From NCBI RefSeq assembly GCF_006345805.1, contig NC_042998.1:109182001-109246000 (forward strand): a stretch of DNA of 64,000 nt, read 5' to 3'. The DNA is from Octopus sinensis. Its lineage: Eukaryota. The position numbers and the translations under genes were made by a program. Shown here piece by piece: positions 1 to 64,000 of the stretch; the first letter of the stretch is position 1, and every line of letters starts with the position of its first letter. The notes under the pieces are model-generated. The model worked only from the letters and a program-made list of their open reading frames with translations, was not told the origin of the DNA and searched no databases.

Positions 1-37
<37 letters not shown>

Positions 38-1345
38 CTTTTGACTATAGTGGGACATCTCTACATTGTAATGGCTCTGTTAGAAATAGCAGCTAAATCT
101 CCCTCAAATCACTCCACACTAAAAAAAAATTTAATCTCGGATGTATAAAAGCTTAATGGATGCTAGAGCTGGCAGAAATTATCGCCAAATCCCCTTCAAA
201 TTACACCATACTTTCTAAAAATAGCAACCAGACCTTGTCCTGGAGCTGATAGAACACAACTCAAACATACATTCCGAATGAAGTCTTTTTTGCAATCACT
301 ATATAAATAATGATTAATCTATGTATAATTCAACTGCTATTTCTAACTTATGTGTGTGTGTAAGTTTGTATGTGTGAGTGTGTGCCTGTGTGTGTATGTG
401 TGTGAGTGTGTGTGCGCGTGCGCGTTTTACCGTATTTATTTTATGCATATATTTCATTACTATAATCAAATGTCAAAGTTTTAAAACGAACATGAATACT
501 TTTGATGTATGCAAGACCTGATAGGTATAGCAGCCAAAGTACCGTCTACTGTTTTATGTATGTATATGCTTATTGACCATAGTGGGACGTTTCTAGATGC
601 CCCTGTTTAGGAGTAACGTAAGTCTCCTTCCAATCACTCCCTCCAAAACAAAAATATTTAATTCATGATGTATAAAAGCGGTAACGAATGCTAGAGCTGT
701 TAGAAACAGCAACCAAAGATTTGTATATTGTGGTATCTGTGAGAAATAGTAACCAGATATAGTTCTGAGGACGGATCTTTTCGCTTTAACCGGCAGATTT
801 TTTTAATAATTTCTTTGTAACTAAACACTTTTAAACTACGTATACTGGTAGAATATGTTTATAAAACATCTTTTTCGCTTGGCTTTCTTGAGAAAATTCT
901 GTAGTTTGTAAGCTATTTGTTCTTTAATTTCTTGCATTTCGGCAATTTCAACCAATCAATGACGTCTATTGAGGTGAATTCAATATCTCCGGATCGTTGT
1001 CAACAACAATAACTTGCGGTGTCTATAAATTTCTCGGTAATACGCAGAAGCATTTGTTATGGTAGTAGAAACTTTTACATTTTGTTCTAAATTTGAATCT
1101 TGTGCTTAAAAAATTTCAGCTTACCATACAAAAGTGAACGGGAAAATTCGGGGTCTCGTAAGGCGAGTCCTCGTAAAGTCAGGCATTGCTTTGTGTGTGT
1201 GTATGTGTGCAATATTTTATCTAAGTATACTATATATATGTATGTATATTTTATCTTAGTATATTACTAGCGCGCAAACACACACATACATACATACACA
1301 CATAATACATACACACACACACATACATACATACATACATACATA

Positions 1346-2595
1346 CCAACATTTGGGCTGCTTGATTAGACGCTTGATGAGATCCAACCCATTGATGCGA
1401 AAAACCGAAAAATACTTGCAAGCACGCAATTTCCACATAAACAGTGATGTAGACAACCTCTGCCTAAAACGAAAACAAGGCGGAAGAGGCTTAACATCAA
1501 TCTAAAATGCCTTTGAATGTTGCATCATATCCCTTCATCAACATCTTTTAACCAGCAAGTGTCGAAGTGCATCCCTTGACCAAGTTTGCATGCATGAGGC
1601 TGATAATATCATAAGACTTGGAAAGCAGCTCCTTGTGCAGTACTTTTTGTTTGATAATCTAGAATACATGCCCAAAGAAGTCGCAACGTATCATCAGATG
1701 AAAGGATGAGCTTATATCAGCAGAAGAATATGCATGGATATGTTACTAGAAAGCTCCGTGATGATAGTAAAATCGACCATCAAAGCAGTTTATCATGGAT
1801 CAATAGCCGGATTACTACCTCCCACTTTGAAGGGTATGCGTTTGCAATCCAGGAACAGGAAATATCAACCAAGCACCTGATGCACAAAAGGGATAGAGAT
1901 TCAGATAAAGCTGAGAAGTGTGACAACCGATGCAGACTTTGTGAAGTTCACACTGAAGATATCACCCTCATCATAAGCAGTGGTCCGAAAATGTTATCAC
2001 GGTATTTACCAATGAAACATGACGTTGTAGCTAGGACACTCTGTTATGAAATCCGTCGGAAGGATAATCCCAAGGACAAAGAAATATAACCCACAATATG
2101 GTAGAAGCCAAGCCACTCATAAATAATAAGGAATACTGGTGACATGTACCAGTGAAGACCTCAATAAAATGTAAGCACAACAGACCTGATATCATGATTT
2201 GGGATTGAGAAGAGAAACTGTGCATATATGTGGAAATTAGCTGCCCAGCGGTTGCTAACATAAGGCTGAAGATCAGTGAAAAAGAGAACACCTATGCTGA
2301 ACTATTGAGAAATCTGAAGTTACCCTATCCTGATTACAAGTTCAGGTTTATAGCTGTAATTATTGGGGTCCTGGGATATGTAACACACTGCCTAAATACC
2401 AATCTTGAGAAATTGGGCTTCTCAAAACCAGAAAGGAAAAAGATAATTCGAAGACTACACCTCCAATCCATCACTGGAACTGTAAAAATCTGTAGTAAAA
2501 CTTTCCAGAAGTTTATCATTTAAATATATATGAGCATGTCTAGATATGCAACTATATGCATGAGAATACATACATAAAACATACAAATCTCCACA
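1346..2595 (+). mobile_element. 5'-truncated R4/Dong-like non-LTR retrotransposon (post-RT region, CCHC knuckle, RLE), frameshifted
   Basis: KQGGRGLTSI near 1474; HGYV; CRLCEVHTEDI zinc knuckle with degenerate ...HD; HNRPDIMIW / EISCP RLE motifs; stop at 2523; both ends abut (CATA)n. Confidence 0.85.
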
Positions 2596-4330
2596 TACAT
2601 GCATACATATATACATACATGCATACATGCATGCATACATACATACATACATACATACATACATACATACATACATACATACATACATACACACATACAT
2701 ACATACATACATACATACATATGTACAATACACACGTGGGAAATTTTGACTGGGTATGTTGATGCTGTCACCTACAGTTGCTTTCGAAGAGAGGGCGTGA
2801 GAAAGAGTTTACTTACAAATAGTTGAGAGGATAAGAATTCCTTTTAAGGGGAGAGAACCGCCTCAGGGTTTATAGATTTTTTTTTATTATTATGATGTGT
2901 TTTTTTCTTACGAGTGACAGAGCACATGAAATAATATTTCTATATAATCCTTTTCTGTTTTTTTTTTTACTAGTAGTTGTAGATAGCATTCAATATGCAT
3001 TTAATGTGATAGCACGAACTTAAAAGATTTATCCAAAGGAAAAAAACGTTATTTAGCTATTATTTTTAGCACACATCAATGACAAAAAGAAACGAGTAAA
3101 CAAGTAGTTTTAAGCATTCGATATGTATTTATTGCAAATGCGATGAACAAGACGTTACAAGCGATAAACACATTACAATTTTCCCCCATAAATGGTTCCA
3201 ATACAGTTTTAATAGAAAGATTTGGAAGAATTAGATGAAAGTTCTCCAGTAATTTTCTTTCGTGTAAATAAATGCTTATGTTAATTAAAAATATTTATCC
3301 CAAAAGCATTATTTAGCTGTTATTTTTAGCACACCTCACAACCATCTTCATGACAAAAAAATTCGAGTGCACAAAAAGTTTTAAGCATTCAATACGTATT
3401 TAATGCGTTTAACAACATGCTACAAATTAAATAATTTTTTAAAAAACAAACATTTTGTTGACCAGTTCAAAAACTGACTCATATACTGTTCACTTTCCAG
3501 GCATTTGTACATTACTGCATATGCTTTATACGCACTTTTGACAAGTTGTGGTGCACCTGAGCACTGTATACAATAATTTCATTATTATTATTAAATTCAC
3601 GTGCTCAATTGTCAACAGATAGGTAAAACAAGTGGTTTCGATATATTTGTCAAAAGATGCTTTCTCTCAGGCAAAATAATTCTCATTTTCCGCTTGTTAC
3701 TATGGAAACGGACATGAATGTGTGGCTTACGATTGGCTAAAATTACCAAAATTTTCAAACTTTGATTGCTAATAACTATTTATTTATTGATTTATAGCAA
3801 AAATGATTTTCACGTCATTCCTTAGTCAATAAAAGTGTATCATTACACCGAATAAGAAATCACCGAATAAGAAATCAATTCGAACAAAATTGATGCTGGC
3901 AGCCAAACCGACTAGCCAAACCGACTAGGTCCTGCCAACTAGGAAATTAGTTGGTCTATGTTCATTTAAAATCTTTAGGAATTCTACACGACCAATTTTC
4001 TCTTCTTTTTTTCTTCTTACTCTCTTAACAGTGGAGAAAAGAAGTGAAGAGATAGAGGCAAGGAAATGAATGCCTCATAGTCGTTTAAAATTGAAATTAA
4101 CATTATAGATAAGCATAATCGATATTTTCTATTCTTTTTTTTTTTTTTACTTTTAACTGTGGAGGAGAGGCGAAGAGGAAAAAATCTCTTACGTGTTAGA
4201 TTTTCATTCTGGGAGTTTTAGAAGGATCTTGAGTTATTCTCTTCTTTTTTTTTGTCATTATTCGCCTTGTTTGATAGTTCTTAATGTAGACACGTTTACC
4301 ATTTTCTCTCTACAAACTACATGCAAGCCC

Positions 4331-4332
<2 letters not shown>

Positions 4333-4400
<68 letters not shown>
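4333..4400. repeat. (TG)n microsatellite, one of dozens of TA, CA, CATA, GATA, TTA and CAT arrays
   Basis: Perfect dinucleotide run. Others include 2593-2722, 11318-11362, 21830-21908, 22445-22583, 26645-26725, 33170-33260 and 51590-51800. Confidence 0.95.
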
Positions 4401-4404
<4 letters not shown>

Positions 4405-4701
4405 GGATCTCTGGTCGTATTTCCATGTTGTTTATCACGTCGAGATGACTTAATCTCAATTTCCATTATATTTCATTTCGCCATGGCACATTACCGTCAG
4501 TTTTGTGTGTAGCATTTAGAATTCGGCCAGTGTTTAATATTTTATCTAAATATACTTTGACATACAGCACGTTACATTTGTGTGTGTGTTACTGTCTTTT
4601 TTTACATGCATTTATTTCATTACGATAATTAAATGTCAATTAAAATCTGATTAAAGCAAACTGTAATTTATTTTGTATGCTAGACCTGATAGATATAGTA
4701 G

Positions 4702-5104
4702 CAGCGCTGGATTAAGCCATTAAACAAAATAAGGTTGTGCTTAGGGCATCCAGGGAAGTGGGGGATGGAGGAGGGGGCACCTCAGAAATGGTAAATGTCT
4801 TACGGCACAAAAGGAAATCATTTTAAATTTACCAAGATATTTTCGAAGCGTTTTGTATTATCGGAAATATAATTTCGGTATGTTCATGGTGTCATAGTGA
4901 GGATCTGATCAAAGATTTTGAAATTAAAACAAACTGTAGGAAACTTTTCAAACATAAATAAAATGGAACTGTGCAAAAAAATAAATATTATTTTCTATCT
5001 TACTATTAATTTTGTTCTATTTTCAAAAATAACAATTTATCTTATGGCTTATTATTGTTTATGTTTAGAATTACATATAAAAGGGGCACCAAAACCCGGT
5101 CCTA
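4702..5104. mobile_element. hAT-like MITE with 8-bp TSD
   Basis: Degenerate TIRs cagcgctggattaa / aaaacccggtccta; flanks tatagtag (4694-4701) and tatagcag (5105-5112); an uninterrupted paralogous site is present at 526-533. Confidence 0.7.
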
Positions 5105-5686
5105 TATAGCAGCCATATCTTCTTTAAATTACAGCCTAGTGGTACATGCATGTATACACTTATTGATCATAGTTGGATGTTTTTACCATGTCAATAGGCC
5201 TGTTAGAAGTAGCAGCTAAATTTCTCTTAAAATGATGTATAAAGGTTAATGTATGCTAGGGCTGATAGAAATAGTTGGCGAATCCCTCTCAAATTACACT
5301 GTACTTATCTATTTATGCATGAGCCGATGCAGGCAGACCTCTACGGGCAGGAATTCATCTTAGAACGTAAATTGTGTTAAATAAATTCCATAAGGCACCT
5401 TGTTCCTCACAATTAAAAAGAAGAACAGGATATCATTGGGCTACAGTTTGTCAAACTAACCTCTGGGTATTTCTGGTACACCTATCGATTTCAGAGTGAC
5501 TATACGTTCTACCAGGATTTGAACTCAAAACACAGAGATAAGCAGGGTCAACGGATGGTTGGAAATAAAGGGAGACAGGAAGGAAGGAGGGAGGGAATGA
5601 AGGAAGGGACATGGTAGGTGAAAGAAAGAGACGGGAGGAAAGTGAGGGACAGCTGCTTTGAAACCTGCAGTTTTCCACCTTGATTA

Positions 5687-6960
5687 TACACAGAACCGCA
5701 AAAGAAACGCGAGACGCGTGTGACTGGTAAAATGTGTTTTAATTTCATTATGTCAAAGATAAGATTTGATAAATCTGATAAAGTCAGTTTCTTGGATACT
5801 TTGACTACAGTCTATGGGCTGTTGTCATTTGTTCTGGTAGAGGGCGGATCCAGCACATCGAGATTGTAGGACGTGATATGTTCAATACTATGTATGCCCT
5901 CCCTGGGTGTTCAAAATGGGCATGCACAGTCGGTACATGGAGTTCATGAGGCGGTTCACATAAGCCATTGGCAACAGTGCCCACACCCTGAGGAAAACTG
6001 CCTCCAGTTCCACACGAGTTGTCAGCCTTAGGACCACCTGGTTTAGTCGTCTCTGGATTTCATCCCACAGGTGTTCTATTGGGTTCAAATCCAGGCTGAG
6101 AGCCGGCCACGGCATGGTTCTGATGTTGTGTTGACGCGGGAAGTCCATGGTGACCCTGGCCGTATGGGAGGGAGCATTGTCTTTCTGGAACACGTGGATA
6201 TGGTGTCGCGCGAAGAAGGGCACGATGTGAGGTCTTAGGATCTGGTCAACGTAGCGCTGAACTGTGATGCCATTCCCTCTGCCTGCACCAACATTTTGTA
6301 ACACACGGGGCCCAATTCTCTGATTCAGGCCTATAACACCCCAAACCATGATGCGTCTCTCTCTCTGTGACACATGTGTCTCTGTAGCGTCTACCCCTCC
6401 TACGCCACACTCTCACTCTGCCACTCGAGGTGGAAACACACCACCACCTCTCATCAGAGAAAACTATTGACTTCCATTGTTGATGCTGCCAATGTACGGT
6501 GGCAGGCGATGAGGACAGGCCCTCGAGTAGGATGACGGTAACGCAGGTTGTTGGCAGCCAGTCGACGTCGTACCGTGTCGTCACTGGTGGATCGCTGTCC
6601 ACTGCCAGTGATCTTGCGGGCTGTCACGCTGGCCGGTCTGAAGCAATCACGGAGGTGTTGCAGGTGGATGAAGCGGTCCTGCCTGGGGCGTGGTCACTCG
6701 GAGGCATCCTCTGCAGGTACGGTCTGCAGTGCTGTTGGTGTTGTTGTATCGTTGTTGCAGGCGATAGATGGTGCTGACATGGACATTGTAAGCTTTCCCA
6801 ACAACCAGGGCTTGCTGGATATGTCATGTGGATATGTCAGTAAATGTCTAAAGTGACAATCTGGAAAATCTAAGATTTTTAGAAATAGAACAAGACTAGC
6901 TAACATGCACTTTACAGCTACAATCTGTAAGTGGAACAATAAAAATATGCAAGACTTACA
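5687..6960 (-). mobile_element. Tc1-family DNA transposon relic (DD34E transposase, frameshifted)
   Basis: Minus-strand frames give VFSDE, MVWG, FQKDNAPSH and DLNPIEHLW, with exactly 34 residues between the second D and the E. N-terminal QDRFIHLQHLRD and DTVRRRL motifs. Tc1-like terminus TA-cacagaaccgcaaaagaaacgc at 5687; the other TIR was not found. Confidence 0.92.
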
Positions 6961-7212
6961 TAAAGTTCAAAATGTAACCATTATCACCGTTGTTATTCAC
7001 ATTCCAGCAATAAAGCTTTTGTTTCTTTGTCAAGAAGCAGCTCCCTTCAAGGAAGAATTCTAAAATATGAACATACATGAAGAATTCTAATATATGCACT
7101 GCACATACATGCCTCTATGTACATGAATACTTATAAAAAAACATGCATGCAAGTTCATACTCACACACGTGTACACACTTACACATACACATAGAATACA
7201 TGCATGCCGAAA

Positions 7213-7248
<36 letters not shown>

Positions 7249-9759
7249 CAAAAAACAAACAAACAAACAAAGCACTTTCAAAATGTTTCAGAAACTTAAT
7301 GTTTTTTACATCTTATAAAGAAAAATGTTTCTTTATGTTCTTTTGCTTTTGCTTTAAATTGAATGGTTTTTCCAGACAGGTTAATATGAACAAGCTTTCT
7401 TGGATTACTTCTTGCAAATATAAAGATAGGATATAGTAGAATGTATATGATATTTGGTATCCTATCTGTCTCTCGAGACTTTACAGATTCTGGATCTAAA
7501 GACATTATTAAGATATCAACTATTCTTTTATTCCTATGGCATTGTTGCATTGAGCAAAATACATTTGTGTATTTTCAGCATTTCCATATTTACATTTTTT
7601 GTTAGTGCCCAGAGGATAAAGTAGTGTTTAGAAATGCTTCTAACAAGAGTTATTTATAATGGGATTACTATCTTTACTATAAAGTTATATGAATGTTCTC
7701 CTCTCATTTCTTGCTTTGATAGTTTTTTTTATGGTTTTCTTCATTTTTGATATGTAAGTGATTAGAGATGTATATTACCAGATCTTATTGCAATTCTTTT
7801 TGTTCAATATGATTACCTGCTAAGTCTTTATAATTATCAATACTTTGGGGCTTAGCAAAGATTACTGTCATACATTTTCTTCTGAATTTCAATATATTCC
7901 ATTTGATCACATGATTATAAAGAACACAATTTTCAAATATATAGCATTTGTATTGCTGCTCTATCTTTTTTATATTCTAAGCTATAACTTTCTTTAAAAA
8001 TTATGCATCCATCATCACTTCAGATTTTCAGTTTTTAATTTCTCTTTGTTAAGGACCAACTCACTTTATTAATTTCATCAGCACATATTAAAAGGGAAAT
8101 TTGGGATTTATCCTATTTCTTTTGATTTAGAACATTATAAACTTGTTTGCATTTGGTGTCCATGATGATGAAGAAACAATATTGTTACCAAAAGATATTA
8201 TTTACCATTTGCAATTTGAATTCATTAAGTTTCACACTAACTGCTAACAAAAAGAGCAAATCAGTGTTCATACTGGGAGAAAATATTTGCCTTTAGAGAT
8301 CAGTCATTTAAATCCACAAGAAACACAAATGTTATAGTCCTGACTATCATTAAATAGGTGTTAGTAGGCATAAGAGAATAAAGTGAGATATTATTTCATC
8401 CTTTTCATTTTTTCCATCATTTCCATTCCCAAAATACTCTCTTGAAATTTTGCTGTTTGGTCAGACTTACCACAATACTCTGCAAGTATTTACTATTGAT
8501 TCTAATCAACTAGAGGTGGCTGAGGCTAGTTGAGGCTGGCTGAAGCTGCTAAGGGTGACTAAGATTGGTTGACATAGCTGAAATAACTAAGATATCTGAG
8601 CAGCCATTTACCACTACTACTACTACTATGAAAAAATTCAAAAATATATTTAAATTGATATGATTTTAATAATCGGAAGAATAATAGCAATTCTTGATTT
8701 AAAAAATAAACATCTTATAACTCATTGTTTTTGCTATCCAGTTATTTTTACTTTTTAATTTCAAAATAAATTAAGACAAATTGAATGGCAAAAAAAGAAG
8801 AAGCAACAAAGAATTTCTCGAAACACTAAATCTAAACACAAGCAAAAATATAAAAATAATAAGAGTCAGATCTTCTTTGAAAAATTTTCAATTCTATTTA
8901 GTAAAATGAGTAAAAGAATACGTGTAGAGTCCATAAAAATAGATCTTTGAAAAATACATCTTTTTTACTTTTGTTGCTATTATCTTTTAAATGGTAAACT
9001 GTGAATAAATGACTGCTGGCTCTTTATAATGAAAACAAATAATCTGAATTTTTGTCACATACATATTGATTTTTTTTAATACATTTTAATGTGAAATAAT
9101 AGACAGATTTCACTTGTGAAAAAACATTTGTACTGCAGTTTCATTTGAATTGAGAACAAGCTTATAAACTATTGACAAAACCAAACTAAATCTGCTATAA
9201 CAACTAGCTTATCAATGTTAAATTCAAACTGTTTTTCCACCAAATAAAATATGGATTGATGCAAACTTTTTAATCTAGTATAAATTACTTCATTTAAAAC
9301 AGAAACTGATTTTTTTGTCTAAATGAAAATATTTTTTATGCCTTTAAATACTTTTTTCAAACACGCATGCATATATCATCATCCATCCATCCATCCACAC
9401 ACACACACGGACTTGTTTGTTAACTATAAATCAGTTGTAAATGTGGTAAGACTTATAAGCTCACTATTAATTGAGCAGCTTTCTCCAGTCTAGTGCCTGT
9501 ACAAGTCCATATATGTACAAGAATCTATCAGTAGCAGCAATATTTTACATAACTTTTTCTATGCTTTTATGGCTTGTTTGGGTTGTTGCAGTCTGAGTCA
9601 GCTCGAATACACTGTAATAGAAAATACCAGCTTACTTCGGTATTGTGTATATCTTGCAGTATAGTTTAGGTGTTTTATTATTCCACACATATTAGAGAAG
9701 TTGTGCTATACAGAATCACTGCATTGCTTCTAACTCAAAGTTATTGTTCCTTTAGATGG

Positions 9760-10510
9760 ACGGACTGTGACTGAACATGCAGACAGCACATCTTGTTCAC
9801 ATGCTCATGTATTCTGTTTTTGGCATGGTTTCTATAACTGGATATCTGTTGTACCATCAACCATTTTACATACTGTACTAGGTGCATTTTAACAAGTCAC
9901 CAGCACAAGAAAGGTTGACCTATGCAAGGACATCTAAGTATTATCCTCATTCTACCATGTACCTCTCCTTATTTGGAGCTACTACCCTCCCAGATAATTG
10001 CAAACAGGCCTGTAGATGTGATTGTGAATATATTCATCATCATCATCATTCCTCCATCCATCCATCTATCTATTTTCCATGGGGCATGTCAGAAGGCTAC
10101 ATCAAGATCTACTGTTTAATTTGTTATAGTTTACTGCTGGATGCCCTTCCTAATTCCAACAATTCTGCAGAGTGTACTGGGTGTTTTTTATGTGGTTTCA
10201 GCATCAGTGAAGTCACCAAGTAACTTGCAGGACAAAACCCCTCAAATGGGAGAGGGAATTGTATCGAGGGACAGAAAAGTGTCTTGCATTAGAATAGAAA
10301 CATAGCTACTTAAAATTGGGAGAGAGAGAATAGAGAAGGATGGTGAAGATGTGACTGGAAGGGGTGACAGCATAATATTGTGGGTGAGGGGGAAGTTCAT
10401 AGGGATTTTACTTAGCTGAGTGGGTCTTCTCAAGCACAGAAAATCATCAATTGTCTAGGTCCTTGGTTATCACCTTTGAAGATCATTTCTCTCCACTTCA
10501 TTCCATGTCT
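9760..10510 (-). mobile_element. Decayed RTE-associated 3' fragments
   Basis: Contains the catcatcat...ttccatg / ggatgcccttcctaa module also seen attached to RT-bearing copies at 14.1 and 24.1 kb. Confidence 0.5.
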
Positions 10511-11316
10511 TCCTGGGTTCCAGTGTTTCAAGTAAAGTTTGCTTTGGTATTCATCAATATGATGACTATGTAACGACTCTAAATATACTCATGAAAATAC
10601 AGCTAATGAACCCTTTAGGGAAACTACATTTTAATAATGAGGTTGCCATTCTCATTGTTGAGTAGTAGTTCTACAAAAGCAACTTAATCCTGCAGAAGAA
10701 GCATGGGCAGAAGTATTTCTTTTCCTATACTTTAATGATCAGATAAAATAGAAGTCTACCTCATCACATATAGTGGATATATATGCAAAAATGGAATTGG
10801 AATCAAAGCATCAGCAAAGTGCATTCTGTTGTAAATTTTTTGAGCCCTATAACATATCCTATAACACGCTCCACAAAGTTGATTTTCATCTGTTCAGGAT
10901 GGACAGTGTCAAGTACCTTAATGTTAACAGTCTAAGCTGGTCTGCAGAGATCATTAGAACTGCCCACTTCTGCTCTGATTAATTCATTAAACAAAGAGAA
11001 AAGAAAAATCCAAGAATGAAAAATGTGTCAAAATTGTCTATTTACCAAGTATCTACTATCTGACCCTTCAAACACAAACACATACACACAAACACACACA
11101 CACAAATTTGGTAGATCGCACAATAAAAAAAATAGAACTCAATTCATAAGTACATGTATTTTTTCAATTTTAATCAATTGAAAATTACAGAAGAGGCTCA
11201 ATGCTGTTTCACTCATGGTACTTTGATAAGCACCATGCATAAAATTGAAGCCATCAAGTCACTTGCTTAACATTTTTCCAATTACAAACAAAAATTATGT
11301 ATACACACATGCATGT

Positions 11317-11364
<48 letters not shown>

Positions 11365-14099
11365 TATTTCATTATAAATCCCTTTTCAATGAGCTGATAT
11401 TTGAGCTGAACATCAGTATTGATTTGATGTCTAGCCATTAATTCTAAACAGAACATAAGAATCAATAGAATGTCTAGTCATGAAGGGGTTTATTCTTTGG
11501 AATTTAGTTAATCAATTAAGTGTTTGGTTTGTTTTGAGACTGCTTTTTAAAATAGTCTTTCTTCTGGTTTTACAGCAAATAATTTTAGATTTAAGCAAAA
11601 AGATAGAATAACAGTTTTCAAAGTAAATAAGTGACACAGATGCAGACCACTTTAATCATCATCATCGCCATCATCAATGAACATTCATTTTTCCATATTT
11701 GAATTAGTCAGGTGGAATTTGTTGAAACAGAATGGGTCAGTTCTTATTCAGATTTATTGCCCTATAGAAGGGCTGAAAGATTACATTTCACTCATGCATT
11801 CCATTTTTAGCCAGTTTTCTATAGTTCCACGCTCATTCTAACAACAACAATTTTAAGGAGTGTATTGGGTGAATTTTAATGTGGCACAAACACTAGTGAT
11901 GGTGTCCTATTTCCAGTAAAAATAAAGAATCCTACAATCCTATGTTGTCTCTTTCATAGCTCCAGCATTAAAGAAGTTATATTGTCCCTTCCAAAACTAG
12001 AGGGTCTACTCTACATATTTTCATTCATTGAAAGCAAGTCAGATCAAGAGAGTGTTTTGAAGAATACGATGACCAAGAGGGTAGTTGAAAAGAATGTATA
12101 AGTATGCATGCAATGTGAGGAAACAAAGTTAAAAGATTGAGAGGGTGATAGAGAAGTGGGTAAGAGAAGTTGAACAGGAATAGCTGTATATTTTGCTGTT
12201 GGTAAAGAGATTGAATAGGGAAACAAATATGATTGACATGATGGGATAGCATTAAATATAGATGAAGTAAGAGGGCTCTTTCATTGTTTACCTTGCATCT
12301 TGAGGGTCCTACTTCCAGGATTTCATTCCATTTATCGATCAGCTCATTGGTAATGTGTAACGCAAGAGATATGGGTGTCATGTTTGGGGTTTCCGGAGGG
12401 AGAAGAAAGTTTCACATGAATGTTTATATGTTCTCATCATCTTCCCCATAATCCTCATCATTATTCATATCATATTATTTTATCATTTTAATATTTGATA
12501 TTCAATAATGGTGTATATCAGATGTCTCTCTCATATTATTTACACAATCTTATACACATTGCCATCTGGCCAATATTTTTATTGATATGCCTTTCCTGGA
12601 CATCCCTGTTATATCAATCTTGTCCAGTCACAGCTTCTCTCTACTTCAGAGCTATCCTTCACTGTCATAGCTACATATTACTGTCACATTTACCTTCTAC
12701 TATCACATCTGCCCACTACTCTTCCAACAACCATCTATTCTTACAGTTACTCTGTTATATTGCAAGTGGCATCTATTATCACCACATGCCACTCTTTCAC
12801 CCAATACTCATTGTCCATTCTTATTCCATGACCAGTGCTATAATCTCTCCTATGTAGTGAAAATATAAAGAATGTTTTTCTTACAGGAAAACTGTGTGCA
12901 AATACCACCACTTAGGTGGGTAAGGTATGCCTATATGAGTTATCTATTTAGAGTTAGTCAGCAACGAAAGAAGGCTGTTCAAATGATTAGCTAAGTCTCA
13001 TTCACAAACACTATATCCACTGAGCTACAGTTATGCTAACTCTCCTTCCTGCCTATTTTATTGCCGCAGCAATAAGCTATACTCTTCCTATTTGGCTGGT
13101 TGCATGCAATCTTGACCAAAGCACACTCAATGCGTTCATTTCTATTCTTTGGGCTAGTCATTCTGCATCATACCCATCAGGTCAGGCCATGCCATGCACT
13201 AATAACCTTCCCAATCCTTCCTTCCTTCCTGCTGTCTCAACCATCTTTGATCTCTTCTTAGGCAATTATTTTTGCTTATAGACATTGACTTTCAAAAAAT
13301 AAACAGCCATATCAATCTCAGCAGTTTCAGACAACCTGAAAAGGTCACTAGCATTTTCTCTCTCTCTTGATTAAACCATAACAAAGAAGGGAACTTCATC
13401 ACTGAAATTAAAATTTTGACCATAGGTACAACACACTACTGTAATGTGTTGATAATGTGCTCTGTCTATGATCAGATTACATAAATTTGAGTGGTCAAAT
13501 CCACCATGTTCGCTAAAGACACACACACATATGAGTGTGCTTGTGTATAAATTTAAGTATGTATAGATGTATATGTGTGCATATATGAATATAAATAAAT
13601 GCTTATGTGTGTAAGCATGTGTTCATGTGCACATATGTGCATCTGTGTAGAAATACGGTTGTGTGTAGTTGTGTGTAGTTGTGTGTATATGCATGAGTAT
13701 ATGTATGCACACATATGTGTATGTATGCGAGTATAGTATTCTAAAGAACTGATTCTACATAAAAGTTATCAAGAGACAATGGATTCAATCTAATTAGTGC
13801 AATTTAACCCTTGATTAATGCCATAACAAAAGGTTTAATACTTCTATTGTCATATTGTTCATTGAGGCATGATGGAATGGATGAGAAAGGATTTACAATT
13901 GTTCTGAAAATTACATCAGTAAACTCTAACTGAAAATAGACTGCAAAATTATTGATTTTGCAACGAATATTTATAATGTTTCCGTAATAGACTTCCATTT
14001 TTTCAAAAAACTTTACAAATAGACTGTAAAAAGTATTGTGATTTGAAATATTATGCATCTACATTAACTATATGATATATATATATAAAACACATACCA

Positions 14100-15625
14100 T
14101 CATCAGCTTCATCATCATCATTTAACACCCATAATCTGTGTTTGCATGAGTTGGACAGGAGCTGGTGAGGCTAGGAGCTACACCAGGTTCCCTAGTCTGT
14201 TTTGGCTAGGTTTCTAAAGCTAGCTGCTCTTCCTAATGCCAGCTACTTTACAGAGTGTACCAGGTACATTTTACGCAGTACCAGTACTAGTACTTTTTAT
14301 GTGACACCAGTTCTTTTTACATGGCACCACCACCAGTGCTTTTTATGTGACACCAGCACCAGTAGCCTTCATGGGCTCGAGCATTACCAGGGCGGTTTTA
14401 GGATATCGATTCTATTCTTCTGTGATGGGCAGGTCATCTTGAGTACTGCAATGCACCACATATCTCAGTCCTTTGTCATCTTCTTTATGAAGAAGCCCAG
14501 TGTTTTGAGATCAGCTTTCAGTACTTCATCCTATGTCTTCCTGGGTCTCCCTATTCCACATTTTGCATCCACTTTAAGTTATCAACACTACTTTATGCAA
14601 TTGTCCTCATCCATACACATTAACATAACCAAATTAGCATAGTCTTATCTCTAGCACACTGCATCTCATTCTTCTCATGCCTAACTTTTCCCTCAATGCA
14701 CTGATGCTCTGTTGCATATGTTCACTGATATTGCACATCCAGTAGAGCATGCCAGCTTTGTCTCTCTCTAGTCTTCACATGCCCTCTGCATTCCGAGCCC
14801 ACATCTTACTATCATGTAGCATTGCAATCCATACATCATACATCATACAGTCTTCCTTTCACTCAGAGAGAGAGAGAGAGACATCTTTGGTTGTCAACAG
14901 AAGTAAATGTTCTCTGAACGTTCTCCATCCTATTCGTATTCTAGCAGTTGCACTATTGGCACATCCTCCTACACTGCAAATTAGGTTATCTAGGAACCAG
15001 AAATTATCTAATACTTCCAGAGCACCTCTGGGACATTTGAAGAAATCAGTTTTTCCATGCATCAGTACATGGTTCCTGTACATCTTCCACACACAAACAC
15101 TACTCTCTCTGTTAACCCTCCTACTATTTCACTGCATCCCTTGTGGGGCCAAAGCTTGCATTGTGTACAGTAAACAGAATGTTTTCTTACACCTTTCTAA
15201 CTCATTGAGCATGGCCATTTATCTGAAGTGGGTTGGGCCCTGTCTTTGTTAAGTTAACTTTAAGACTTTTCATTCCAGGTTTTGTTTGAACTTCTTTTCT
15301 AGTTCTATAACAGAATCTGCTATGAGAGCAAGATCAACAGCATATAGTAGTTCCCATGGGCTTCCAGTCTTAAATTCTTCTGTTATTGCCTGGAAAAATG
15401 ATGATGAATAGGAGGGATTGAGGGCAGACCCTTGGTGAATACCTAACTGTACACTAAATTTGTCACTGTACTCATTGCTAACTCTTACCTTACTAATAGC
15501 ACTTCTGTACATGGCCTGTACTGCTTTCACAAACCATTTATCTATTGCTAGCTTCCTCAGAGTCCACCATATCACAGTGCAAGGTACTCTGTCAAAAGGT
15601 TTCTTCAGGTTAACAAATACAATGG
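14100..15625 (-). mobile_element. RTE-clade LINE fragment (RT domain to 3' UTR), degenerate
   Basis: ORF 15270-15575: WWTLRKL...GIHQGSAL...WELLYAVDL (YADD-like). ORF 14859-15092: FWFLDNLICSVGGC...ARIRIGW. (CAT)n tail near 14100. Confidence 0.85.
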
Positions 15626-15637
15626 GTTATTCTCAGC

Positions 15638-15703
<66 letters not shown>

Positions 15704-16559
15704 ATTGTATAGGGTACAATTATATATCTCTATATATGTATTTTACCTAAAAGGTTTTATTTTTATATACTGGCCACTGATAGAATTCATTAATTTTAAT
15801 GATTTTATCCTCTAATTATGTTTATATATTTGTGTGTGTGTGTGTGTGTGCGCACACGCATGCGTAGTTATTCAAATATAGAGCTAACACAGATTATGAA
15901 ACAGCTGCTAACTAGTAGAATAAACATCTATTCTCTCACACCACATCTCTCTCATCTGGTCATTTTATATATATGCAGGGATAAATGTAAGGACAAGCAA
16001 GCTAGTCAAGTCAGTGTATAAAAATTGTTAGATGCATTTAATACAAAGCATGTACATAGGTATACATATAAAAGAAGTCTGACTTACACAGAATGGAAAT
16101 GATATCAGGAATTAAGTGGGTTTGAGTAGGCGTTTTACAAGTTCAACAACTATTTCTGGGGGCTTTGTGGTCCAAAATAATGCTTGTAACTTGATTCCAT
16201 CATCAGATACCAGCATCCTCAATCTTCAGGGAAGAATTTTACATTTGAAGTGTTGACAGAATGGAGATTAAAGATGGAATGATTTTGTGGAAAACTAAGT
16301 GTATTAGAAAGAAGTGTTGGGGGTGCTTATATAACATGACTCTGCCAGCTCATTGCCATCAGTATTGATAATATTGATGAGAAAAAGAACAAATAAATAA
16401 AGCCTAGGCTGATAATACAATAATCTGGAGTATAGGGGCATGATATAGTTAGGTGAAGGAACCAAAGTTACTGGCAATAATTAGCACATTTGCAAATAGA
16501 ATTTACTCTATTATCATATATGTCTCAGACTAGTGATTCCGTCTGTTCCATGATGAGTC

Positions 16560-17105
16560 AAACATACAGTGTTGATGAACTGAAAGACAGCAAAATATAG
16601 ATATCCACCATTCCTGTTCATCTAAGACAAGTTGTCTCACCTGGTCTGAGATATTCAGTGGTTTTTAACACTTGGTCAAGAAGGGACATTTCCCAACATG
16701 TTGTCCCACAGTGAATGGGCATATAAACAAAACATACTCTCTATATGAGATATCAATAATGTTTACATTATTAGAGTTGCTTTTAATTCAAAATTAAATT
16801 TTGTTTCACTTGTGCTATTCTGTAGTATATCAAGAGATAGACTTTATACTACTTACATATATGTCTAAAACCAGTTGTTCAGTTTAACCCATAAGTTGAA
16901 TGTATGGCACTGATCAACTAAATCACAGGAAAATATCAATATCCATTGTTCTTATTCATGTGGAGCAAAAACTGTCTTGCCTAGTCTGAGATATTCAGTG
17001 CTTTTTAACACTTGGCATCATAAAGGGATATTTCCCAGGTAGCTATCCTACAGTTAATGAGTATATAAACAAAGCATATACATTATGTATGTGACATAGA
17101 TAATG
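16560..17105. repeat. Diverged direct tandem duplication, period ~350 bp
   Basis: gtctgagatattcagtg.tttttaacacttgg...atttccca...atataaacaaa occurs at ~16640-16730 and ~16985-17075. Confidence 0.75.
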
Positions 17106-17136
<31 letters not shown>

Positions 17137-17138
17137 GG

Positions 17139-17295
17139 GGGGCAGACCCAGGGTGGGGCCTGAGGGGCACGTGTCCCTGCCCCTCAAGAAAAGAAGTGCA
17201 TTCTTCTAAATAATGTTATTATGCCCTTTTCCCTTAGAATTGTATTCCCTTCTGACCTTGTGCCTTGCCCCTTCAAAAATTCCTGGGTCTGCACC
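17139..17295. mobile_element. Short MITE with 14-bp TIRs
   Basis: ggggcagacccagg at ~17139 versus cctgggtctgcacc at 17282-17295 (13/14 inverted match), lying in TA/GA microsatellite. Confidence 0.6.
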
Positions 17296-17344
17296 TTATA
17301 AATATATACATATACACACACATGCATACACACATACATGGACA

Positions 17345-17810
17345 CACCCACATGCACATTGTGCTTCCAGAATCTCAGTGCCACTGAGGTGGGTGAATTT
17401 CTTGAGAATCATATACTGCCAATCATCCTGGTCCTTTGTCATCTCCTTTGTGTTGTTCAAGGTTCACCACTTCATGCTATGTCTTTCTGGATCTCCTTCT
17501 GCAAACTCAATCCACATTAAGTAAATAGTACTACTTTACACAGCTGTCCTCATATATATTGTATTACATGTCCATATCAGCACAGTTTTCTTTTTTGTGC
17601 ACTATATCTGATTCCTCTTGTACCCAGTTTTTCTCTCCAACACATTTGTACTTTGTCATTTAGGCACACTTACATTGCACATCCAGCAGATTGTGCTAAT
17701 TTCATTTTCCTCCCATCTTCTCAAGTCTTCTACATTCAAGGCCTGTCTCACTACAGCATCTTAGTTCTAACACATACACCATGCAATGTGCCATTCAATC
17801 TGATGAGATG
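17345..17810 (-). mobile_element. RTE LINE C-terminal fragment, decayed
   Basis: Similar to the 14640-14830 and 24590-24950 segments (cacattgcacatccag, tgagaatcatatactgcc). Confidence 0.55.
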
Positions 17811-18070
17811 TGTGTGTGTGTGTTTATGACATTTTTTTCATTGCTAGAACACTTGGTCATAGATTAACAGAATTATCTAAACAGAAAAATGCGATTATTA
17901 CTTTTATAAGCTTTACTTCTAAATCAGAAAAATTCTTGTTAAATAATTTTACTGAACAAATTCTCTTGTTTTTATATATGTTATTTTAATATTAAGGTGC
18001 TTAATTCACCTTACTTCATATGTCAATTTATTCATTGTATTTTATTGTTTTCTTTCTTCTTTTTATCCAG

Positions 18071-18238
18071 GTGTCATCACAAATGATTTTGCAGATGAAA
18101 TCATATTAGATCCAAAACTCATAGCCAAACATTATATAAGAACATGGTTTTTCTTGGACCTCATAAGCTCAATTCCAATGGACTATATCTTTCTCATGTG
18201 GGACACTGAGGCTAACTTCAATCAATTGTTCCATGCAG
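18071..18238 (+). CDS. HCN: Internal coding exon of an HCN (Ih) channel, S2-S3 loop through S3-S4 linker
   Basis: Long pyrimidine tract ending ttttatccAG at 18070. Translation (G)[55 protein letters not shown](G) matches the invertebrate Ih motif [31 protein letters not shown]. Donor CAG|GTACGC at 18239. 168 nt, phase 1 at both ends, consistent with flanking exons ending FRT-G and starting G-RALR. Absent from the ORF track because it has no ATG. Confidence 0.96.
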
Positions 18239-18399
18239 GTACGCGAATGGATGTATCCCAATACTGGCAAGGTGATCATTCTCGTTTTTTTAATTAATAT
18301 TTCATTCCAAATTTCACTATAAAAAGTCATATGACTTCCTCATTTCACTTAATCAAATTTTTTTATTCTTCTTTATATGTATTGTTTTTTTAACACTCA

Positions 18400-19170
18400 C
18401 ATGGCCATCGTCAACACCACCATCATTATTATAATCCTCTTTGTTGTCAGAAACCACATCATTAGCATTATCAATATCAGCATCAGTATTATAATCATTA
18501 ACATCACCATTATCATCTTCACTAACATCATCATCATTATTACATTCATCTTTCATCATTGTTGGCTTTAATCATCATTAGCATTAGCAAGATCATTATC
18601 ATTATCATCATCATTACCATCATCTTCACCATTATCACTATCATTGAAATCATAAAATTGCTAACTTTGATCTATTTTTCATTAGTATTACATGACTGAA
18701 CATTAATTATCATCATTTCTGACCTTTAAAATATTAACAACATCAAAAAATAAACAAAACTGAGACAACATTAGTAAAAAAAAAACAACTGCTAAAATAA
18801 CAACAACAACAACAACCATAATAATATTATTAATATTATGTTTATCATCATCATCATCATCCTAGTAATCATCTTCTTAATTACCCTTGTCACTTATTTG
18901 ATTCTCATGAACTGTTATTTCTGCAATTATTGACACACTCATTGTTATTTACCATTATTCATCACCATCATCACCACCATCACAGTCATCATCAACAGCA
19001 TCACCATCATCCTAATTTCCATCATTATTACCAACATCACCATTATCACCACCACTACCATGATGATAGTGATAATCATCATCATATTCATGATCACCAT
19101 CATCATCATTACCATCATGATCATAGTCATTATCATCATCATTATCATTACAGTTACCATCAGTAATAAG
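18400..19170. repeat. Degenerate (CAT)/(CAC)-rich low-complexity tract
   Basis: Dense catcat/caccat/tcatta repeats; source of the spurious poly-His/Ile/Met ORFs. Confidence 0.85.
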
Positions 19171-20739
19171 AATCCCACCAAAGTTGTCTCTAATAACAAA
19201 AGACAAAATTACTATACATATAACAGAAATATTATTGCATTTCAACCTTCTGTCTCTCACTGCCAAACAAGATCAGCATGTAACAAAAACCCTAATTATT
19301 GTTTCAAATGCTAAGTCTCAATCTCTTCCAGTGAACACACATCCTCAGCATAACAAAGACTGCATCACATAAACTGATCATCACTTCTGAACCAAAAAAT
19401 CCTCCCATTACTATTAACTCATTACAAAGCTAGGATGAGACCTACAATGAAGGCTCTTACAACTAGAATAGTGCTGCTGATACAGACACAGACATCTTAA
19501 ACTGCATCTAAAAATTGAGCCACTCATGTGATTGGCATGAAGTCAGTCAAAAACACACATCATTCTCTAGCCTGCCTCATACTGTTCTCTCACTTTGTCT
19601 TTTCTGCTGCTACTACAATTAGTTCTGTTCTTCTGAAGGGGCTGACCTAGGTATTAGCACCACTCAAGCGCTTCCAGCCCTCATTTCTACCACTCTCATC
19701 ACACATTTTGTGCCCATGCCAGCTTCATACTCATACTAACCACAGCAGCTAGTCTTTTCAATCTATAATGCCTGGACTCAGAAATTCCCTTCATGCACAA
19801 GTTTTTCGAACAACTATCAGTTTGTAATTATTCAAGCAGAACATTAATCACATAAATCTCATTAGCCTGGGAGGGCCTTCTTAAAGAGCAAAGCAATAGT
19901 AAAGATTAAAATAAAGCATTATATTCTACATTAACATCATCATCTGAATATTTTGCAAAATCATTCACATCTCAATCCTGTTATCCTTCACCTTCTCATT
20001 TCCATCAACAGCAGTAATATCTTCATCATCATCATCATCGTCGTCATTATTGTTGTCTTCTTTGCTACATTGCTGTTGTTGATATTATCGTCATTATCAT
20101 TGTTGTTGTAGTCTCCAGCCTTGCTCTCATCACCACTACTATTATTACTCTTGCTGCTAGCATTGTTATTTAGTTTATTATACTAATTAATACACTAATT
20201 GCAATCTCACAATCATTAGAATCACATCGCATACTAGCCACAATAATTGTTAAAAATACAAACATGCCATCCAGGTATATAAGATCACAGCTATCAATTT
20301 GTCAAACTCCCATGTATTTTTTTATTCTTATACTATCATATTTTCTCTCCAACAAATACATTTTTCAAATATTATATATTTTTCTTGGGCAATTAGCTTT
20401 GGAGTTTTCCTCTTGATCTTGTAAGGAGTCTGTTTAACAAATTTTAAGGATTCTAATTGATATGCATTGACTTAAATAACATATTAATGATGTCTAAGAA
20501 TTAACAAGCAAGCACATCATTATTGTAGAGTTATGATTGGTATTTAGATTAGTTGGTGTACCACTACACTGCCATCATCACTACTACTGCCAATAAAAGA
20601 GAACCCATCCATATTTTGGCTTCAACTTCTTAGTGGAACAGATTCTCATTAAAAGCTTAGGAAAGAAACACACAGCAAAATTTTCTGTACTTTCTATCCT
20701 GGAATTTCAAACTTCATGCTTCTAACTTCAAGTGTAATC

Positions 20740-21140
20740 AGTGGATTGATAAATTCATTAACACATCAGATAAAATGTTTCGCAGAATTTGTTCTGGTTG
20801 TAAACAGTCGAAATTCAAATTCTGCCAAAGGTGGTTTTGCCTTTCATCCTTGTAGGATGACAAAATAAAGCACAAATCAAGTACTAGGGTTTAATATCAA
20901 TCAAGTAACTGCTCTCCGGATTCAGGAAGATGTCAGAATAAAATGCTTTACTGTATTTCTGTTTTTACCATTTTTTCTCCTAACATTCTGAGTTGAAATC
21001 TTCCACAGGTCAACTTTACTTTTCATTTCTCTTGGGTTAATAAAATAAATTATCAGTCAAGCACTAGAGGCAATGCAATTGCTTTACCCCACCCTCCAAT
21101 ATTGCTGGCTTTGTGTCCCAAAAATTGAAACTATTATTAT
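20740..21140 (+). mobile_element. Two decayed copies of a tRNA-derived SINE
   Basis: gagttgaaat/ttcaaattctgcc...ctttgcctttcatcc...gataaaataag module with attattatt tail; B-box-like gttcaaatt. The central domain resembles the Meta-SINE domain (recall only). Confidence 0.65.
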
Positions 21141-21822
21141 TATTTTCTAGTAGTCATATTTTTATTGTGTTCTTTTTCAACACTACTGAGTGCAGATATG
21201 CCTTAGGTAGGTTTGGTGGGGTTTTTTTTTTCATTTTCTGGTAGATTGAAATTACTTTGATACATGTGCAGTGCACTTGGAAGTATCAGCACTCAACCAT
21301 TTACTATATATTTCTAAGTTCTATGGTTTTTGGTTATGTATTTGTCTGTTCTGTGTTTTAATCTGTTTCAAGGCATCTATTATTATATAGATTGTTTTAG
21401 TTTTCATTTGCACATTCTGGTTGTCTCTATTTCCAGATTTGTATATGTGAGAATGATATTTCACCTAGGAGGTCTCCTGCTGATCCTTAGCAACAATATC
21501 GAATTTTTTTAATTTCATCTTTTTTTACTACATTGTATTCCAGAGTTTTTCATCTGGGGCATATTTAAGCCACCTCTTTTCAGTTAGCATTTCATAACAT
21601 TCGTGCAGTTTACATTGTATGACAGCCCAAACTTGTCTTACCTGTAGATGTATTTTCACTTATCTAAGACTGGGTGGCCATGCTGGTAGTTGAGTGCTGA
21701 TACTTCTAAGTGCACCAATTACTATTTGTATCACATCTACTCTCTTCATTGACCACAACCTTCGTATTTCCCACTTCAAATCATCATAGTTGTTTATTTA
21801 TTTATCTATTTATTTATTTATT

Positions 21823-21908
<86 letters not shown>

Positions 21909-22443
21909 TAAATCAGTCCATTGTTATTATGAAAATTGCTCTATTAATTTCCTTTGGCCAGAAAGGGCAGGTAGTTTCCTTCAGTCTAGTGGATGGCTAT
22001 GTTGAAAAAAGATTGTGTGGTTGATGTGATTGAAAGGGCTAAAGACAAACACATTTCCATTAGGTCGTGCTTTAATCAATTTTTTGAAGCACCATTTATA
22101 GAGGAGAATGAGGGTGGAGACAAAGGGGCTGATTTCCAGTAGATTGATCAAAAGACAGGTGAAGGTAGTGACATAGCACGAATGAGTGGGTCTACCCTCA
22201 GCATGTATCTGCAGATTCAGGAATGACTGATAAGGAAAGACATATACTCTTGGTAGTCAAAGGATCTGTAGGGATCTATATTAGCCTATAGTGGCTTCCT
22301 CTGTGAACACTATAGAATTTTGTACATGTAGACTTTCCCTTTCACTTTATTTTTCAATATAAATCACTACCTTTTTATGAACTGTTGATATTATATCTCC
22401 TTATCTATTCTTTTGGGGGAAATTAAAGATCATTGACATTACC

Positions 22444-22507
<64 letters not shown>

Positions 22508-22538
22508 TGATAATAATAATAATAATAATAATAATGAT

Positions 22539-22585
<47 letters not shown>

Positions 22586-23111
22586 GCCCTGATGCAGTAC
22601 CAGACAGTGGCTCTTGTGGCTTTTGATCTTAACTTACTGGAAGTGTTATAATATACATTGTTTTGTCTTGGTATAAAAGATGGGCTACAGCAAATATCCT
22701 GCTCAATTTCACAGATTTGCTTGTCAGTTGTTTGATCTTAACCAGTTGAGCATGTCCCTTAGTGTGCATCTCTGATCATGAGCAGAAGTTGTAGGTGAGC
22801 ATCATAGTCATGTGTTGACAGGAATTATTAGGGGTTTGGATAATTCACTTTTGGAAACATGGATGTTTCATTCAACATTTTTAAACACCTCTTATCCAGG
22901 GACCTTTTGAGTGGGTTGGGCTACTCAACCTGAAGAAAATTTTCACTGGACCCCTCTTGCAAGGTCATGCACTGTTAATCTTGATATGAGATCACTATGT
23001 CGTGCACATATGGTGTACCTGGTGTATCAGATAAGTAGACATAATGGTTATACTGGGCTTCATATATTTTACCCCAGTGTCACTTTGATGGCATGCATTG
23101 CTTTCTTAATC
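22586..23111 (+). mobile_element. ~550-bp ORF-less repeat flanked by (AAT)n, copy A
   Basis: Begins gccctgatgcagtacc after ~140 nt of (AAT)n and ends gcatgcattgctttcttaatc before (AAT)n; clearly similar to copies B-D. Orientation is arbitrary. Confidence 0.85.
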
Positions 23112-23130
23112 AGTAATAATAATAATAATA

Positions 23131-23188
<58 letters not shown>

Positions 23189-23538
23189 GATCACGAGCAG
23201 AAGTTGTGGGGGAGCACCATAGCCGTGTGTTGAAAGGAATTCTTGGAGGTTTGGATAATTCACATTTGGAAACATGGGTGGTTCATTCAACCTCCTTAAA
23301 CAATCCGTATTCAGGGACCTTTTGAGTGGGATGGGCTACTCGACAAGAAGAAAATTCTGACTGGGCCCCACCTGCAAGGTCATACGCTGTTTATCTTGAT
23401 ATGAGATCACCATGTCGCGCTCATATGGTTGTGATGCATGTGTCTGGTGTACCCTTATCAGATGGGTAGTCATGATGGGTATACTGGGCTATATTTTACC
23501 CCAGTGTCACTTTGGTGGCATGCACTGCTCTCTCACTC
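23189..23538 (+). mobile_element. ~550-bp repeat, copy B (left end truncated)
   Basis: Starts internally at gatcacgagcagaag directly on (AAT)n; intact right end gcactgctctctcactc-(AAT)n. Confidence 0.85.
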
Positions 23539-23570
23539 AATAATAATAATAATAACAATTATTATTATTA

Positions 23571-23628
<58 letters not shown>

Positions 23629-24124
23629 CATCATCATCATCATCATCATTATTATTATTATTATTATTATTATTACAAGAAAATCTACCCATCTATGATG
23701 GAGGCATAAAGTGAGGGAGGGAAGTCATAACAGCAATATGTATTGAGAAATGTGTAAATGGACTTGATAGATTATTGGGTGATGTCTTAGAGAAATCACA
23801 TTATTGTTGGTGATACAGCATTCTGTTGCAACTATATCACAAGTGTCATGTGATGACAATTCACTCCCAAATTAAAATAGGCTCCCAGCCTCTGTATCAT
23901 GAATGGTTATGTGGACCATTCCTAATGAAAGTCAGGGCTTCTTTCGACCACTACATAAACAGTATTAAGAAAATAATATCATTTAGATATACTTTTATTT
24001 TAGTTGTTTGCACTATTTTACACTTGCTTATACTCTTATGCATTCAAAGTTCACAAATTTCCTTATTTAAATTATGAATCATATTCCTTTTGATAATATC
24101 AATATGATTACAAAACTTCATCGT

Positions 24125-25225
24125 TATCATCCTCATCATTACCATCGTTTAACGTCCATTTTCCATGCTAGCATGGGTTGGATGGTTCGACCAGGGTCTG
24201 GGAAGCCAGGAGGCTGCACTAGGCTCCAGTCTGATCCGGCAGTGTTTCTACAACTAGATGCCCTTCCTAACACCAACTACTCCCTGAGTGTAGTGGGTGC
24301 TTTTTATGTGCCACCGGCACAGGGGCCAGAGGAAGCTGGCAATGGCTGTGATCGGTTGGTGCTTTTTATGTGCCACCAGCATGGGTATCACAACTACAAT
24401 TTCCATATGATTTTCATTTTGATGTTGATGTACTTGACTCAATAGGTCTGCTCAAACACAACAGGTCGCCCTATGACCCAAGGTACTTTTGAATGGGCTG
24501 GGGCTGGTTATGCAAAACTGGTGTAGGATACAGCCATGAACTCACTTTATTTGCCGGGTCTTTGCAGTTACAGCATATCTCCAGAAGTCTCAGTCTTTCG
24601 TCATTGCCTCTGTGAGGCCAAACGTTTGAAGGTCATGTTTTACTACCTCATCCCATGTCTTCCTGGATCTACCTCTACTCTGGATTCCTTCAACTGTTTG
24701 GGCGTGGTACTTCTTCGCACATCTCTCCTCATCCATCCGTAGTATATGACCATACCAGTGCAAACGTCCCTCTTGCACGCCACATTCGATGCTTCTTATG
24801 TCCAACATTTCTCTCAGGGCACTTACACTCTGTTGTTTGTGCACACTGACATTACACATCCAGTGGATCATGCTAGCTTCATTTCTTTTGAGCCTACGCA
24901 TGTTCTCCACAGTCATGGCCCATGTTTCACTGCCGTGAAGCATAGCATCATACATGCATCGTACAATCTACCTTTTACTCTGAGCGAGAGGCCCTTTGTA
25001 ACCAGTAGGGGTAGAAGCTTTCTAAACTTTGCCCAGGCTATTCTTATTCTAGTGGTAACACTCTCGGAGCATCCACCCCCACTACTAACTTGGTCCCCTA
25101 GGTAGCGGAAGCTATCAACTACTTCTAGTTTCTCCCCCTGGAGCGTGATAGAATCTATTTTCTGAGCATCTGTGGTGTTTATTGCCCCTGACACTAATTT
25201 GGTTATTTTTGATGCCATTTTAGTG
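24125..25225 (-). mobile_element. RTE-clade LINE 3' portion
   Basis: ORFs 24913-25218 (LEVVDSFRYLGDQV...RIRIAWAKF) and 24590-24955 (LHGSETW...RLHWYGHILRM...RGRSRKTW), then the 3' UTR module. Confidence 0.88.
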
Positions 25226-25654
25226 TTTTGATGGCTGTGCAGAGCATTTGCAATTTGAATTTTGTTATTTTATTGGCCGGTATTTGTGTTTATATTTGAT
25301 GTGTGCATTGTTCTATATAAATGACTGGCAGTTGTGTAGAATATGAGTTGTGTGAGTTATAAGAGTTATAATGTTGGATATTGCTTAATAAAAATATGTA
25401 TTATGTTCTTTAATTGGGCCTTAACTATATAGGTCTATGCTGTATGTTATTTGGTAGTAATTTTGTGGAGCATAGTTTGTGTGAGTTGTGATATGTTATT
25501 GCTGATCTTGAATGGTGATTGTACAGTGTTTACATGTGTAGTGTATAAACTGTTTGAGCTATGCAGTTGAACTGAAAGGGTTTTGCATAGCTTGTGGGAT
25601 ATGCATTACATGCATATCCCATAAGTGTCTTGATTTTTTTCTCCTTTTATTCAT

Positions 25655-26170
25655 CATCATCATCATCGTCATCATCATTTAACATTCAAGTCCATGCTGG
25701 CATGGGTTGGACAGTTTGACTGGCCTGGTACACTGGAAGGCTGCACCAGGATCCAGTCTGATTTGGCTTTGTTTTCTATGGCTGGATGCCCTTTCTAATG
25801 CCAACCACTCCAAGAGCGTAATGGGTGCTTTTCTGTGCCACTGGCATGGGTGCCATTTTCATGACACCGGTATCTACCACAGCTGCAACTTTGCTTGGCT
25901 TGATGCATCTTCTTCTTAAGCACAACATAATGCCAAAAGTCTTGGTCTTTGCCTCCATGGGACCCAACACTCGAAAGGAACTTGGCCACTTTGCCTAACT
26001 GTGGCCCAATGCTCAAAAGGAACTCGCCTCTGTAAAGCCTGCTAAAAAGGAATTCAGCCACCTCACCTCTGTGAGGCCCAACACTTAAAAGGAACTCAGC
26101 CACTTTGCCTCCATGAGATCCAATGCTCGAAAGGTACTCAGTCAATTTGTCTCCATCAGGCCCAACATTC
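25655..26170 (-). mobile_element. RTE-type 3' UTR fragment containing a ~40-bp tandem array
   Basis: catcatcat-ttaac...catgggttggacag...ggatgccctttctaatgccaaccactcc module, followed by repeats of ccactttgcctcc.tgaggcccaacactc.aaaggaactcag. Confidence 0.7.
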
Positions 26171-26649
26171 AAAGGTTTATTTTTTTTTTCCATATGTTTA
26201 TTATCCTCAAATGACCTGATCATTGCTGATTCTGTTTTCCCTCTCATGTCCCATCTGCTCACTGCAAGAACCTTGTACTTTGACAGTTTCTTCACCTTCT
26301 TCTTGTGCATCATTTTTATTCCTGTCTTTGATCATTATATCTGAATGGGTTGCCTTAAGCAATCCAAAGACTCCAGATCGCAAATAATCTAAACAAAGTA
26401 GGTAGCTTTCCCTATTCTTCTGTGAGCTAATCATGTGGCTGGAAAGTGAACTTTTTAATCAGAGAGCTATACCAGCACCTATATACGTACATTCATACAT
26501 TCACATACACATACATATGTATGCATAAATATATATATATGTACATATATTTATATATATACATATATACACACACATACATACATACATACTACATACA
26601 TACATACATACATACATACATACACACACACGTGCATATATAAATCTAC

Positions 26650-26724
<75 letters not shown>

Positions 26725-26934
26725 CATATATATATATATGCATAAATGCATAAAAGTTTGTATTTTTGAAGAGTGGTTTACAACGTACGTTTCCTGCTTT
26801 TGAAAGGTGCAATGATAATTCAAACAAATAATTGCTCCTTTAAAACAATGCAATAAGCAACCAAATGAACTTGAATGAACTATGAGAGTAGAATATATCC
26901 ATTGGCTAGAGCAACAATACTTCATTGTTCTAAC

Positions 26935-27560
26935 CAATGGATCTAGGTGTAATAGCTAATGTCAAGGTATATTATCTAAGAAGAGCATTAAACAACTCAT
27001 GAAAGCTATTGATAAGGACAGTTAGACACTTATGAAAGAAGTTCAACATCATAGATGCTGTGGATAACATAGTTGAGTCACAGGATGAAATTAAACTCTC
27101 ATTAAACTCTCAATTTTTAAGTGGTGCTGGAAAAAATATATGGCCAGACTGTATCAGAATTTTCCACAAGCAGAAAATCTGCATCAGATTTGCAAAGATG
27201 TTGTAACATTTGCAAATGATGTAGGGTTTGATGTCATATAGATGTCAATGAGTGAGGAAATTCTATAGAGGAAGTTCATCTAATGAGGCACTGATGCTGT
27301 TAGAACAAGAGTAAACTGAGAATACTGATAAGATTACGGAAATTCTACCAACTCACTTAAACTGACTTCAAACAATATTGTTAAAGGGCTGGCATTTAGA
27401 GAGTACGTTTTTGCTGTATTAAATCATGAGCATAACATAAAAATTCCAAGAGAAGTTTACAATGATTTCACTGAGCTGTACAAAGAGATGATGCACAATA
27501 AGCATGAAGCAATTTTGTTTAAGTTCCTCACCCCTCAAATAGGTGCTGATGATTATGAAC
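26935..27560 (+). mobile_element. Tigger/pogo-like transposase C-terminal relic
   Basis: Fragments DAVDNIVESQDEIK (~27054), IWPDCI (~27138) and DVVTFANDVGFD (~27197) resemble the Tigger C-terminus; many stops. Confidence 0.55.
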
Positions 27561-28529
27561 TATAAGATAGATGATAATGCCCCTCATTCTCCCTGTAAAT
27601 CTTATTTTGCCACCATTATCATTCACACAGTAGTCAACATCTTTTGTGGTAATAATGTACCATGTTACAATGTTAGTTTCTTATTTATTCCATAATGTAT
27701 TTTTCTTGAAATGCTTTTATTTACACATATTGTATCTGGTATTTTTAAAAGTTCTTATTTTCATGCATAAAAGTGGTCTTTTATTGTTTTGAAAAGAATC
27801 CCTCAGAATGCATTATCACATTATAATAAGAAAATCAGTGGGAAAATTAATTTCGCCTTATATGATTTCATGTTACAGCATGCTTTTCAGGAACTCATTT
27901 CTCTTATAACATGGGGGATTCTTGTATTTGTATATGTGAGTATAAGTGTGTGTGTTGTGTGTGTGTGTGTGTGTGTGTGTGTATCCTTAAGCACTAATCT
28001 AGAACAATAAAAGGAAACACAATCTAATGGGATTCAAACCTCATAAGTAATGTAGATCTCTATAGCAACAATTTCACCATAGAACACCTGCATATCTCAC
28101 TTTCTCTCTTTGTCTCTGTCTGTCTCTCCCTCTTGCTCTCTTAAGATAGGCTTTAAATGTTTTAATGGTACAAACCATCAATTAGACCACCTCAAATATC
28201 GCAGCAGGACTGCAGTTAATTTGTGGTTCACTCCAACCCAGCTATTATATAGACTGTTATACTATCATCTTACCTTAGCCCTAAGAGTAAGCTATAGATA
28301 TCAGATCATACTTTGATCTGATATCTATGATGAGAATTAACCTCAGGAATATGTATATTCATAAGTAATGGCTAAATATTTTAAATATAACTAATATAAA
28401 ATATTATAAGCAGTAATCCAAGATAGAAAAAGAATGCCCTTCTGTTGGGCTTAGTACTTCACATCTATCTAATTCTAGTTGATTAGAAATGATAATGTCT
28501 TACAATAAATACACACACACAATACATAT

Positions 28530-29145
28530 ATCATCATTGTTTAACATCTGGTTTCCATGCTAGCATGAGTTGGATGACTTCACTGAGGATTGGCAAACCA
28601 GATGGCCACATCAGGCTCCAATCAGATCTGGCAGAGTTTCTACAACTGGATGCCCTTCCTAATGCCAACCACTCAAAAAAGAATTCAGTGTATAAGGAGA
28701 ATAATACATCTGTACATTTCTTTTTACTATTACAGTCAATTATATATCATCATCATCATTTAACATCTGTTTTCCATGTTGGCATGGGTTGGACGGCTTG
28801 ATCAGGCTGGCATGATGGAATGTTGCACTAGACTACAGTCTAATTTTTATGGTTTCCTATGGCTGGACGCCCTTCTTAACATCAATCACTCCAAGAGTGT
28901 AATGGGTGCTTTTCCATGCCACCGGCATGGTGCCATTTGTATGACACTGGAGTGCTTTTACATGCTACCAGCATAGGTGCCAATTTGTATGACTCTGGTA
29001 TCTGAAACAACTGTAATTTTGCTCGACTTGATGGGTCTTCTTCTCAAGCACAACATAATACCAAAGATCATGGTCATTGCCTCTGTGAGGCCCAACACTC
29101 GAAAGAAACTCAGCCACTTTGCCTCCATGAGGTCCAGTGCTAGAT
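28530..29145 (-). mobile_element. Two RTE-type 3' UTR fragments (28530-28680, 28749-29145)
   Basis: Same ttccatgctagcatg / ggatgcccttcctaatgccaaccactc module as at 24.1 and 25.7 kb. Confidence 0.7.
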
Positions 29146-29498
29146 ATACAGTATATTTAATTTAAATCTGTCTAACACATGTTTCTGCTGCATGAATATC
29201 TTGAAATGTTGCTTTCATTTGCATCCAGTTTGTTCATCTGGCTAAGAATCTATGCAATCTATGCCACTTCATTCAAGATGCTGCACAATGCTGTCATTTG
29301 AAGTTAGTGTGTAACACCTTGAATGCAGCTACATAGACTCTTAACCTGATGAGCAAACCAGATGCAAATGAAAACCACATTGCAAGATATCCATGCAGAA
29401 GAAGCATATGCTGGACAGATTTAAATTGATTATATTGTATAATTGACTGTAATAATAAAAAATGTGAAGATGTATTATTCTTTTTATACACTCTGTAC
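28686..29498. mobile_element. Fold-back MITE (Tc1/mariner-like end ...ctctg-TA) with its left arm interrupted by an RTE fragment
   Basis: 28686-28748 is the inverted match of 29436-29496, and ~29156-29270 is the inverted match of ~29325-29428. Confidence 0.75.
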
Positions 29499-30199
29499 TA
29501 TTTATTATCCAAGAAGTCCTTTGGATGAAATAGCCATTAACATTGTTTAACTTGAATAGTCCTAGGTTGTTCCTTGCCATTCAATGTGGTTAGCCATGAC
29601 TTGGATTATAACAAAGTGCTTAAACGGTACCATACTGGATATAAATCCTCATATTTTCATTACATACATATATACATACATTCATTCTTACAGTACACAA
29701 CTGAAGCAACATTAAATTAAAATTGTTATTTATGTATCATACTTAATGTATCTCCGTGATGACAGGCAAGATACTGCAGTTTATTTTCAAGGTAAAATCT
29801 CTTATAGATTTGGTGCTAAAAACAATATATATAGGAGGGAGACAAAACTATGTCCCAGTAATGGCTAACAAGAATGCTGGAAGTATTTCGACCCTCATGC
29901 TTACAAATACCTGTAGTTACATATCTAGACAAAATTTATCATCTCTGATATATAAGAAAAAAAAAGCCAAAATGTATCTGGCATTCTCACTAGCCACTAC
30001 TGGGATGATTTTTGTCTCTCTGACAAATGTGTTAACACAGAATGTCTAAAAGACATTTTATCATGGGCAAAACAATCATATCTTATATGTGTATATACAT
30101 TAAGCATGTTACATAGCTGGCTATTATATATATTTGGATTTAGGGTATCTTAAGATATATAATTGTGTCTCTTTGCATAATTCCTAACATACTTATTAT

Positions 30200-30560
30200 T
30201 ATGGGAATTATTTCTATTTCAAATGTCATATTCTGTATTTATCTATTTCTAGATATTTATATTTAGATAAATTCTCCATTTCTTCTAAAGATACGTGTTT
30301 GCCCACTGGGACTGATATATCTATCAAGAGATATTTCTTGTTCTGGGCTCTTGAATAATAAAAATCAAGATGACTGCCTTTATTATTTTCTGTCAGTAAC
30401 AACTGACCTCTTCTCATTGATTACATTGTCATATTTTCTCAGAATCATCATGGTGTGCATTTATAGTATTTTCTCTACTGGGATTCTTGGTAATAATAGA
30501 ATATTTCAGTGTATGAAGTTTGCAATTCTATCATTAAAAAAATATATACTGTTTTGTCTG
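30200..30560 (-). mobile_element. Dong/R4-like RLE 3' fragment
   Basis: ORF 30226-30417: KYLLIDISVPVGKHVSLEEMENLSKYKYLEI, the RLE motif also seen at 45.3-45.4 kb. Confidence 0.75.
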
Positions 30561-32659
30561 AGACTGGGAATCCAGTGAAAAGTATAATTATCAGCTTCTC
30601 CAGCTTCCACCCAGTTACTATATTTTACTTCATCGAGTAACATTAATAGATTCAGTCAGAAAGATATTGTTTTAGTTCAATGAATATTTACTAATTCAAT
30701 CCAGCTCTGAGCCAAGGAATTTTCAGTTAGGATTGAATTCTTTCTTGATTTCTATCTGCTCTCTTCATCTTTTTCTGAATAATTGTCATGGAATGACTTT
30801 TCATACAATGACATTTTAAAATATCATGATAGAGGTGTTTTATTAATGTTTATTTTTTTCTTGTCAATTCTTCCTATTTCTATAGCTCTTTGCTTCAGTT
30901 TCTTATTTAAAATGACTGATCTCCTTAGGTGTAGGATTTGTTTATGTTACTTAGATATTTGATTTAAACCCTGCTCTGCATTTAATATTTTTGCCTTTCT
31001 GTTTCAAAATTAACTGAAACTCCCTGTGTCATCATCATATTTATGTCTGCTTTTTTCATACTAATATTGGTTGGAAAGATTACTTTTAACACAGCATCTC
31101 TCCCCTTATCTGAGTCCTTTGTCACCTTGAATTCAGCCTTCATCATTTTCTTCAGCTACACTTCTTTGGTCTTCCTTTTTTTACAGACATCTTCACTTAG
31201 CAGCATTTAACACTTATTTTTTTTTACCCAACTATCACTGCATGCATGTCACATGTCAATACCATCATGGACTCCCCTCTTGAATACTACAGGGAGTACT
31301 TCTGATGTCCAGTTTCCTCTTAGCACATTCACATGCATACTAACATTACACAGCCAGTAGTCAATGATTTGTCATTTTTGTCATGTCTTTTCTATGATAG
31401 GATGTCTTTCTTTTTACCAACCATTTTGTAGCATAAATTTGATGCATTTTATTATATTACCAACAACAGAGAAGACATCTAGATTAAAATATTCTTTTTA
31501 TACTGTATCAGTTGTATGAATATGAGATATAGGATTTCAGTTAAAGCTTATAACAATTATATATGCTTCAAAAATATTTATTCTTGCAACTAAAAACATA
31601 TTTGGAGCTAAGCACCAAATGTTTTAGCATCAAGTCAAGAATGGTGACTCTATTATATATATATTTTTGATTTTATAGATCTGTCTTCAGACAACTGTGT
31701 AAACTACTCCCTCACTTATTATTTTAATTCATTGACTTATCAAAACAAAATTTCGAATTTAGAGCAACACAAAATAGTTTTCAGAATTTTGTTATATTTC
31801 TTTACGAGTCTCAAGGATGATGGCATAAATGCCAGGAACATACAGTGTGAAAATTTAGTCAAATATACTCCCACCAAAAAGTGTATGGTTTTATAAGAAT
31901 ACTGAATGAATGAATAAGGAGCTTAAAAAAAGAGATCCCTTGACATTTTGAATTATTTCTTTGCATATTCTGAGTTCAAATCCTTGTAATTTTGAATCTG
32001 TTTTTCTTCTCTTAATAGGTTTACAATATAATTACTAATTATATAATTACTAATTATATAATTATATAATTACAATATAATTACTAATATAATTACTAAT
32101 TAAATTATGAGATGACTCAGTTGACTACATTTCCATTAAAATGTGTGACCCTAGAGCACTTACCATAGTGGTCAGTGTAATCTTGCATCTATGGGGTTCC
32201 CTAATTGGTCTGAGTTGAAGTTATCAAGGAGAACCGAATCATTCATCTCATGCCCACCACCGTTTGATATTAGGTAAACCCAAACAAACTATGTAACCTG
32301 TCTTTGTAATGTTCTTTTCATGTCCAGTTTACAACAGATCCCTAGTGATAAGAATGGTGAGTCTGAATGGGCTACTCTGAGTATGCTTTTCTAAGTAAGA
32401 GGAAAGAAACTGGGAGAGCACACTTTTATTGCCTTGGAAATAACTGAGAATCTAAGCCTTTTTGTGTGGGCTTCTCTCAAAGTTACCCAAGGTGAACTGT
32501 GACACTATTGGGGAATTATTTTCTTGTTGGAATCTTTTTTTAAATTTTAATTTCTGTCTTGTTATATTTTTATTGTTGATTTCTTTCTCTAATTGATGTA
32601 AACCTCAACTTTTGTGCATTGTATTTCATCCTTCTATATTGTCTTCAATGTCCTGAGTC

Positions 32660-33150
32660 TTTGTGGCTAATAATAGACAGTATTATAACAATTATTATCA
32701 TGTTGAACACCTGCTGTTGCATGTAGGAGACATCCATCTCTCAGGTAAGACCACTGTGAAGATTGCCCTGCCACCTTCCTTACATAGGGAAGGACGGACA
32801 GTTTTTATTTGTTTGGTGGCAGACCAGACTGAAAGAACTGAGACAGATATCTTCTTCTTGAGCAAGCCATCATCAACTTTTTAAAATTTCTTTTGAAAAG
32901 GAAAGTGAGGCTGTATAGGGAAGTGCTAATTTCCAGCAAATTAGTTGAAAGGTGGATAAGAGTGGTAAGGATAGGTTTTGTAGCCCTGCTTGCTCTGAGC
33001 ATGTGTCAGTACATGAGGGAAGAGGATAGCATGAGAGCACTCACACTAGTAATCATGGTGACCATGGTTTTGTGGGATGTCCAGAAGAGCAGTACCAGGA
33101 GGTTTCCTCACTTTTTAGAAATTAATTTTTTCTTTCTTTGCTTCTGTTAT
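32660..33150 (+). mobile_element. L1/Tx1-like LINE C-terminal fragment
   Basis: HVEHLLLHVG.IHLS...VKIALPPSLHREGRTVFICLVA and KRKVRL.REVL...VERW; same family as 34.4-35.2 kb in the opposite orientation. Confidence 0.6.
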
Positions 33151-33167
33151 TTTATTGCTTACACACC

Positions 33168-33225
<58 letters not shown>

Positions 33226-34399
33226 TATTATTATTATTTATTATTATTTATTATTATTATTATTGTTATTAGTATTATTGTTGTTGTTGTTGTTGTTATT
33301 GTTGTTGTTATTAATATTGACAACAACAACAATAATGATAATATTGCCATTTTATTTTGTTACAAGTATTTTGTTATGAAAATATATATATATTTAGAAC
33401 AAAAGAAATGGAAAGGATATTAGAATAGCATTAAAGTTTAAATTCAACATCAGGTGTGATTAATATCTTTCCAAACAGAAGGTGTATGCACTTAGACTTA
33501 AAAGATGAACAATGTTAGATTGTCGAAGCTGATAAAAGTCCACCATGGAAATAAAATAATGGCACAGTTTCAGTTGTACATAGATAGTCATATACTGACA
33601 GGTCTTGAGCATAAGGTGAAGCTGCTGTTGATATCAGAATTATAAGAGAAAGAGAAGTCATACTGGAAAACCTAGTATGACATCTACTACTGACAGTTTT
33701 TGCAAGATGTATATCACAGAGCTGGATATCTGCTAAATGAATTTAATTTGCATATGCTAGCTCTTTTTGTTTCTGCTTTGGAATATATTTAATGGAGCTA
33801 AGCACTGAAAGGAATATTTCTAGTCCATGTCAAAATGTTTTATCATCACATAAAATTCCAAAATGTTACCTTGATCAAAAGGCCAAAAAGGAAAATAAAA
33901 CATATGAAATGATAGACAATAGAACTAAATAATCTTCATTGTCTACTTTCTGCCTCTCAACATTCTGAATTCAAATTAATAGTGAGAAAGGTGATGGAAG
34001 AAAGTCGTTACATTCTCTCTAATGCTGATAAATTGAAATTCTATCATGTACTGGAATCAGCTCAGTCAATTATAATCATCTACAGTTTTGTGGCCTAGAA
34101 ATAACTATTCCTAATTTATTACTTCAGAAATAATAAGTCTCAGAAACAGCTCACTGCTATTTAATAGTTGAAATAATCTGTTTATTGGCTAGTATTCAAA
34201 CTGAAGCTACCTTGATACTCCAGTCTAACTTAATGAGTTTAAAATTATAAGCATTAATTATATTTACTTAATATTATACGTTTCCCTTTCTTCAAAGTTC
34301 AATACAAATTTTTATAGAAGAAAGATCATACTTCACTCTTTTATCTCCGTTTTACTTCTATGACCACATTGTGACTTTTTCTACTTAGAGATGATAAAG

Positions 34400-35245
34400 T
34401 TTAAGTGCAATTTTTAGCATGTCAAACAGACACATAGAGGTTACCAAACAACCTCTTTCACAACAGTTGTCAAAGTAAAACCGCCTTTCCCTGCCTAGTT
34501 AAAGGAGGCCAGCAGAGAAGTCATTACAATGGAATTGGTTCACAACCAGATCTGTCCTACACATGACAGCAGCTGTTCAACATTACTCCACAATTCAATT
34601 CCTTGATACTGAACAAATGCACACACAACAGTTTCATTGCTCTGTACAAAGGTTTATCTGATGACACCTTAGTGTCTGTAGAGTTTATCTTAAACTAGCA
34701 TCTTCCTCCAATAGCACCACCAGTTAAGGACTTCTGGGAGTTATATATTGGAGTCTCCAGCTTCAAAGTTCTTCAGAACGTACTGGCAAACTTGTTCTCA
34801 TTGACATCCAGAGTTTTCCCAAATGTGTTGTAGCCTAGGTGGCCTGTTTTGGTCTTCATTTCACCTAGGGCTACAGCCCTGTCAAGGAGATGAGCTGTGG
34901 AAAGATGTGTCTCACAATCGGTGACCACATCAGCTTACCATATAGTAAACTCTGTAAGTGGCACAACCAGAGAGTATGTCTGTGCATCAGTAGCCACAGG
35001 ATGCCAAGTCCACCATGCAAAACCTGGCAGCCAATGGACTATCTAACCAGAGGAAGGCTTCCTTCCTACAAAATATCAAAGAGCAGGTGCTGCAATCTAG
35101 TCAGACAGAAACTAGGCCAAAGTATGACAGTCAGGTGGTACACAATGACAGAGGTGGTGAGAGCATATGACACTCTGCCCAACCTTTCAGGGATAGTCAC
35201 TTCATTTCTTTATGAGACTGGCCAGAGGAGTTGGCATCGACCACA
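34400..35245 (-). mobile_element. L1/Tx1-like LINE C-terminal fragment
   Basis: Minus-strand DKLYRH...NETV...LWSNVEQLLSCVGQIWL, homologous to the 32.7-kb piece. Confidence 0.55.
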
Positions 35246-36163
35246 ATCAGATGGTGCTATATATATATATTTATACATAATTAGAATAAAGTCATTATTT
35301 AATGATTTATCAGTGGCCAGCATACTAAAATACCATAATGGTTAATTTATATTAAAATTATATAATTTATGTGTGTCTGTCTCTATGTATGTGTGTGTGT
35401 GTGTGGTGTGTGTGTGTGTGTGTGTGTGCGTGCGTGTGTGTGTAGATAGATAGATAAATAGATAGATAGATAGACAGGCAGACTGACAGACAGACAAATA
35501 GGCAGGTAGATGTGTGGGATGAAGTGCTGAGAAAGGATCTTCAGGTGCTGAGCTTCACAGAGGGGATGACAAGAGACCAAAGCTTTTTGGTGGTTTGATG
35601 TGCTTGACAAGACAAGGCAAGCTAAGTAAAATTGTGGTTTTCCTTGGATACAGCCATGTCCCCTACATCTCTCTTCAGATGAGCAATCCTAATCTTGTGA
35701 TTTTTCATTGATCTGACTGTTATGTTTTGGTGTAGCTTTGTACAAGTTTGATGCCTTTTCTATCACCATCCCCATCACCATAAAATGAGTGAAATTTATT
35801 GTGCCATCAGCATGAAAGTGGCTACCTTCCAGGACTGAAGTATTGCCCCTCTTCAATGTAATAGTTACTACTCTCATAGATAGGTTTCCAAAGATCATGC
35901 ATTATATGTGCAGTGAATGTATGTCTTTTGTGAAATATCTTATAGTTTTAAGGTATAAATCTTTATAACTGAAATTAAAATTTTACCAGCATTAACTTTA
36001 TGCAGTGTGAAAGAGCTCAAGTTCAACATCGATGTCATCTATAAAATGTGTATATGGTGTATTGTGAGCATATATAATAGAAATATTCAGATTCTGTCAA
36101 CCATCCCTAAATTCACCACTCTCATTTTACTTGTGAGATTATTTAGAGTTATCTGATAAGGCA

Positions 36164-36198
<35 letters not shown>

Positions 36199-37599
36199 AC
36201 AACATATATTATATAGGGATAGTAACTTTTAGGCAGTAGGGCTTACCATATTGCCTGGGTCCACCATCAAGATGATTCAAACATTTAAAACAGAGTCCTC
36301 TCTGTTTCCAGCATTTTGTTCTCTCCTTTCACACATTAACCTGCAGCTGTTCAGGATAGGTATTTGTCATATCAATGTCAGCTATCATGAAATGTACTAT
36401 AAAGATTTGGGCACTGCCCCGTCTCCTTTAGCTAATTAATAAAAAACTAACTTTCTAACTTAACATGACTGAAGGAAGAGCTGTAAATGTTCACAATTCT
36501 ACATATGAATGAATACTTTTTAAAATTCTTTTTTTATAAAAGTTTTCCCACCACTTCCAACAGACAGGTGGCCTTTGGTTGCATCCCTCCAATAGAATCA
36601 AACTGTTTCACTGAGAAGTTAACATAAACTTCAGGGAAAGACACATCTCAATCTATATATATATAATAAAAACTTCCAAAGAAGGGTTAAAATTAGAAAT
36701 TGAATGATGCAATTTAAGAATCTAAGGAAGACAAATAAAACTAATTCTTCAGTTCAAAGTGTACATTTCTAAACTGGCAGTATTTGTTTGAAAATTCTCT
36801 TCTAATTCTGCATGGAAAACTTTGAGATTCATGGTATTATATCTTGAACTGGAATAGAGTAACCTCAATATTTGTTTGACTAAGACGTTAACCAGTGGAT
36901 TTCTATGCATTTAAGATAAATCAATACTGCTTGAAGAAGGATTGATTTTGGTTTGCACCCTCTCCCCACCTTTCTCTGATATCAACCCATATACCTTCAT
37001 TACTTAGTTAATTTACTTCAAAGTCAGTTAGATTTGGTCATGCTAATAAAATCTCATAATATTTTTATAAACATTCAAGAAATCATAGTAGTTCAACATT
37101 CATATTTGAGAAATAAGAAAATATACAGTGGAAAGTGTAAGAGATTTTACTGGTTGAAATTTAGATCAATTATACCTATGTATTTCAGTTTGAATTGTAT
37201 AACAAACTAAGTCAGCTTGATGATATAAAAGATTTTGTTTATGAATATGACTTGAATTTTGTTCAGGTCAATAAGAGTTGGATATATCATATAAAAATAC
37301 AAATGTCTAAAATGCCATCAATTCAGAAAACAAAGTAGAAATATTGATATAGAATGTAAAAGATATTGAATTATAGACTAGTTTGTCATAGATTCACATA
37401 TAAATTATAAACATTGTATTTTTGGCTAGTTGAGTGATCTCTATGTTGTCATTTGACTTGCTAAAAATAGCCGCCAAATCTCTTTTACATTATTCCTACT
37501 GTCTTGAAAAAGGATACAATGTATACTATACTATATCCAAATAAAGGGCAAGACGGTCATTGTTGAATAGCATTTGATTAAGATACATACTATATATAT

Positions 37600-37810
37600 T
37601 CTTATCTACTCTAGGCACAAGACCCAAAATTTTGGAGGAGGGGGCCAGTCGATTAGATCAACCCCAGTACACAACTGGTATCCAATTTATTGACCCTGAA
37701 AGGAGAAAGGCAAAGTTGACCTCAGTGGAATTTGAACTCAGAATGTAACGACAGATGAAATACCACTTAGCATTTCATCCAGGATGCTAACGTTTCTGCC
37801 AGCTCGTTGT
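37600..37810 (-). mobile_element. tRNA-derived SINE copy
   Basis: Reverse complement of the SINE module (ctactctaggcacaag...ggcaaagttgacctcagtggaatttgaactcagaa). Confidence 0.75.
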
Positions 37811-37899
37811 TTTACGCATACTATATATTATAAATCAGATAAGCTAATGTGTGTGTGTATGTGTGTATATACATTTATATACACAAATCACTTACACTC

Positions 37900-38350
37900 T
37901 GTAGTACATGCACACTGACAATATCCATCCAGTGGAGCATGTTGGTTTCATTTCTTTCAAGCCTTCACATGTACTCAGTAGTCACAGCTCATGTCTCACT
38001 GCTGTGTAGCATTTGCTGTCAATGCACAGGCATCATGCAATCTACCTTTCACTCTGAAGGAGAGACCCTTTGTTACTAACAGAGGTACCAGCTCTCTGAA
38101 ATTTGTGCAACCTGTTCTTATTTTAGCAACTACACTTTCAAAACTACCTCCTCTACTGCTAACTAATGGAAATTGTCGACAGCTTCTAAGGATTCCTCTG
38201 GACATTTGAAGACGTCAATGCTGTACAATCCTCATGTTTAATGTATCAGCATATCTGCCACATACAGACTGCTTTCTCTGTTAACTTTCCTGTGATACTG
38301 CTGCATCTCTTGTGTGGACATACCTTGTACTGGGTACAGTATATGAAGTT
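37900..38350 (-). mobile_element. RTE LINE fragment
   Basis: ORF 37996-38205: GGSFESVVAKIRTGCTNFRELVPLLVTKGLSFRVKGRLHDAC, homologous to 24913-25218. Confidence 0.8.
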
Positions 38351-38436
38351 TCTAACAACTATATATGCGTGCATTTGTGTGTGTGTGTGCACTGGGAGCA
38401 AGCTTACATATATATATATATATATATGTATATACG

Positions 38437-38468
<32 letters not shown>

Positions 38469-39592
38469 TGTATGTATGTATGTGTATATATACAAGAAGT
38501 AAGCTCACATTTGTACATTTAATAAGCATACGTACATATAGCATTGACGTGTAAATGTAACCTGACATTAAATCACTGGACTCTTACTCACAAAACAGAC
38601 TGGAAAATAGCTTGATGGCCTTGACCAAGCAAGGCTATGATCAAACAGGTTTGTCTGGCTTTCATCTACCCATTGGGAATAGCCAATATGTTTGTTCTAA
38701 AAAGATAAAGCAGCTTACAACTATTTATAAAAGAATGCTATGAGTAACAGGTACAGACCAAGTACATCTGTATACCAGTACAATCATTTGCAACACATAC
38801 TAAAGTACTAAGACATAATGTATTTATTAAATGAACAAATAAACTTGTTTACAATTTATCCACCTACATGCTGTCTCAAATAAATCAGCTCTGATGATAA
38901 AGAGTGAATGGAAAAGCTTTTGCATAATCATTCAACATACTAGAAATCACAGTCAAATTTCTCTCAAATCTCACAATTCTATTTCATAAGAGATGACATT
39001 TTGATAGCAAAGTCCTAGATATACTTCTGAACAAAAAACTGGACAGCCAAGACACATTTGATCATAGCTTTACTTGGTTAAGCCATGCTAAAGTTAAAAG
39101 TTCTGATGAAACCAACAAACAAAAATATGTTTTATCAAATCTCATTTTCCTTATTTTCCCCCTTTTAAATTAACAAATCAACTGTTCTTCCTGTGTTTAA
39201 CTATTTATCATAATTATTTTAATTTAAAAAGTCTTTCATTTAATCAACTACTGACATAATAGGTTAAAACATTCTTAAAAGTAATAAATCTTGAATGTAT
39301 ATTTGCTTACCATATATAAGTCTTATCCTTATTTTATGTAACAGTTGTAGATTTCCATATCAAAGCTCTACAAAGAGTTAGAAAATCTAACATATGAAAT
39401 AAAGATTTTAATATTTTAATAATTATTCTGCAACTTTCTCTTTTTTTCCTGTTCTAAAATGAAATACATATTGATTACAGATAAAGAAAAGTAGGATTTA
39501 TCACTGCTTCATGATTCTTGATAAAGAAAACGAGAGACAGTTTTTAGATATTATGAAATCTATTATCCTCATCATCACCATCATCATCATCA

Positions 39593-39649
<57 letters not shown>

Positions 39650-39650
<1 letters not shown>

Positions 39651-40105
39651 ATTGTTCAACATTTGGTAGTTTGAGGCGAATTTCTACTGCATCACCTGCT
39701 ACACCTCCATGTTGCTGGGGTGTGTGCAGTATTGTGAGTTCTTTTTTGTTGTTGGGAGTGTGCAAACTCTTCCTAGTACTGTATCGTGTTGGTTTTTTTA
39801 TTCTCTTGAGGTATGGTGCAGTTTTCTACTGTATTATTTCTTTTCTATTATGAGTTGAGTGTGTAATGCATTGGTTACCTAACTTGCTGGTGGAAGTTTA
39901 TTTCACTGGGTAATTGCTGTATAGTGTGTGTCTTGTGTTTGTGGGTTGTTTTGTTTAGGTTGTATTATTGAAGTGATAGTGTCTTGCATAGGATGTTGTC
40001 TATTCCTAGCAGGGCTATTTTTTGGATAGTGTGTAGTGTTGAGGATCCAGATATAGCTTCTACGTTTTGTTCGTATGCTTTTTATGATGCCCAATGCCCA
40101 GTTAT
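39650..40105 (-). mobile_element. Dong/R4-like extreme 3' end plus UTR with (TAA)n tail
   Basis: Minus-strand fragments LGIIK...KIALLG..NIL.KTL; tail array at ~39570-39648. Confidence 0.6.
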
Positions 40106-40109
40106 TATT

Positions 40110-41377
40110 GGTATTTTTGGTAGTAAGGTCTAATCTATTACATCAACCCCAGTGCTCATTTGGTGCTTATTTCCTCAATCCTGAAAGGTAAAAAACAGGC
40201 AAAGTTGACCTCAATGGAATTTGAATTTGAATATAAATCTGGAAGAAATGTCACAATACATTTTTGTCCAGAGGGCTAATGACTCTGCCAACTCACTGCT
40301 TTAACTCCTTAAATCCTTAAAATATTTTAGCCCGAAGGCCACAGCCATGCTGGGGCACCAAAATAATAATAATGATTTCAAATTTTGGCAGAAGGCCAGC
40401 AATTCTGTGAGAGGGGATAAGTCAATTACCTTGACCCCAGCATTCAACTGGTACTTATTTTATCGACCCTGAAAGTATGAACGACAGAGCTGAGTTTGGC
40501 AGAATTTGAATTCAGAATATAAAGCTGGAAGAAATATCACTATGCATTTTTGTCCAGTGAGCTAATGATTCTGCCAGCAGTTGCAGAACATAAACAGACA
40601 CGACTGAATGACCAAAGCATACACAGACATAAAACATGCCCAGTTCTACCTCGTCACATCAACACAGTATTTCTCCTGTTTATTTTTTACTTCGTCAACT
40701 CAAAGCAAGATGGTAATGTCATGTAACGGATTTCCTTGTGCATACAACACATAAATGCAAGTGTTGATTAAATAAATTATTTAAACCACAATCTGATACT
40801 TTCCCATTGTTTTACTTTGATGTCATCCACATGCCTATTTCATCTGCTACCTCAACAACATCTTTTGCTACACATCCTGCTACAGTCCTAAAAGGATTCA
40901 AGACAGAATTACCGACTGAAAATTATGGTAAAAGCATACACCAGAAAAGGTCTTCAAGAACAACAAAACTACTATGCTTTGTGGTATGCCAATACACACT
41001 GAGAAAGATTTCAAGGCTATTTGACTATGAAGGGCAAAGTTAACCTCAGTTGGATTTCAACTCAAAACATAATGATCCAGAAGAACAAAGCTACAAGACA
41101 TTTTTTCTGACTCTCTAGTTATTCTGCTTCTCTACAATAATAATAACAGCAAAATAATTGCTTCTGATTTAACATCAATGATAATAATTATAATCCTTTC
41201 CACTATAGGCACAAAGCCTGAAATTTGAGCCTGGTTTTTGACAGGTACTTATTTACCAACCTGAAAATGAAAGGCAAATTCAACCTTGGGGGAATTTTAA
41301 CTCAGAACATAAAGACAGACAAAATACCACTAATCATTTTCCCCGGCTTGCTAAGGATTCTGCTAACTCACTGCCTA

Positions 41378-41380
<3 letters not shown>
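40110..41380 (-). mobile_element. Cluster of about four reverse-oriented SINE copies
   Basis: Repeated accccag...ctggtacttattt...ggcaaagttgacct...ggaatttgaa module at ~40110, 40370, 40960 and 41200. Confidence 0.7.
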
Positions 41381-41441
<61 letters not shown>

Positions 41442-41993
41442 GCCCTGATGCAGTACCAGGCAGTGGCTCTCATGGCTTCTGATCTTAACTGATTGGAAGT
41501 GTTATCGTGTACATTGTTTTGTCTTGGTATAAAAGATGAGCTACAGCAAAACTTTGCTCAATACCACAGATTTGCTTGTCAGTTGTTTGACCTTAACCAG
41601 TTGAGCACGTTCCTTAGTGGCTGACGATATGTGCATCTCCAATTATGAACAGAGGTAGTGGGGTGCATCATAGCCATGTGTTGAAAGGAATTGTTTGGAG
41701 TTTTGATAATTCACTTTTGGAAACATGGGTGTTTTGTTCAGCATCCTTAAACAACTCTTATTCAGGGACCTTTCAAGTGGGATGGTATACTCAACCTGAA
41801 GAAAATTCTAACTGGGCCCCACCTGCAAGGTCATAAGCTGTTTATCTTGATATGAGATCACCATGTCATGCACATATGGTTGTGATGCATGTACCTGGTG
41901 TACCATTATCAGACAGGTAGTCATGATGAGTATACTGGGCATCTTATACTTTACCCAAGTGTCACTTTGATGGCATGCACTGCTCTCTTACTC
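41442..41993 (+). mobile_element. ~550-bp ORF-less repeat, copy C (full length)
   Basis: (AAT)n-gccctgatgcagtaccaggcagtggc...gcactgctctcttactc, then (TAT)n. Confidence 0.85.
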
Positions 41994-42015
41994 AAGTATT
42001 ATTATTATTATTATG

Positions 42016-42080
<65 letters not shown>

Positions 42081-42084
42081 CATT

Positions 42085-44086
42085 ATCATTTATCCAGCTT
42101 CTATCACTGGAGATGTGCTATGGTGCCAGCTGTTCACTACCAGTGAACTAAGGTCACTCCTTATTTTCCGAGCACCAGCCAGAGTATTCAAGCGGTTCCA
42201 AGCAGTGTTGTTTTCTGCAAGTGCTTCACCCTTATTCCAGCCCTTATATGTTCTATGTACTTTTCAAGATTTTTACTCACTGTTGCCAACAATTATTGGT
42301 ACTACTACCACCTTTTTCATCGACCACAATTGCTTAACCTCCCAAGTTAACATGTCATATTCATTGACATATTTATTGACATATTTATCGTCATATTTAT
42401 TGACATTTCTTTCATCACATACCTTGTTTTCAGCTGGGCATACTATATCTATGATGCAGCATCGTTTGCTTTCTTTCTCAATTAACACTATGTCTGGCTT
42501 CCTATTCCCTATCTCATGGTTGCACTGAATCATAAAATCTGATAGGATCTCTGCATTATCATTTTTGATGATGCCTCCGGGTTTCTGTTTGTACCACTTT
42601 GTGCTCTGTCAAGTCCATACTTGTTGCAAAGTGTACAACAGACAATCCTTGCTATATTGTCATGACATCTCTTATATTCTTCCTGGGCTAGAAGTGTACA
42701 TTGACTGGTAATATGTCATATGGTTTCACCATTTTGTCCACAAATTCTGCACTTATCACCTTCTGATGTGTTGTCTATTCTATATTTGATGTAATTCATT
42801 CTTAGTGCTTGCTCTTGGGCAGCACAGATTAGAGCCTCTGTTTTCGGTTTTAAATCAATTTTAGTCATCCATAACCATCTTTTTTCTCTGTCTATCTTAT
42901 CTTCAATATCCCTATGAAATTGTCCATGCATTATTTTCTTTATCCACCTATTTTCAGTTTCATTCATTCTCAAGTGCTTGTACAGTGCTTTATCTTTGCA
43001 ATCTTCCATCCTACACAAGCCTGACCTTTTTACTTCCAATAATAGTGGTTCTGTGGCATTTTTTACATACCATGCTATGTTCTTTTCTTCTGCTCTAATG
43101 CTGTGTTTGCATCCAATCAGTCCTCTTCCCTCTCTTTTTCTTGCTACATACTGTCTGTCTGTGTCACTTTTGGGGGTGAAGTATCCCATGTCTAGTTAGC
43201 AACTTCCTTGTCTTTCTGTCTAAGCTGTTTAGTTCGTCTATTATCCATGCGATTACCCCTGCCCCCTATCTAAGGAGTGAAACCACCCAGGTGTTGATAG
43301 CTTTAATCTTATTCCATTCATTTAATTTCGACATAAGGATCAGTCTCAGTTTGTGCAAGTAATCCACCTCAAATACTTCTGTCATTTTCTTTCTCCATCA
43401 ATTTATCCATTTCCAATATCCCCAAGTACTTATAGCCTATTTTTTCTCTCTACTTCATAACCTCCCCTGACAGTATCACTAGCCCATCATTACATTTGAT
43501 TTTGCATCTCTTGAAGACTAACACACAATACTTTTTCAGTCCAAGCTCCATTCTGATATCAGCACTGAAAGTATACATCATATCAACGAGGGAACTGACT
43601 TGGGATTCATCTTTACCATAAAGTTTGAGGTCATCCATGAATAACACGTGGTTGACTTTTTGTTGGCGGCTTTTGAATACATACTCAGCCTTTACTTTTC
43701 TCAGAATCAGTGTTAGTTGTATCATGCACAGTACAAAGATCAGTGGGGACAGGCAGTCCCCTTGTAAGATGCCTCTCCTGATTTCTATTATACCTAAACT
43801 TCTACCATATGCTGTCAGTTCCGCCTGCCACTTCACCATAGTTTTTCCAAGCAATCACTCAACATTCAATGCGTTCATACATTCCATAGATTCATACATT
43901 CCATAATCCAAGAATGTTGGATCATATCGTACACCTTATGATAATCAATCCATGACATAGCTAAGTTAGTTTTCCTCTTCTTGCAGTCTCTAAGTACAAT
44001 TTTGTCTACTAGGAGTTGATCTTTGGTACCTCTGCACTTACACTTGCAACCCTTCTGCTCATGTGGCAGGACTCCATTTTTTCCAG

Positions 44087-44087
<1 letters not shown>
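42085..44087 (-). mobile_element. 5'-truncated R4/Dong-like retrotransposon (RT, CCHC, RLE) inserted in (TAA)n
   Basis: RRGILQGDCLSPLIF and LFMDDLKLY (RT); DRQYVARKREGRGL; HGQF; CRICGQNGETI knuckle; RKPDIVLIEK..RCCIIDIVCP (RLE). (TTA)n on the + strand at both junctions. Confidence 0.92.
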
Positions 44088-44146
<59 letters not shown>

Positions 44147-44190
44147 GAGTGCGAGAGCAGTGCCTGCCATCACTGCTCTCTCACTAAATA

Positions 44191-44242
<52 letters not shown>

Positions 44243-44248
44243 TAATAA

Positions 44249-44787
44249 CAGTACTGGCTCTCATAGCTTCTGATCTTAACTGATTGGAAGTGTTATCATG
44301 TACATGTTTTGTCTTGGTATAAATGATGGGCTATAGCAAACACTTTGCTTAGTACCACAGATTTACTTGCCAGTTGTTTGACCTTAACCAGTTGAGCATG
44401 TCCCTTAGTGACTGACAACATGTGCATGTCTGATCATGAGCAGAAGCAGTGGGGGAACATCATAGCCATGTGCTGACAGGAACTGTTTGGTGTTTGAATA
44501 ATTCATCCCTGGAAACATGCATGTTTTATTCAACATCCTTAAACAATCTTTATTCAGGGACCTTTTGAGTGGGATGGTCTACTCAACCTGAAGAAAATTC
44601 TAACTAGGCACCACCTGAAAGGTCATGCATTGTTTATCTTGATGTGAGATTATCATGTTTTATACATATGGTTGTGATACATGTACCTGGTGTACCCATT
44701 ATCAGACAGATAGTGATGATGAGTATACTGGGCTCTGTATATTTGTACCCCAATGTCACTTTGATGGCATGCACTGCTCTCTCATTG
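44249..44787 (+). mobile_element. ~550-bp ORF-less repeat, copy D
   Basis: (AAT)n-cagtactggctctcatagcttctgatc...gcactgctctctcattg-(AAT)n; the first ~10-20 nt are missing or rearranged. Confidence 0.85.
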
Positions 44788-44804
44788 AATAATAATAACA
44801 ATAA

Positions 44805-45125
44805 TAATCCTTTCAACTAAATTTTTTGAGGGAGGTTCTAATCGATTACATCGACCCCAGTGTCTCACTGGTACTCAATTTATCGAACCTGAATGGCAAA
44901 ATCAACCTGTGTGGAATTTGAAATCAGAATGAAAAGATGGACGAAATTCTTAGGGGCAATCCATCCATCTTTATATTGTGAGTTCAAATTCTGCTGAGGT
45001 CAACTTTGCTTTTCATCTTTTTGGAGTCAATAAAAAAAGGTACCAATGAAACACTGGGCTCAATGTAATTGATTTGCCCTCTCCCTCATAATTACTGGCT
45101 CTTTGCCAAAATTTTAAGCAATAAT
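44805..45125. mobile_element. Head-to-head pair of SINE copies (reverse, then forward)
   Basis: 44805-44950 is the reverse complement of the SINE core; 44960-45125 is a forward core. Confidence 0.65.
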
Positions 45126-45129
45126 AATA

Positions 45130-45161
<32 letters not shown>

Positions 45162-45196
45162 AATGATGATGATGATGATGATAATAATGATGATAA

Positions 45197-45712
45197 TAAA
45201 ATATGGTATAGGCACATGCCAGAAAGGGTCACAGAAAATGAGAAGGCAACCATACTATGGGATATGCCAATACACACAGATAGAGAAATTAAGGCCAATA
45301 GTTGTCAGAGATCATAAAGAAAAAATGCTTTCTAATTGATACATCAATACTAACAGATGACAATGTTTCTCTAAAAGAAATGGAGAAACTTTCAAAATAC
45401 AAAGACCTGGAAATATAGTTAACTTGAATGGGGAGTCTAAAAACAAACAATTCCTATCATATTGGGCGTATTAGGTGTGATAGAAAATATTCAGACAAAT
45501 ACATAACAAAAACACCAAGACTAACAAGTATATATAACACACAGAAAATAGCACTACTAGGCACCACACACATCCATCATGAAACCTTTTCAATACACTA
45601 AAAATAAGAGCATCACCATGAACCACAGTTCATACCCAAGGCTCACAGAGCTACACTTGGTAGTGCAGCAAAAGCACATGATAAAAAATAAAACTAATGA
45701 ATAATAATAATA
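45197..45712 (+). mobile_element. Dong/R4-like RLE 3' fragment with (AAT)n tail
   Basis: KIWYRHMPERVTENEKATILWDMPIHTDREIKAN...LKEMEKLSKYKDLEI...KIALLGT; preceded by (AAT)/(GAT)n. Confidence 0.85.
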
Positions 45713-47345
45713 AAAATAATAATACAACAACAGTGTTGATGATGATCATGCGGATAATAGTAACATTCACAATTTCTAATGTAAAGACTAGTGATTTGTG
45801 GGATCAAACCTTGGACCTTATGATAGTGAAATAAACTTCTGAATCACTAGGTCAATACTTTCTTGGATTTTGCTGTAAGACCCATTCATACCTACACAAA
45901 TGCTTTACAAATTGGCATTACATATAAATGGGGATGGACATATTATCATCATCATCATTATATATACATCTTCCTGTGCTTTTATGGATTGGATGGGTTA
46001 TCAATTGTAAAAATATATAGAAATATATATGTCCCTTAGTCAAGAGGAAAGATGATGCTCATGATTTCTTACAGGGCCTCTGAAACTGGTGGGAGGGAAG
46101 AAAAGAGATAGCTTCAAACTATACATCTGATCCAAATACTTGAAACAGAGAAGATACTATTAAAGGCAATTAAAGATTGGTGGTGAGGTAAAGTTACATA
46201 TTAAATCAATCATCCAATTAGGCCATAGCGAAGTTTGAACTCAGAATGCAAAGCCTGAAACAAATACTGAATGCAAAAGCTGGAACAAATACACACCCAA
46301 CCTGATGCACTAGCAATTCTGCCAGACAATCTCCCTAAACTGATACTTTATTCATTGAGACTAAAAAGATGAAAGCAAGTTGATCTTAAATACCACAAAG
46401 AATTTTATCTGATATTCTAATGTCTGTCATTTTAATGTTTTCCTTCACCTCACCTTCAGGCATTTCTCTTCCTCTGTTTGCCTTTCTTTTACCATCTCTC
46501 ACCTGATTACTTTCTCCTCTTTCTTCATCTCAAGATATGCACACTCATGTTGTCTCCTGCTCCTGATCAGTTGCAACCAGTCATTCAAACAAAGATGTAA
46601 ATCTCTGCTGTTTTGCCTTTTTCACCTCTTATCTTAACACTGAAGAAGGAATCTCTCAGAAACATTGTATAATTACTTCCCATGGCAATTTCACAGTATG
46701 CTTTCTGTCATTCTACTAAATAGTGAGTTTTGGTGATGCAGATGATCACCAGTCTCTTTAGATTCTGTTTTAACTTGTATACAAATATTTAATACATATT
46801 TATGTATGTGATACATATTTAGCAATGTCATCTTTGTTTTGTACGATTTTCATCTGCTATTGTTATATCTCCATGCTTTTTAACACTATACACCCATAAG
46901 AGATGCTTTCATGAGACCAATACCACAGTCTAGTGGGTTTTCAGTTACATATCTGTTTCAAGTATTATATACAAACTGCTATTTTGAACTAATACTACTT
47001 TCATCACTAATAATATATAACATATCTATCAATCTATCTATTTATTTATCTATCAATACACACACATGCACACATACACACAAACACACACAGATATACA
47101 TCTGTAATATACATATGTAACTATTCAACCCATGCCAGTATGGAACATGGATGCTAAATGAGCACTCTCTACCACTGAATTTCCATTCACATCAATCTCT
47201 TGCTCTCTTTCTTATTCCTTCTCTCTCTACTTTTCCTGACTACCTCTAAGTCCCTCTATCTTATCCTAGTTTTTCTCTCTCAGTTTCTTCATCTCTATTC
47301 ACGTTTCTCTGTCTCTCCTCTCTCTGCTTTCCTTGACTACTTTTA

Positions 47346-47376
<31 letters not shown>

Positions 47377-48164
47377 AACCCTTTCTCTGCATATCTATCT
47401 CTATTTTTTCCTGCTCTCTCTCCCTCCCATCTCTGCAACATCGACCTCAGTTATACCAAAGATAGAATTGCCTTAAAAATACAAAGAAACTGACAGTTTG
47501 AAGAAATGAAAACAATGCTCTGTGCATGAAACCTAGCAGGAGGATCACCACCAAATGCTCCAATCGTGGAGACCTTGAAGAGTTTTGGTTTTCATCAAAT
47601 CATAGCTCAAATCAAAAGGAAAAAGAATAAATTCATTCATTTGTATGTATTGATTAAACTGCGCATTGAGTAATTAGACAATATGAGTGGTACTTGTCTT
47701 ACTTAACCCAAGGCCAGGAAGAACTGTCCCCAAGAAGACAAATAATTACATCAGAATCAATAAGGGCACAAGACCAAGTCACAAGTCACAATGCCTCCTC
47801 CTTGGAAATGTGGTTAGTGCACATACTGTTCCTAAGAAGAAACAATTTGTATACACATTGTGGACAGCAGATGCTGAGCAGCATTTTTGGAAACAGAGAG
47901 GATTGTAAAATAGCTGACCTGGTTTCATCAGACATAAGAAACACCATGTATACACGGTGTGGACAGCAGATGCTAAACAGCTTCTTTTTTTGGAAATGGT
48001 ACAGAGGATTATAAGGTAACTAACCTTGCTTCATCAGACATTGAGTCAGAGAAACACACCAGCACTCAAGACTACTGAAAACTGCAAAAGATCCAGTGCA
48101 GCCACCTCTGACATTTCTACAAATGTCAGACAACTGGCCACTATTGATACCCTATATGTCACAC

Positions 48165-49200
48165 TAGTATATCTGCTGAATGTCAGGGGTCTTGTAACAT
48201 CTCACTGATGCAAAACTCCGTACTTGAGAGACATAGGAATTTGTAATCAAGCAATAAGCATGGTGCCAACAGAAACACATCTAAATGTACACATTTCAGA
48301 TACTGAGATACACACACCAATTATGTTGTATTTCAAACTGTCAGTGAATGAACACATGGTAGAGTTGCAATGTACATCTGTGAAGATGTCATGCCTGTAG
48401 TCCTGTTGTCACATTCAAATTCAGTTCATGACACTCTGGCAGTACACATTTGTCTCACCCATGCTATCATGAAAGGTGAACGTTAAACGATGATGATGAT
48501 GATGCACTACATATCTCCCACCTGATTCTCCAGAAACAGGGGAACTGATTCGAAGAGTGCCTTAAAAAGATGGTGGACTTATTAACCAACTTTAATGACA
48601 GCTTTCACATACTTCTTCTAGGAGACTTCAGTCTCCATAATGTTAAATGGCCTGACTGTCACCTTCTCTTGGCTATGTCACTGCATGAAGAGACAAGCAG
48701 AATCTCTGTTTGACCTCACAAACATACTCACTCATCCATAATGCTAAGGTAACGCTGACTATTTTCTCAGACCATAACTTAATAAAACTAACAATGTATG
48801 GTCTGCAGAAAACTGCAGACATGCAGGCTACTAGAAGCTCCATACTCCTTTCTAGCCTGAATTTTCATAAAGCAGATTGGAAGGGTGTTAGAAAGAGGTC
48901 ATGAAACAAAACTGGTCTACAAATCTCTCTACACAAGATATTCTCAAAAAGCTACTGCACTTTATGACAATTATGCATGATGTATGCAGTAAGTTTGCTC
49001 CACAAGCAACAAGCATACCCACCACATGCTCACTCGTAGTCCTGGATATTATTGTAACATGAACTTTAAAATCTTTGGAATGAAAAGTAGACATAGAAAA
49101 ATTCAGCATTGACACTTAACCATACAGAATCACCTAGCAATACAAAATCACACTACGTATTGTTAAATCCAGTATTAGAAAAACACAAATAGAAATAAAC
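48165..49200 (+). mobile_element. CR1-like LINE endonuclease (APE) relic
   Basis: YLLNVRGL (~48170), TETHL, and ILLLGDFSLHNVKWP (~48610); many stops. Confidence 0.6.
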
Positions 49201-49659
49201 CAGAACTGAATAATACAATCTTAAAATTTACCTACAAATAAAAAAAAAACATACAGTTGTCAAATGTACAATGGAATACTTATAGAAGAACAACAAAATA
49301 GCCTAAGCTGGACAGGAAAATATGACTATAGAGATCATTAGCTCATGAATAAAAGAATATTAGAAGACTACAGGCAGAACCAGAATTACTTAATGCCAGC
49401 ATTATATTCAGGCATTACATAATTTCTTCTGCCTACAGTTTTGTAGTGTGTGCCACATTCATAGATCCTTGAGTCAATAGGGATGTATAAATTATCACCA
49501 AGAAGTTTTAGAATTCATGAAAAGTGCCATCCAAAAATGGAGACCAACTACAATACTAAATCACAAGAAAGATGTCCTACAATCTTCCACCTCCTCCTCC
49601 TCCTCCTCCTCCTACTCCTAATACTGCTGCTGCTGCTGCTGCTACTGCCGCCGCTGCTG

Positions 49660-49707
<48 letters not shown>

Positions 49708-49764
49708 TTACTTATTACTACAACTGACACTTGCAAACAAGTATTGCTCAGTAGTATATTCAAT

Positions 49765-50030
49765 GCTTTAGATAATAGTTTTAGATGTCTTTGGAGTGGT
49801 GAGCAGACATAACCTCACCCTCATCTTCCCCTGTTCTTGACCCAAGAGAACATCCATGATGTGACGGCAGGAGAAAGATAGTTCTGCATCAGAACTAGGC
49901 TGATACTCAGTTTTTAGCTGAGTAAATTGGAACAAACTGAAACAAATGCCTTACTCGAGGACACAACATGTCATCCAGTCACTGAATCAAACCCAGAGTG
50001 TTATGATTGTAAGTCTGGTACCCTAACCAT
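49765..50030 (-). mobile_element. tRNA-derived CORE-like SINE
   Basis: Reverse complement reads tggttagggt...gggtttgattc (A/B-box-like), then tgttgtgtcctcgagtaaggcatttgtttc (CORE-like). Confidence 0.5.
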
Positions 50031-50454
50031 ATAAAAATAGGAATATACCAAAGAGTGTCACTTTACCAACTTTTAAGTTTTTGAGGTGAGGTATAGTGAA
50101 GGTGGTAGTATATTGTATTGGACAGGTTTTATGTAGGCTTGTGTGGAGAAAGTAGGCTGTTGCTAAGTTCAGAGGAGTAGACACACATGCACAAAGAGAG
50201 AGAGAAAGAATCTGTAGGTGTAGTGTGTTAGTGAACATATTATTTTGAATGGTTCAAAGAAATATATCAAATATAAACAAATAACAAGGATGCAACAATC
50301 AGCTTCTCTTGATTGATAAACTCACTAAAAATAACTGCAGGAAATAATTGTCATAAGCATTTAGCTGCCAGGGAGGACATGTCTGGTCTAAGATAAAGTG
50401 TACACTGACTGTCTCAGCTTTCACTACTCTCACTGAATCACTTTAGTTTTCCTT

Positions 50455-50698
50455 TATATCTTTTGTAATTATATTTCTGTTGAAATACAAAACTTTTGTT
50501 TCAATTAATTTTGAAAATAATGAAACATTTGATAAAATAACTGTCATTATTAAACTGGTATTTGGAGCATAAATTAACATGAAATTTTGATGGAAGATTC
50601 TAATTTAGATCACTTTAAAGCAAGAAGTTTTAGTCATAGATCAAGGGGTGGTCTGAGACCACCCCTTGTCATTATCAAGTCATTATCAAAAGGGTTAA
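50455..50698. mobile_element. Partial MITE with piggyBac-like end (...aaaaggg-TTAA)
   Basis: Right end GGG-TTAA at 50692-50698; left end not recognisable. Confidence 0.35.
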
Positions 50699-51010
50699 TG
50701 TTTTATATTATACTTACAATTGTACTACAAGTGCCTTCTGTGTACTTGGATTTATCTTCTGTTTGATTACAACCAAATAAGAAGCATCTATGTGGTAATT
50801 CAACCAGCTACAATGAACAATAAATCTCCCTCAAATTAGACACTGTCATTGCTAAAATGTATGCCTATTTGAAAGTGTAGTCGACAATACACTATGCATG
50901 AAAAGAAGATGGGATAGTTATGACTGTAATACCTTTAATCATAGGTTTAATCATAGGCTGAAACAACAACAAATTCCATCGTCTTGCACATATATACATA
51001 TATATATTTG

Positions 51011-51251
51011 TTGAAATGTACTGTGTTATATATCCATTCTGGCCGATCTTACCAATCAGTTTCACACTAAGGGTTCAACAGAGTGTTTGGTGACAGTCCA
51101 ATTATGTAACCCTGCACTCTCCAGGGATGAACTGCCATCTCTGAAGAATGCAGGTTACATAATCAGGCTATTACCTAACACTCTGTTGAACCCCTAATGC
51201 AAAATTGATTGGTAAGATTGACCATAATGAATATAATACTGTACACTTCAA
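51011..51251. mobile_element. Fold-back MITE, ~115-bp inverted arms
   Basis: ttgaaatgtac...tcttaccaatca...gggttcaacagagtgtt...attatgtaacc is mirrored by ggttacataat...aacactctgttgaaccc...tgattggtaaga...gtacacttcaa; TA-rich flanks. Confidence 0.85.
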
Positions 51252-51319
51252 TTAATATACCCACTCTACTGGCAGATATATGAGTGCATTTTTCCCTGAC
51301 TCATGGATTCTTAGATAGC

Positions 51320-51355
<36 letters not shown>

Positions 51356-51627
51356 CACTTGTAAACCTGTACATATATTTAAAAATCGATATAGAAACAT
51401 ACAAGTAAATTTACACAACATGTAAACATATATATGCATATACACAAGCATCTACATGTGTAAATGTAAGTAGTTATATTATATCCATTGTGGCAATATA
51501 GCTTGTAGATTTAGCTATAACAATATAACAATATGTGATGAAGTTAATAGAAATGATGAAGACATTGATAACAATGACAATGGTGATAATGGTGATGACG
51601 GTGGTGGTGGTGGTGGTGGTGATGACA

Positions 51628-51667
<40 letters not shown>

Positions 51668-51720
51668 GGATGATGGTAGTGATGATGATGATGATGATGG
51701 TAGTGATGATGATAATGAGG

Positions 51721-51785
<65 letters not shown>

Positions 51786-51839
51786 CATTATCATCATCAA
51801 TGTAATAAAATGATATTATTATTATGTCCCTTACAATTC

Positions 51840-52752
51840 AGAGTATGTCTCATGTTCTGACAATGTCCCGTTATTCTTTGATTTCAAATTCTGCTAAGGC
51901 CAACTTTGCTTTTCACCTTTCAAGAAAATTTCATTATGATTATTATAGTTGTTACTTGGTTCTCTTATCTTTCTGTGTTCAAATGCATTAAGTTTGTCAT
52001 TTTACCAAGGCTGATAACATAAGCAGTAGTCAAATACTGGTGTCAACTGAATTGACTACACACTCTTCTCCCAAAATGTAAGGCCCATGTTTTAGTAAAA
52101 AAAAACACAAAAAAAACCCTATCAGTTGCCTTATTATTTATACTCTAGAGTAGTAATTGACAGAATCATTTGAAATATAGCTCTTTAAAATTTTACCTTT
52201 CATCCTTAATAGTTGTTAAAATAAAATACCAATCATGTACAGAGATTGATAGTATCAATTAATATACTTCCTTCAAAATTGCTGGCACCTGCCTAAATTA
52301 GAAATCATTAGAGCTGGCAGAAACGTTAGCATGCTGGGGGAAATGCTTAATAGTATTTCATCTGCCTTAACATTCTGTGTTCAAATTCTGCTAACGTCGA
52401 CTTTGCCTTTCATCCTGTCAGGGTCGATTAATTAAGTACCAGTTGCATACTGAGCTCGATCTAATTGACTGGCTCCCTTCCCACAAAATTTCGGGCTTTG
52501 TGCCTAGAGTAGAAAAGATTATTATTATTATTATTATTATTGGCAGAACTGTTAGCATACTGGATGAAATGCTTAACAGTATTTCATCTGATTTCACATT
52601 CTAAGTTCAAATTCTGCTGTGGTCGACTTTGCCTTTCATCCTTTCAGGGTTGATGTAAAAGGTACCAGTCAAGTACTGGGGTCAATATAATCGACTATCT
52701 CACCTCCCTCAAAATTTCAAGCATTGTGCCTATAGTAGAAAGGATTATTATT

Positions 52753-52838
<86 letters not shown>

Positions 52839-53209
52839 ATACAGCTATCAAGGCAGTGAACTGACAGAATCAGAAGCACAGTGGAAAAATAAATAGCAGC
52901 AGCATTTCTCTTGATCTGTTACAATCTTAGCTCAAATTCTGCCAAGATCAGCTTTGCCTTTCATCCTTTTAGAATCGATAAAATAAATACCTGTTGAGTA
53001 CTGGAGTTGTTGTAATCAACTGTTCTCCTACCCCTAAAATTACTGGCCTTTTGCCAAAATTTGAAATCAACAGTGTAAATGAGGATGGAACTACAGGTGA
53101 TGGACTTTCACCCAGCAGGTGCTCTGTAGGTGAGCAACACATCATTATATAGCTGGTCATCATTATATAGCTGCCAGAACAAAATGGACTAAGATGATGA
53201 ATACAAATA

Positions 53210-53278
<69 letters not shown>

Positions 53279-53500
53279 GTATACCTGCCAAGGCAGTGAA
53301 CCTACAGAATCATAAGAGTATCAAAAAAAGTGCTTTGTATTATTTCTTTTGGCTCTTAATGTTCAGAGTTCAATTTTCTGCAGGGATCATCTTTACCTTC
53401 CTACCTTGGGGTTTGATAAAATTAAGTACTAATTAAGTACTGGGGTAATACTCTCCTTTCAAAATTTCTGACCTTATGTTTTAATCAGAAACCATTATTA
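51840..53500 (+). mobile_element. Head-to-tail array of about seven SINE copies separated by (TTA)n
   Basis: Repeated ttcaaattctg...ctttgcctttcatcc...aagtaccag module; best preserved at 52305-52520 and 52540-52745. Confidence 0.8.
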
Positions 53501-53830
53501 TGAACCGCTGGAGTGTGTAGGTACAGCTTTGTTGTGTAATTTTTGCATTGTTGTGTAGGTACAGCGGCACTACTATGTTGTGTATGTACTGCAATGTTGT
53601 ATGACTATGGTATGTACTGCTATGTTGTTTAGATTTAGCTGTTTTGTGTTGGTACAGCTGTGGTAGATACTGTTATGTTGTGTAGGTACTGCTATGTTGT
53701 GTAGGTATAGTTATGATGTCTAGGCACTGCTATTTTATGCAGGTACAGCCTATACAATGCCACAGTCATGTAGATACAGCTGTTGTTTTTAAGTGCATAT
53801 ATTGTGTGTAGGTACAGTTGCAGAGAAAAA
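53500..53830. repeat. Degenerate ~19-bp minisatellite (tgttgtgtaggtactgcta)
   Basis: Many variants of gtgtaggtac(a/t)gc in tandem. Confidence 0.75.
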
Positions 53831-54399
53831 TAAAAAATGTATGTTTTGTTTGACAAGTTATTACAATTGTAATGTCTGAGGCTGATAAAACAGTAATAAT
53901 ACATAATTAGGTTATTGTTATAAACTATTACTTTCAATGCTTTCAAAGTACCCAGCTCCATTAATAAGGATCACCTAACCTGAAATTAAACTACCAAGTC
54001 TTTTACTTCGTCATTGATAGAAATAATACAGAATATTCTTTCTATCCTCTGGATTTCTATTCTTTTATTATTTTCATTTTGAGAAATATTTCAATCATTA
54101 TCCAAATCTTTTTATTCTGTCAGATGAAATCGTCAACTATGTGGCATATATTCTTATAATCCTGTTTAATTTTGTTGTTTTTTTCTTTTTTACCTTTTTT
54201 TACAATACTACTGTTTATGAAATATTTAAAAGATATTATATATATATATATATATATATATTATATCTCATAAACACCCTTTTCTGTGTTAGTATCCTTA
54301 GATTCATTTCTTTTCCAACATTTTCTTCTTATATAGGTTATGTTGCCTGTCTGTGTCTCTTTCTTTCTGTCATACTTTTGTTTTTGATTGTTTGTCATG

Positions 54400-55500
54400 C
54401 GTCGGATTAATGCCAACTCCCACAGTTTGCTGCCTACATTAAATGGATGATAGTAGATATGCTTATCACATTTTGTCCTTTTAATATAAGTGCTTTACTG
54501 ACTTATTATATTAATATTTTATTCCTTATATTATAGTGGATCTTACCTATGTGTGGTCTCTCTTCAATTGGGGTAACCTTATTCTCTTCTAGTTTTCTTC
54601 TAATGCTTTGTATTATATTTATCATTGTGATGTACGTATCTTCTCTGTACATGCATTCATCTTCTGTCTGGTTATTTGTTATTGTTTTAATACATTTTGT
54701 GATGGTCCTGTAGTCAAATGTTTTTGGTAGAACTAGTCTTCATAGATCCATTTTAGCTCCTCCTGCTTTCATTTGTTTGTATTGTCCTGTCATGTATTTT
54801 TCATTCTTACCTAGGTAGTTTTCCATTTCCCCTTTATATTTACTTGGCTTGCCTTTGATATCAAGCTATTTCTTGTGATATGTCACCTTACATTAGCCAA
54901 CCTATTACAACCTACATAAATTTTTATATTTCGGTTATTTACTTTTGCTTCTTATATGATAAGTTTGATCTGTGTGATTTTCCCATAGAATTTAATTAAT
55001 GAATGCTTCAATAACTTGATACATTTGATATCAACCACCTCTGTCTAGTGTATTTCTTTTCATAGACTGGTTTCTCAAAGGTCATTGTCAGTTTAGTTAA
55101 TATTTATATTTGACCATTAACCAAGTGTTCTATCTTAATTTCACTCATGTGTTTCTTTGCTTACTAGTATTGACACAAATGTACAAAGAATATTGATATC
55201 TTATTTGGTATTAGGTGGTATTTTGTTTTGTAATATATGAACTTGTTTTATTATTCATTGACTTGTGAATAAATATAGTACATATCAAATGAAAATCATT
55301 GCTTTTAGGTTTGTAATTTGATTTTTAGTTTCTCCTTATGTAATTACATTTATTGTGTCATCATATATATCGATATGAGACATTGACTATAGGCCAGCAT
55401 CCAGAATAATTATTCTGTTGGCTTTCCTTTTGTGAGGTTTATAACAGTTTCTGTATCATATTGTGAGCCTACTATACTCCTTTCTCCTATAAATTTGTGT
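54400..55500 (-). mobile_element. Possible highly decayed Penelope-like RT relic
   Basis: Minus-strand IYDDTINVIT*GETK...NDFH is weakly like the PLE motif YIDDIF..W.HG; heavily degenerate. Confidence 0.3.
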
Positions 55501-57399
55501 AAGAAATCAATTTTACGATTAGTATTATAATTGTTGTTATTACTGTCATATTTTCTTATATTTGAGACATAAAATTGTTAATTCCTTTTGTAACCTTGTC
55601 AATGGATGTTGACTCTTAATTCCTACTTCCCCTCTACTAAAATAATACATTCTGGGTCTAGGTAAGTGTAATTTTCATTCTTCCTCTTGCTGTTTTTGTA
55701 TATCATAGAGAGGCTGCAAGCTTTCTGAGAGATATTAGCACCTCATAGACATCATTATAACTAGGTAGGGTTGTTATCATACAGGTTATATAAGTCAACT
55801 CAGCATATATGACTTTTTTAGCTCTACTACTTGCTTATTTCATTGAATTTGTCATTATCTAAAACCATATTTCTAATTTCTGCTGATATTCCTTGGACAA
55901 AATATGGAATGTTTCATATTGCATTCCACTTTATCACTTTGAAATTATATCTGTATATTTATATCTGTATATTTATCAGAGTTTACTCATATATGTGTAT
56001 TTATCAGTTTACTTTCCTAGTACAATAAATAACATTTCTTGTTTGTAGAGGTTTAAAAACACTCTTTGTCACAATGAAAGAACTCATATTTCAGTTCTAA
56101 CTTTGTGCAATATTCTCTTGTTAGATTCTGCATATTTTCTTTTTATCAATTAGTCTAAGAAAAAATAAACTCTTGCAGGATTCTCCTGGAGATGTACTAA
56201 TGATGAAGATCTCGTCTCTGTTCATGTTGAAATTCTACAAGTCAAATCTGGGGTACCCTGGGCATAAAAAAGAATTACATATAACTTAAGTTCTAGGCAA
56301 GAAAGATTTGGATAAGAAATTGCAAGGTTGGTGATAGAAAATTACATAAATGTATCAAGAAATTTAGATAGGGATGCATAAAGGAGTTTCTAAGTATAGA
56401 ATAGCATTGATCAATATATTAGTAGGAGTAGCAGAACTAGATGAAGGACACATTATGTCAATATTGTGGTGGTTGTAGAATGTCAGTGAAAGTAGAAGTA
56501 TATTGGCATCAAAGACAATGAAGAAATATCCAGGTTGTGTGTGGACAGTGTCACAATGTCAAATATTATGGTGATTCAAAAATCTGTACAAAAATGTGTA
56601 TGTGTGTGTGTGTGTGTGCATATATTAGCATGTGTGTGTGCATGTATTAGTATGCGTGTGTACATGTGTTAGTGTGTGTATGTTTGTGTCTGTGTGGATG
56701 TGTGTGTGTTTGTGTATGTGTGTGTGTGTGTGTTAGATGATTGACAGTTGTATCATGAAACTGAATTACAGGGTAAAAATTACTCTAGCACAGCAGAATC
56801 ACTTATAAAGGACCTTATCAAATGACTACATGATCAAGTTAGTAGAAAATGCACTAATTGATAATTAGTACAAACATTGCTTTTTGATATTGTGTGCCAC
56901 CTGAGTCATGTCCATATAAGCTCAGATTGATTTTTATCTTTTATCTGTAACAAGTTTGATAAAAATAAGTTGATAACAAAGTACTGAGCTTGAAAAAAGC
57001 TGACATAAATCCTTGAGTCAGTGCCTAGGCAGTCCAACGATTTAAACCAGTAAAAGAATAAAAAAATTAAAGAATACAAAGGCATTAGAAAAACTGTAAT
57101 TTTAACCAGGTCTAAGGAGACCATAACTTATGTAGAAGAACATATGGCAGACAACAACCATAGAATAATCTTGTGTTATTGATAATTAATGGATAGAATA
57201 TCCAATCTTAACTAAAATAACTATATGAATGTATAAATATTATCACATTAGTAAAGAAAACATATGGCACAGATCCATAGCACATGGATGATACAGTCCT
57301 TCTGACACAGGAAAAACTGCAGAAAAAAATGTGCCTACACTTACTCTTCATGTAAGAAAATCTGCAGGTGATACAGACACTGGGTATGCCTGTGCATCA

Positions 57400-59000
57400 G
57401 CATTAATTGAATGCTGAACCTACCTACCTGGGGGTGCTAGCAATAAATGAATTGATGTCTAATCAATGGAACTAAATAAGCAGGAAGTGTATGATCCAAT
57501 ATGGTTAGGTGATGCCTGGGATGAGGCACAATGATCAGGTAGTCAGTTATGATGGAGACAATGTAGGCATTCACCACTTCTGCTCAACTTTTCAGGGAAA
57601 GCTTCCTTTCAGCCTATTCTGATTGAAGTTGGCTACTCCGCTTGTAATCTCATTCCACCTGGAGGTCTGGTCTGAACCTGATTCTGAGCAATGCAATTTA
57701 ACCATTCTTGTTGTACATTGATTTACTACACTGCTCAAAGGAGTAGAATAAATTTCCTCTCCCGGTGCCAAGCTGCAAAGACATCAACTTATTCAACCTC
57801 ATATTTGCATTGTATTCCTTTAGAATGGTGTTGACTATCTTTACTTCTACGGTGTCCAACATCATTATGATGACACCATCTACTTATATTGACACAACTA
57901 TTGTGCACCCCAGCTTGAAAGAATGCTACTCAAGAATTGTAGCTTCCATAATAATTACATGAGAGACAGTAAGTATAGAAAAGAGGAGAGATGATATCCT
58001 GATGGACCAACCATGCAACAGGAAGTGATTCCAGGAAGTGGCTATGCACTTTGACCATAGAGCAAGTATCACTATGCATATCTGTGATCTAGCATCTGAA
58101 AAACAGGCCCAAAACCACCAAGTAGCAATGGTCAACACTACTGAAAACTCTTGACTGACCCAAATTAACCAAAGTCAGGTTGGTTTTACACCCTTACTAT
58201 AATGTATTGTGTGAGGTAGAGGCTGTAGAGGGCGGATCTTTAGGAGATCACATTTGTTTGTGTTTCCTTGCCCAAACCACAAACAACAAGCACAAGCTTC
58301 TTTGCTAACACTTAGACCAAAATTTTAAACTCAACAATTAGCAGGTTTATGGACTGGAAATTTACCAATCCCAACTCCATTTTGTTTGTATCTTTACTCA
58401 GCAGCATTAATACACCAATTATTCCATTCTTTTGCCATCAGTTGCATTAGATATTTGTTCTGGCATTAGAATATGAAACTCATAGGACAAATCTTTCAGA
58501 CTAGGTAATTTGTTCCTTGCACAACCACCCAATATCTCTTGTATTTCAGTTACTGTTATTGGCCTTTCATAGTGTTTTGTGACTTCTCTGAGGATTTTTG
58601 GCAGGCTGTTAAGGTGAGTGCTAAGGTCCATAACTGCCTCTAACTCACCCACTCTGAACAATAGAACAAAGTGCTGCTGGAACATTACACACATTTGCTC
58701 AAAACTGAGTAGTATGTACCTGTTCCAATCTGCCAAAGACCAAATTGTGGCTTTGTTACTATGTAGTACCTCTACCAACGATGCCTATCAAATAGTTTTC
58801 ATTCCATCTTATTTTAGCATGTGAGCTCTAGTTCTGACCATGCAGCAATCATGTTTTGCACTGAAGAAATGGTCATAGCCCCTTCTTGCCACTAATACAT
58901 TAGTCACAATACCTTTGTTAATTGCCTCTTGTAGCTTATTCACTTGCTCTTCCTCTAATCTATTTCTCTCTGTAATCAGTTCCTTTGAAGGTCACATGCT
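57400..59000 (-). mobile_element. L1/Tx1-like ORF2 relic
   Basis: ORF 58419-58778: PITVTEIQEIL..CARNKLPSLKDLSYEF, resembling the pre-RT K.PG.DG...EFY motif. Confidence 0.5.
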
Positions 59001-60299
59001 TCAAGTAAGAGCTAACTATGATAAAAACTGAACAACAAAATTACACTGTAAAAATACTTTATAAGAGTAATTTCGAAAAGATTCTGGCCAAAATAAAAAA
59101 TATATAAATGGAATAGTAGTAGTAGTAATTGTAAACAGTCAAAATAATAAGAACAGAGATTTCAGCTGGAAATAGAAACCTAGATAAAAAATATCAGGTC
59201 AACAAAAGCCTCATAGAATCCATAAGCTCTAGAATAGTTACGAGAGAATTTGGAATGAGTTCAGAAAAAAATGACAGATAAATGTGAGAAGGAATCATTA
59301 CAGAATCATTTGTTTTGTACACAAGCAAGTTTATTTATATTGTGAATAGGGATATATGCATTAGAAAACAGTGAAATGAACAAAAAGAAAAAAAAATGTT
59401 TAATGGTATCTGAACACTATGTGTAAAAGGATGAGAACCACATTGAAGAGAAAGATGTGGAAAAGGCAGTATTCTATTCAAAGAAAATAAGTGAAGGCCA
59501 ATCTCAAAGTAGGAAAGGATATGAACTTGAGCCTGAAAAAAATTAGAAGGAGAAAGGGAATAATGCATAGCAAAAAAATCTGATGATCTTTGTAAAGTAT
59601 GCAATAAAAGAACCCAGAGAAATTTGTCAGATTGTGTAAAAAGAAAATCTGAAAATAATTTTGTAAAAATCTAATTTTCAAGAATTATGGATTTAATCCA
59701 AAATCTTAGAATTGTCTAAAGTGTATCATGGATTGTAAGGAAACATAAATAAATGTTAGTGGCAATACTTAGGTATAGAATGTACTCTATAAATTAAATC
59801 AAATGAGAAGAAACCTATATCTGATATATGCAGTAAGATTTTATACAGAGAGTATTGCAGCAATATAACTGGCTAGTTAAATTCTATAATAGCAGTGAAG
59901 GTAAAAGAGTAAAGAAAATTGGTCAATGATGCATGTAAGCTTATCACCATATTACTGAGACCTCTATCTTCAAGTTTCATTGTTTCAATGGCAGTTTATT
60001 GACTCATTTACATTTAAACAGCTTATCTCCAGGTTATCTTTTTATTTTAAGACTTGTTAACTGGAGAATGTATGGCATGTTAACACTTGTTTGGACGGTT
60101 GGTTAACTATTGGTGGCTTCTAGGTTGTCTGACTAATTATCTCAAAGTTATTGTTATCATTCTTAACTGGCACTGGAATTTGCATATTAACTCATAATTG
60201 CTTAATTGATTAATTTCAGGTTTCTTCATTTAGTTTCTCTTTTATATAACAGTCTAGTTGTTAGTAAAAATGAGATTAATTGATTATCTATAAAACTAA

Positions 60300-61950
60300 A
60301 TACTGTTTGAAGAAGATGTATAAAAGTGACTAATTGTTGGAAAAATTAATTTTAACAGATTATACAGATTTATTATTGTTCATAGAATTACCTCTTACTT
60401 CCTCTACTGCTTACCTTTTCATCTTCCAGCAACTTTCGACATTCTCCTATTTCACCAACTTATCTCAATGCTGTGTCACTGATTATCTTCAAATTCCTTC
60501 AATAATTGATATTCCTAGATTGCCTTATATGTTGTTTGATTTTTTTCAACTTCAACTTACTTCACAGTTGTTTGATTAACTTCAAATCAATTTACTACAA
60601 TTAACATGACTGATTATTCTTGCCTTTATCCTGTTCAATGAAATAGTTCTTTAGTGACTTAGTGGTGGAAAGGTAGTATTTTTGAGCATTTAGAGAAGGT
60701 GTATTTCAAAGTGGTTACATGTAATTTTTCCTGGAAAACTTGAATCATAAACTGGGCAGCATTCCTTTTCTTATGTCTGTATATCTCCCTTAGTTCAGTA
60801 TAGAAACAACAAATGCCATTGAAATCTGCATCAGTTTCCAGTTCAATTGTTTTGTTTTCCTTCTGATTTAAATTCATCTTGTGGATCAATCTTCTAGTTT
60901 CTTTGAATTTAACAAAGTTTAGAAGAGTGTTGGGACAAGGAGGCAGTTCTGTCTAGTTCAGTTGTCTAATAGTGAAACAAGAGAGGTGTCCTCACAATCT
61001 AATCAGTTTTAATGTTTTTGTTGATTTCCAAGCCGCTTTTCCAGCTGTGTTATATTCTGTGGAGTAAAGTAAGAAACATCTTCATTCCTTGTTATGTTGG
61101 GTTTTTTTCTCACAAAGCCAGAGCTTTATTCATATCTTTTCTTGTAATCCTATCAACAAACTTACATTTTTGCAGCTTCAGTGATTTGAAAGGTCTGATC
61201 CTGTATCATTTGGAAACTACTATGAAATTTATCTTTAACTAAATCATTTGGTATTATAGTTTGTGCATTTCATCATTCATGCAATGTGTGCATGTACTCT
61301 GTTTTATTTCACTGCTATGATGTAGTCCTGGTAATATTAGTGAAATACCAGCTCTTGAGTACAAATGCATTCAGATCACTTTCTGTTCTTACTTCTGCTT
61401 GAAGACAGAGTTAATGATGAGAAATTGAAAATTCCCCATATCATGTGTACTAATAATTCTGAGCCACTTCCATATGCTTTGTGTGATGCAGGCATTGAAA
61501 TTACCCATTATTATCTGTTTGTTTTTCTGTGATACACTGCATACAGTAATTTGAGGCATATTGTATCACTTCTCTTTTGCACAATCAGGGTTCATCATTG
61601 TAGGAATGTAAACACAAGTCTAGATGACACAGCAACCCTTTGTGATGGAATCTCTGAAATTTATGATCTGTTTGATGATAGACATTACTTCTTTAATTTG
61701 GTCATGATATTGCTTTTTATGGCAAAACCAATATTGAACATGTTCTTGCTCTGTTGGTTTTTTCCTTTAAAAGAATATGTACCCCATATTTTTGATATTG
61801 ATTTATTCTACCTGACTTGTCTCACAAAGTGTAGCTGCATCAATGCTGATCTTTCCAGCTCTAATGCTATCAGTGCCTGGACTGGTACATTATTTTATCT
61901 CAGACAGATTTGAATTCAATGATCAGAGAGTTAGAAAAAAATGCCCCAAA
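60300..61950 (-). mobile_element. BovB-like RTE endonuclease relic
   Basis: Minus-strand GFAIKSNIMTKL (~61700), IMGNFNACI (~61500, GDFNA-like) and LIINSVFKQ; many stops. Confidence 0.5.
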
Positions 61951-64000
61951 ACATTTTATTCTGAGGTCTAACAATTCATTACTTAAATAACAATAAAGAA
62001 GGCCATATGGTATAATAATCCTGAATTTACAATGTCTGAAATAAATGATTGGATAGGTTACTGTTAAAACGCATCTGATCATGGTTTCCCAACATTGACA
62101 TATCCCACTGGAGTTGTGATTGAGAATTAGAACTAAACAACAAAAAGAAGAACACTTTTTTTTCTTAGAATATATCAATTAGTTTTGATAATGAAGATTA
62201 AAAGTATTATTGGAAGAGTAGGTGAAATAATTGTTCTGTCATGCGCTTCAATGAAGTAAAAATGTAAATAAAACATGTTTATAAACCTGTCTGGCCAATT
62301 CAAAATAGTTATCTTCGTTTATGTGTTCATATTCATTGCTCTCTGTCATATTGATATCTGTTGTTAATAATTGTAATTGTGTAGGAGAAACATGTTTTTT
62401 GCAGACTGTTTCAATTGACAGCTATTATGCATCGAGTATACATGTAGGTGGGGGTAATAAGTTGAGTGAGATTTTGTAAATGCCATTATTGAAAATGGGT
62501 GTATAGAATCATGAAAGAAAAGTTAAATATTAAAATGGAAATTAAATTGTGGTAGTGGTGTGGTAGCAGTAGTGGTGGTGGTGGTGGTGGTAATGATGAT
62601 GATGAGGAGGAGGAGGAGGGAGAGGAGGGGGTAATAATAGTAATGGTAATGGTTTTAGGAATGATCCTGATGGTGGAAAGGATGAATATGAGGATGTCAA
62701 TATAGAGTGGAGGATGGAAATCTAATAGACCATCAGACAAAACCTTTTAGTATTTGGTTATGTCCTCCAACTTAATTTTACTTTCATGCTTTCAAGTCCA
62801 ATAAAATAAGTACCAGTCTACAAATATTGAGCTGATATAAATCACATGTACCCCACTGAAGATAGTGCCTTTCACTGTATGGCTACAGTCCAATCATTGA
62901 AATCAGTAAAATTATACAAGAATGTCATAGTTGTGTCCTTTCCATTCAGTTGACTATTATACAAAATTAAATAAGGCTAACTCTCCTGTGTTTGCAATTA
63001 GCTTCTCAATCTTAACTGTTTTAATATCATTGAGTTTTTAGAATTAATTTAGCAGAAATATGGCTACAGATAGTATGAATTTTTCCCAAGAGAAATAAAA
63101 CTTTGGAGTTTTGGAGAAAAATTTTAATATTATATTATATGTTACATGATATGCTATTTGTTTATTACTTCATATATTTATCTATTTTTTTATTCTAAGT
63201 TCAAAAATTTATTAGCAAACGATCTTTTTCTTGTTTTTTAATATGTTTTGGTATCCAAAAATCATTTTCCTAAGTTATTTAACTTCATTAATCTTCCGCA
63301 AACTAGTTAATTCAAGGATGCACACAAGGTTTAGGTGTCTGGTTATGAGAACAAGTTGAAATTATACACGATGTGAACTGCTTTATCCAAACAGGAAGTT
63401 GTTATGGTGAAATAAGCAGGATTAAAGAAGCTGTGTCCAACATACACGTTCAATTTCAAACTTAGCTAGAGTTCACTTAATTGTGGTAAAGCACTAAGTC
63501 ACAGTTTGGGTAAAACTTGGAAGCTCTTTTCTTATGCCTCTACTCAAAATATTTAAGCAGCTTCCAATTTTTATATAAAATCCCAATTTTTACTTTTAAA
63601 TACTCTATTAGGATTTACTTTATAAATTTAATAAGGATTTATTCCCTTCATGTGATTCAATTAATTATTGAAGTTGGTTTAAATTAACCTGGCTTACATT
63701 TCACCTATTTGTTGTTGTGTAGCCTCAAGTGAGCTTCAACCAAGCAGATCTATGCTCAAAGATGTTCCAGCTACAATTATTCTGTGATATTTTCAGACAG
63801 TGTATCAAAGATTGCAGTACCCAATATGTCTGTTCTTTTTTTAAGACAACAGGATATGATTTTAGGGAGATTTTTTTTAGTTGTTATTTCTAGCAAGTCA
63901 ATGACTTAATTTTCACTTGGCCATGATGGCTAGTAAAAATCATGAATCCTGCCCTCTTCTCTCAAATTAACTGTATAAAAAACAAATATTACTGTCATCC

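Follow-up and report, generated by a model that had tools for sequence, protein, structure and literature searches.

Rhythmicity and excitability depend on HCN channels, and voltage sensors are known to be tuned through the linker that precedes S4. In HCN1, the length of the S3-S4 linker has reportedly been altered systematically. In other channel families, a Shaker study indicates that the length of the S3-S4 linker alters gating (PMC2217197), and two CaV1 reports describe optional S3-S4 segments (exon 29 of CaV1.1; IVS3-S4 variants) that change voltage dependence or kinetics (PMC4886277, PMC5279877). Among arthropods, alternative splicing is reported to modify the channel properties of PIIH from Panulirus interruptus (Ouyang et al. 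2007, J Neurophysiol 97:3880). A literature search found no paper on a mollusc HCN splice variant. Here we describe an HCN exon located within a 64-kb stretch of DNA (the window, meaning the whole stretch that was analysed) and argue that it probably carries two tandem 5' splice sites, an old molluscan feature that would produce HCN isoforms with short and long S3-S4 linkers, a reading to which we assign a probability of roughly 60%.

The exon lies on the forward strand at positions 18071..18238 of the window and encodes the S2-S3 loop and S3 together with the first part of the S3-S4 linker, ending in phase 1 (...FHA + G). Immediately before it stands a 3' splice acceptor AG (18069..18070, +) with its preceding pyrimidine tract (ctttttatccAG), a boundary of the form ...yyyCAG|G that is also present in the orthologs described below. 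The exon was identified as a homolog of the HCN S2-S3 loop/S3 segment by its match to the HCN1 core (tblastn, E=1.9e-10), by database matches named HCN with 77-94% identity, and by a profile search in which full-length HCN proteins align across it. Neither tblastn nor six-frame motif scans detected any other HCN exon on either strand of the 64-kb window, the exons for S4, the CIGYG pore and the cyclic-nucleotide-binding domain included, which places the flanking introns at more than 18 kb upstream and more than 45.7 kb downstream. In related loci the S1-S2 exon is found 2-6 kb upstream (L001, L014 and L017) and the S4 exon 1.7-3.9 kb downstream (L024 and L027), so that the introns of a few kb in relatives correspond to much larger ones in the window's genome. 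Introns of this size, together with the CpG depletion noted below, would suit a cephalopod. A (GT)n microsatellite occupies positions 17810-17826, about 245 nt 5' of the HCN exon. Past the exon, a long imperfect low-complexity tract rich in ATC, ATT and CAT extends over 18390-18660 (+), beginning about 120 nt past the second donor described below and coinciding with the strongest GC skew of the window (-0.415, at 18001-20000).

The exon is followed by two GT donors that share a phase and enclose an open reading frame, and the same arrangement was found in 14/14 orthologs. Donor 1 (CAG|GTA, in the context CAG|GTACGC; 18236..18241, +, with its GT at 18239-40) occupies the ancestral intron position, and its GCAG|GTA is invariant in 14/14 sequences. 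It is followed by a putatively optional coding extension of 33 nt (18239..18271, +; G|GT ACG CGA ATG GAT GTA TCC CAA TAC TGG CAA G), for which we give below evidence of coding constraint and of two proteins, P0347 and P0348, that contain it. Donor 2 (AAG|GTGATC; 18269..18277, +, GT at 18272-73) is in the phase of donor 1 and is likewise invariant in 14/14 taxa. It is spanned by a near-invariant block of 22 nt, TACTGGCAAG|GTGATCATTCTC (18262..18283, +), defined from the 14-taxon alignment, and when neither donor is used the frame reads through to a first in-frame stop, TAA, at 18295..18297 (+). An earlier sequence-only reading of this DNA had proposed a second in-frame donor at this place, and its coordinates and frame were confirmed (exon 18071-18238, open frame 18239-18271, GT 18272-73). 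It had also pointed to CpGs retained in the segment; two are indeed present in the 33 nt, in a window where the CpG observed/expected ratio is 0.22 and where at least two CpGs occur in 2.9% of 33-nt windows. Within the exon and the extension, CCAATGGACTATATC (PMDYI, 18185-18199) and CGAATGGATGTATCC (RMDVS, 18245-18259) are alike at 12 of 15 bases in direct orientation, a weak resemblance that could hint at local duplication as its origin.

Some in-phase GT located 12-60 nt downstream and before a stop is common in this DNA, being found for 45 of the 110 AG|GTR sites of the window (41%), and an in-phase AG|GTR downstream accompanies only 2 of the 110. The predicted pairing with the 5' end of U1 amounts to -7.1 kcal/mol for donor 1 and -6.7 kcal/mol for donor 2, compared with -14.0 kcal/mol for a perfect site, and by this measure both donors rank in the top 2-3% of all 3455 GT sites present in the window. 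Taken from a single sequence, the tandem-donor pattern is thus weak evidence and only suggestive, and it is the comparison with relatives that makes the case strong.

To assemble orthologous loci, the exon with its read-through was used as a protein query against short ORFs on genomic contigs, and the DNA of the loci was fetched. A frame-blind scan of metagenome contigs with the 20-mer TAYTGGCAAGGTGAWCATTC retrieved three HCN contigs, which represent two further distinct sequences, all of them in frame, and the resulting comparison set consists of 14 distinct orthologous sequences. The other seven matches of TAYTGGCAAGGTGAWCATTC (L019-L023, L025 and L026, also from metagenomes) are apparently bacterial genes from three independent sequence families which likewise encode YWQGDHS; since, by rough estimate, a few chance matches are expected given the size of the collection, they were taken as coincidence.

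In the group of these ORFs that has a common exon peptide, the read-through into the intron is conserved and conforms to FHAG-x(2-9)-[LM]DASPYWQ-GDHS. The distance between the donors is 33, 39 (in 11 loci), 42 or 48 nt over the 14 loci, always a multiple of three, and the inter-donor segments contain no stop in 184 codons. The eight codons of the conserved core (NTG GAY GCN TCN CCN TAY TGG CAA) change mainly at third positions, with pS of 0.68-0.70, pN of 0.11-0.13 and a ratio of 0.17-0.19, values that are pairwise sums over only eight codons and not phylogenetically independent. On the same pairwise basis, pN/pS is 0.29 for the five most variable codons of the core and rises to 1.3-1.9 when these bases are translated in the +1 and +2 frames, and the flanking exon gives a pS of 0.87 and a pN/pS of 0.07 over the 14 taxa. 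Because the extension shows a synonymous divergence similar to that of the exon while its peptide is held, it bears a protein-coding signature in the predicted frame, and the in-frame pN/pS, the indels in multiples of three and the lack of stops together identify the inter-donor segment as being under protein-coding selection. The sequence-only reading had listed a lack of conservation of the 33 nt in related species among the grounds for refuting it, and the segment is instead clearly conserved, under coding selection, in the 14 orthologous loci.

The closest relative, L016, shares 94-96% protein identity over the exon, and only positions 18049-18294 of the window can be aligned with it (88%), no similarity to the window having been found in the rest of its 15.7 kb. 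Its extension measures 39 nt (13 aa), from which the 33 nt (11 aa) of the window differ by an in-frame deletion of 6 nt. The six nucleotides absent from the window are AATGCG, at 18242-18247, within the CG-rich context ACG(AATGCG)CGA of the L016 region 10001-10453.

At donor 1, the terminal Ala codon of the exon, which supplies donor positions -3 and -2, is GCA in 14/14 sequences, and of the 26 degenerate exon codons with an invariant amino acid it is the single exception, the other 25 varying at their third position. All 14 sequences use GGT for the split Gly codon, and the residue that follows it varies (T, K or N) with a codon that always begins with A, which is donor position +3. Donor 1 is thus constrained at the nucleotide level. 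Around donor 2, hardly any position of TAYTGGCAAG|GTGAWCATTCYC differs among the 14 taxa; the 22-nt block, which has no second copy in the window and is expected there zero times by chance, varies at only four positions (the Y of TAY, the W of GAW, the Y of TCY, and a C/T difference confined to a single taxon). Its conservation reaches past the usual donor consensus and then ends abruptly, the sequence from position +13 of donor 2 to the TAA stop showing no conservation across the 14 taxa. Two further candidate sites were discarded: a U12-type donor, as the GTATCC of the window shows no conservation among the orthologs, and a farther downstream donor, CTC|GT, which is not conserved in them.

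In L024 and L027, exons for S4, the CIGYG pore and the cyclic-nucleotide-binding domain follow downstream of the ortholog of our exon, and the corresponding regions are also present in P0347 and P0348. The S4 exon begins with cag|GC AGG GCC CTA CGG and with cag|GT CGT GCC TTG CGG in the two loci, a phase in which the codon split by the intron specifies Gly from either donor. The predicted joins are ...FHA-G-RALR for donor 1 and ...FHA-G(T/K/N)...YWQ-G-RALR for donor 2, and with the latter the insert directly precedes the first S4 arginine. The earlier reading had placed the insert before S4 ('GRALR'); the S4 exon lies outside the window, and the placement agrees with these orthologous loci.

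Two full-length HCN proteins in which the insert is fused to S4 emerged from a profile search that exhaustively covered 1.84 billion representative proteins. One, P0347, is the RefSeq model XP_022331362.1 (1057 aa), whose accession range we take to be that of the eastern oyster; the other, P0348, is the Lymnaea stagnalis model CAL1535595.1 (1094 aa), which carries an insert of 11 aa. Both are gene models and may be computational rather than RNA-supported. P0347 is 92% identical to P0010, the genomic read-through of a close relative (locus L014), as far as YWQG, where the former continues into S4 and the latter into GDHS, implying that the exon of the model ends exactly at donor 2. Word-indexed protein searches yielded no full-length mollusc HCN among the matches listed, all of which had 536 aa or fewer. 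Conservation, the phase of S4 in relatives and these two protein models all bear out the suggestion of the sequence-only reading that a second in-frame donor would insert 11 aa before S4.

Gastropods, an oyster-like bivalve lineage and the lineage of the window all have the extension, which annelid (Helobdella P0226, Capitella P0230) and flatworm proteins lack. Genomic ORFs of annelid type (P0014-P0021) diverge directly after HAG, which indicates an intron position in common with donor 1. One mollusc-like ortholog, P0013, shows no in-frame extension at the protein level. From a variable N-terminal part joined to a conserved [LM]-D-A-S-P-Y-W-Q core in all three extension-bearing groups, the pair of donors appears to be ancient. 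In the extension-bearing lineages no donor-1 transcript was seen, both full-length models using donor 2. Two Candidula gene models, P0011 and P0160, stop at or leave from donor 1, but they constitute weak evidence, being either incomplete or fused to sequence that is not HCN; P0160, from Candidula unifasciata, leaves from donor 1 into non-HCN sequence at what is a mishandled junction.

These results have to be weighed against the alternative that donor 2 simply replaced the ancestral donor, so that the exon extends to 18271 and every HCN product contains the 11 aa, with GCAGGTA being kept for some other role such as that of an exonic U1-binding or enhancer motif. The use of donor 2 in both full-length public models and the lack of any observed donor-1 transcript agree with such a constitutive extension, under which a coding constraint on the segment is equally expected. 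What it leaves unexplained is the invariance, in 14/14 sequences, of three sites that the protein does not constrain (the third positions of the Ala and Gly codons and the first base of the next residue), all of which fit the consensus of a 5' splice site, in an exon where the remaining 25 degenerate codons with invariant residues all vary. Moreover, the U1 pairing of donor 1 is no weaker than that of donor 2. We consider this, the main rival, unlikely, although it deserves to be kept in mind. Far less probable is that the extension is an ancestral feature no longer used in the lineage of the window and now decaying. The window does have the shortest extension (33 nt, with 6 nt fewer than in L016), and its core departs from the consensus at two residues (MDVSQYWQ compared with MDASPYWQ, where V and Q replace A and P), but the deletion is in frame, no stop has arisen, neither donor nor the 22-nt block is damaged, and the full-length model of Lymnaea also has an insert of 11 aa.

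Another alternative is that the conserved sequence is a non-coding intronic element (a splicing enhancer, the complement for RNA editing, or an RNA structure) that is not translated and in which the open frame is incidental. The conservation of the 22-nt block at all positions, third codon positions included, does speak for constraint on the nucleotides and not on the protein, and RNAalifold proposes a helix of 6 bp between GCAGGUA and UAYUGGC. Upstream of the block, however, the synonymous bias is found in one frame only, the indels are all multiples of three, and public proteins carry the peptide. Neither do the structural analyses favor a folded element: z-scores of single-sequence folds range from -1.2 to +1.1, searches for a duplex partner gave z-scores from -1.9 to +1.3 with no consistent site, and the RNAalifold consensus reaches only -4.9 kcal/mol with no compensatory pairs. 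Since both of its arms are invariant, the GCAGGUA/UAYUGGC helix is neither supported nor excluded by covariation, and the folds, the duplex search and RNAalifold revealed no stable, covariation-backed pairing with a consistent partner. A 7-nt pairing of the block with the AAY-GAY codons of the exon was rejected, as it is broken in 9/14 taxa, which have GAC there. A scan against Rfam gave no significant family match; a sub-threshold SNORD11B-like match at 18560-18622 (-), with 21.7 bits compared with a gathering score of 50 and E=0.57, lies inside the low-complexity tract and is most likely due to chance. An untranslated element is, on balance, a highly improbable account of this segment.

We consequently favor a pair of alternative donors, a reading that builds on the layout of the exon and its donors, on their conservation, on coding constraint in the extension, and on relatives, in the phase of whose S4 exons and in whose public models, spliced at donor 2, it finds agreement. 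The window exon (18071-18238) is then part of a molluscan HCN (Ih pacemaker channel) gene with two same-phase tandem 5' splice sites. Splicing from donor 1, after 18238, would join ...NQLFHA-G straight to the S4 exon (RALR...) and produce the short linker, the form found in annelids, arthropods and vertebrates. Splicing from donor 2, after 18271, would retain the 33 nt, insert 11 residues and regenerate the same split Gly codon, thereby lengthening the extracellular linker by 11 residues right before the first S4 arginine. Donor 2 is probably used in the species of the window, and donor 1 would be used as well, as suggested by its conservation at the nucleotide level and by its being the ancestral site. 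Because both donors are sub-optimal and balanced in their U1 pairing, and because donor 2 lies in a 22-nt block that extends beyond the usual consensus, the choice between them is probably regulated. The longer linker, more acidic and aromatic, would be expected, by analogy with other voltage-gated channels, to shift the voltage dependence or the kinetics of Ih. It is conceivable, and we propose it tentatively, that the two donors and the block make up a regulated splice switch kept since before the split of bivalves, gastropods and the lineage of the window (possibly cephalopod), in which a conserved trans-acting factor would recognize the block, or a weak donor-1:donor-2 helix would act in its place, setting linker length cell by cell and so tuning the voltage dependence of Ih.

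A natural insert before S4 that is conserved across the sampled mollusc lineages offers a ready isoform pair with which to test the effects of linker length and charge on hyperpolarization-activated gating. The donor-2 block is, in turn, a candidate splicing-control element that can easily be mutated in a minigene. There are also consequences for annotation, as homology-based models of mollusc HCN that end at donor 1 would miss 11-18 residues, and read-through models yield truncated proteins, as in P0136 of Plakobranchus ocellatus, which has the same block and runs through both donors to the stop.

The arthropod Ih/HCN channels (PIIH of Panulirus interruptus, and Ih of Drosophila and Apis) belong to the same gene family as the exon of the window, and the sequence-only reading had cited splicing of their linker as a parallel. 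A paper on arthropod splicing does exist, as reference lists confirm, but the variation is at a different position and is not homologous. In the arthropod sequences recovered, HAG-RALR is continuous and intronless, and the length variation is located about 10 residues upstream, in FNQ-[variable]-DFS(D/E)SFQILHAGRALR. Among the arthropod ORFs recovered, neither the intron nor the linker position of the mollusc extension was found, and this difference in site and intron implies that the arthropod variation arose independently. Some arthropod HCN fragments (P0134, P0051, P0135 and P0137) differ from others (P0142 and P0156) by the segment between FLIFNQ and DFS(D/E)SFQILHAG, which in genomic ORFs starts with a Val codon (GTN) and ends in ...LQ, in the manner of a short in-frame intron or optional segment, and which could be the splice site of the arthropod linker.

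Other described systems resemble the HCN pair in part. The optional segments of CaV1 are also short peptides placed just before an S4 voltage sensor, but they belong to another gene family, derive from cassette exons instead of tandem donors, have been tested functionally, and have no sequence homology to the HCN insert, which is known here from sequence. The linker studies in Shaker and HCN1 indicate that linker length before S4 tunes activation, but they deal with engineered mutants and not with natural isoforms. The long mollusc form is already present in public protein predictions and its novelty is modest, what is notable being the breadth of its conservation and the near-invariant block at donor 2. 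As a class, conserved tandem 5' splice sites with an ultraconserved intron flank are the closest in architecture, with balanced sub-optimal donors, an in-frame segment between them and nucleotide conservation that continues into the intron, and compared with that class the HCN case stands out in being conserved across several mollusc classes.
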